A DNA stretch of 64,000 bases from positions 8,866,001 through 8,930,000 of the forward strand of contig OZ176053.1 of assembly GCA_964247055.1 (NCBI GenBank), given 5' to 3'. This stretch comes from Paragordius varius (Eukaryota; Animalia; Nematomorpha). The notes beneath the pieces are model-generated. The model had not been told where the DNA came from and searched no databases. It worked only from the letters and a program-made list of their open reading frames with translations. Position numbers and translations under genes: made by a program. Below, piece by piece: positions 1-64,000 of the stretch (position 1 is its first letter; every line of letters begins with the position of its first letter).

Positions 1-111
1 TGTCCATTTTTGCACCAGATTTTCGTCTTATATAAATGATACTGTTCGTTACTATTTATAAGCTCATTAGAAACAATTGAAAATATCCAACAAATAAATT
101 TATTTTTCTAC

Positions 112-175
112 CAGGGATTGGAACCCGAACCGTTTTAGTTTCGGTCCGGTTCCATTCGATTTTGGCCTAAATTTT
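112..175. mobile_element. Isolated terminus of the hAT-like MITE family seen at 7614-8533
   Basis: CAGGGATTGGAACC followed by GAACC/GGTTCC motifs resembles the terminal repeat CAGGGCTTGGAACCGG at 7614. No matching right end was found. Confidence 0.45.
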
Positions 176-1954
176 GGATTTTATTCCAATTCTATTTTTG
201 ATAAACAATTTATAAGTGATAATACTCAAAAACGAACAAATAATACCAATAAATGAAAAATTTATAATTAAATATTAAATTTGTTTTAACGCCTCATAAA
301 ACACAAAGGCACGGAAAAGAAAATTTAAAGAAAAGAATTGATAAAAAAATTATTTGTTATGCGTGTGTGTCAAAATTAAAATAGGTCTAAAATTTGTTTA
401 GGTAAAAATAAATGAATAAGAAAATTGGCTAAAAATTAAAGTTGAGGGAAGTAAAAATTAAGAAATATCACTCCCACCTAATGAGATTGTAAAACGTAAA
501 ATTTAAATTTTTTACGAAAAAAAGGTTATATTGAAATTATGAGCCAAATATAATGAATTTTAAAAATAATATGTTACGGAATTAATTTTAAAAATTTTCC
601 GTAAAAAAACTTAAACAAAATTTTATTTAACTGAAATTTATATGAAACAAAAATGAATTTACAAAACTTGATCAAATTACTAAAATATAAATTTATTTTG
701 TATTTATTTTAAATTTAAAACCGCTTTTGCGGAACCCCGAAATGAAAAGGCCATTAGCCTAAATGAGTCTGATTTTATAGTTCCGCCACTGCGCGAATGA
801 CTGGATTCATAAGCGATTCCGGTCAAAAACCCAATTCCATGTATAATTAGGGCTGAAAATTAAAATTCTAAAAAAGCCATAGTTTGTCACCCCAAAAGAA
901 ACCATTTATTTTAACAAAGGGTACTCTATCAAATTCTACAAAATTTCTATAAATAAAAGGTAATTAAGACATATGTATAAAAAAAATTTATTTCAAAAAG
1001 CAGTACAAAAGTCAGCGCAGTACAGGCGCGGTGTTTTTTCGAAAACCCAGTACTGTACTGCGAAAATCAGCCTATCTGGTCACTTTCATCTAAGTGAATC
1101 GGGAATTTTCAAAAATATTAAAAGATAAATTGTAGTTCTTTTTTGGGTATACAAATCATGTAAGAGGGTTGTGTAAACCTATTTCATCTTCAATACCAAT
1201 AAACAATGATTGTTTTAGGTATTACCCATATAAAGTCAAATTTAATTAAACTTGACCCCTCGGTAGAATTACCCTATGTTGTAAATGAGTTTGGAAGCAG
1301 TTACTTGTAACCTAAAATCATATGGATTCAATCATGGTTTTACAATTTCCCAAAGGCAAATATCTCAGCGCTTATTGTAAACCAAAACAAATAAATATAT
1401 TGAATAATTGGCCGGAAAGCGTTTGATCTCATTTAAAATCAACTATGGCCTCACATATTTTTCGTTGATGGCCGATTATAGCAGAGGCAATTTTAAATAA
1501 ACTGTTTTTGGCCACCACCTGCACCTGAATATCGCTTCTAAATCAAAAATCTTTAATCGTCAATCCCAAATTTCCCACACATATTAGTTGAAAAAGCGTA
1601 TATCATAATACCTTCTCAATAATATAGTAATTTTTAAATGAAGCATTAGCTTTCATCAAAGTAATTTTATTTAACAACATGTGTGTGATTTTCATATTTT
1701 CTGATATGGAGGAGTTATCAGAAAAGCGGTGTCACTTTCATATACTAAGGCCTGAAACAAAGGACCATAATAATCATGATACATATTCCTATTAAATTCT
1801 TTGGGATAGTTTTATCCCTGCTTTTGTTCAGAGGGAATTTGAGGCTTTCTCATATTATTAGTCAAAGAGGTTTATAATATAATTCAATAATATATTTAAA
1901 TAAAGCATTAAGCTACCACTAAAATACGAAAATTAATCAGTCGGATAAAAAACA

Positions 1955-2060
1955 TTCACTTCAGTCCTTCGATTTAAATCGGGGTTTCGTCCCCTGGGCT
2001 TTAAAATTAAAGTATGCATATAAATATATATTTCATTAATGAACCGAAAGATAAAAAGAC
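1955..2060. mobile_element. Fragment of the TTAA-flanked MITE family (9904, 22108, 61482)
   Basis: ttcacttcagtccttcgatttaaatcggggt...ttaaaattaaa aligns by eye with the left arm of the 9904 copy. Confidence 0.5.
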
Positions 2061-2584
2061 AATCAAAAGATTTATATTAGTTATTTTATGGGTCATCCTG
2101 AAGATAAATATTAACCAACATTACATTTGTTTATGGCTAATATAAAAATGATGCAAATAACACTTTGTATATCAATGGACTTTTATATTAAAATTTAATT
2201 TTTTTAATAGAATGAAAAAAAGATAATCTATAGAATAAAGACGTGAAGTAGTATAAATACATTTTTTCCAAAACTCATTTTAGATATTTTGGCTTATAAA
2301 TATATATATATATATATATATTATACGTACAAAATCGAAATTGTCCTATAGAATTTTAATGCCATCAATTTGAATATGGTCGGGTCATTATTTACCCAAA
2401 TAATCCGTGTCTTATTACCAAGTGATTTTGCACTAATTCATATATTTGAAATTAACATGTAAACCAAATCACTCAGTTTAGTTTTTAATATTTTTGCGTT
2501 TCCATTTTATTTTAAAAAACATTTTAATAAATATTTAATTCTGTGAACTTACATCCCATTTTTATTCAATGTTTCATAGGCAAT

Positions 2585-5500
2585 ATGGACATAACGCAAT
2601 TCTTGACAGAGAAGAAATTAGATATGGCATTTGACAAATCAGAGATTACCTTAAAACTCAATAATTTGATTAAAGATTGTCTGTATCGATGTTTAAATCA
2701 ATCAGCTAATTGGTAATTAAAATAAATTACGTTAGGCTCATTGAGTTTCTAAAAAACATTGAAATAAACTCAACTATGGTATTTAAATTTACTATATAAG
2801 ATTTTAGATTGTAACATAAGTTTTCTTGAAATGATAAATTATTTTAATATGGGAAACTATGACAAAGTTGGTTTTTTAAGCACAAATATGGATAATCCTG
2901 CTGAGCGATTTCTTCACTATTTTTCCAAATATCAAGTATCTTTGTTAAAATATTTAGTTAATTACGAAAAAACAACTACTTATATCTATTGAGGGTATTT
3001 AATAATATATTTTAGATTTTCCTGAAAACGATTATCAAAAACAGTATAGCATTCTTTCTCGAGACTTCCTACAATGTCAAACTGTTAATAAGATGGATTG
3101 TTTTGATGCTTATTTGTATTAATAAATTTTTAAACGTTTTTAGAATGGGACTTATACAGCTTAAATTAAATTCTAAAACAGAAGCCATAAAATATTTTAG
3201 TCATTCGATCCAATCCAACAATTTATTTTGGCCTTCCTGGCACGAACTATCAAACATTGTTGATTCTTTTGAAGAAGTATTGTCATTAGTCTCTAAAATT
3301 CTTTACAATATAACGCTTATCTATAAACTATGTCACGGTATTGCGTGTGTCATAATTTATTGGTTTAATGTTTAAAAGGGGAGTCCCACAGTAAACTTTC
3401 CCAACTTTTTTGTCCGGCTCGCAATAAATTTAGACCAAAATACGAATTGCAAAATATTTTAATAAAAATCTTAGTTAAATTTAAATATTAAAATTATTTT
3501 TTATTTTTATCTAAGAAAATTATATCTTTACTGTTAATAAACACCAGTTTGATTAAGGATAAATTACTTTTTATATCACGTTTGATTGGGTATAAAGTAT
3601 TGTTGATTTTTTAAGGAAAAATTTAGTTTATATTTTTTAAACCCGTCGGTTTTTTGAGGTGAAAATGCTACCTAGTCATTTATGAGACAACCCTGATTCA
3701 TATGATAATCTTTTTATTTTTTCATTTAATGGTAATATTTTTGCATTATTTTTTACATTTATATATGTATCTTAATTTAATCGACAATAAATTATAAACA
3801 ACCCTATATAAATCTGACAAAAAATTTAAATTTAAAAATTTGCATAATTAAAGAATATTTAATGATAAGAAGCTATGATATATAGAAAGGGATTGTCTCC
3901 ATATTTTTAAATGATTATTTTGATTTATTTTTCACATCATTTCCGTATTTTTTATAAAAATTTTAGAAGACTTTATGCATATTTTTATTTCAATCAGAAA
4001 TGTAAATATAGGAAACTAACCTTTGACTATATTTAGATATAACTTTTTGTTCATCAAAACTTCATATGTTCATACAATGTAATAGATTCTCAAATTGAAT
4101 TTACCAGAAAATTGGATGATGTATCTTTTTCTTGGTCAATACTTTGAGACAAGTAAAGCGGATTTAGCTCTTTCTCTCTATAAAATGATGCAAGAAACAG
4201 AATTATTTAGCACAAATACATATATCCAGCGTCGTATAGCTAAAGTGTACTATGAATTAAAAGGTATGGATTTGTTTTAATTTTATTAATCATTGCAAAA
4301 CTATCATGTGTTTCGCTCTTAAATAACATATTAATGCGTAAATATGTATTTTACTAAGTACATAATTTTATATTGCTACTGTATAAATTTTAAGGGCATT
4401 TTATAAGATGAGGTATAATAAATCATAAAATCTGACTTAGCCATAAAAATTCTTGTAATCATGATATACTAAATATATTTTAGCAAATTAATTAATATAA
4501 TAGCCTCTCAATGTTTTATCGAGTCAATATTAAAGAAATTCATTTAAATGAGTTTTTTATAAAACTTATCTTTTTTAATAAAGCTTTTATCTCACGATAT
4601 GGAATGATTTTTTCAATTTTATTTAGGGTAATACAGTTCTTCTAAAAACCAGTACTGGTTACGATTTTACCCTTAAATTGTATTCCTTAAATATAATTAA
4701 TTTTTCATTTTGCTCACATAAAATTTGTTTCTTTTACAATATATGTCTGTTCACATAAGGTGTTTATATTTAGAAATATAAAAATTTAAATATCAAAGAT
4801 AAACATAAAAAATGTTCATGTAAATGCTAAAATAGCTTTATTCCGAACTTTTTTCCCCTTTTAAGTTTTTTTTAAAAAAACACTTTCATATTTTTTTATG
4901 AAAAACAAGAAATGAAATGTTTAGCCATTCATACCCTCGCTAAATTTAATATTCACTATGTTTTGGTAAGATAAATTTATTATTACCAGTATAACATTTA
5001 AGAGGATATTTATGACATTTTTCTCCCTTTATGAATTATTTTGAGCGAATTTCAACTTATTTATATAAACATAGGAATAATAACTACTTTCTTATAATTA
5101 AATTAAATGCCATAAATTTAGACATTGATAACGCTTTAAAGATGTTCGATAAATTACGACAAAACGATCCATTCTGCCCTGATGAAATGGATACATATTC
5201 TAATCTCCTATATATGCTAGTAATTAATTCTTATTCAAATATATTAATTATGCAGCCATAAATTCAAAGTATTTCGGATAAAATTAAGGTTTTTAACTAT
5301 GGTTGTCTTTATGAAATAAATATTAATACATTAGTTGTTGTTACGTTTTTTCTCTATAATTTATAATATAAATCATATAAAAGCATTTTAAATTTATCTT
5401 TCAAAAATGCGCTTCTAATTACATTATAAGTTTCAATAATAATAATTAATAATAGGAAAAACGCGAAGAATTATGTGCATTAGCTCACGAATTTCAGCAA

Positions 5501-5983
5501 AGGGATCCATATCGTCCGGAAACTTGTTGTATTATTGGTATCATTTAATGTTTATACATGATGCGATGCTTTAAAAAATTTTAAATATATATTTTTTAAT
5601 AGAAAAAATATTGTAATTTTATGGATGAAAGTTTTTTACATTGGAATCGGTAAAATAACTATTTAAAAGTCTTGAAAATAAAATATGAACCAAGAATTAA
5701 ATAATTAAATTAAAAGTGTTATTTATAAATACGCTAAGTTCAAACATTTCTCATAAATTATGGGAATAATAAATTTAATTATTTTGTGAAGGTAACTATT
5801 ATAGTTTATGTGATGAACGACCCAAAGCAATCGAATATTTTCATCGAGCCTTAACCTTAAACCCCGAGTATTACCAAGCTTGGCTCCATATTGGTTTAGA
5901 ATACAATGAAATGAAAAACCATTCAAATGCCTTACAAGCATTTCATCGGGCCTCAAGTTTTCTTTAGCTTAAAATGAATTTTG

Positions 5984-6015
<32 letters not shown>

Positions 6016-7389
6016 ATATATTATAACATCAACAAAATATGATGATATATTTTATTGTATTTAGCATTGATTTATGTTTTGACTGTTAAACCTAATATGC
6101 AATATTTATAAATAATTCAATGGTTTTTTTTATTAAATCGTTATCCATTAGTAAATTTATATAAGGATATGATTGTACTAAAATAAAAAAATATTAATTT
6201 AAACCCTCAATATAATTTGTTTATATTTTCATAATTTAGAAATAAATACCAAGGATTATAGGGTTTGGAATGGTTTTGGTTTAAGTTACGAAATGATGGA
6301 AATGTATGGTCATGCACTCTATTACTATAAAAAGGCTGAAGAATTAAGGTAATAAATTATATTTCTGTTCAATTTATATATATTTTTACACAAATGAAAT
6401 AATAATTGTTTTGCGTTTTAATTGAACAATTAAAAATTTTTATTCGAAATTAACACAGAGTTATAAATATATATTTAACCAGTTTACATGTCATAGGCCA
6501 ACTGATTCAAACATTTTGATTTCGCTTGGAGTATGTTCCGATGCCCTTGGCAAGCCTTATTTAGCAAAAACTTACTATGAAAAAGCCATAATAAATGGTG
6601 ATTTGGATGGAAAAGCTGTATTTAAATTAGCAAAGTATATTGTGCATTATATAAGTAAAGGTGTTGTGAACATATAAATGATACAACATTGGCAGTACTG
6701 GCCTTCAAACAATATTTGGACAAAAACACTACTCAAGTAATTATATTTTTAGTTTTTATTCGATAATTAATTTGATTAACATTTTATCTTGGTTTTAGAG
6801 CAATGATGTTGAACAAGAAGTCCACGCTTTGAAATATTTAGGCCATTATTATTATGAAATTAAGGAATACCAGAAATCTTATAGCTATTTTAGCAAATGT
6901 CTATTTCATGCTGAGGTATGCTTGTGTTTTTGGTTGCCAAGAAAAAAACAATAACACATGAACATCACTTTGCATTTTTTATCATTTATAATTATATTTT
7001 TCAAATTTTGTTTTAATTAATCTTATAATTTTCCTTTGTTATAGTTTAATCCATTGAAAAAGATACTCTCATGTATCGAAAATTTTGGATATAGTTTGAT
7101 TTTAATAAATTTTACGAGAATACAAATTATTATCTTAACATAAAATATTTGTTCGCGTTGACAATATTAACATATATCTAAAAATATTGATGATTTAATG
7201 AATTTTAAACCTAAAACCAATAATATGTCTTTTGACTGTGCTATTCAATAATTTAGGATTAATGTTTCCAAAATTTTATGTATTTTTGACATTTTAATAA
7301 TACTTTAAAAATTTAATTAATTTTATATATTTTAGGGTGCGGAAGAGGGAAGAAGGATGCTTTTTGAACTGTATAAATATTTGAATTAA
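2585..7389 (+). CDS. CDC23: Anaphase-promoting complex subunit 8 / CDC23 (TPR protein), 15 exons
   Basis: Exons: 2585-2712, 2736-2778, 2801-2935, 2958-2994, 3016-3115, 3144-3276, 4086-4263, 5122-5219, 5456-5537, 5792-5956, 6240-6348, 6497-6634, 6661-6736, 6799-6915, 7336-7389. All join in frame through GT-AG introns of 23, 22, 22, 21, 28, 809, 858, 236, 254, 283, 148, 26, 62 and 420 nt. Diagnostic peptides: DCLYRCLNQSANW, DPFCPDEMDTYSNLLY, YRPETCCIIGNYYSL, ALTLNPEYYQAW, KDYRVWNGFGLSYE, EEGRRML. Confidence 0.95.
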
Positions 7390-7613
7390 ACAATAAATAT
7401 TATACATTAATTTATTTAAATTGGAAAAAAAGTTAATATTTCAATACCTTATTTAAACGAATATGGTGGTTTATTTATTCGCCTTATACGTTAGTTAAGT
7501 AACTGTTTTCTATTGGCAATCTACTAGTCTAAAGGCTTTTCGAAGACGAAGCACTATAAAATGTTAAATAGAACTCTTATTGATTTATCTTCTAATATGG
7601 TTATAAAATAAAT

Positions 7614-8533
7614 CAGGGCTTGGAACCGGTAAAAAGTGGAACCGGGACCGGGTCAGTTCTTGAACAAGTGGAACCGGGACCGGGTCGGTTCTTGAACAAG
7701 TGGAATCGGAACCGCGTTGGTTTTTAAGAATTTAAAAATAGAACATGGCGGTTCCTGAAATTTCGGAACCGGAACCGTTTTGGTTCCTTAAAAATTTAAC
7801 GGTTCTGAAATCGGTTTTTTACATTTTGAACCGGTTCCATTTTCTGTTCCTGACTTTTAATTAAATGATTCACAAAATTATTATCATAGTAATACAACCA
7901 AAATTAAATCAAACAATTTATTATGAATTGCCAAATGTATTAGTGGAAGAAATATGTGTAGCATAATAAATGAAACAAATTATAAAAATATAGGAAAATA
8001 TATAAGTACAAAGGTCTAAAATGAGAGTTAAATTAAGTATGGAATCTAAAAAAACTTTTAACTAAAAAATTATTGCACCAAGCATTTCGCTGGTCAAACT
8101 GCTTCTCAAGTCTGAAAATAGAAAATTAAGTGTGAAAAATTCCTTTCAACGGAGACCTATATATACGAATATATGTATTATAAATAAACTTGAGTTATGA
8201 CTTAATTTTTTTAGAAGAGCCGAATCGTCCATAATTCAGAGAGTATCGCTAATATTAGCCGTTTAGTTTTAGGTTTGAAATATATTGTAATGTGTAGTGG
8301 TACAATCAAATTTAAATAATAAAATAAAATTCAAAAATCATATGGGAACCAGTAATTTAGGGGGTAGAACCGGAACCTGATTGGTTCCTGAACGGTTGGA
8401 ACCGGAACCGGGTGTTCCTAAAAATTTATAGATAGAACCGGGGTCATTCCTGAAGTTTTGGAATCAGTACTGGGATTGTTCCCGGAGAAGTGAAACCGAA
8501 ATCCCCGGAACCGGATTCCGGTTCCAAGCCCTG
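7614..8533. mobile_element. Non-autonomous hAT-like DNA transposon (MITE)
   Basis: Perfect 16-bp terminal inverted repeat CAGGGCTTGGAACCGG (7614-7629) / CCGGTTCCAAGCCCTG (8518-8533). Dense subterminal GAACCGG motifs, a 32-bp tandem duplication at 7634-7713 and an AT-rich non-coding core. No clean 8-bp TSD. Confidence 0.8.
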
Positions 8534-8634
8534 GATTAATGCTTAAATTTGTGTACTGAATAGATAAATTAGGGGCTTATGATATCAGTTCTTGTCTCAA
8601 ACCATTTCAGTATAAAAACGCTTTTTAATTCTTT

Positions 8635-8791
8635 ATGCTACCATTGCTTTACATTATCCAAGTAATAATGCTGATTTTATTGTCATTGAAATGTAACCCA
8701 GGTTATTTTGTTTTATAAGATAATAGCTTTTAAACGTACAATCGAAACGGCAGTTTCTAAAATCAGTGGTGACTATCATCTTGACAAATAA
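8635..8791 (+). CDS. Candidate 43-aa secreted peptide gene (2 exons, 25-nt intron); unverified
   Basis: 8635-8701 + 8727-8791 gives MLPLLYIIQVIMLILLSLKCNPAFKRTIETAVSKISGDYHLDK*, with a hydrophobic N-terminus. No homology recognised; it could be a chance ORF in AT-rich DNA. Confidence 0.25.
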
Positions 8792-9903
8792 CCGTTTTTG
8801 CCCTTTAGTATATGCTGTTATGGTGCTTTGATTAATGCCTGAAATATTGTGCATCGAAATAATAAGGGAATTAACCGAGCCTCAAAACAATTTGAGGGTA
8901 GTTTTATCAATTGGAGTTGGGCAATTTTGTATACAATTTGCAGATTATCGATTTTATGAAAAGTTTAATACCTTCTCTTAATTTTCACCTAAAAAAACTA
9001 GGTGCCCAATTTAAACTAATGGGATCCACCTGAAAAAAATAATTATTTTAGAGATTTTTAGCGTTTCAAATCAGTTTACAAAATGTTTTACCAAGTAATA
9101 TTTTCAGTAACATTATTAAACGCGGTATTATATAATATGGTATTTTATTAAACCAATTAATGCACCACTTAAAATCGGCACATACTCTGCACCATTAAGT
9201 TTTAATATATTAAATGTTGGCCGAGTCAAATTATACGAGTTTGTTTTAGGTCCACCTATATATTCAATATCTACTAATATTTTTACTTCCATTCTAATTG
9301 TATATTGTGGTATTAATGGATCTCTTTAACTTTTTCTCGAGATATTATTTAAAAAAACTACATTGCCTTTCCAGCCTCATAATTCCTCTGTTATTTAAGA
9401 TGTTGTTTTATGCATCAATTCGCTAATTTATGTTAATTTTATGTATTTAATATATTTCAAAAGATAAGGAGTAAGTTATTTTGCACTATTAAACGTTGCA
9501 TCTGGTGATAATTTTTGTGCCAACGTGCACTATCCTAATATATAACTGTTTATTGCTATTATAGGCATGTACATTAATATTACCTTTAAAAAAGTTATAA
9601 TTGGTTTAATTATTTTTTTCTTGCATTTTAAAATTAATATAGTGATGTATTCAAACCAATAACAAACACCATCTGTATTTTGACATTACTTAATATTAGG
9701 ATCGCACCGAATGGTTAGACCATCGATAACACTCTTTCCCTAAAATTCAGAAATTGTCCGTATATGTTAGTTTAATTACTGCAGTTATGTTGGTAGAGGG
9801 TGCTCATTTCTATTGGTACTAGGTCAGTGACTAATTTTTTGACCATGGTCATTTTAATAAACAGCTGTTTTTTAAAAAAATTGCTTGTAAATTTCTTTTT
9901 TAA

Positions 9904-10473
9904 CACTTGGATACAACACATTCATTTTAGTCCTTCGATTCAAATTGGGGTAGTTAAATACCCCAGGCCTGTTTAAAATTAAATTCTTTAAAAATATGGA
10001 AGGAATCGAAACCATGGCAAAGATGCACTTATATAACATAAATAAACCGAAATATATAAAAAAATTTATAAATTTCTTGATATTACTTATTTTAAGCTAA
10101 AACCGAAAGGTAAAAATTTAGTCAACGTGACATGTGTGCAATGGTAATATTGAAAAATAATACAAAATAAACCGCTTTTTCTATTTCTATCAATGTTAGA
10201 TGTAATTTAAATAAAAAATTAGCTTTAATTTTACCCTTAAAAATAATGAAGAATATATTCTGCAAAAATTTTGTAAATAAAAATGGCGTGGAAGTAGTTT
10301 GACATGGAACTTTTTTTTCAAAACAAAATATTTAGATATTTCGGCATAATTATATAATTTTTATTAGGATAGAAGGATAAATTAAATTTAAACCGTTTCC
10401 TTCAGTAGTTTTTTAAAAATCCTAACTCAAATTTAGTCTGGGGTATTTAAAAGCCCCAATTTGAATCAAAGTG
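9904..10473. mobile_element. TTAA-flanked MITE (piggyBac-like target site), copy 1
   Basis: TTAA|CACTT...AAGTG|TTAA, with TTAA at 9900-9903 and 10474-10477. Imperfect long inverted repeat gattcaaattggggtagttaaataccccag vs ctggggtatttaaaagccccaatttgaatc. Homologous copies at 22108 and 61482. Confidence 0.8.
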
Positions 10474-13033
10474 TTAAAGAAAGATAGTGAGATTTTATTG
10501 ATTTTTATATTTATATTAATTAAATATATCAAATAATTGATATTTAAGTATGCTTATTTAACAATATATTAGAAATTGTTAAACGTACCTCCTTACAACA
10601 TTAGGATTTTGGCATATCCAGTTATGTCGAATAACAAAACAATCATGCCTTGTGCAAAATATGCAAATAAAAAAACATCTTACGTTTGGATATTAATTCA
10701 TTGATGAAAGAAAGTGTAAAACAGTTAAAATTTTTTGAAATTTCCAGTATTAAAAGCTATCTATTTGAAATGTGGCAAAATTTATTTCTTGATTATATTT
10801 GATTGAATATATTTTTAAATAATAAATATAAAAAAATTTATAATACAAACTTTAGAAAAAAAAGACATTATTAGTGAAACGCAAGTTTCAGCATTATTTT
10901 ACAATCTCCAATATCACATGATATTTACTTAGGTAAAAAGTGTATATAATCATGACCATGGACTGACTGGGTCTGAAAATGCACAACCCTATTGTTATTA
11001 TCATTTTTGTATCTTCAATCGTTGATCGATCGTGGCTATTTGAATTATTATTATTGTTAATAATATTGTTATTAAAGAGTCAGCATTTCATTTATCACCT
11101 TTGGTGTTTTTTTATGGGACAGGGTAAAGTTAACGACTATTATTAAAGAAGGGAGTGGTGTATTTCATAGCTCCAGAAAGACGTGTAAAGTAATATCTAT
11201 TATTTATTCATTTAATCCAGCAATGTGTTCATAAAAGTTCGATTAATGGACATTGTGACAGTTGTGCTTTTAAATTCTGAAATTTCAGCTTTAACCTTTT
11301 TAGCTTTAAAAATTTAAATGCCCTTTACGTATTTTTATAATAATTTGGGATAAAAAATGATTTAATAGCGATTTTGGTACATACGCCTTTATTTTTGCCA
11401 TCGCTTTTAATATTAAAGATCGTGATATATGTTTCATATTAGCTATATAATGCCCATAATATCCTATCAGCGTGCCAAATTATGGAATTAACGTATGAAT
11501 GAAGATAAATGTCGAGAATAGTGAAATAAAAAAATGAAGATGAAAAATAATAGCAAATAAATGATGACACATTTGGCCACAAAACTAAGTCCCTGAAGTA
11601 AATTATTAAAGCAGCTTTTATGGGTTAAATTTAATTTTTGGGTATTTTTTGTTTAAAGGCAAAAATCTTAGCGACCACTGATTTTAATTTATAAAAGGAT
11701 GCACCCTCTAAAAATACTATATGAAATTAATGTGTCAATGTAATTTGAAAAGCCAAAATTACATGGATTTGATAGGTGTCATAGCTATCCGATTAGCGCT
11801 TTTTATAAATAAGCCTATTAATTAGTTTTCTCTGTAACATAGCCAATTCATGATTATGTGGCGTCCAACTAACGAGACTACACTATATCAGTCATAGTAG
11901 TTATTCCAGTAAAACGGGAAAAATTTTCTATGCTTTTTTCTTTAATCACTACTTAAGTAGGGTGCCACTTTCCAAAATACTCAACCATATGAAAATAACG
12001 TGATTTAAGCATTTCGCCTAAATTATGATAAATAATGTGGGCGTTTCCTGTATAAAGGCATTTTGCCCATGGGCATGGCCATATCTTCGCCTGTAAAATA
12101 CGGAATATGAAAATAATGTGGCTTTAAGGCATTTAAAATTATGAATTTGTTATATGAGGAACCGGTGTTTAAATTCTGATAGAATCATATTGGCTTAAAA
12201 AGTATTTCCATGTGTATTTCCTAATTTCAAAAAAAACATAGTGATGAACCAAAAAAAATGTTCCGATTATCCCTTGAAGTAAAATTAATACATACAAAAA
12301 ACATGGCAAAGTAAATTTTTTAATTTTTATATAGTTATATTAAGTTTTTTTTATAAAAATTAAAAACGGAGAATTGGAAACGGATGTGGTTTTTATCGAG
12401 TCAATCTTTGCCGATGGTTCTTCCGGTCCCAACCATTTTTTATATTTGGTTCCATTGTTTTTTTTATCAAATGGTTGGAATTTTGGTGGCAACTTTTTAA
12501 ATTTAGGCATAGTCTGTAATTTTGGAACAATGTGGATTAAGTTTAACAAACATATGAGCATATATTTGTTACAAGCTGCCTTATCTAAAAAATGGAAATA
12601 TACAGTACAAAATTATAAAGTTTTACCCTGTATCAAAATTTGAAACAAAATTTTTTTAGATTCTATTTATAAAAACGGTGTAACAACCTTTGGATATTTT
12701 ATTTACTGAAACGGTGTAAAAATACATAATAGTTCTGTTCCGATTCATGGTAATCATAAAATAGTAGGAGTAGCATCATTGTTAAGATTACAATCCTCAT
12801 ATATTTAATAATGTTTTATAAAAACAAAAATAGTAATATTTGCCATGAACTGATTCAATTTCAAATATAAATCATATATAACTGAGATACTCCTATATCA
12901 AGAGCGAAAACGATACCCTTTATAAATACAAATTTGTCCCTATCAATTAGTTGATTAACGTGCAGTGTATAAAAAAAACTCAGGTATATATCATGAAATA
13001 TTATACGATATTTTTGTATGCATATCGCAATAA

Positions 13034-14234
13034 TCTATATATTTATAAAAATGGAAAATGCTGGCTTTGTGATCTGGTACAGGAAAACAGGTAGAGCCAA
13101 TCAAATCCAAATATCGAAAAAATATAATCATTAATAAATGTCCCGACAATAGCTTCGCCCTTTTTTTGAAATAGGCCCCCAGTTCGGGCCCACCCCGTAT
13201 GAAAAACGAGTTTTTTTAAAAACAGAAGTCCACAAAATCGTGTTTTTGAGACAATTTTCCGGAGAGCGTGTTGGACCAAATTTCAAATATGATTTTTGTT
13301 TACTTATTTTCGATTGCGCCGAACATAGTTGAGTCACTTTTTTGATTTAGGCCCTCTTTTTACCCCTCCCCCCGTAAAATGCCATTTTTTCAAAAAACAA
13401 AGTCCACAAAAATAATTTTTTAAATCGATTTTTCGCCCTAGGTATGAGACCGTAAAAATTCAATAAAGATTCCACGTATTCCCTGTTAAAAAGCAAAAAT
13501 TTTAGTCCACCGTTTATATGATGATAGCTGCTGGGTAAGGAGCTACCCGCTAAAAACTGATTTTTCATATAACTTTGTGATCTGTTTCTGGAAAACCGGT
13601 GAAGCCATTCAAATCCAAACATCGAAAAAATTTAATCATTAATGAATGCCCCGACAATAGCTTCGCCCTTTTTTCGAATTAGGTCCCCAGTTTGGGCCCA
13701 CCCCGTGTGAAAAATGGGTTAAGTCAATTTTTTGGAGAACGTGTTGGACCATTCAATTTCAAATATGATTTTTGTTTACTTATTTTTGATCGCGCTGAAC
13801 ATAGTCGAGTCACTTTTTTGATTTAGGCCCTCTTTTTACCCGCTCCCCCCGTAAAATGCCATTTTTTTCAAAAAACAAAGTCCACAAAAATAATTTTCTA
13901 AATCGATTTTTCGCCCTAGGTATGAGACCGTAAAAATTCAATAAAGAATCCACGTATTCCCTGTTAAAAGGCAAAAATTTTAGTCCACCGTTTATTTGAT
14001 GATAGCTGCTGAGTAAGGAGTATCTATCATATGTATAGCATGTTAAAAGATATATGGATATTAAAACATTATTTATGGTAATCTATATATTTATAAAAAT
14101 AGAAAATGCTGGCTTTGTGATCTACAGGAAAAACGGTAGACCCATTCAAATCCAAACTTCGAACCCCCCCCCCCCCCTTCCCAGAAGTCCGAAGGACTTC
14201 CTCGGGCTGCGTAGCAGCACGAGATTCACGCTAG
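13034..14234 (+). mobile_element. Composite non-autonomous Helitron
   Basis: 5' A|TCTATATATTTATAAAAAT at 13034, about 500-bp internal tandem duplication, and a second 5' end at 14082. The 3' hairpin GCTGC-GTA-GCAGC is followed by CTAG|T at 14231-14235. Homologous to 19203-19805. Confidence 0.85.
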
Positions 14235-15048
14235 TGATGTTATATTTTTAAAAAAGAAAAAGAATTTATTTTGTATTGGTGTTTTGTATCATCGACATAA
14301 ATAAAATTCTCGGTATGTACCAATAAACATGTAAATGATAAATACTGCTCATTATGGGGCTCGCTTTGTTCTTCAGCTTGAGGGAAATTTCAAATACAAA
14401 AATATAAATTGATTATTCCAAAAAAATGTTATAATAAGTAATTCAGTCTTATATTTAAATCTAATAACTATTTGTTAATGTCCATATATTTTGCGAATGC
14501 GGCTCGTCAGATTTTTTGGTCCAATAGCAGCCTGCGAAGCCATTTGTGTTGGACATTCATGGTATTATAGATGTTATCACACATCGAAACACTGTATTTT
14601 ACCATTATTTTCTTCCAATTATATAATGATGATCGAATACCGCGTAAGTTGGTAAAAACACCTATATGAGACAGAATCGCCTTAGCATTAATTTTGATTT
14701 TTTTAATTGTCCAAAATTGAGTTAATTAGTTTTAGATTAATGCCGATTGACGGTGAAGTTATAACCAACATATAAATTTAGCTAGGACCTGATAAACAAA
14801 ACATATTTATTAATTTATAAAAAAATTACTAATATTGGACAAATAAACGAGTGGGTTAAAAAATCAAGCAAGCTTTCTTAATGTTAGATTAGTGCCACAA
14901 TTTCAATTTTGTTTGTATGGTATCTTTCGATTAATATCATCGTTCTTTATTGATTTTATCTATAAAATAAATGACAATGCTTCTCTTTTTATAATGCTGA
15001 AATAAAAATATTTATGCGCAATTATTTAATTAGGCAAAATAAAAAAAT

Positions 15049-15121
15049 TGCCGAAACCCGGGATTGAACCAGGGACCTTTAGATCTTCAGTCTAACGCTC
15101 TCCCAACTGAGCTATTTCGGC
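15049..15121 (-). tRNA. trnF-GAA: tRNA-Phe (GAA)
   Basis: Reverse complement GCCGAAATAGCTCAGTTGGGAGAGCGTTAGACTGAAGATCTAAAGGTCCCTGGTTCAATCCCGGGTTTCGGCA (73 nt): canonical eukaryotic tRNA-Phe cloverleaf, no intron, followed by an oligo-T Pol III terminator. Confidence 0.98.
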
Positions 15122-15770
15122 ACGTCTCTAGACTATATATTTGAATAATTTATATTTAGAAATCATTAAAATTAATTTATCATTGCAAGGTACTGATTGG
15201 TAAAACATTGATTTAAGGGCCAAAATTCGTCGCTATCATATGTGAAAGTGGCAATCCTATATACCCTTGTTTGAATAAATGTGTTTGAGTTTCATCATAT
15301 ATTTGTTGCTAAATTTAGCTAAATTTGATGAAACGTATAAAGCAAATTAATTAAAATGGTAAATCTAAATTGTTATAAATACATAATAACCGAAAGACAA
15401 AATTGAGTTTCTACGCACTACAGCTTATTGGTAATAGTAACTACTGACAAAACCTGGCATGAATTGACACATTTGATTGTTTTAATTAAATTAATTATCA
15501 TAGTGTTATATGACACCAAAATTTGGCTAACTTTCATTTGTTTAATAAAAAAAATTGGCTATCATTATCTACCCGTGAGCTAGTTGTACCCCATATTATT
15601 AATTATGAAAAGGAAATTTGTGCCAAATATTATTGATTTTATTGGTAAAACGTTCCAAAAAATGGTTGTAATATTGCATAATAAGTTGATCCAATAGTAA
15701 AAGTGTTTATCACAAAAATAATATGCTATTGATTATTATTATTATAGGGTAACCTTGCCCAAAACCTTGG

Positions 15771-15777
15771 TATATAA
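15771..15777 (+). promoter_or_regulatory. Candidate TATA box of microprotein gene 1
   Basis: TATATAA 83 nt upstream of the ATG at 15854, in a locally GC-enriched context (ggTATATAAgcgtgcgcgc). Confidence 0.55.
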
Positions 15778-15853
15778 GCGTGCGCGCTACTCTTTATTTC
15801 ATAAATTATTTTTATCTTTGAGTACATTCTAGTCAACCTCATTCAAACACATC

Positions 15854-16145
15854 ATGCCTAACCAAGCCGGTCAGTCTTTATTCTTATAATTATTTATATA
15901 TATTTTTGTGAGATTTTTATCTATCTAAATCTGTGGTTAAATGAAATAATTATCGTGTAACAGAATCACACGGACACGGAATGGGAGCCGCCGGAAAAAG
16001 CAGCAAAGCCGCTGGTGCTGGAGCTGCCGGAGCCGCCGGATCAGCTGGAGCTGCTCACCAACACGGATCTGCTGGATCCGCTGGTGCCGCAGGATCTGCC
16101 GGAAAGTGCCAAGCCAACGCTGGCAAAGCCTCACATAAAAACTAA
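15854..16145 (+). CDS. 65-aa Gly/Ala/Ser-rich microprotein (2 exons)
   Basis: Exons 15854-15869 and 15964-16145, with a 94-nt GTCAGT...ACAG intron, give MPNQAESHGHGMGAAGKSSKAAGAGAAGAAGSAGAAHQHGSAGSAGAAGSAGKCQANAGKASHKN*. Supported by GC-rich coding DNA in an AT-rich background, a TATA box and AATAAA at 16336 and 16355. Confidence 0.75.
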
Positions 16146-16481
16146 ATTTTTTGCCTTTTTTTTAGTTCTTTATTTTAACAAAAAAAGTTTTTAATTTAAT
16201 CTCACACTATACACACACACACCACTCACACATTAACATTACCCCTAACCTATGTGCTAACACGCATAATTGTATGCTTAATTGTAACTCTTTCCCCTCT
16301 CTTGTGTAAGTCCAAAAAATAATACCCAAAGTGTAAATAAATGTGTAAAAATTAAATAAATCGTAGTAATGTTCGATATTGAATACCATTTATTACATTA
16401 TTGCAAAAATTTTCACAAAGCTAATGTTAAATATTGTGTCAATGAGACAAATTCAATGGTCTATTCATTCCTTTTCCCATC

Positions 16482-16685
16482 TCATTTGGGTTTCGGCTTG
16501 GCAGCAGCCGCTGCTGGAGCTTGTTTTTGTTGAGCGGCTTGTTGCTTTGCCTTGTCATCCTAAAATATTTTTTTCACAAAATTTTATGTAGTAGATGAGT
16601 TATCAATTTGTATATGTATAGATAAGAGTATTATGAAATAAAGGAAAATAACTTTTTGTTGGGCTTTTCCTTGTTCTTTGGACAT
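16482..16685 (-). CDS. 36-aa Lys/Gln/Ala-rich microprotein (2 exons)
   Basis: Exons 16685-16653 and 16559-16482, with a 93-nt phase-0 GT...TTTTAG intron, give MSKEQGKAQQKDDKAKQQAAQQKQAPAAAAAKPKPK*. TATA box at 16771-16778; AATAAA on the minus strand at 16394-16389. Confidence 0.7.
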
Positions 16686-16770
16686 GATATTGGTTTTAAT
16701 GGATAGTTGTATGAATTTGTAAGTATTTGCTTAAAAGTATATTGAATAGTTTTTATGTACCTTAGATCTG

Positions 16771-16778
16771 TATATATA
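16771..16778 (-). promoter_or_regulatory. Candidate TATA box of microprotein gene 2
   Basis: TATATATA about 86 nt upstream of the ATG at 16685, next to a TTTTAGGC/GCCTAAAA inverted repeat at 16781-16808. Confidence 0.45.
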
Positions 16779-18159
16779 CTTTTTAGGCGACTTAATTGAG
16801 GCCTAAAACACTAATTTATTATATCGCCTAAGATACTAATTTATTTTAACTTGTAGTAAATTGTCTGGTTTGGTTATACAACCATAATTGTTTATATATA
16901 ATGCGCCTAATTGTTTAGCTAAATTTTGTATGTGACCTTGGATATTATATTTTTGTATCGTGACAATCACTTTTGCGCAGTAAATTTCTTTACAACTATT
17001 GATTTCTTATATTATTGATTTTATTTTTTTATATTAAATATATTATAGATAAAAGTAAAATTTTGTCCAATAATGATCATAGCCCATTTAATTACAAAAA
17101 ATTTAAGCAATTTTGTAAACTTGGGCAGCAACTTCATATGTATCTTGTAAAACTACATAATATAATTGATATTTTATTTAATGCTAAAATGGGTGTCATA
17201 GTTAATATATAATCTTTTTTTAATATCGTAATTAAAATATTCATAATCAATATTTGTTAAAAATTGTAATATAATATTAAAATATTTGTTTTGATTTGCA
17301 AATTAAGACTACCTAAAAAACATTCATTTTTTCAAACCCGTATATATCAATATGCGCCACACGGTTATTAAAATATATTTTGACCTTTTTGATATAAAAA
17401 TGGTTTAATTAAATATACCAATTGCATGCATGAAAATTATTAGACCCATAGATTAATTTTCTATTTCCAATGTATTAAATAATATAGTTAAAAATAATTA
17501 TATTTAGGCGTTTGTGTAGGCCGCTGTTTTTCCGAACATCGTTGGCGTGTATCCATCGCCAATAATTTAAGTTTCCCCAATTTTACAATGAATATCCAAA
17601 AATTTTAGGATGTAACTTCTTTTCTATAGTTTAATAAATTTAAAGTTACAAAAAATTTATAATTGCTTTGAATTTTCCATTTGAATATATAATTCAAAAA
17701 AACATAATTATGTTATACAATTATTTAGAATATCCAAAAATAATATAAAATCTTATTAGGTAGTGTTTTACCCCAGAGCAATGTAAAATTTGAATATCTA
17801 AAAAAAATATTTATGATATTGGGCCATTAAGAATATGCCTTCTTTAGCCTTTTAGGCGCATGATTCATAAAAGAAAGGCAAATAAGTGTATATTATGGTA
17901 AAAAATATAAGTAATCTTTAGAAAGCTTTATTACTTAAAAACAAAGAGTTATTAGATAAAACCAGCTGTCTGTTTTAGTCGTATTTTCAGGGTTATCATA
18001 TCCTGAACTTAAGAACTTGGAAAAGTAAAAATTTTAGCTATTTTATCTGAAAGAACAATGCTTGATAATTAATTTTTACGAAAACAACTTTGAGAACTGT
18101 AGTTAAAAACTATATACCCCAAAATGTAATCGTGTGCAAAAATGAAAAAATAGGCTTTA

Positions 18160-18391
18160 CAGCCAGGGTCGAACACGCGGTCCGCGAGAAATTTCAAACA
18201 TAAAATTTTACGAAACCTAAAAATATTTTCTTAAACAAATTTTTTCATATTCCGTTTGGCAATGAACTAGCAAAAAATGTTAAATAAATAGTTGTTTTAC
18301 AGTTTTAGGTCTAAAATTTAATAAAATATTTGTTATTCCCCATATAATCTCTAAATGCGGCTGGCGAATCCATTTGTGTTGGACACCCCTG
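18160..18391. mobile_element. hAT (Charlie-type) MITE remnant
   Basis: Ends resemble Charlie-type termini: cagggtcgaacacgcggtccgcg...gcggctggcgaatccatttgtgttggacacccctg. Related right-end fragment at about 14495-14558. Confidence 0.5.
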
Positions 18392-19202
18392 CTTTAAACA
18401 AAGATTAAGAATGCAAAATATTCAAAACTAATTATGTTATCCTATTTTCGATAAATTAATTTATACAACAACATTACTATATACCAAAATGATAAATGCG
18501 TATAAATAAAAAAAAATTTTATTTCTCTATTAGCCAAAAAAACATATTCTTTTCCCAGAGATACTAAAAATATAATTAAGAAAACGCGAAAATTATCAGT
18601 TAAACACAAGTTTTTTATTATAAATAATCATAATTTATTTATTGGATAGAGTTTGTTTTTAGAAATCACCCTCACTGCAATTTTACGCATTGCGTATGCG
18701 GTATTTAAATCACATTATCCCAATAGTTTTATAACAATCTTGATACGAAAGAATCAAGTTAATAAATGAGACAGCATATTTGATTAAACCCTTAAAATTG
18801 TTTTCTTATTTTTTAAGACAAACCAATGTATAAATGCACGACTCAATGTCGAATCATGGAGTTTTTATAACGGTGAATTCAGAAGTTTTGACTGTTTTTT
18901 ATTTTTCCAAAATCGTGGCGTTTAATGATTAGAAAACTGGATTACCCATTAATATAGTTAATTTTACACATATAAACACGTCGATCGGAAGTTTAAATTA
19001 GTCTCTACATCTATCACCTGAAAAATTTCGTTTTCTGAAAAAATACTAACTTACGATGTTTTGTAAAACTTCAATAATGGACAAAATAGGCAATCTTGAA
19101 TTGACCACCCCCCCTCGTCTCACTAATGTGAATCCTCCTAAATTTATATGATTTTAAAAATTTGTGAGATATAAAAGTATTTCTAACAGCTATTTTATGG
19201 AA

Positions 19203-19805
19203 TCTATATATTTATAAAAATAGAAAATGCTGGCTTTGTGATCTGGTACCGGAAAACCGGTAGACCCATTTAAATCCAAACTTCGAAAAAATATAATCAT
19301 AAATGAATGCCCCGACAATAGCTTCGCCCTTTTTTTGAAATAGGCCCCCAGTTCGGGCCCACCTCGTGTGAAAAATGGTTTTTTTTTGAAAACAGAAGTT
19401 TACAAAAATCGTGTCTTTGAGACAATTTTCCGGAGAACATGTTGGTCCATTCAATTTCAGATATGATTTTTATTTAGTTATTTCCGATTGCGCCGAACAT
19501 AGTCGTCTCGCTTTTTTAACTTTGGCCCTCTTTTTACCCGCTCCCCCCGTAAAATGCCACCTTTTTCAAAAAACAAAGTCCACAAAAATATTTTTTGAAT
19601 CTATTTTTCGCCCAAGTCAACAATATATTAGTATGAATGCTCCGTTTTAAAATTCCTATAAAATCATATCTATTAAATAATGTTTCGAAATAATCCACAT
19701 ATGTGGATCATTTTATTGTCCCGTTTTTCCAATAGCCCTCCCCCTCCCCTCACAGAAGTCGGAAGGACTTCCTCGGGCTGCGTAGCAGCACGAGACTCAC
19801 GCTAG
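19203..19805 (+). mobile_element. Non-autonomous Helitron, single-unit copy
   Basis: A|TCTATATATTTATAAAAAT ... GCTGCGTAGCAGC hairpin ... CTAG|T. High similarity to 13034-14234. Confidence 0.85.
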
Positions 19806-20388
19806 TATTTATATAAAGAATGAATAAATAACACGCAAGGGTGGATAATATTTTTCTATTGGAATTTGTTTGGATTTATTTGTATCATTTTTAATCCTTA
19901 TTTCAAAAAATATTTCATCCAGTCTCTCAGCGATGCGTGAAAAGGCGTTAGAAATAAACTATTTGTGAGGGTTTATTCCCTTAATAAGGATTTATTGAAC
20001 TATCTACTGGGAGACTCAATTAATTATATTCTGAATAAATATCCTTTTCAAAGTTTTTTTTTCTTACCATCTTTAAACATCAAAACTGTCATCTTCCTTT
20101 CTCAAGCCATTTCTATATTATAATTATTCCTTACTTAATCTTTCCTAATATATCGTCAGCTAAATTTTTACTTCTCCTTCTTCAAAAACTTTTTTCAGAT
20201 TTTCACCTCCAAGGTTCTATATTATACATGGTTGGTTGATTAACCGCACTTACATATAACCTTCTATAAATAAAATATATATAATTAACCATATACACTT
20301 TATTTTTTGAATCGTCTGTTTATGTAATACAAGGGCTTAATACTACACCTAAATACTACAATTTAGTCTTTTAAGTATTGTTCTAAAT

Positions 20389-21000
20389 CAGTGCTTCTTA
20401 AACTTTTGTAATTTTCGACCCCATTTATGATTGCGAGTTTCTTAACGAACCCAACAAATATAAAAAAAATAAATTAATATATTTTGATTATATATAGGTA
20501 ACAATATACATATGCATATGAAAATATATAAAGTTAATATTCGTTTTGAAACATATAAAAATCTTAAATTGAAATTTGTACAAAATATAGAAAGTTTTTA
20601 TTGTAGTTTTAAAAACAAAAGTGGATTCCGACAGTCCTCATTCTCTCGAATAAATCCAAGTAGTTGCGTGGTAAATATTAAATTAAAATTTACGTTAAAA
20701 AATTTTTGAGATGGATATGCCTGTTTTTTATGCATAACAAATCAAATCTTGGAGTAATGCTTGAAACTGCTGGACGTAAGACCTCTTCGACATTTTTTAT
20801 CGCTGAACAATATTAGGATTTAATGTGTTAAAGCTGAGAAAATAACTTCGCATAAATATGTGGTGTTGATTGGCAGAAGTACAATTAACGCCATATCGGC
20901 GATTGAATCTATTTCTAGCGCTTTAAAGTGATCTACATAAAACTTTTGCAATGAATTTTCTCAATTACAAAATTGTCGACACTGGAAAACATTTCGAACG
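20389..21000 (-). pseudogene. Decayed hAT (Buster/Charlie-like) transposase C-terminus with one terminal repeat
   Basis: The minus strand translates, with frameshifts, to ALIVLLPINTTYLCEVIFSAL and VEEVLRPAVSSITPRFDLLC, resembling the hAT C-terminal dimerisation region. CAGTGCTTCTTAAACTTTT terminus at 20389. Confidence 0.7.
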
Positions 21001-21449
21001 AATTTTTTTCGACCCTACTTTTCCAAATGCTGATCTTTTAAATAAAATTTCAATTTTATCGTTTGAAGTAAATATATCGCAATTTTTCTTTGATGAGACA
21101 AGTTAAGATAGTTTAACTTCGAAATAATATCTGGCAAATAACACAGCTTGGATAGCCACAAGTCATTTTAAAAACAGCTAATCCACATTTTCGTTCGGTT
21201 AAAAATATTTCGATCTCGTCCTTTAATAACAATAATTATTTCGGTTTTAAGAGATTGACAAAAATAAATCTACATATATAAGATATTATAATGATCGGAA
21301 TATAAATGATGGTATAAACAGTCTTTCCGAACCAAGATTTTATGATATATTTATCTACGATCATTGTTTTCTTTATAACAATAATTTTACAAGCTAAAAA
21401 ACATTTTTTTGTTAAATTGTATTTTATCACTCGCGACCCCATAATTACA

Positions 21450-21780
21450 ATGGGCCAAATTAAAAAATTTTCTTTCTTTAGCCCTTTAGGCACATGATAA
21501 AAATAATATTTTAAATAAAAAAAGTTGTAAAAAATTCTCATCTCAAATTTTTTCGCTGCCATTTTTTCTATAAATTTTTTAAATTGCTAATGCAAGAGGC
21601 ACATAAATGTATATTATGGTTAAAAAACGTAAATAATTAACTTTAAAAAGCTTTCAGGCTACATTTCACCAGCAAAAACTTAATATATTTTGATTCGATA
21701 TCAATTGTTTGTCTCAATCATGTTTTGTACCTGTCTCAATTTTGGACTCTTCACAAATCTTTAAAAAATACATGATAACA
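21450..21780. repeat. Dispersed repeat family (gggccaaatttaaaa...ctttagcc/ttaggcgcat)
   Basis: Related fragments at about 17820-17940, 22095/22670, 27100-27240, 45648-45676 and 61339-61400. Confidence 0.55.
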
Positions 21781-22107
21781 ATATTTGATAATTTAGTTTT
21801 AACTAAAACAACTTTCAAAATAGTGTATATTTACAAAATTGAGCTCTGGGATTAAAAATCCAATATGTAAACTAGGACTAAAAATTGAAGAAGTGTTAAA
21901 AAACTTGATATTTCTTTTTTATGGATACACCTTAAGGTAAAAATATCAACATGACATCTGTGCGTTAGCCGAATATACAAATAATGCAAACTTTTTCTTT
22001 TATATTAATGCTAGATTTCATTTAAACCTCCATGGCCTTTTGGAGTAGAAGAGCGATTTGAACGTGGAATATCCTAAATAGTATTAAAGGCATTAGGCCA
22101 AATTTAC

Positions 22108-22666
22108 CACTTGGATGCAACACAATCATTTCAGTCCTTAGATTCAAATTTGGGTAGTTAGATACCCCAGGCTTGTTTAAAATTTCATATTTTAAAGGTA
22201 TGGAATAAATTGAGACCATGGCAAAAGCTTGCACTTAAATAATATTAATGAACCGAAGGAAAAAAATTTATTCATAAATACTTGATATTACTTATTGAGA
22301 GGTAAAACCCAAAGATAAAAATTTAGGTAACATGACATGTGTGCATAAGTTATATAAAAATAATGCAACATATACCATTTTTTCTGTTTATATCATTGTT
22401 AAATGTGAATTAAAAAAAAGTAAATTTATTTTAGGCTTAAAAAACAAATAAACACGATATCTTGCAAAAATGATGTAATATAAAAATGGCATACTAGTAT
22501 TTGATACGGAACTTTTTTTCCAAAAAGTAAATTTTATTTAGATATTTTGGCTTTTAAATTTTTAGGATAGCAGTATAAATTTAAAATGGAACCGTTTCTT
22601 TAAGAAGATTTTAAAATATCTGCTAAATATTGTATGGGGTATTTAGATACTCTAATTTGGGAAGTG
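22108..22666. mobile_element. TTAA-flanked MITE, copy 2, nested in another repeat
   Basis: TTAC|CACTTGGAT...AAGTG|TTAA. Collinear with 9904-10473. The flanks rejoin to the empty site seen at 45648 and 61339. Confidence 0.8.
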
Positions 22667-23269
22667 TTAAAAAATGCTTTCTTTAGCACTTTAGGCGCAT
22701 AAAATCTTTTAAAAAAATAAAATTGTAAAACAATCCTTTCATTTTTCTAAAAATTTAATAAAAACGCCCACACTGAGTTCAAACGCGGGGTATGAAAAAT
22801 CTGATGAAATATATATTATCTGATAGGAAAATGTATCAGGATTATCATGGTGATTTTGGTTTTAGTTCTTACGAGTGATATAAGAAATGTATTTACTTTT
22901 TTGTTGTAAATGCTCCGCATCAAAAAATAGCAAAATTTGCGCACATTTTTTTATATAAATTTTTTTGGTGACAGCTAAATATCATTCCAAAATCACTAAA
23001 ATATATCATAAACTATCTAAAAAAAGCAAAACTATTTTAAAAATCTATTTATCTTTATCGTTTTATTTGGAGTTATTACATATTCCGAATCATAATTCTT
23101 ATTCCTTAGTTGTAAAGATGCGTATTTTATTTTTTTAATTTTTATTTATTGATTTTTTTATCCATTTTTTTGGTTCAATTTTTGGGTTTCATTTTTTGGT
23201 TAAATTTAAATATTAGTTACTATATATTTTAGTGTTTGTTTTTATATATTATTATTATTCTATTTATTG

Positions 23270-26160
23270 TATATTTGTTTTTTATGGGTGTTTTTTGTAA
23301 GGCGTGCAGGCCAGACCTGGCCAGTCGCTGCACGGAGGTAGGGGCCAATAGGGATAAGGAATGTTGTAGACTGTGTTTTGCCAGTATAAATGTTGTTTCG
23401 TTAAGAGGTGAGTTATATGATTTAGTTGAAACTATGAAGGTAAAAAAGGAAAATTTTTTGTGCATTCGGTATCAGATACCGTGGAAATGGCACTAAGACG
23501 TTGGAGGGTAATTATAAAATGTTTTATTCAGGTTCTACGGATGGTTACAGTGGGGTCGCCATAATAGTGTGTCCAAGATTTGCCAATCAAGTAATTGATA
23601 GACGCGCTGACAGTAGAATTATAAGTGTCGACCTATTGTTAAATAAGAGGGTTTTTATTATCTTTAGCGTTTATGCCCCCCCCCCCCCCCCCCCCCAGAT
23701 AGGGTCAACTAAACCGGAGAAAGATAGATTTTATGATTTGTTAGACACAAAAATGACTTACGAAAGACAGAGAAATCATATTTTGTGGTGATTTCAATGG
23801 GCACGTGGGACAAAATAGGAGAGGTTTTGAGCCTTGGCTCGGCTAAAAGGCTACGGGGTTATAAATGAAGAAGGGGCTAGTTTATTAAGATTTGCTCAAT
23901 CTTATAACTTTGCTATAACAAATACCTTTTTTACTAAAAGGGATAGCCATTTAAGTACCTACGAAAGTGGAAATAAGAAGTCACAAATCGATTATATTCT
24001 GGTAACACGAAAGTCTTAAAAGTTTGTTGTGGACTGCAAAGTCATACCTAACCTGCAGATTAGTGCACAACATAATTTAATTATGTGTATATATATGACA
24101 GATATACCAATAAATGCTTAAAAGCCTAAGATAGCGCCGAAGGTAATTAAATGGGATTCCTTAAGAAACAGTAAAGAAAGATTTGTGGAAACGGTAGGCA
24201 TACTAGACAGGAACAGCGATACAGAAAGTGTTTGGTCTCAGGTGGCAAAAAAAATTAGAGAGGCGGGATTTAAGGTGTGCGGAATGAAAGGGGGCAGAAA
24301 TCAGGTTTATAGAGAGGCATGGCTGAAAGACGAAAAAATAATTCTGAAATCGCGAGAGAAAAGTAAAGCTTTTAAAATGTAGAGGTTTACCCACCATGCA
24401 GAAGACAAGGAAAAATATAAAAGGATTAATAACGAACCTAAAAGGCTTGTAAGATTGGTCAAAAAAGGAAAGACGCATCATTATATAAGGAGTTAATCAG
24501 TAAGCAAGGTATAACAAAGTTTTTAAAATTGCTCGACAAAAACACAGAAGAAAGCTGGACTTGCCCCATTACGCGATCGCTATTAAAGATAAAACGGCAA
24601 ATTACTCGTTAAGGAAGCGAAAATATTGAAGAGGTGGAAAGAATATTTCCAGGACCTTTTGGGCGTCATTGAAACAAATTTATCCGAAACCACAGATTAT
24701 ATATCTGCGCATATTGAAAGTATAACAAAAGAAGAAGCCCAGGCTGGTTTAGAAGAGATGTCTATAAATAAGGCTGCAGGTCCAGACGATATTAACATAA
24801 ACTGTTGGAAAATAATGTCAGAGAAACGTAAATTTTTGACGGATATTTTTAATAATGTAGTTACTACAGGTATGATACCAACTGAATGGAAGGAGATTTT
24901 TACAGTTCCCATTTTCAAGCATAAAGGAGATATAAATGATTGTAATAATTACAGAGGGATAAGATTGATGTCGTATACAATGAAGTTATTTGAGAAAGAA
25001 CTAGAGAAACGAATGAATGGTTAGTATAGAGGGTAATCAATTTGGTTTTATTCCAGGAAAGTCCACCATCGATCCGAATTACACAGTAAGAAGGCTAATT
25101 GAAAAGCATATAGAAAAAAAAGGAGTTGAATGGTATTTTAATCGATATTGAAAAGGCGTTTGACAATATGGTGGAGTTTAAGACGAAAGAACGTTCTTGA
25201 AATTTATATAAAAAATCAAAAAAGCATGTACGATTCACACCATTCCAAAGTTAAAAAACACCAGGGGGTGTCAGATCCTATTGAAATAAACCAATGCGTC
25301 TATCAGGGGTCAGCAATCAGTCCTTTACTATTTATAATATGCATGGATGAAATTTCAAAAGAAGTGGGGCAACATGGTGGCTGGTATTTTCTTTATGCAG
25401 ACGACCTAATAGTGCTGTCAGACAGACGATTTGCAAGAATTGAAAGAATTGGTGGGTAAATGAATTGATAAGTTACGACGATGCGGTTTAAAAGTTAATA
25501 AAAAGTAAACTGAACAATAAATTTCGGTGGGAGAAAACGAGAAATGGAATTACAATAAAGGTGGGTATTAAAAGGTCAGGAGGAATGCAAATATTTAGGT
25601 GCGATTATAGCAGCAGATGGTTCTTTAATGATATAAATCTAAGAATTCTAAATTGGGCAAATTATAAAAAGATCTCAAATGTTTTGTGCGATAAAAATAT
25701 TGACCTAAAAGTCAAGGGTAAGATTTACAGTGCTGTAGTACAGCCAACAATGATGTACAACTCATAGACATGGGCAATAAATTAGAAAGGCACTTTGAGG
25801 TTACTGAAATGAGAATGCTTAGATTGATGTGCGGAGTAACGAGGAATGACAAGGTGAGGAATGTCTACATAATAGGAGGTACGGAAAAACCGGTAACGCA
25901 AAAGATGATGGTTAATCGTTTAAGATGGTTCGGACATGTAGAAAGAAGAGATAATAACTACATTGGTAAAAAGATTGATGATTATATTGTGAAAGGCAAG
26001 AGGGGAAGAGGACGCCCTAAAACGCGATGGATAGATACAGTTAAGAGGGACATGGCAAAACAGAACCTAAAACGCGAAGACGCCATAGACAAGGTTCTAT
26101 GGCGAAATATTTACGGATATGACCGCTCGAAAGAGTGATATCATGTAATGTAATTAATAT
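23270..26160 (+). mobile_element. Near full-length but inactivated RTE-clade non-LTR retrotransposon
   Basis: APE endonuclease motifs (FASINVVSL, GVAIIV, IIFSVYAP, GDFNGHVG, SQIDYILV) and RT motifs (KAAGPDDI, NYRGIRL, QGSAISPLLF, FLYADDL), then the RTE C-terminus (RLRWFGHVERR...GRPKTRW). Broken by many stops and frameshifts. Confidence 0.93.
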
Positions 26161-26779
26161 TATTAATATTTTTATAATATTTCAATTTTTTGTGGATTCC
26201 ATCCCAAATTAATTCGTTCTTCTAAAATGGGTTTGTTATTTTTAAATAATCCAAAAATAACGGGATTGGGCGATTAAATTCTTAAAAATATGCTAAATGA
26301 CTCAAAAAAATATTTTTAAACAAATGTATACATTTAACAAAAATTTAATTTTTAGCAAAATTTTGTTGAAGCCTACTTTTTATTACTTATAGACATGATG
26401 GACAAGGTATAAAAACCTTTTTAGATACTATAACAATCCTTTTGCTATATAATTTGAGGATGCTCACTTTTTAATTTTAAGGTTCGTTTTATCAAATTTT
26501 GGCGAATTTTTCTAAAATATACATTTATAGTTGACATAAATTTAATGACGAACGAATATTTTTTAATAAATATTCTGAGGTGATAGAAATGTTCAGCATC
26601 ATCACATTATATAAAAAAGTGTTTTTTATAATATAAAGCGTTTTTACACCGTTTCCATCATGCCTAAAAATAGGATGAAGGATACTTTAACAAAGTTTTG
26701 CTAAAAATTAAATTTTTGTAAAAAGTATGGATTTTTATAAAATTTATTTTTTGAAGTCAAAATTAGCATATATTTAAAA

Positions 26780-27100
26780 ATTTTATCCCCCAATCGCGGC
26801 ATTTTTGCCTTTATTTTAAACTAGCCCATTTTAGTAGAATAAAAAACGTTGGGACCTTTGGAGCTAACATCTATAAATTGAAACATTTTAAAAATATTGA
26901 TTTGCTTTTTTAGGTAGTTCATCGAAAAATTTATTTAAAATGTGCGCAATTTTGACCATTTGATACGGAGTACTTACAAAAGTGAAATTATCTTTATTAG
27001 ATCACTCGTAAGAGACAAAACCAGAAGCCCCATGATAATTCTGATACATTTTCCTATCAAAATGTATATATTTTATCTGCTTATTGGGCATTGTGTAATG
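26780..27100. repeat. Dispersed repeat, paralogous to about 60815-61150
   Basis: aaactagcccattttagtagaataaaaaacgttgggacc...aaaatgtgcgcaatttt is shared with aaactagcccattctagaagaacaaaaaaatttgggact...aaaatgtgcgcaaatttt. Confidence 0.65.
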
Positions 27101-27650
27101 CAACAGGCAAATAAATGTATATTATGGTTAGAAAATGTAAATAACTTCGAGCAAAAACCTGATATATTTTGAGTTTAATATTAGCTGTTAGTTTCAATCA
27201 TGTTTTAATGTCCCAAATTTAGACTCTAAGAGTCACAAAATGTACACGGAAAAAATTTTGTACTGAATTTAGCTAAAATTCTTTTATATTTTTATAAAAG
27301 CGAGCTCAGGTATATTAAACTACCCCAATAATTAGGACAAAAAGCAAAAAGTTAATGTGTGTTAAATAAAAATTAGCTTTTAATATAGAGGATAAATTAA
27401 CTTCATGGTATTTTTAATATGGTGGTACAAATAATTGTTTTTTACAAAAACAGCTATACTTTCAATGATAATTACTTTTATAACCTCAGATATATTGTTT
27501 CACTTATAAATTGTTTTGTTTACAATTGACCAAAATTAATGCATTTATCTTTATTCAGTAATTTTCTCTTGCTACTAAAAATACACAGCACTAGCGATTT
27601 TTATAAGAAAAACAAACAGGCTATATACTCGTTAATGTTTGGTGATTTAA

Positions 27651-28328
27651 ATGTCTTTTCTGCTAAATTTAATTTTCTCCAATTTAAGTTCAGTTGATGA
27701 AACAGCAGCAAGTGTTTTCGATATAACTTCTAATTTTTTTCTAGATGAAATAATTCGGTGTGAGTGGCCAACATTTCTGAACGATGAATCTAGTAACGGT
27801 TTCCTGGCAGAAAATAAAAAGGGCAATAAAATTCCTAAAAATTTCCGAAATCGTAAAAAATTTTGTGTTATTAAAAATTTACCGGTAATAATACCAAACA
27901 TTTCAGATAGTGATGATGATTTTATTCATGAAAATGAGTTCAGGAAATTCGCTGATTACGACTTTAAGGTAGCTAATTGCTTTTATAATTACAGAAAAAC
28001 GAAGACGCTAAATGTTTTTACGTATATTGTTATAAATCTCAAGACAAAAATCCGTTTTGGAAAACATATATACGCATCAATTCTGACGCAACCATTAGTG
28101 AATTAAAAGGATTGATATGTTACAAATATATTAAAAAAACTGAAAATCATACGTTATTGAAGTAAAATTTGGTCATTATTATTTAGATTAAAGGCATTAA
28201 ATTCATATAAAATATATATAATGGACGATAATGAAATTGAATCCGATTTCCCACCTTTTGATGACGATTTGAATATTTCAAAAATTTTCTTTCAGAGCAT
28301 GGCCCTTGTAATACCCATTCAATATTAA
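27651..28328 (+). CDS. MAPKAP1: SIN1/MAPKAP1 (TORC2 subunit)-like gene, N-terminus plus CRIM domain; 3' end unresolved
   Basis: 27651-27968 + 27995-28161 + 28187 onward, joined by 26- and 25-nt introns, give ENEFRKF...INSDATISELKGLICYKY...YKIYIMDDNEIESDFPPFDDDLNISKIFFQSMALV. This resembles the SIN1 CRIM motif (LIGLICWQY...EDDGEVDTDFPPLD...FSTLALV). Stop at 28326-28328 unless spliced at GT 28308. Confidence 0.8.
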
Positions 28329-31300
28329 TGCGATTGAATTAGAAAACCAAGCGATAATCGGGGATTAGTATGGATTTTTCATACCTTATTTTTGGAACCT
28401 ATCCATAAGAATATATATATATAATTTAAATAATTCTCATCTTTTTATCTGCCAAATTTATTTTGGGTTTTTTGCAGCTAAAAAACAGCAATATATTATG
28501 GTTTACCATATCTCTCACATCCCCACATCGCCTTTTTACAACAAAATAATTAATATTAAAAACTCTAGATGCATATCACTGATTTTGATGATCTTTTTTT
28601 AGCATTTAAAAATAAATACGATTTCGATATTTTCAATTGATATTAGCCTATTTTCACATGTTAAAGATTAATTTGATAATTCTTGTTTTTTTACTGAATT
28701 CAGAAATATATTATTCAATTGAAAAATAACTGACATAAATGGCAACCATAGTTAATAACAAAAATTATTCGATGAAAATCGCTCGTTTTTAATGGTACTT
28801 TGAAATATTAAATCAGAAAATATGTTGTTACCAAATTTTATAATTAATCTAAATGACACAAAGAGCATTTTAGTTCGATTTATATGCCACCCCTAAAAAA
28901 TATCGGCATATTGATTTAGATTATAAGCAAAATAAGGGTCAAACAGCTATGCTATATTTTTCGGTATTATATTATGTTTTGAAACAAAAATGCGAATTTT
29001 GGCGGTATCACTGGTTTAAAGTCTTCACTGATCCTTTATTCATTTGAATTTTATACTTTTAGAAATAAGGAAAAAGAAACTATATTTCTTTGAATTTGCT
29101 GGAGGTAATCAATTTATTAATCTCACAACTTAGTCTCAGTAGAGTATGGTAAAAAAGCTTTAAATGGGATTAAACAACTTTTCCCATATATTTTAACATC
29201 AATTTGGTTTATTATGGACACACTTAAATTTATATTATACGCTACTGTATATTGATTATGCTTTACTTACAATTTTATTGAACAGTAAATTATTTTTAAC
29301 AATTAATTTGATAAGGTTATTATTTTTTCTGTTTAAATTTGTACAATCCGTTTGTAGTATAATAATTTAAGTGTTATTCCTAATTAAGCGTTTTTATAAA
29401 AAAAGAATTTTTAATATAAAAATTACCTTAATCAAATTTTTCCTTTTAGATGTATTTTTGGATGGTTCCCTCTCGTTTTAAGGACGGCTTTATTTATTAT
29501 TGTATGACAAAACATACAAATGCAATTCAGTCTACACAACTGCAGATATATTTAATAAGGAAATGCTATTTTTATTGGTTTAAATAAATTTTGTACAAAT
29601 TATATTATTAATTTCATTATTATGATATTTTGATAAAATGAACTATATTCCACGAAAATTGTCTTTTTTTCTCAAATTTTATTTTAATAAGTGTAAAAAT
29701 TAATTATAGGATAATTTTCATAAAACACGCTGAATGGTTATAACTAGATTGTAATATTTTCGTAAACTTTCCACGTTTTATGCTCATACGATATACCGGT
29801 ATTTTATTTTTAAGATCAAAAATTTATCATGTCTTAGTCACATTTAAATTATGATCCACGCGGAAATGTGTCCATTTTTTTTAAATTTTTAATACCTATT
29901 TCTCAAAATCAGTTGAGTTTTATAATTTCAGCTTAGTTTCGCAAAAAATAATAAAAATTTTTTAAAATGTTTATTCTAACCATCAATAAATTAAAGATTT
30001 TCGCTTATTTATATTTGGCCAAAAGGATATTCAACATACGGAGGTTCAAGCCTGAAGCATATTCATTAGTTATATAGTAAACTATTTTGAAATAATTTCT
30101 GACAGTTTTTTTAGTCGATAATTTAAGGCTACATAACCACGGCATAAAAATTTTGTTATTTTCGATACATCTATTGGTTTTGATTGAAATATGACATTCC
30201 ATATATTACCCAACGGACCCGCCCGTTTTTTTAAAATAGCCCCGTAAGTCCCCAAAAATTTTAAAGCAATACCCAAGTTATAAGCCCATAATCATTAGTG
30301 GATATAGTTAATTCGATAAGAACGAGAACGAAAAAGTCAAATGCTTTTTTAGATCTGGATGGTTTGGACTCCACCCTCTGTAAAATGCGCCACCATTAAC
30401 ACGTGGCTTTTGAAAACTTTCAAACCCCCGAGACTATATAGATTCAATTGAGGTTTTAGCTATATCTGGTATAAATGTTAAAATTTTAAACAAATCGTCT
30501 TTTCAAATGAGCCGAATAGGGCTACATGCTTCCAGACAATTAAGTTTTGATTGGTTTCAGCTATATCCACTAAATGAACAAAAATTTTCCGAATATCGCT
30601 TTGTTAAAGCCGCTTAGGGTTCCATTCTCTGTAATACGCTACCATGTAAAAATAACGTTACTTTGAAGTAATTTCACAAGTTTTGAGAGTATATAAAATC
30701 GCAAATTATTTTAAATATTACCTCTAAAGGGCATTAGTTGAGCGCTTTTTGTATATCATACCTAGGTAGGAGTCCACCCTTTAATTCGCCACCATATAAA
30801 ACTAACGTGGCTTTGAAGCAGTCTTTTGCAGGACCGTGGAAAATTGATGATTTTTACTTATAAATTGATCCCAAATGAGCCACTCCTTTGAACTCTTTTG
30901 GTCCTTGTTAGATTTACAGTAATTGATAAATATTTTTTATTTTAAGTTTTCCCATTTCCTAATTAATTTGTAAATTTCATATATTCAAAAAATCTAATAA
31001 TTAAAATTGATGGTCTTGAATAAGTTACTGAGTAAAATATATAAAATTTGTGGATTCACCCTTAAATATATTTCGTTATATATTTTTTATTTTTAATATT
31101 TGAAAAGCATGTTGTAATAGGATTTTTTATATAAGCACTGAAAATTAACGGATCTCTTAGATAAATCATGGATATAAAGAAAACATAATATACACCCAAT
31201 TTTATTTTCTAGAAATCGATTTAATAAACCATTTGCACACTTAAGTTATAGAATGAACAAGAGAGGAATTCGCACTTAATTTTGGTCATATCCACCCTCT

Positions 31301-31400
31301 AATCAAACCTGTATGAATGGTATTGAAAAATGGATGATTTTACATTGTTATTTAGTTAATTAATGACTATGATTATACAAATATATAGAGCTCAATATAA

Positions 31401-32426
31401 ATGGTTATAATAAGATTTAACAACAATCAAGTTATATGGTTAATTGAATTAATGATGGATTTAGTCATACTACTAGATAACAAAGATATTTTTATCGCAA
31501 AAGCGATGACATTTATTCGTTGCATCGATCTTTTATTTAATAAGGAGCGTCCAATCTTTGATGAGTTGTTAGATCGATGTATTCATGAGCAGACTCAAGA
31601 ATTTGCCTACGATTCCGTGAATAAAACATTTCAATTTTGGGATAATTTGATGGAGAATATTATCAAAAAGATTAGTATTCGCACAGAATACCCCAATTCG
31701 GGCATTGATAATTCGGATATTATTGAAAATTTATGGAATCAATTAACCATGATTTTTGAAATAAGCTTGAAACAGGCCAACGAATGGCAACAAAGCAAAA
31801 CAAAAAATGAGATGTTGGAAAAATGTTTGACTCAATCTCAACAAGAATGTAGGACATTGGGTGAAAAAATTAGTTTGTTGAAAGAAATTGAAGCTTCGAA
31901 AACACTAACAATCATTTCTATGCGTGAAGAAAATAAACGGTTTAAAAATAAATGCAGACATTTATCCAAATTAGTTACGAGAGCTGAAACTAAAATTAAA
32001 CTAAATGAAAAATTTTATGTTAAGGAAACAGCACTTTGTACCCAAATTATGCTGAAACGTTTTATTCAAACCCAACAAATGAGTTTTGGTGAATTGGACA
32101 GAAAAATGGATAATATTAATAATAGACTGGATCACCTGATACACAATCTGAACAAATATTGCGGTCAAAACAATTCTTTATGTTCGAATGTGTATGAGAA
32201 TGGCCAGATTATACATTCTCCCAAATTTATAACTTCACATAATAATAGGGATGAAATGTGGAAAAATTGCATTGCCAATGCTACAAATTTTAAATTTCTC
32301 CAAAAATTACAACAGTTAAATGATAATCAGCCTGAAAATAACATCAATTATAATTGTATAATGCTTTGTATCATATATTATGTGTTAATTGAAAGTTTAA
32401 ACCTAAGTAAATATGGAAATAAATGA
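31401..32426 (+). CDS. 341-aa uninterrupted ORF, predicted coiled-coil protein of unknown function
   Basis: A 1026-nt ORF is unlikely by chance at this AT content. E/K/Q-rich heptad-like central region. True start and end may be altered by splicing. Confidence 0.65.
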   Translation: MVIIRFNNNQVIWLIELMMDLVILLDNKDIFIAKAMTFIRCIDLLFNKERPIFDELLDRCIHEQTQEFAYDSVNKTFQFWDNLMENIIKKISIRTEYPNSGIDNSDIIENLWNQLTMIFEISLKQANEWQQSKTKNEMLEKCLTQSQQECRTLGEKISLLKEIEASKTLTIISMREENKRFKNKCRHLSKLVTRAETKIKLNEKFYVKETALCTQIMLKRFIQTQQMSFGELDRKMDNINNRLDHLIHNLNKYCGQNNSLCSNVYENGQIIHSPKFITSHNNRDEMWKNCIANATNFKFLQKLQQLNDNQPENNINYNCIMLCIIYYVLIESLNLSKYGNK

Positions 32427-33092
32427 TTGGTATGGCTTTTTGTATCAGGCATCCTTTAATTTGGCAAAAATAACTAAAAATTAAAGTTTTATCAAGAATA
32501 AGCTTGATTGATACGGCTCTTAATAAAATTATATAAATATTATTATTTTAAACGATAAATAATTATTTTTCCTCTTTTTAAGAGAAATTATACAAAATAA
32601 AATTTGTTTTTGTTATATTTTCATTTAAATTGGTTTAATTTCTTGGGAATAAGGATTTATCATGAGAAGACATATTTTAAGTTATTTTTGAAAATTCCCT
32701 CGATATAGATTACAAATTTGGCCTAATATATATTTACTATTTTAAAGTAATTTTTAGTGAATGATATTGATTAAATTTTTTAAATTTACTAATTATGATG
32801 TGAGATTTAAAATAAATCCTGATGCTAACGTTGTAATTTAACAGTAATTGCTGGTAGAATTGGGTTTTGACCGGTCAAAAATAACCAATTGGTTTTTGGC
32901 CGGAAGCAGTCAGTATCACAAAGGCGTATATATGTTGTACCTAAAACGGATTAGTCATTGAAATTGGGTTTAATTAAAAAAATATCATTAAATATTTAAA
33001 GTTTTTATGGTTATTTTTATTTTTAAGAGGTCACAGTCTCATAAGGGCGTTCACAACTGCTCATAAGCAATTTTAATGATTAAACCTCTATA

Positions 33093-36000
33093 CTATTTTG
33101 ATAATAATTTATTAGTCAGGTATTTTTCAAGTTTCGGAAAATAACAATGAATGTATATGGTGATTGCAACATTCCAGAATGGAAGATATAGGATTTTCTT
33201 TTTCTGAGCTATGCCATGAATTATTTGAGAAGCTGTATAACCAACATCCGCAAATTTTATCCATTTCTTGAGGTGGGTGTTCCCATTTTTTTCGATACCC
33301 GCTATTGATCTGCTTGTGCCTATTATTAGAAAAAAACAATATTGGTTTTATCTTATCATACTAGTAGGGCTTTTATAATATAAACCTCTATTCCAAATCG
33401 TAAAATTATGAATAATAAATGAAAATTATTTTTAGATAAAGTGACGGACGATTTTACGCAAATGTGGTTTAACAAAAATATAAATATTTTACCTATTGAT
33501 CCAAGATATATCATTGAGACGCTAAAATTTTTATTCTCAATCTCCCATTCACGGGTTAAAGAACCGAGGAATCCATCCAACGCAAATTTTGATGCACCAT
33601 ACATGCCCAAATATGGATGCGGTACTTTACCTAGGATATTTTTCGAATTAGACAACTATAATGGTATATGATGGTATAAAAATTGGAGAAACTGTCCTAG
33701 TTCCTAATCTTTGGTTCCGGCTCCTTTATTTGGAATAAAAAACAATAGTTCGGACTAAATAGTTCTGAAAATATAGATTTTGCCAGTCGGCTTTTGTCAT
33801 TTATATGGCTTTACTGAAAAAGTTAACAATAACTACTAAAAATGTATAAATTTTGTTGCTACTTTTTTATGAAAACAATAAATAATTAATTTTTTAAATT
33901 CATAAAAAATAATAATACATTAACCTTGTTAAATAATTGAAAAAAAACAAATAATTTGGACTTTTTAGGCTTTTAGTTTTAAATTTTGCAATAATGAAAA
34001 CTATTATTGGGCATCTCTGTATTTTTATTGACGGAAGGGGAATTTACATGTCTGTTTTATAATTATTAGTTACACTAAAATTATTGATATGTCATGCGAA
34101 CAGGCGTTATACTGAATTTTTTATCCACAATTTCAATCAAATATGTAACTAATAATAAGAAATAATCATATATACCAACAGACATGTATATTAAATCCAG
34201 TTTTAGACATTTAAAATACCGAAATGGCCAATCATAGGTTTGGTTACTGTATTCTCTTATTCCAAACGAATTTTTTTGCATAAAACCTTTTTTACAAAGC
34301 ATTTGTTAAACAGTCAAGTTTAATTAGTAGGGTGTATATAAGTTAGTTATATTAAATATAAAAGTTTATAAATACCGACTAGAGAGGACATAATTGCTAT
34401 TTGACTATCGGTTGAATGCATTAGCGGTACACAAAGTGTCAAGAGATAAACGTAAGAAAAAAAGTTTGATTCAAATACTGATCGTAACTTGTCATAATTA
34501 TCATGCTGACATTCTCTAAATAAATTAAAATGGATATTACTTATCTTTTGACATCCATGGCTTGAATTCTTGAAATTCTGCATGGTTAAGGATAAGAAGG
34601 TCTACATTTTTATAAGCATTCAGGAAAACCTAAATTTTTAATAAATTCAATATATAAATAATATTCACGATAAAATTAAAAAGTAATATTAAGCTGTCGG
34701 CAATTTAAAGCAAGCGTTATATGATTTACCCCAAATGCCGGTTAAAGTATGGGTTATAAGAAAAATATATTTTATGTAGCATATTATTTTTCTTTAACTC
34801 CGAAAAATTTAACACTCAATAAATTTAATATAATCTGCCAAAATACCTCCATCACTTCTTTTGCATTTTCTAGGGTTCCTTGCTTTAAACCACTAATTAC
34901 AACACTTGGTGATCCCATTTTCAGACATAAATTTCGAATCTATTAATGTAAAATAAATATGTATTTAATGATATATCAAATTTCAGTGCCAGATTGGAAG
35001 AATAAAGTTGGTTTGTCGTAATCCAAAGGGGTGAAACGCCATATAAGAGAAAAACATACAAAAATGTGATTTAACTATAAATTTTATGGAATATGCCTGT
35101 ATCAACATAAAAAAGTTAACACACTAAAAATGGCTCCAATATTTTTTTAATCAAAATGTAAAAGCGTTAATGTTGGGGTAAAAATATAACAAGCTAAAAT
35201 ATCATAAAAACATGGAATAATATATTATCATATTAGATCATGCTACAATTTATATTTTAAAAAGCTTGTCATCCAGACTTACCTAAATAAAACTCTGCTA
35301 AGAATGAAACATAGTTTGATTACACACTGCACAAGATTATGGGTCATAAAAAACATTAATATTAGTAATACTAACGTATCAGTACTCTTAACACTTTTCG
35401 TTTTGGGAACGCTTTATTTAAGAAAGATATCACTACTTTGGTAATCGCGAGATAACTTATTAAAATTGAATAACAAGTCTTCTTAAATAAAATATATATT
35501 AACATAAGTCTTCATTTATTTTAAATTTTTTGCCCCAAATTTATCTAGTTTAGCAATAGAATTTTTGAAACTTTATTTTACAGCCTAATATCAGTAGTAC
35601 TCAAACCGCGGCCTTAAACGTGCTTTATTATGGCCCTGAATCAAATTAAAGTTTTGATATATTTTGTCGGTATTATATGGCGCACGGCCCTTCAAACAAG
35701 ATAAATATTTTTTCGGTCCTTTAAAGTTTTTGTTGAGTACTACTGGACCTTGTGAAAGGCGTATATATTTATTATGCAAACCAGCAAAAATCTTTCTATA
35801 GTATATGACAAAATATTCAACAAGGCTCCTATTCTTTAACAATGCTTTCCCGTGTGGGTCATGAAGCTATTCAATTCGAAAAAAATTTATTGTATATCAT
35901 AATTTTTTGACAAACCTCCAATAATTCTGACAAACACATATCCACCAAAAACAATTTTGATTGAAGAGAGGCATATTGCAATGCTAACTCTCGGCCAATT

Positions 36001-36650
36001 CCATTTGCAGCACCAGTTATAAATACAATCTTATTTTTGTAATCTACGAATAGAAGAGTAAATCATTTTACGTTAAATAATTATAACTAAAATCGCCTTA
36101 CCCTGATCAGCTTTTATGATGTAAAGACACTAATATCTTTTTATTTTATTTATATGGAAGTTTGGATAACCGTTTCTTTTAATAAAAAATTAATTACTTT
36201 TACCATTTTTTAATAAACATTATCCCTATCTATTCACTAATACAATTCTTCTTTAAAATAGCATTAACATTAAATAAATTTACAGAGTATACCCTATAAA
36301 TTTTGTTTAGGAATTTCATAGTGTTTCACATAGTCACCTGAAAAAATAACCTTAAATAAGTTCATCAAAAAAGAAAATCATAATTAAAAGTTAAAGTTGA
36401 GATCAAAAACAGGAAAAATTAGTAAGACAGGGAAGCGAAAAATATCAAAATATTCATATATGTGTAAAAATAATTAAATTTAAACTTAACTTTATTTAAT
36501 ATAAAAACATTATTTAAATAGTAAATAAATACCAAATTTAGTATTTTGGGGAAGTAAGAGTTTTCTGTATACTTTTGCGAATATTTGTATTCCAAACACA
36601 ATGAAGCCAGCTTGAATGACCCAATGAGCAAGTTGAAAAAGAATGGACAT
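33093..36650 (-). CDS. Short-chain dehydrogenase/reductase, HSD11B1/DHRS7-like, 310 aa, 7 exons
   Basis: Exons 36650-36533, 36043-35916, 34939-34847, 34629-34541, 34515-34376, 33630-33493, 33319-33093 join in frame (introns 489, 976, 217, 25, 745, 173 nt). N-terminal hydrophobic anchor, TGAANGIG Rossmann motif, DLLILNH, SS, and catalytic YGASK. Confidence 0.9.
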
Positions 36651-38759
36651 TATTATATACAATATAGTTATTTACAATGTAATCGAATAAACTTTTCGAA
36701 ATATAATTTCATTTCATATTTAATTAACAAAATTTTATTCAATGATTGTGGTTTTGATGTATAGATATATATTGGTAAAATTAATCAATAGACATATTTT
36801 TAAAAAATAATAATATATCATTACAAAAAGAATATCCACAACCCAAGGCTATTTTTATGCAAGAAATAATATGTAAAATAAATTATATTTTTATATAACT
36901 TTCATTCCTTGTCGTCACCTTAAAAAAGTCTGATACCTATATATATATATATATATTATTAATTTTCTAATTATATAATAATATACATATGTGAACATGC
37001 GATAAATTATTAAAATTAATGCATTATGTAAATAAATAGTTATCTACTTATATTTATTTATTATATATATATATATATATATAAAATTTAATCCAAAATT
37101 TTTATTAAATTCTTTATAAATATTTGATTTCCAGCGTCATCAATGAGGGAGCCTGTAAACAAATAAAAAAATAATTAAACCGATTAAAATATAAACATTG
37201 CAAAATAAATTAATTTATACTCCTGAGAGCGAAAAATTGGTAAATTTGTATATGTTAAAACAATAAATACCCCACCCTTTTGGAATATTTTCAAAACCAG
37301 TGTGATTTCATATAAATAAGTTAATGAAATTTAATGATATTGAAATATGCGTTTTATGGCATTTTAGGCACATATTACATTTTAAATAATATGAAATTGC
37401 GAAAAAATCCTTATCTCAAACTTTCAGGCGCTGCATATTTTTTATTAAGCTAAAACTAGTCAAAAATACTATAAGTGAGTTAAGGTTTGTGTTTGCTTAC
37501 AAATCTCTGCCTTCCTATAATTATTATATAATTTAAAATAATTGAATGATAACTGTTTCAACACAATTTATATATCTAAACTGTAAAGAAAAGCCTTTTC
37601 ATCAAATATATAAGTTTAGACGTTTTGTAATGATAATAATTAGTGAACACCATTTTTACATTTCTTTAATACAAAAGCTCTGGGAAAAAACTCCCAATAT
37701 GCGTCTATCAAAAAGTGAAATAGAAATAAAAAGTTAATATTAAACCTCAAGAACGATGCTGTATGATGGAGATTTTAAGACAAGTTCAAAAAATTTGTAG
37801 TATTTTGACGGGTTGGTGCGACCAATGTCTTTGACAGTCTAAATGAAAAATTTGACCCTTACTAAAGGAATTGATTTAAATAATATGCTTTAATACTTAA
37901 TAAAGGCGTTGATTGATCAAGATTAAGCATTTAAAATATAATATTTATCAAAGCTTATGATAATTGTTTTAGGCACTCTGAAAATATGTCAACAATAAAT
38001 TTATTGGGCTCTTTCTAATAAGGATAAGCCAAATCAAATATAGACTATCCATTTTTGAGTTTATAGGCCTACATTGGACAATAAAGTTGTTTGTTATCCA
38101 ATTTGATATAAAATTACTTTGTAACTGAATTATATAATTAATTAAAAGTTGAAGAGTCAGAGGTTTCGATTTAGAGTAAAATTGGGACCATATTTTGCAG
38201 GGTTTTTATAAAATCCATTCTATAAATATAACTTAATATCGGATGATAAAAAGATAATTAATTTTTTCCATTTAACAAATATTTTAAGCGAATTTCCATT
38301 AAATTTAAATAAATTTAGTTCTTAAAAATGCAAAACTGCTAAACGAATTTCGATCAGGTTAAAATCTAAAATATATTTACAGTAGGGAGTATTTATTGCT
38401 AGAAAGTTATTAATTTGGCAAAAGCATATGCAGCAAAGAGAAATATTATTGTCTAATATTACTAGTCGGCAAATTTGAAATTTTTAGAGCACCACCCCTC
38501 AAAATTTTAACCCAATCTAAGATATTAAGGGGTTTTCAATTTTTTAAAAAAGAGTTAGATAAAAAATCAAATATAACTTATTAAAAAGTTATTATATTAT
38601 AAATTAATATCATTTAATAGAGCGTGTAAAGCTCTTTTTTTGAATATTAATATGTTATTTAAATATCAAAGAGAAAAAAATAATAGGGTATAAACGTTAA
38701 AATTTAGTGTTTTTTTAAAGCTAATTTTAAACACGTATAAATTTATTTTAAAAAATACT

Positions 38760-39400
38760 AAAAGAGGCATTCCTTCGGCTTTCAGATAGGCTATATTTAT
38801 TTTGTTAGTTTTGGTATTTTTAGTAATTGTTAGGGTTTTTTTCGGTTGATTCTTAAAAACCTGTTATTTATACCTGGTGGATATTATTTATTTTAAAAAT
38901 GATTGGATGCGGTATATTTTGAATTTCAGATGATTGGGCAGCCACTCCTATATTTATATTAGATTAAATCAAACTTTTGCAATCAACACCCCGACAAGGC
39001 TTTGCTGTGAAGGGGATTGGGGAGTCTTGTGCAGACTGAAACTGTCAAGTTAGATTGATGTTGTTTCACCCTGAGACTGATATTATTACCTGGATAGTGG
39101 ATATCTTACCATACTTTTATGGGAAATAGGATTACTTGTACTTACTTATCTAATCTTTTTTTCCGATTTTATGGTGAAGTTTATAACTCTATTCTGTGAA
39201 TTGGTTAATTTGACATGTGATTTCTCTGAATTTTGCTGACGTTATCTACGTTATATTCTCTGCAGGTCTCTCTTACCGGGCTCTACGATCACCTCCTTTG
39301 TCACATTTGGCATAATTATAGGACTGTTTGGGGGATTTTTGCAAAGCTTGTGCAAGCCGCCCGGATCTATCACACCACACCACATATTAGCCCTTATATT
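38760..39400 (-). pseudogene. Heavily decayed Penelope-like retroelement fragment
   Basis: Minus-strand frames give PNSPIIMPN, YNVDNV, INFTIKSE and FLK**YPPGIINRF, in the order expected for PLE RT motifs (SPLSPILAN, YVDD, IKFTME, NGYP). Many stops. Confidence 0.4.
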
Positions 39401-39627
39401 TTCAAAATTTTTGATATTCAATACTTTGGCATTTAGCTTTTAATTTATTATAATTCTATAATCTAAAAATCGTATCCTCTTTTATATACATAGAATTTTT
39501 ATTGATGTATTTAATAAATGGGATACTTTTTTATTGTATTTTTCTATGTCGAAAAGCCCGCTCGATAAGATGTATTGCTCGTGCAAAAGAAATAACAAAC
39601 CTTCAGCAGCGATAGCAGTTTATATCT

Positions 39628-41039
39628 TTAACTATAAAGATCGACGGAATTTTTAGATAAAATTTTATTATATGGATCATCAATAACATTTGTATCTTCG
39701 TCAAAAAAATCTTCTGTGGTATCGTATACTGGGGCTGGTATATTTGGATCATTTTTGTATTTTCGTTCTAAAATTATAATGAATATACCTGGCTCTAGAT
39801 TACCGTTTGCGACTTTCTCGTTTAAATATTTAAATATATGTACACTAGGAATAATTGTTTATTTTAAATTAAACAAAATTAAATTTTAAAAAAATCCTAT
39901 TGGCGGCCTCAAATTTTTTGTTTTGGTTTACCATGCCATTAGGTAACAGAAAATGCAAAAAAATGTGGTGGTGCAAAACTTTGTTGAGCAGTGTAATAGT
40001 AAAAATAGAAAAAAAATAATTATAAGCCAATAATACTGCCCTTTGTTGTAAAGGCTATTTGGCAATAATTAATAACTTTCTAGCAATGTGACTTACTCAT
40101 ACTGTACATTAAAATGATCTTTTCAGACATCTAAATGATTGAATTGATAAAGGAATCGCTTTCATTATTATGACAACTTGAATCATTTTTTGTATTTTAC
40201 GAATTCAATAAACCAAGTTTTTTAAAATAGCCAATAAAATAACCGTTTAAACTAAATTAAATTAAAATCGGTTGTTTTTTTGAACTTTGTTAGCAGGTCA
40301 TTTGGTTTGAAATTAACGAAAATTGTGCACAAAAAATTCGTCATATAAACATAAAAGACCGCTTTCTAATAATGTATTCTTTTATTTTTAATATATTTTT
40401 TTTACATTTTAAGTTACCATATATTTGGACCATAATTTTTGGGATGGAAACATTCCGGCGAAAACAATCTTCCCTTTAAAATTTTGTTCGACTATTTTAA
40501 CGTCTAAAAATATATATATTGATTGAATACTTAGCTGCGATTTTTTAAACAGTCGAGTACGAATTCGAGCATGACATGTTCCTGGATATATAGTCAACGT
40601 TTTGTTTCCAACTGTGTTTTCACATACATATGTATATAAATGAAATAGTTTAAAATAGACAATGCTAATATCAATCATATAGAACAAACGAAAATTACAT
40701 GCATACTTTATAGGATAGCTATTTAATTTAATAACTTTAGTAAAATAAAACACAAAAAGTTTTTAAATCTAATTTAGGAATAGAAAATAAATTATTCAAC
40801 TTATTTGAATGCGTTTCTACCAGTAATTTTCACTAATATTTTATATATTTTTTATATAAATTATTTATAGGATATGGACAAACTTATTGATAAAGAATAT
40901 TCGTTCTGAATAATTTTATTAATGGTAAATCCAGAACCGTCTCCACTTTGATCATTGTTGACTTCAAAATCGGGGTGAAAAAATTCACAAACATGATTTT
41001 CCGTTAACTGGTGAAATAATTTGGAATCAATATTTTTAG
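39628..41039 (-). CDS. Multi-exon gene of unknown function (partial model)
   Basis: Exon-like segments 41039-40884 (KNIDSKLFHQ...SGDGSGF), about 40606-40415 (GNKTLTIYPGTCHARIR...WSKYM) and 39844-39628 (VHIFKYLNEK...DLYS*), with GT-AG boundaries. Not all phases could be joined and the first exon was not located. Confidence 0.4.
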
Positions 41040-41431
41040 CTGCGCATTTTATTTTATATAATAGTATATTTACCTTTTTGTAGAAAAAAAAGAATGCATA
41101 GCGTGATTATAATTTTCATTCAAATAAAAACTATTAATAATATGCTTAGAGCTGCTCACTTTTTTGCAATTTTTATACTGTCATGTATCTAAATTTAATT
41201 TTTTTTAGAAAAAACCACAGATAAGCGATAACACAACATTATTGTGAACAGGAAAAGGTAATAAAAAAATATTTTGGCAACTTTTGAGATAACACAAAAT
41301 AATTAATGGTGGCAGTTTAAATAGCTATGACGTTACCATAGTATATTAATTGTTGTTAAAAAATTTGGCATATAATTTATTTAATGATTTTAATTTAAAC
41401 TAGTTAGTATATTCAAGCGTTTTGTTTTGTA

Positions 41432-42288
41432 ATGGATTTAGAAAGTTATTTGTTTGATCTTTTTAACGGGAATATTGATCAATTGGTAGAAATGATTGAA
41501 ATGACAAAAGAGAATACTGACATAAAGGCAAATACTATAAGGTATATTTTATTTTAACATATGGAGTGTTAACTGTTAATAACCATAAAATTATTTAAAA
41601 AAATCATTTTTATGCAAAAATATTATTTCAAAATTTCTTAAATGAGAACCACGATCGGTTGAATGTGTTCGATATCATTGTTAATGTATGAAACAACTAA
41701 GCCAAAAAAATGTATTTTTATAATCTGTTGATTATAATATTTATTTCTGTAGACTATATCTAGAAATATATATAGATTGGGAAATTTAAGTAAATTTTAC
41801 CCAAATGATTTTAAAAGTATATGAATATCAAGACAGAAAAATATTATGATACAGTATGAGTAAATGTACATTGCTGGTTTTTTTTAAATGATTGCCACAA
41901 AGCATATTCATAAAAGGGAAATATTTTTTTCTATATTTTTTTTCATTTTTACTATATTAGCCAATAATATAACTCTTTGACTGCTAGCTGGCATTTTTTA
42001 ATGTATATTAATAATGGAAACTATATCACAATATAACGTTTTAAATTTATGTAAATTAATTTCTTTCAAAAAATTTGGATGTATAGCTATGGTGATATGG
42101 AAACAACACAGAAGGAAGAATTTAAAAAACAAAATTTCCTTAAAAATTTAGTGACTTTTGTCAAAATCACAAAAGAGATGAAAAAAATCCCACAAGAATT
42201 TATTTCTTTAAACGACCGAATAATAAAACAATTAGAAATCTACAATAATATAAATAATCAAAACAATGTTTTTATCTGTAAAAAATAA
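41432..42288 (+). CDS. Possible small multi-exon gene of unknown function
   Basis: ATG exon 41432-41541 (MDLESYLFDLFNGNIDQLVEMIEMTKENTDIKANTI) ends at a GT donor. The downstream coding-like ORF is 42079-42288. The middle exon was not resolved. Confidence 0.3.
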
Positions 42289-43146
42289 ATCTTTGTAACA
42301 TTTATTTTTTGTAAGCACATGTAATTTAACGAGAAAATTGTTTTCGGAACTTTTCGAAATGAAAATCATCACTTGCCTTATCTGCCGGTATGTTTTTCAT
42401 AGATTGGCCTGAATTTTCTAATTAAAAAATATATATAATTTGTGTACTGTTAAGTAAATAAAATTACACTGATGCTTAATTTTTTTAACAAACAAAACTT
42501 AATATTCCTTTGTAATTATTGTCATTCATGTGGGTGAACGCGCTGCGATCCAATTAAAAACATAATTTATCCCATATATAATGATTAAATATTCTACAAA
42601 GCACATATAAATATAAAAAACTAAAATTATCAAAATTAAATTGTACAATATTATAACTTAAACCAACAATATCAAATTACAATTTTAAAGCCGCAAATAA
42701 ATTAGTGATTCTAAATTGTATACCGTGGGCATAAATAATGCATTTACACTGAAAAACCATGATAACTTAAAATTTAAGAACCAATTTTCTATTATCTTAA
42801 AAACTCCACTTGTCCACGCCCAACCTAAAAAGATAAAAAAATAATTGCAATTTCATACTTCTGCAAAAGAGGAAAAAAATATATACTTTCCATATATGCC
42901 ATTATAAATTATGGTTAAATTATGGCCAAATATAGTTTTAATTTTTTAGACACTTGTATAATCCATGGATTCCCAGCATCTGGGCCAAACCAATAATGCC
43001 TACTTATAATATATATAAAATTTTGAGTATGCATTCAAATATCCTAACAAATATAACTTAGTGTTTGATGCTTGAATTTATGAATGAATATTCTAAATCA
43101 CTATATTACCTCTATTTTAAAAATAAGCATTGCATACAATGATAAC

Positions 43147-43161
43147 CAAAAAAATATCTGA

Positions 43162-43212
<51 letters not shown>
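43147..43212. repeat. (AT)n microsatellite
   Basis: Directly visible. Further (AT)n tracts near 2299, 5984, 37064, 48296 and 60751-60802. Confidence 0.95.
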
Positions 43213-43216
<4 letters not shown>

Positions 43217-43234
43217 AATAAAGCTTCCACTTAC

Positions 43235-45022
43235 TTTCTTCTTTTCGATTTGTGTTCACGTTTTTAGTATGTTGGGTCTGTTGATGTTTAACATTATTTG
43301 TTATCTGTTTTATGACCCCCATAGTATTAGCAGCTTCAATAAGTTTTTCCTTCCGAATAAAATAATTAAAAATGCAAAAAATTTATGAAAAATTATAATT
43401 CATAAAAATATGGCTTTTCAAAAAGGATATCATTTTACTTTAATAATTTTATCCCGGAATGATTCTTGTTTCAAACCCTCGTCCTGTATTTTAACCTTAG
43501 GTTGTGGCTTTTCAGGTACTGGTTGATGCGTTAGGTTTTGTTCCCCGGTTGTGTTTTCTCTTTTATATTTGGTAAAATTGATAGGATTTAGGTAAACAGC
43601 CGTATTCTCTTCAAAATTATCTAAAGACGATAAAAAAAATTCTACTATTAGGGAAAAAACTAAAACCACAACTTTAGAACCGTTTTCAAACCAAAAAACA
43701 ATTAAGAAAAGTTTTCGATCCAAAACCCCAATTCTAATTTTTTCATTGCTTTATTATGATGCTTAAACCTATTTATTAATATATTTTAGAAATATATTTT
43801 TCCAAAAAAAAGCGTAAATTTAGACTTGTCACTTAAATTTATGCTTTTGCTTACTATAGAAAACTAAGATATCTCTAAATCTTTAAAAATTGAAATCAAA
43901 CTGCAAACATTTCACCAAAAAACTATAGCAGAACATTTATTTAAATAAATTACGAACCGGATCAGATAGAAAGTAAGCTTAACGATAAAAGAAGCAATAA
44001 CGGCCCTTTTCCTAATTATAATCAAAAATTAAACTCATAATTAAAAAATATACATCGATTATGCTGAAGAAAATTGACGGCTACATTAGTTGGAACAAAT
44101 GAAGTTTGTTGCTTTTTTCCGCGTCTGGAATTTTTCGAAGATGCATCATTAGCAGGAGCTTTATCGCTAAATTTGTTTCCATATTTATTTTCAAATATCC
44201 TTTGTTTAATTTGTTCTGTGGCTTCAATATTCCGAATTTTGGACCTTTATTATGATAACATATTTATTGATGTAAAAAATTATAATGCATATATTAATAT
44301 TCGGAGATGTAAAAAATCATTACTCTATGCCAAGATTTACTTCAGGAATTCCACTTAACATTTGATTGGACATCATTTCCTCACTCTTATTTTTTTTATT
44401 TTCTACGGATGATTTTTTAAGATGCTCTGATACATAATCCAAAGCATCATCGGATTTTTTCAATTTTCTATCATTAATATATTAAGAATACTCTTTAGAC
44501 TCTGAAACTTCAATGTCGGTTCGCTTACGCTTTTCCAACTCTTCTTCTATAAATTTCATCCTTAAAATTGTAATATAATATACATTTCCGTATCTTCATC
44601 TCTTTTATTGGTTTCTTTTGAAAAACCTGTACCGATATCTAATTCAGGTTCTTCGGTATCAATCTTTTTAGATTTTTTATTTGATATTTGTGCTAAATTC
44701 ACAAGTCCACCAACTCTTAATTTATAAATGTCAGTCTAAATTAGATATTAATAAGAACTTCTGAAGTAGTGTTTAAATATGAGTTCAAGTCCTTAGAGTT
44801 GAAAGTCTCAATACTGTGTTCTAAGAATTATATTAATCATACATCAATCCACGCCCTTTTTTTCTTAATGATTGGTATTCTTTCAAAACTTCAATATTTT
44901 CGCTAACAATTAAGATTAAAATACGTTGAATCATCCTTTTCATCAATAGAGGATTGGGTTTTCCTTATGAATTTACCATCTATTTTTTTACGCTTGAAAA
45001 TCACAGGCGCTTGATCAGTCAT
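43235..45022 (-). CDS. C9orf78: C9orf78 / Tls1 homolog (spliceosome-associated); terminal exon not resolved
   Basis: Exons 45022-44925, 44902-44843, 44813-44759, 44735-44584, 44560-44492, 44467-44324, 44244-44054, 43620-43439, 43349-43235, with introns of 22, 29, 23, 23, 24, 79, 433 and 89 nt. Peptides GTGFSKETNKRDEDTEMMKFIEEEL, EEMMSNQMLSGIPEVNLGI and TSFVPTNVAVNFLQHNR match the family. Confidence 0.92.
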
Positions 45023-45199
45023 TTGTATATATGCGTGTAAGTTTTGATTTACACAGGCGTTAGGTTTTGGAGTACGCTATTTAACAATCATATACATAAC
45101 ATTTCATGGCCTAAAGGTAATTAGCTCGGAATTAATTTTAGGGTAAGTAAGCAATTCCTTGTCGGATTCGATCCCTTGGAAATTTAAATGACAAATTGC

Positions 45200-45590
45200 C
45201 ACCGCTTATCTATTTCTTTAATTTTCTTGCACATCAGATTCCTTCTATGTATCTAGCCATCTTAACATTGGTCTTCCTTTTTTTCCTTTCCCTTTTAACT
45301 TTAAAAATCAAATCCTTTGAAATGGATATCCTTCTAAAATGTGCCCAATGTAAGTAGAATTTCTTATTATAGTTCCCATTAAGTTGCTCTCAATAATCTC
45401 GTATTGTCTCATTCTTAACCTTGTCAGCCACCTATTGAACATTCTCCTCCAACACCACAATTCAAATGCTGCAATCCTATTTTTATCATTAAGTTTTAAT
45501 GTCCAACTTTCTGTAGCATACGTCGCTACCGAAAAAAACATGCATTTCATTACTCTCACTATAGTTTTGTGGCGATATCTTTACTTTTTC
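45200..45590 (-). mobile_element. RTE/BovB-type LINE 3' fragment
   Basis: SVATYATESWTLK...IAAFELWCWRRM, YIGHIL and GRPMLRWLD are typical RTE C-terminal motifs. It lies about 180 nt upstream of the C9orf78 start. Confidence 0.8.
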
Positions 45591-48500
45591 ATAATTTAAA
45601 TTATGTAGCGTGAGAGTCCTTAATGTCTATCTTAAAAAATTAGCCATGGGCCAAATTTAAAATGCCTTCTTTGGCCTTTGAGCTAATTTACTATGTAATT
45701 ACCCTACGGTTGAACCGGATTGATATAAATGAAACCAGGGTGCCTTACAAAAATTGGAAGCAAAACCATGATTAAATATCAGTTTGGCTTTGCAGCGGTT
45801 AAAAAAGTTCATATTGAAACTAATTTTTAAACTGTGTGACTGGTTCGTAACCTGATTTCTAATTTATACAACATTAATTTCCAAATATTAGTTAAACAAT
45901 ATTCCATAAAAATTTTATTAAAATTAAACCCAAAACAAAAGCATTTTATTTATTCAAAAATTTTTCAATTTAAATTAAATTTTTGATCGAATAACACAAT
46001 AAAAAGCTCATATAATAATATATTATCAAATATATCGTGAATATATTTGTAATAAAAAATATTATCTATTGGGAATAAACTTTTTCTCTAATAAAAACAG
46101 AGGAAACCAACTATTTTAAGTATAAAATAAAGTTAGGGTGGCTCCTCGAGGTCAACCAAAACCGGATTGTATGACATTTAAAATGAAAACAAGGAATTGT
46201 TATTATATAAAAACTATCAAGGATTTTTTCTAAAAAAATGAAAAGAGAACGAATCTAAACAGGTTCTTTCAAGCAGTTTTATACCAGGTATCGGTTCAAA
46301 GTCTGGCATTTATGCATTTTATTACCGTTATATTCTAATTTTAGAAATATTTCGGAAAAAGCTTGAAAAATATTTTCCAAAAATGTATATTTTAAAATTT
46401 TATTTTTTATATTATTTTTGAAAGGCAAGGTCTTTACAATATAACGCCAGAGTTTCGGTATTTTTCGTAATTATCGCTCTTTATTACCTTAAGGTATGTA
46501 TTAATGTATATTTGTAATCAATTTATCTATTGATTAATAAATTTTTGCAATGATAGGTCCCATTTTTGTCATTTGAGGATAAACTTTAAACCTCTATTTA
46601 ACCGATTATTTTTTACTGGTGTTTTAATAGGTAGTAGTATTTTTTAAATAGGAAATTTTTCCATAATAATATATGCCTATATTAATAGCTAATGTATTTT
46701 AGGGCTTAATCAGCCCATTTCGTAAAAATTACTAAATCGGTCAACTTGTTTTCGAAGTGTGGTTTAAATTTTATACCTTGCCTAAATCCTCGCTATCCAT
46801 AATTACAATTTAAAATATGATAAAATGCGTTCCAAAGGTATGCAAATACACGAAACAACTATTTGAGTTTAAATTTTTATTAATTTATTTAGTAACTTAA
46901 GTGTTTACCCAAAAAGGAGATTACGCTATATAAATATATGCTAATTTATATAAAAAATTGCAAAAGATGTTTTCTTAGTAATATTTTGATGGGTTTCAAG
47001 TATTTATCATCGTACCTAAAAAAGCGGTAACTTTATATTTCTCACACACTTGTTTAACTGACGACGATATTTACTTCAAAATGAAACATTGCTGGAGATG
47101 ATTTTGTAAATTTAAAATAACATAGGAAAGTTTTGCTAGTGCCATCAAAATTATAATCGACATGCGATAAAACATTCCAAACTATCAGTGACGTTTTTAT
47201 TTTAAAATTCACACTTTGTCATTTTTCATATTATCCTTACAGACTTAAAAAACCACTGAATTAATTAAATGAGCCTAAATTTGTTTTGAGCCTAATAAAT
47301 TTATGATTGTTTGGAAGACGTTCGGAGAAAATTAAATAAATATCGCATATTTTTTGGCACAGGAGTTCAAAAATTGTTTAATTTTTAATATAAAATTTGT
47401 AATAGGTTATTTTTAGCATAATTTTATAAAAAGAAGTTGGATTTTTTGGATCAAATTTTTTTAAACACTTTCAAACTATATTTTTTTATATCCAAAATGT
47501 CATTAATTTTTGTGATGAATTTATGTCGCGCTTATAAAAGGCAAACTTTGTTATCGTATTGTATGATTGGTGTGACACTTGTTTTTGGTATAAAAAATTC
47601 ATGATAGTTTATCAAATTTTTAGCTAATATATCTTACAATCTTACATTAATCATAACTTTACTTTTACCTGTGATTAATCAAATTATTTTTATTTGTTTT
47701 TCATATATCAATTTTTGGCCACATATCAAAGATGTCGAAATTTCAAGTTTAGTAATTGACTACTCATCTCGAAATATTTTTATGGTTTTTTTATTCGTAC
47801 AAAAAATATTTTGAAATTATTTAAGCTAAAAAATGTGATAAACATGATTTTTTCTCAGTTTTGGCAAAATTACAATTATAATGACCCAGCCTCTAGCGGT
47901 TATTTATCATGTTCGTATATTGTATCCTTATAAAAATTTATAAAATATATGTTATACCTTTTCTAGGCAATGTTTCAAATAATTTTTGAAATTTAAAAAT
48001 AAAAAAATTTGCATATTTTTTTTCGTTAATTTACATTTTTGCCTCTAACATGTCGCATATTGTGATGAGACAGTTGTAAAAGTTAGAATAAAAGTATATC
48101 CATTCATTATTATCATATCTAAGTTATATTTTTTGTAAAAATTTTATAAACATCCGAAAATGTATTATTATAAATTGTGATGTGTAACCAATTTTCTTAT
48201 TCACTTGTTAGTTATTGTTATTACAAACCTTTAGAGTTGTAAACCAAATTTGAGAAGAAATATTTCTTTATGAAATATATAACGACATCTACGATATACA
48301 TATATATATATATATATATATATGATGAGTTTGGAGAAAGAATAATGTCTTTTGTTTTTATAAATTAGTTATAAAAAGTATACATACATATTTTATGATA
48401 ACAATTATCACAAGAACACATAAAATTTGGGAAAAGGCATAAGTATACAATATTTAATGTAAAACAATATGTACTACTTATTATATTTGTACCATAATAT

Positions 48501-48746
48501 TCAAATATATCGAAGGCGAGCATTAATTATTTCTGCATAAACTCGTTTGTTAACAAATTAAATTACTAAATGCCATTCACTTACAAACGTATTCTCGCTT
48601 TTATCTTTTATTATGTGACAAAAAATGTGGTTGATGAGAGTCCTCCCTTACATTTAGCTTTAACACCCTAAAATAAACTTAGTAACAAACATAAAATACT
48701 AGCAAAATATCTTAATTAATTCTCTCACTCACAATTACCCAAGAGT

Positions 48747-51700
48747 ATGTTTAAAAAGAACAAAATCGGCCCAGCCCAAAACAATTATTTATCGGCTGAC
48801 AAGGAAACCTCAGAACACGAACATTTAAATCGATTCGATGGTTCAAACGCATCCACTAATAAGCCCGATGCTAATATCAATATTTACACCAAAAATTCTG
48901 ATAATGCCGAATTTCAGGGCCGAAATCGAAGTCAATCCCTACATAACCCTTATGTATCACCATCTAATTTATTGTTGGAAGATCCGTTGGCATCAGTTGA
49001 AGCATTAAATGAAATACCTGACACACCTGAATATCCATCTTCTAAACTATTTGAACCCTCATCAAAAGCATCAAAACTTTTGGGAGAAACTTCTTTCAAG
49101 AATCAATATACCTCGTTAATAACACTAAATGAAGGAGATATAAATGCACATGACACGCAATGTGGTATTTGGAAATGTTATCCTTCATGGCTTCAACCCT
49201 TTGCTAACATCAAAGTGTTTTCGATTCATTATGCATTAGCCATTTTGGCCATACTTATGTTCCATACCAATTTTATCGGATCCGTGACGAGTATTGAAAA
49301 ACGATTTGGATTCCCAAGCCGTAAAAGTGGTTTCCTTATGTCAGTAAATGACATTGGTCATGTCCCGTTCGTCATTTTGGCATCATTTTATTTGGGTAAT
49401 TCGCGTAAACCCTTTTTCCTGGGGTTAGGTACTTTGCTTTTCGCACTTGGTGTCTTACTCATGACTATCCCATATTTCATTTATGGACCGTCTACAGATT
49501 TGATTCAAGTCAATAAGGATAGTTTTTTACAAAATATCAGTACAACCAATAGCAATATATCTTTTTCTCTAAATATAACAGCCATCCCTATTAATAATGT
49601 TGATAATTTTATGTGTAATGTGGATGATTCGGCCTACAAACCTTCAACAAAATGTAACGCTTCAGATTTTAATCGACTAAGCTACATACTAATGTGTATC
49701 GGAGAAATCATTTTGGGAATGGGAGGCAGCTGGATTGGACCCTTGGGAATGGCTTACATTGATGACAATGTTAAGAATAAAAAATCAGTACCACTCTATA
49801 TGGGTATTTACCATAATTTTTTTAAACTCTATTCCCTGATTATTTTGTTACTATAATATTATTTTGAATAACACCATTTATCGCTTATATATTACACATA
49901 TTAAAAACATTTTTTTATTATCAGCCGTCGTATCCTGCGTTAGATCGTTGGGTCCAGTTTTTGGATTTTTATTGAGTGCATTGTGTGCCGGTCTCCATGA
50001 AAGTTTAATAAGTAAAATTTTTGTATAGCATACATATTACATCCTTTAAAATAAGTTTTCTTAATGTTTCTTTATTTGTATTTTTGTGTTAGATCCTGGT
50101 TTAGATAAAAGAGATCCCAGATGGATAGGAGCCTGGTGGCTAGGATTTTGTGTTATTATAGTTATTCAAGTAAGCGTAGGATTACCTCTTATGTTATACC
50201 CGAAGCATATGCCAACAAAAATAAAAAATTTACAGAATAAAAAAGTTGAAAGAGCGGAAAAGGAGAATAAGGCTATCCCATACAACATCGGTCCAGATAC
50301 GAATGATAAACTGTTGCACAACAAAACTAAAAAAGCTGATTACCAAAATGAAACTGGAAAAAATAAATTGCACGAATCTAATTTAGAAACTGAAGTTACA
50401 TACTATAAACGCATGAATCATGGCTCTAATGATAAAAATAATAAGAAATATACTTTGGATATGAATAAAGGCATAGCTCAAATTCAAAGTATATTTCCAC
50501 CATATTTGAGATCTTAATTAACTAAATTATATGTATTAAACTTTTTTTGCTACTATTTATGATTAAGTTACCCTTTAAATATATATATTCCGTTATTATG
50601 AAAAAGCAAATTATAAGCAATATTTTCCATCTGCCCCCACCCATAGATATTTTGATCGCTATCAAGCGGTTGATGTGCAATCCGGTCTACATTATAACAA
50701 CGGTTGGCGAATGCATCAGTATATATTCCATAGTTGGCTACATGATTTTCCTCCCCAAGTTCCTGGAAGCGCAATTTGCGGTTTCGGCCTCATTGGCAAA
50801 CACACTTGCAGGTATTCTTCTATAATAAATACAAAAATTTTAATTCTAAATGTAAAATATTTTGCCAGATACAATTAAAATTAATATATTATGGTTGGAA
50901 AATCGTGTTTAAGAATTATCACAGTATCTCAGCTTTTTATCAACGGTTTATAGACGAGTAATGCAAATATTAAGACTGTGGAAGTATGAAATCCTTCATA
51001 TTTAGTGGAACCTTATATTACTTGCTTGAAAATATTAAAAATAAAGTTATAGCATTTATCTATAAAAATAGTTATTAACTAAATTCTCTATGGACCTATC
51101 TAATTCACCGAATACAAATAAAACAAATTTTTGTATAGGAAAATATTAAACTTAGCCTTCAAAAAGGGCATAATTTTGCATATTGCAATGCAAGTACATA
51201 CAAAAAGGGGTGTGGGATAAGGTTAGGATTTTTTTTATTATTTTCTTATACTTTTTTAAGGCCTCAATATCAATCCTTATATAATTAGTTAAATTAGGGG
51301 AACCATTGATTTATATGTGGGAGCATCGCTTATTTTAACGATAGCCGATTATCTTACCCTTAAATGATTGCGGAGAACGCTTCGATATTAGTTTATATAT
51401 CCATTGTTGTATCATTTTTGCTATTAGTAAGGTCCTTATCGGTAGTCTAGGGTTTGCGCTACAAACAATTTTAAAGAAAAATACTAATTTAAGATACATT
51501 TTTTAATTTCTGAAGGTTTTGAAATTTTGGTGGAAGAATGTGGTAAAAGTCGACCATTTCTGTTAGTATATAACAAAAAAAATAATTATTTAATTGATTT
51601 TATATTTCGTTCCATTAAAAATAAAACAATACATTGCATAAAATACACAACTCAAACCTATCGACATAGTATTGTGATGGCTATAGGTATAATTTAACAA

Positions 51701-54700
51701 ATTCCCTATTCATTTATTTTATCTCGGTCAGTCACAAATATGGTTATATCTAAAAAATATATATTTTAATTTTGTTGAAGTGATTATCCAAAACGCAACC
51801 AGGCATAGCTAATATATATAAATAAAAGGATTATCCTTCGAAAAAGCAATAAATCGACATCGATCTTTGCTACTATAATAATATTCTGGCCTAAAATAGA
51901 CATACATTTTTTGTGTATTAGTTTATTATTTTCAAATATTCTTAAGCGTATGAGAATAAGAAAGGAATCTTTTATTTAATTAGAATTAATTTAAAGTTTT
52001 AAATAAATGCTTACAAAAAGAGGAATAAAATTTATCCCTTCCGTGCATAAAAATTGAAAAAGTGACTTTTTACAATACGAGATGAAATTAGATTTATAGC
52101 TTCAGTTCCATAGACAAGCATCGGTATAAATTATCTTCAACATGTTTTCTATAATTTTGACACAACCTCTTGTCCTATCCTACGTTCTCCACCATAATTA
52201 TTTTCTTTCTTGCTTAAATATAACCGCTTATGTATTGTTTAATGCCGTAATAAGCCCCTTACTAGTGTTAATGCATGTACTCTCGTAAAGATTTCAATCA
52301 TATAGTTGAAATGGGCATCAAATCGGATCCATATTCTCTGTTAGTTTTGGAATACAGTAAATTTAAGCTTTAGGCTGCGCATAACAAAGGAGACTGCTCT
52401 TTGCTACTGAAAAACGAAGAGCATCTTTTATTATTTTAAACCCGAATAATCCTAGTTAATTCATTTCATAGTACTAGTGACAGGAGGAAATATATTGAGC
52501 CCAAAATATTTGGTTTAATTATTTTAAAAATATTACAAATTTTATTTTTTGAATTGATTATTTAATTAAAATTGCTTAACTTCAATTATTAACGTGTTTT
52601 TTCGGAAAAGCATATGTGCCCTCTATGTATAAAATCAAGGTTACGAATTAAGCCTTCTTTCATAACACTATTAGATGCTAGAGCTTTGTTGGCTAATGTA
52701 CTTTCATTTTTCCCTATTGTCAGCACGCATATTAATAATTAGATATTTAAGGGTAGAATTCAAAAAATAATAAAGATCTAAATACCAATTAAAGGTTAAA
52801 ATTATTAATTAAACTCCAGCCAAAAAGTAGTTTGTAAATCTGTTTGTATAATTTTAAATATAGGAGCTTTGGGCGTACTATCGTCAAGCACTGGTATCAT
52901 GATTGGCGGTTTTATGATGAAAAAAATGAATGTACGGTTACAAGGGGCATTACTAATATCTATTGTGGGCCTATTGATTACCTCATTTAAAGCAGTTGCT
53001 TTGATGAATTTAAAATGCGAAAAAATACCGATTGCAGGAAGCATGTCAATAGAAACAAAGTATAATACATCTTACATATCATTTATTAGATGTTAATCAG
53101 TTTATATATTAATTATTACATGCAAATTATGACTATTTAAAATTTGTAAAGAAGAAAATGATCTTGTGCTGCCTTTTCCAACATATACAATTTTTGAGCT
53201 TTAGGTGCGACGAGAGCCAAATGCGTTTCGTAACCCGAACCCTTTTCAACGCGTTTAGCACCGTATGTTACCTTGCCATCAAATTCGTTGACAGGGATTT
53301 TGATATCTGGATCTATTTGTTGTATAGTTACGCCCAAGTGTTCTTCAATATCAGCTAAGCATTGTATTTCATTGTACCATATGGTACAACCACCTTGTGT
53401 TATAAGATTGGTGTTTCGACAATTTTTTCCCCTACTGGGGCATTTATGGAACCAAACCTTTTCTGGAACAGCTGACACAAAAGATATTGCAAGACCCATT
53501 CGGTCAACCCGGCCTGAACGTCCAATACGGTGAAGGTAATTCGATTTTTCATCGGGAAGTGTGACATTAATGACATACGGTAACCCGGTTATATCTAAAC
53601 CACGAGCAGCAACATCAGTGCATATAAGAAATTTAAATTTATTTGTCTTAAAAGCTTCGAAATTTGATTTCCTTTGTGCTGGAGGTATATCACTATGTAA
53701 ACATATACAATTGTTGGCACCCAAACGATTATTTAAAAAGGTGCACAAGTTATCACAATCTAACTTGGTACGACAAAATATCATGGCTTTATCCATTTTA
53801 TGTTCATTAATAGCACGTAATACATACTCGCCTTTTAGAATTTTAACAGCTTCCGAAAAACTTTCCTGCGTATTGAAGTTAGGGCCGACCCGATCATGAG
53901 AGTGTATTCCGTCTGTTTGAATGGGTCGTTTAATATTATGCCATAATTTATCAAGCCTGGGATCAACTGTTACAACCACGTGATGTATGGTTTCAGGGAC
54001 GTTATCTTGTCCTTTTAAATCTATCCAAATGGGAAAGTGCATGATTGAATCGGCCAATTTTTTGACATCAAAGTTATGAAGGGTTGCTGAACAAACTATC
54101 ATTTGCAAACGGGTTCCAACAGGGAGCGCATGATTAATTTTGCTATGCAAACTGGTCAAAAACGGCGTTTGACCATTAATGATAAGTCCATCGATTTCAT
54201 CAATTATAAGAATTTGGCATCTTTCCAAACTGACTATGTTAGAATTGATGAATTCTTCTATACGCCCAGGGGTGGCCACAATGATTTCGAGGCCATTTTG
54301 AATCTTAGATATTTGTTGTTGCGAATCAATACCACCCACAACTAATACGTCATTAATGGGTTCCTTTATAAACTTTTTAAATACACAAATATTTTTGTAA
54401 GTTTGTTCTGCCAATTCTCTGGATGGTTCAATAACTATGGCCATCGGACCATTAATCCTTTTGTGGGATCTTTGTTGATTAACTTTTTGATAAGATATAT
54501 AATCGGCGTTAGCTTTAGACAGTGGTATACTATTAGACAGTACATTGGGATATTTAAAGGGTTGATCTCCAAAATTAATTATAATACCAGCATTTTTTAT
54601 GCATATTGCAGGATAAAATGGTCCTTGAACATGAGATATGGAAAAGGCTGGTCCTAAATATTTTCCATTCTTGGAGAATGATATAACATTTTGGTATAAA

Positions 54701-57700
54701 TCCAAATAACAGCAAACAGTGTCTCCAATAGTAAAAGATTCACCATAGTCATCGAATTGCCTATTGTTTGATTTTTTGCCAGTTCCACCAAAACCAAAGC
54801 CAAGTGCATCACAACCAAGCTCATAATTGGCATTTTTTAAGGACCACCCAACTCTTACCACGCCAGTTTCCGTTGTAATGTGGACTTCAAAATAAAAAAT
54901 ATCAGTGCTGTTACGCAAGATAGCTTTATTAGAGCGACAACCCAGCCAGCGCTGAGTGCGATTTTCACATATTAAACCAGTCTGATCTATAGATAATCCC
55001 GTACTTGAATCATAGGGATTGAGTTTCCAATTATCATCGTCATTTTGAGTTGGTGCTTTTCCTCTCATATTTTCCACGATGATTTGTAATAGAGGTAAAC
55101 AAAATGCTCCTGTTTTTCCACTCCCCGTTTCAGCTGCCATTAAAACGTCTCCACCTCCTAATATTAAAGGAATAGCTTCAGCTTGAATGTCAGTAGGCAG
55201 CAACCAACCGAATTCCTCCGTTGCCTGCCCTAACTCAGGTAAAAGCCCCAATTCTTCAAACGCTGCCATGTGTATTAAACAAAAAAAGAATCCAACCGAT
55301 GTTAGATATAAATATGCATGGATTATTTTTATTTTAATAGTATAAAGCAATTAGATATCATTACTATACTATTTCTTACTAAATTTAATAAGACAACAAT
55401 CCTTTTTAAGAATGTTAAAGTATTTTTTATAAAAAATATATAAAATGGTACAACCACAAGTAAACTTAATAAATGACATTATATTATATGTTGATAAAAA
55501 AGCATGATTATTTTTTTTATTTCTCAGAATTAAATCCTAAAAAACAGCTATTAATATTTTCGTTTAGAAATAATCAGGTTTTATCAAAATTTTATTTTTT
55601 GTGGGGGGAGATAGGGAGTTGTACCTCACGGCGATTTGGATAATAATTGATATTAGGCTAAATTCAAGATATTGTCATTTAGGCGCTCAGATATAAAAGC
55701 ATAGCAAATTTCTTTTAAATTAAATTAATATTTTCGTCTCTTGTATTATCCTAAAATCTTACATTCAGTTGTCTATACTCCATCGTGCTTTAACTTAATT
55801 AGAAATAATTTTATATATTAATCTCATCTAACATTATTATAAACAGAAAAGATGGTTTATAATTATTTTTATATTTAGCTATACACATGTCATCTTCTTA
55901 TGTTCGGGTTTATCGATAAATAAGTGATATCAAGTGTTTTTGAATAAATTTTTTTTTATATTTTGGTGCATCATTATTATATAAGTGCAAATTGCAGTGG
56001 TTTAATTTGTTTCATGGTTTTAATTTTACTTGTTATTAGACGGGCTTGGGGTTGCCAAAAACCCTCATTTATGTATGAATGTATATCCAAGTTTTAAATA
56101 TCAAATTACATGCAACAAATTTTCGGATATAGATTTTGAAATCAGCTGTTTGTCACAATTGTGTTTTAGAGCCCATGTTGTACTCTTTATAGAAACTGTA
56201 TAAAATATAAGTTAATTAATAAAAACGATGATTATAAAAAAATTAAAAACAGTAGTTTATATCTAATAGTTTACTTACAACAACTCTGGCTGACAAAACT
56301 ACCACAAAATATAATAAAATAAAACATGAAAAGGTAAAAAGGGATTAACATAAATCATGAACGCATTTTTATCATCATATAACAACAATTTTAAATATTT
56401 TATTATCTGAAATTTAACACACACACCTCCTGATTTCGAAAATAACTTAAATTATATTTTAACGCAATAAATACTTTCCAAACTAAAATGCAACAAATTT
56501 ATTTTGAATTAGGTGAATATTGTCGGCTTTTCTGATTTTTATTGTGTGTTTGACTTAAGATCATTTAAATAAGAAAAATCATTAAAAAATATTTTATTGG
56601 TTTTTTAAATGTTTTACTTATATTATTACTCACAAAACTACCCCACATCAAATTATCCTACATACAATATTTGTTGGATAGCAAATGGGACTTTTATGAA
56701 AAATGTAATCGCAATTGTCAATGCAGTGAACAATTTTTTGAACCGGTGTGTGGGAACTCGAATCAAAAAATATATTTCAACCCCTGTTTCGCTGGTTGCA
56801 AACAGTATGTGCTAGATTCTCGCATTAAGGTAAACTATAAGTATTGTTAATACAGTAAAAATTGAAATTATACAGAGAAAACATTTAAACTTAAAGACAA
56901 ATATTTTTTACAAAAGACAACCATACTTTTTTAAACCTTAATTTCTTTTATATATATTATAACAATTTTAAAAAATAACTGATTGGATCACCAATTACAT
57001 CTCAATTTTATACTTTACAGTTTGTAAAAATGAGTATATAAAAAAATTAAGTTTAAAAAGTTCGATTGTCTTTTGAAAAATATATTAGTCTTTATGTTTT
57101 TTGGTTTAGGCATACACAAATTGTTCATGCATCCTGGAAGACATGGTTGGCATTGAAAATGTGTCGATGTTAGATTCATTATATGATTCCTCATCGGCCC
57201 TTCCTGGTGTTTGCCACAAAAGATGCGATCAATTTTTGCCATATCTTATTGTGCTTGCTGTTGGCAGTTTTTTAGCAGCACCATCAATCGTTGCCGTAAT
57301 GATGGTAAAACTAAGGTAATTTAAAAGTAAAAAATATTAATTAGTAAAAAGCTCATATGGGGCAATTGTCTTTAAGAATGAATATCACTTTTAATTACCT
57401 AACGTACAAGTTGATGTTTATTACTGTTTTAATAAAAGATTTAAGTTCGATTTTTCATTTTAATATATTGATTGTAAAGGAAGAAGACGCTTGGGCTTAA
57501 ATTATGATTTTATAAGATTTTTGCGATCTATCAATTATTTTGTATTTGAAATAGATGTGTGACAAAAGAAGAAAAACCACTTGCCTTGGGCTTTTCCTCT
57601 TTCCTTATGAGCATTCTAGGTAATGTATTGCCTATTTTTTAATGCCTATGTAGCTATGTGGGTTCTCTCAAATATTTTCCTTATTGAGTGGAGGTTCTGC

Positions 57701-59847
57701 TCCGGTTATTATTTAAAAATAGTAAAAAATAATTTTGTTTTTTTTGCATGTTTTTTTTGGCCAAATGGATATGATTTTGGTTTTATTTTTTTAACAAATA
57801 ACCTCGCCATTTTTAAATAATTTAATAAAGAGCCACATATAACGATTGTATGTTTGTTAAAAATTGAATACTTATTTAATTAAAATAGAAATAAATCTTC
57901 GATGTGAAAATGATATTATGACAATAATTTAATTAATGACCGTTTAATATCCCGGATACTCTATGATATCTAACTTTATGACAAAAAGTTAGCAGTAGAG
58001 TTAAATTGGCCGAAGAAGAATTAAGTTTGTAAAAAAATTTTTGAAAAAATTTATTTCTTATAAGAAAAACATTTTTTTTTTAAATTTTATGTAAGTAGTT
58101 TTTTGACAAAATTTTTAACGGTCAAAATGGCTAAACCCAGGGGAATTAATAATCAGACTATGTTAGGCGCATTTATTAACAAAAAAATTCTCCTATGGAT
58201 TTAAATGGACCTCCCCATTTTCTAAAAAATCATCTTAAAACCATTATACAAGTCTACAAACATATAGAATGCCATGTATGGCTGATTTTGCATTAAAAAA
58301 TCATTGGTAAGCTTTTATACTGAAATATTTTACATATAAATAATCATAGGCTGAAATATAAAGCAATTTAGTTTTAACGTTGATTGTGATTTGGGTTAAT
58401 AAATATTTTTTTGAGATAAAGTGAGGATAAAAACTGGTTAAAAGAAATGACATCGAACATAATCCACAATCAGATAGTCTTTGAACGCCCCTAGTTTTCA
58501 ATTTTCCCAGTTTATTTTGTAGCCATTATAAAATTGTCAAACAAAATTTTTATCGTTGAAAAATTATATTAATAAATTGTGGTAAAGTCAAAAATTATTA
58601 ATCATAATTTATTCAATCTTATTTGACCTTCTGTTCACCTTTAATTAAATGTAATGTTGTAGTATAATATCGATTTTGGAACTTGTTTTTTTCTTTAAAA
58701 CTTGAATCTGGGTTAGAGGGCCCAATTAAAAAGCGTTTGGCAATGATTACCTTAAAATAATACGAGGTGAATTTTAAAAGATATATGTAAATCGTTTCAA
58801 AAACACAAAATTCATATTTTTGTCGAAGGGTTAATCAAACAGACAACTCATAAAATAAGGCATTTTAAAGGGAAGTTTACGGGGGAAAATAATTAACTAT
58901 AATTGGCATATTTGAAAAATTAAAATAGCCATTGTTTCAGAGAAGACACGATTTATAATAGATACATAAAAGTACACTACTGGGATTTATCATTAGGGTA
59001 AAAGAGTGACTTTTCATATTAATTATTTAAATACCATATTTTATAAACGCACTTCAACTCTGAAAAATCCCATTGTAAATTATCCACCTATAATATTAAA
59101 AGTTTACAAGCAATTTGTAAAACGTAAGGCTCATTTATAAATGAATATTTCTTATGAATTCACTCGGAACGGTAGTGACAAATCGTTATTTAAAAGAATT
59201 CGTTACTTCCCAAAGTCAAAAAAGGACTAAACAATATTTTAAATAATGTTTTTACAGGTATGCTTCACCAAAACTAAAGCATGTTGAAAATATTAAATAT
59301 TATTCATAAAAAATGAGATGAAGAGAGGATTCGCTAAGTAGCGATTGCAAATATTAAAATATCGCTATTAACTTTAAATTATTTATATTTGTTGCATTTT
59401 GATTTATATTTAGTGCATAAACTGATATGTTAATTTAATATGGTCTACTTGGTGACAATTAGTAATTGATAATAATGTATTTCAATACATAATAATATTG
59501 GAACTTTTTTATTTTCCAAGATCACTAGATATCTTTATTATTTTAATCATTTTCGTTTTAATTGGATTTATATTATATATATTTTAGCCTTTTTACCGGG
59601 ACCACTTATTACAGGATCTTTGATTGATCAAACATGTCTAGTATGGAAAAAGACATCATGTGATAAACTTGGTTCCTGTTTATTTTATGATATCGATAAA
59701 TTACGGAATGTTATCCATGGAATTCTAGCAATGTCCAAAATAATTGCAACAATGTTTTATTTGGTTGCTTGGAAATATTCGAGACATCCGCAATACCATG
59801 CAATTGAAAATGCTCATTATAGGCGATCTACTGCACCTGAAATTTAA
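48747..59847 (+). CDS. Organic anion transporting polypeptide (OATP/SLCO family), 9 exons
   Basis: Exons 48747-49803, 49925-50011, 50093-50488, 50647-50811, 52864-53059, 56682-56829, 57110-57315, 57555-57619, 59588-59847. Motifs: SIEKRFG, YIDDNVK, DPRWIGAWWLGF, Kazal-like CNRNCQC...PVCG...FNPCFAGC, PGPLITGSLIDQTCLVW...C.FYD. Confidence 0.93.
52090..52330 (-). mobile_element. Decayed LINE RT fragment inside SLCO intron 4
   Basis: Minus-strand FIPMLVYGTEAIN resembles the RTE-type P.L.YG.E motif. The surrounding frame is broken. Confidence 0.4.
53137..55269 (-). CDS. DDX1: ATP-dependent RNA helicase DDX1, intronless, 710 aa, nested in SLCO intron 5
   Basis: Uninterrupted ORF starting MAAFEELGLLPEL. 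Q motif PTDIQAEAIPLILGGGDV, AETGSGKT, the DDX1-specific SPRY insertion, PSRELAEQ, DEID, SAT, and HRIGRSGR. Confidence 0.97.
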   Translation of the reverse strand: MAAFEELGLLPELGQATEEFGWLLPTDIQAEAIPLILGGGDVLMAAETGSGKTGAFCLPLLQIIVENMRGKAPTQNDDDNWKLNPYDSSTGLSIDQTGLICENRTQRWLGCRSNKAILRNSTDIFYFEVHITTETGVVRVGWSLKNANYELGCDALGFGFGGTGKKSNNRQFDDYGESFTIGDTVCCYLDLYQNVISFSKNGKYLGPAFSISHVQGPFYPAICIKNAGIIINFGDQPFKYPNVLSNSIPLSKANADYISYQKVNQQRSHKRINGPMAIVIEPSRELAEQTYKNICVFKKFIKEPINDVLVVGGIDSQQQISKIQNGLEIIVATPGRIEEFINSNIVSLERCQILIIDEIDGLIINGQTPFLTSLHSKINHALPVGTRLQMIVCSATLHNFDVKKLADSIMHFPIWIDLKGQDNVPETIHHVVVTVDPRLDKLWHNIKRPIQTDGIHSHDRVGPNFNTQESFSEAVKILKGEYVLRAINEHKMDKAMIFCRTKLDCDNLCTFLNNRLGANNCICLHSDIPPAQRKSNFEAFKTNKFKFLICTDVAARGLDITGLPYVINVTLPDEKSNYLHRIGRSGRVDRMGLAISFVSAVPEKVWFHKCPSRGKNCRNTNLITQGGCTIWYNEIQCLADIEEHLGVTIQQIDPDIKIPVNEFDGKVTYGAKRVEKGSGYETHLALVAPKAQKLYMLEKAAQDHFLLYKF

Positions 59848-60754
59848 CCAATTTTAAAATTATTTGTTAAATGAATATTTCAAATTACCAATTGAGTATT
59901 ATTATTAAATTTATGATTTATTAAGCGATGTTAGATAAAACTAAAAAAATTCGTCTGTCCTAATTAGTTATTGGAACCAAATTATATTTTAATAAATTAA
60001 TATTGTAGTATTAGGTATGTACGCACAATTAAATTTATTACATACAGTTAAACAAAAAAGTTATAATATTGATTCAGAACTACTATTTTTTATGTCATAT
60101 TAAAAAGCTAATTTTGTTATGCGACATATACCTTTATATATATTGACATATATAAAATTTTATAACGATTTATGCGCATATAGAAGAACTTAAATGATGC
60201 ATGTAATGCACAAAATAGATCTAAAAGTCTTTTTCACAACTAAGGTGAAAAATAAGTTAACTCCCAAAAGTAGCCCTCACAAAACGAGGTACCGCTGTAC
60301 ATATTGGTAATATGTTGAAACTTTAATAAACAAAGTGACGGAATGAGGGGTCCGCCTAATGGGAAGAGACAAGAGTAAAGTGATCCATTTTGACAATTGT
60401 TTTTTGAAGGGTTTTGTTTTTTTCCGATAGATCGTTTTATGTATATATTTGCATATAATATAGGCATATCACTAGATGTTTATTTTAAATAAGCAATTAG
60501 TCATACCTAGTAAAGAGGTGACATTAAGTTTATCGTATTTTAAAATCTAACATTATAATTTTAGATTGTGTTATTACAGTTGTCTGGAGCTAAAATAAAT
60601 ATATTTCTATTCCGATTGAAACAATCAGCTCAATTTAATAAATTAAATGAATTTATAGATAATTAAAATTATTTTATATATTTATACCATATTTATCTAA
60701 TAAAATTCAATTATGCATTTTTTTAAAAATATTTTTTTAGATGCCAAAATTTAG

Positions 60755-60807
<53 letters not shown>

Positions 60808-61481
60808 ATCGCGCAATCCAGCATTATCTATTAAAAAACTAGCCCATTCTAGAAGAACAAAAAAATTTGGGACTTTCGGAGTCCCCATCTAAAAATTAAA
60901 ATATATTGAAAAAATATTGTTTTGCTTTTGATAGGTTGTTAATGATATATTTAAGTGATATTTTTTGGAATAAAGCATCTAGCTTTATCCAAAAAAATTT
61001 TATTTAAAAAAATGTGCGCAAATTTTGCCATTTTCTGATATGGAACACTTACTACAAAAGTGTAAATAACTTTCTTATATCACTCTGGCCAAAACCCAAA
61101 CCATAAAATACTGTTACATTTTCCTATCAGGATATATATATTTCATCAGGCTATTTTTTATACCCCCCCCCCCCCCCCCCCCCGATTTTGAATGCAGTGT
61201 AAATATAAAAGCATTAAAAATGTTTATTAATTTTTAAACAATGGCTTATAAAAAAGTTACGAACACAATATTACCAATTATTTCAGTAACCCTGTATTTC
61301 CTAGGGTTTAAACCCGGCCATTTAGATTCATATTTAAAATATATATTTATTAGTATCGGGCCAAATTTAAAAATATGTTTTTTTAGTCTTTTAGGCGCTT
61401 GGTACGAATTTTAAAAAAATGCCTTGTAAAAAATGTTCATCCTAAACTTTTTGTGCCATTTTTATCTTTTAGATTTTTTAA

Positions 61482-61738
61482 CACTTGGATACAATACATT
61501 AAACCCTTCGGTTCATTTTAAGGTAGTTGGATGCCCCAGGCCTATCTCAAACAAAATACTTTAAAAATATGGAATGAATTGATGGCAAATTGCAGTTATA
61601 TAACGTCATAAACCTAATTATAAAAATATCATTAAAAAATATTTATATTTTGAGGTAAACTAAAAGTCAACATGACGTGCGTGCATTAGCTAAATTTAAA
61701 AATAATACAAAATTTTTCGGTTTCTAACAATGTTAGAT
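61482..61738. mobile_element. TTAA-flanked MITE, copy 3, right half missing
   Basis: TTAA|CACTTGGATACAA at 61478-61494. Similarity to copy 1 ends at caatgttagat. Confidence 0.65.
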
Positions 61739-61756
61739 TGCTCTAGGATAATTACA

Positions 61757-62116
61757 GAGGATGGGATTTTAACAGTTTAATGTCAGAGTGACAGGCTCCT
61801 TTACAGTCACTGTCCACACAGGGATTACCGCTTCCTACGCTTTTACACGCCTCAGGCCAGGACGTCATACTTCAGGGCTTCTAATATATTGAAATGAAAC
61901 GTATATACTAAATATTTACATGATAGGCAAAAATTTTATTAAATAAATCTTCACATATATGCAATAAATGGTATAATATTAAATACTTATAACAACAAAG
62001 CGTAGGAAGGCAGGGTCATCCTGTGTCGACAGTGACGGTAAGGAGCAAGTCTGTCACACCCTTTTCTGGACAACTAAATAATTTTTGCTGCCATCATAAA
62101 TTTCTAAAATCCCCTC
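61757..62116. mobile_element. Long imperfect inverted repeat (foldback/MITE-like) upstream of TAF3
   Basis: The arm at 61788-61843 (gtgacaggctcctttacagtcactgtccacacagggattaccgcttcctacgcttt) is the near reverse complement of 61997-62057. Outer arms gaggatgggattttaa / ctaaaatcccctc. Confidence 0.65.
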
Positions 62117-62299
62117 TTCTTAAATTAATATTGCGACATAATTAAAAAATATTAAGAAGAGGGGATCTTAGCAGTTTAAGATTGTATAAAAAAAATAATA
62201 TCAAGTTTTTTTAAATAACAGATCTCCAAAAACAGCTCAGGTGTTAGTTAACTATGTTCTATAATCATGTGTCTTCAAAATAAGAGATAACAATATGAT

Positions 62300-63086
62300 A
62301 TGACCGAAAGGTTTGCAAAGCAAATTAATAAGTGTGTTCTATCCCAATTAATTAGTTATTGTGGATGGACATCAGCATCTCAATCATCATTTGATGCTTT
62401 AACTGATATTTTCGAAAACTTTTATAAGGAATTAGGAAAATCCTTGAAGGCATATTCGGAACATGGTAATTATTTTTTAATTTTTTAGGAGAACGGGACT
62501 TTATTACTTTAGCGGATATAAATTGTGCGTTTAGTGATATGGATATACATATAAAAGATTTGTCCGAGTACATTATAGATGTACCCTCATTTTCGTTTTT
62601 GTTAAACGTACCAGAGTTCCCTTTAAAAGCACCCAATAATCTAAACTTTCCCTCAGATAATTCCTCCTTGCCAGAATACGTTGATCCATACTTTCCAAAA
62701 CTTCATCAAGAGGAATTATATAACTCCGAATCTGTTCTTAATGATTTGCAAAAGTTTAATTGCATTATAATTTTTTAAGTAATAGTCAAACCATATACAA
62801 AGGCGATATATCTGAAATCATTAATGTAAACGCTTCCCAAGAAAGTTTTACAAAAAACAATGACCAAAAAACTCAAGTGGCATATGAAAAGCGTGATATA
62901 GGAAGGGCTTCTATATGTGCCCTACCACCCATTTTATCATCCCCAAATGATTATTATTCTTTATCCGAGGAAGACGAATCTGAACCAGAAGTTAGCGAAG
63001 ATATTTTGGAAAATGAAATTTCGCCAAAAATATCTGTTCCTTTAATGCCAAATATCACAAAATTAACAGAACAAAGTAAAACTTAG
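62300..63086 (+). CDS. TAF3: TFIID subunit TAF3-like (histone-fold/BTP domain); 3' end uncertain
   Basis: Exons 62300-62465, 62489-62753 and 62780-63086, joined by 23- and 26-nt introns. LSQLISYCGWTS...ALTDIFENF...YSEHGERDFITLADINCAFSDMDI...VPEFPLKAPNNLNFP...EYVDPYFP resembles the TAF3 N-terminus. Confidence 0.85.
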
Positions 63087-64000
63087 ATATATCATAAACT
63101 AAAATGATTTTTTATTTATATATACTAAACGGGTATACTAATTAATTTTATTATAATATCAAATCTGATTTTTACTTGTTTTATTGTGTCTTAAAAGTAA
63201 AATCGTACTCATGCATAGTATAAACAATTGTAATATTTTTCTCCTATTTTTTAATAAAATTACAATTACAATTATATTTTTAATACTTTTTTGAATATAT
63301 TTGTGTGTTTAAATAGGGTTATTTTTTCCAGAGCCTTATTTTATAGGAAATTATAGTTTAGAACTTCAAAAATGATGATTAAACGCGCTAGAGGAAAGCA
63401 CAAAATGCGCCTTAAAGCTGATTTATCAAGACTTTTTAATACGATTAAGGAATATAACTATCACATATTCTATGTTTTATAAAATGGGTCAACTTTGATT
63501 ATATTTAATTATCCTATATATTTTTAATAACGATTCAGTACTTTTTAACTGTCAAATATCTGAGCCGCGCATTCTAGGAAACGCACTTTGTTTTTATAAT
63601 CATAGCGTTACGATATAAAATTATTTGTCATTACAGCACCCACTGTATTGTGAGCCAATTGACCATACAGTAGCGTATAATATAGAACAAATTTTGACCA
63701 TAATTAATGTTGGATAGTGAATAATTCTCTAATTTTACACATTTGTTGTTTTTTACTCATGCACTACTGTATTGCCAATAAGCTAAGAATAAAGTGCGAA
63801 ATCTAATTTATACACACACGTTTTAGAACCGTCAATGTCAATTAATACAACAACCGCCAGTATGCCCCTATCGAACAATGGAAATAAAGGAGTCACACAT
63901 TCTGTAGGGGGACCCATTACTAAGTCCGGTCTGCCAAAAAAACTGCCAATGATGACAGATAATTTATTTGCACCAGATATTATTATGAAACGAAGTGCTA

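Follow-up and report, generated by a model that had tools for sequence, protein, structure and literature searches.

Two probable orphan microprotein genes arranged tail to tail in the AT-rich genome of Paragordius varius

In a 64-kb stretch of DNA from the horsehair worm Paragordius varius (referred to here as the window, i.e. the whole stretch that was analysed), two neighbouring loci on opposite strands have the appearance of small protein-coding genes of two exons with RNA polymerase II-type signals, a view supported by the features of the sequence. Taken together, the observations are best explained by two small genes, independent of each other, that encode disordered basic peptides, an explanation that is held with a confidence only a little above even. 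Considered separately, gene 1 is likely to be a real coding gene as modelled, while for gene 2 this is slightly more probable than not. According to this model the loci would represent two separate, convergent and single-copy RNA polymerase II genes, each of them with a TATA-type promoter, a short leader free of upstream ATG codons and a tiny first coding exon, followed by one intron of about 93 nt, a GC-rich second exon and an AATAAA signal. Animal genomes commonly encode small disordered proteins that are restricted to one lineage, and both loci are regarded as probable orphan microprotein genes, plausible but ordinary, which leave current knowledge unchallenged and support neither a special mechanism nor a coupling between gene 1 and gene 2. 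If real, they enlarge the protein repertoire of a little-studied animal phylum by two orphan microproteins, and they illustrate how, in a genome of 27% GC, tiny genes that escape open reading frame tracks can be located in practice through short GC-rich islands with splice signals at their borders.

Genomic setting and gene structure

The GC content of the window is 27%, and some of its GC-rich islands other than those discussed here are transposon pieces and not exons. The host assembly comprises 110.6 Mb in 44 contigs, whereas published nematomorph genomes measure 200-300 Mb (10.1101/2024.06.11.598342), a difference by which these would be distantly related to it at best. The coordinates of all features (Table 1) were checked by reading positions 14800-17800 on both strands and by translating the individual pieces. 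This confirmed the ATG starts with their ATCATG contexts, the exons and the GT..AG introns of 94 and 93 nt as they had been proposed in the original prediction, and also the spacing of 336 nt between the stop codons of the two convergent genes. The start codons (ATG at 15854 in gene 1 and at 16685 in gene 2) both carry an A at position -3, and the complete reading frames amount to 65 and 36 codons, respectively. Transcription of gene 1 is predicted to begin near 15801 (CATAAA), and the interval between its TATA box and its start contains no ATG. The distance of 83-86 nt that had been given for the TATA boxes is correct for gene 1 (83 nt) and too short for gene 2 (93 nt), when counted in both cases from the first T to the ATG. 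At their other ends the predicted transcripts of the two genes would meet or overlap by about 30 nt at most.

Table 1. Positions of the predicted parts of both genes and of the neighbouring tRNA gene (numbering of the window).
Feature	Position	Strand	Details and basis
tRNA-Phe(GAA)	15048-15122	-	ARAGORN; Rfam tRNA 69.8 bits
Gene 1 putative TATA box, TATATAAG	15771-15778	+	Read directly; 83 nt before ATG
Gene 1 predicted coding exon 1	15854-15869	+	16 nt; MPNQA and first base of a split GAA codon; reading, translation
Gene 1 predicted intron	15870-15963	+	94 nt; phase 1; GTCAGT...AACAG; 21% GC; reading
Gene 1 predicted coding exon 2	15964-16145	+	182 nt including TAA; 60% GC; reading, translation
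Gene 1 candidate poly(A) signals, AATAAA x2	16336-16341, 16355-16360	+	About 190-215 nt past the stop
Gene 2 putative TATA box, TATATATA	16778-16771	-	Read directly; 93 nt before ATG
Gene 2 predicted coding exon 1	16685-16653	-	33 nt; MSKEQGKAQQK; reading, translation
Gene 2 predicted intron	16652-16560	-	93 nt; phase 0; GTTATT...TTTTAG; 19% GC; reading
Gene 2 predicted coding exon 2, DDKAKQQAAQQKQAPAAAAAKPKPK	16559-16482	-	78 nt including TGA; 53% GC; reading, translation
Gene 2 candidate poly(A) signal, AATAAA	16389-16394	-	88 nt past the stop

The neighbouring tRNA-Phe(GAA) gene, which had been placed about 730 nt away in divergent orientation, is indeed oriented divergently from gene 1 and lies 732 nt from its ATG; it is regarded as context only. 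A CDC23-like gene is located at about 2-7 kb. Base composition follows the proposed parts closely. The GC-rich island of the original prediction is real as far as the coding parts are concerned (60% in gene 1 and 53% in gene 2), but it does not extend to the introns (21% and 19%) or to the untranslated regions (23-28%), and in both genes the GC content shifts abruptly exactly where splice sites and stops are proposed. The second exon of gene 1 is the GC-richest island in the window. It had further been claimed that the open reading frames reported here are wrong-frame or antisense only, which is contradicted by the full listing, as this holds both a right-frame reading of 54 aa in gene 1 exon 2 and a read-through of the first exon of gene 2.

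The introns of verified genes of the same genome provide a standard for the proposed splicing. Those of EF1A measure 22, 24, 58, 61 and 64 nt, those of actin 82, 195 and 118 nt and those of OATP approximately 84 and 120 nt, so that the two introns proposed here fall within the verified range of 22-195 nt. The verified donors are weak and often begin with GTT (GTTTGC, GTTTTT and GTTTTA, and also GTATAT), and the GTTATT donor of gene 2 is therefore ordinary. The weakest signals belong to gene 1, namely its GTC donor, a type that is absent among ten verified donors of the genome, and its purine-rich acceptor GTGTAACAG with a poor pyrimidine tract. In EF1A and actin the AATAAA lies 55-190 nt past the stops, and the distances in both candidate genes are comparable.

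It is conceivable that the GC-rich exons are real but have been connected wrongly and belong to genes that are larger or spliced in another way, for instance with a signal-peptide exon farther upstream. This view is compatible with the lack of an ATG in exon 2 of gene 2, which needs an upstream exon. However, a hydrophobic leader is encoded by none of the phase-compatible ATG-to-GT segments upstream of either acceptor (from the tRNA to the acceptor for gene 1, and within 740 nt upstream for gene 2), both second exons end in a stop codon that is followed by AATAAA, and each proposed ATG is preceded by a TATA box at a suitable distance. Such misconnection is accordingly judged improbable, and the two-exon models of Table 1 are the ones considered below.

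Coding potential versus chance

A second alternative, unlikely in our judgement though of real weight, holds that the islands are non-coding and consist either of neutral DNA of low complexity, with expanded tracts of GCN/GGN and CAA/GCN, or of parts of non-coding transcripts, and that the flanking ATG, GT, AG, TATA and AATAAA motifs occur by chance in a genome with 73% A+T. Isolated motifs are indeed common in such DNA: the 64-kb window contains 451 TATA-like octamers, which makes the TATA boxes supportive only when they are combined with other features, and about 40% of null windows offer a phase-compatible ATG mini-exon ahead of a fixed acceptor. Much rarer is the complete upstream arrangement: a mini-exon that is preceded by a TATA box at 60-110 nt and by a leader free of ATG is present in only 2.4-2.6% of 18,172 real-sequence nulls per gene (roughly 2.5% for each), corresponding to a joint figure of about 6e-4 if the two genes are independent, a significance that is overstated because the criteria were chosen post hoc, with the loci already seen.

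The reading frames themselves can be weighed in the same manner. By its nature, GCN/GGN sequence of low complexity tends to be open in more than one frame, several frames are in fact open across the island, and gene 2 has 36 codons only, all of which speaks against the coding models. Against this, one frame is far ahead of the other five in both islands when scored with a codon table built from the genome's own EF1A, actins, DDX1 and OATP together with one long ORF: the proposed frame of gene 1 exon 2 reaches -1.4 bits, compared with -40 or worse for the others, and that of gene 2 exon 2 reaches -7.6 bits, compared with -19 or worse. GC3 equals 0.39 in gene 1 and 0.36 in gene 2 and is below GC1 in both and below GC2 too (clearly so in gene 1), as is expected when the choice of amino acids maintains G+C against AT-biased mutation. 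Synonymous codons are mixed within the islands (GCC/GCT/GCA and GGA/GGT/GGC). Exon 2 of gene 1 also shows a weak 9-nt tandem periodicity (73-78% matches over 3.6 copies according to TRF), for which an origin by slippage is possible and which may be counted on the side of non-coding DNA. The weakness of this periodicity and the mixed synonymous codons speak for a coding sequence, and the steps in composition fall at the AG acceptor and at the stop codon.

The origin of some other GC-rich islands of the window from transposons also lends some credit to the non-coding alternative. Both candidate loci, however, are single copy, unlike the repeat-derived islands: the block of gene 1 and gene 2, queried in the 110.6-Mb assembly as DNA and as both exon-2 peptides, gave self matches only, and the dispersed repeats of the region (13.0-14.25 kb and 19.2-19.8 kb) lie outside it. 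A multi-copy element can be dismissed on these grounds, and with it the possibility, raised in the original prediction as an argument against its own proposal, that the island belongs to a multi-copy transposon. As regards non-coding transcripts, a signal of RNA structure is missing. Searches of Rfam at the gathering threshold and with E up to 1 yielded one sub-threshold snoRNA match (23 versus 44 bits) and the fold z-scores are -0.16 and -0.70, by which a known or structured RNA was excluded. The lack of any homologue, paralogue or family in the searches described below fits non-coding islands as well. The preferred reading is still that of two small coding genes, with the difference in confidence between gene 1 and gene 2 indicated at the outset.

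Predicted products

The composition of the products was computed by summing the exon pieces. The predicted product of gene 1 has 65 residues, among them 21 Ala (32%), 15 Gly (23%), 8 Ser, 5 His, 5 Lys and one Cys, with a net charge of +4, and the part encoded by exon 2 is rich in Ala, Gly, Ser, His and Lys and contains Gly-X-X runs. That of gene 2 has 36 residues, including 10 Ala (28%), 9 Lys (25%), 8 Gln (22%) and 3 Pro, carries a net charge of +6 and ends in ...PAAAAAKPKPK. Leu, Ile, Val, Phe, Trp and Tyr are absent from both products, which beyond Ala and Met possess no aliphatic or aromatic residue; a hydrophobic core, a signal peptide or a membrane segment is therefore not possible, and neither a signal peptide nor a membrane segment was found in either of them. 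To judge by this composition, both must be soluble, intrinsically disordered and basic peptides of the cytosol or nucleus.

Within the exon-2 peptide of gene 1, Gly occupies every third position in two runs, G19-G28 and G34-G46, which explains the sub-threshold match to the Pfam Collagen family reported below. Prediction of the same peptide by AlphaFold from the single sequence gave no secondary structure, with a pLDDT of 54. The original description of the products as low-complexity sequences that lack a signal peptide and belong to no recognisable family agrees with their composition and with the Pfam, PDB and protein searches.

Relationship between the two genes and claims about expression

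The two loci had been described as a mirror-image pair and as a co-regulated cassette of probably highly expressed genes. The comparison to a mirror image is acceptable for the loose layout only, as the genes share neither alignable DNA nor a common promoter motif: pairwise alignment of gene 1 and gene 2 at the DNA level returned AT-rich noise, and the 8-11-mers common to both upstream regions (400 nt each) are no more numerous than those between random windows. Consequently, neither duplication nor co-regulation is supported; an inverted duplication was rejected for want of alignable DNA, and the cassette has no basis in the sequence, given that upstream k-mer sharing remains at the level of random windows. 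As far as these comparisons reach, the two genes are unrelated and their tail-to-tail layout appears to be one of neighbourhood, not that of a duplicated or demonstrably co-regulated cassette.

High expression fares no better as a claim. GGA, GCC, CAC and AAC are used more heavily in gene 1 than in EF1A and actin, and the preferred Gly codon of gene 1 is GGA as opposed to GGT in EF1A. Codon bias was discarded as proof of high expression because EF1A and actin show other preferences than gene 1, whose own may equally stem from the 9-nt repeat units of exon 2.

Search for relatives

Relatives were sought with the exon-2 peptides, each exon being searched separately (59 aa for gene 1 and 25 aa for gene 2). 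For the gene 1 peptide, hmmscan against Pfam with E up to 10 retrieved only Collagen, below its threshold (17.5 bits with a cut-off of 27.2 bits). No match was obtained for this peptide in a word-indexed search of 5.8 billion proteins or in a full HMMER search of 1.84 billion representatives, JGI metagenome contigs and the ESM Atlas were likewise blank, and the PDB sequences held nothing similar beyond composition. The gene 2 peptide drew a blank in Pfam, in PDB and in its own genome, and the whole-genome search recovered no paralogues of either peptide. Look-ups of the exact products of DDX1 and of the internal 54-aa ORF likewise returned no record.

How much weight these negative results deserve can be estimated from DDX1, an intronless gene of the same window, whose best relative is a protein of Gordionus (Nematomorpha) with 61% identity, followed by those of arthropods with 55-56%. 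With the closest relative only 61% identical in the conserved DDX1, the absence of homologues is weak evidence; even existing orthologues of such tiny peptides of low complexity would escape detection this far away. A lineage-specific origin of both products is compatible with the blank searches, where the closest comparison genome shows 61% identity in DDX1.

Comparison with known systems

Hydrophilins, LEA-type proteins and Hero proteins are thought to act by physical shielding. Both predicted products resemble them in being small, very hydrophilic or Gly-rich, devoid of hydrophobic residues, predicted to be disordered and not secreted. Their action may be physical and not enzymatic, in that they would serve as abundant disordered 'shield' or solubilising peptides in the way of hydrophilins or Hero proteins, and such shielding or solubilising would be their most likely mode of action as far as it can be inferred from composition alone. 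The resemblance to hydrophilins, which are defined by more than 6% Gly and by a hydrophilicity index above 1 (i.e. a mean Kyte-Doolittle value below -1), is nevertheless partial, because neither product combines the two properties: gene 1 has 15 Gly in 65 residues (23%) with a mean hydropathy of -0.46, and gene 2 has 1 Gly in 36 residues (2.8%) with a mean hydropathy of -1.66. No LEA profile was matched by either exon-2 peptide in Pfam-A (hmmscan, E up to 10).

With two runs in which Gly recurs every three residues, the gene 1 product recalls collagen and the Gly-X-X antifreeze protein of springtails (snow fleas). It differs from collagen (PF01391) in that the score stays at 17.5 versus 27.2 bits, the runs do not exceed 5 triplets and they contain no Pro. 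The springtail antifreeze protein, which adopts a polyproline-II fold, has about six Gly-X-X segments, intramolecular disulfides and a secretion signal, whereas the gene 1 product has two to three short segments, a single Cys, a hydrophilic N-terminus and no predicted fold. A third alternative nevertheless builds on this resemblance and proposes that the Gly-X-X runs form polyproline-II-type helices as in the springtail proteins and that the pair serves the freeze or desiccation tolerance of larvae and cysts. The regular spacing of Gly in G19-G28 and G34-G46 and the weak, sub-threshold Collagen match are in line with it, but the runs number only two or three and are short, one Cys allows no intramolecular disulfides of the springtail kind, a signal peptide is absent, the AlphaFold model is structureless and of low confidence, and similarity to solved structures does not go beyond composition. 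Its biological background is a reported survival of freezing in the larvae and cysts of gordiids (Bolek et al. 2013, J Parasitol 99:397, as cited in PMC6892959). Even so, this use of the pair is deemed very improbable. The same slight credence is given to the broader proposal that the convergent genes constitute a dedicated stress-protectant unit of a horsehair-worm lineage, made up of two unrelated microproteins devoid of hydrophobic residues, one of them with Gly-X-X runs of the polyproline-II type, which would be switched on jointly in larvae or cysts that tolerate freezing or drought and whose expression would be coupled through overlapping 3' ends. Two independent genes for disordered basic peptides are preferred to both proposals.

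With regard to gene 2, a parallel by composition is offered by the C-terminal tails of histone H1 and by protamine-like peptides, which are rich in Lys, Ala and Pro and condense DNA; H1 tails are not rich in Gln. The gene 2 product departs from histone H1 in its richness in Gln, in the lack of a globular H1 domain and in having no homology detectable in Pfam or PDB, but it shares with these tails the ...APAAAAAKPKPK end and a net charge of +6 in 36 residues. Its Lys/Ala/Pro tail might also bind polyanions such as nucleic acids in the manner of a histone H1 tail. Peptides without any hydrophobic residue, as predicted for both genes, would offer clean test cases for distinguishing shielding from polyanion binding by small disordered proteins.

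Repeats and small features around the candidate microgenes

The block that carries the tRNA-Phe gene and the two convergent candidate microprotein genes (gene 1 and gene 2) is single copy and lies between copies of a dispersed repeat, which occur on both of its sides, comprise pieces that are 74-93% identical and are tandem in part at 13.0-14.0 kb of the window. Elsewhere in the window, an element of ~940 nt with inverted ends (CAGGGCTTGGAACCGG ... CCGGTTCCAAGCCCTG) is packed with GGAACCGG repeats and looks like a non-autonomous DNA transposon.

The heptamer TTAGGCG is present in 11 copies in the window versus 3.65 expected, and five of these are grouped within 1.1 kb immediately upstream of the gene 2 TATA box, including an inverted pair (16783 and 16825). 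This cluster may represent a telomere-repeat-like promoter element or, alternatively, a repeat remnant. Among other small features, a short (AC)n run is found inside the predicted 3' UTR of gene 1, and a small GC-rich island (45-50% GC) contains no long ORF and has no match in Rfam.

Location of the features considered (window positions unless a contig is given)
Feature	Position	Strand
Transposon-like element	7609-8546	
Dispersed-repeat copy	13022-14248	
Dispersed-repeat copy	19191-19819	
(AC)n run	16211-16232	
TTAGGCG cluster	16783-17858	
GC-rich island	17501-17566	
DDX1, intronless	53140-55269	-
EF1A gene (L011)	G000:C1:9913089-9916427	-

Introns of EF1A

The EF1A gene, located elsewhere in the same genome, contains two ultra-short introns of 24 and 22 nt, both GT..AG; one separates ...KEAAE from MGKGSF... 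and the other follows ...TGTSQ. Three further introns measure 58-64 nt, one of them with an apparent GC start instead of GT.

Relatives and genome size

The top database match to the DDX1 of the window is from Gordionus sp. (Nematomorpha), at 61% identity, followed by many arthropods at 55-56%. The genome, with about 27% GC, amounts to 110.6 Mb, which is far below the 200-300 Mb published for horsehair-worm genomes (10.1101/2024.06.11.598342).
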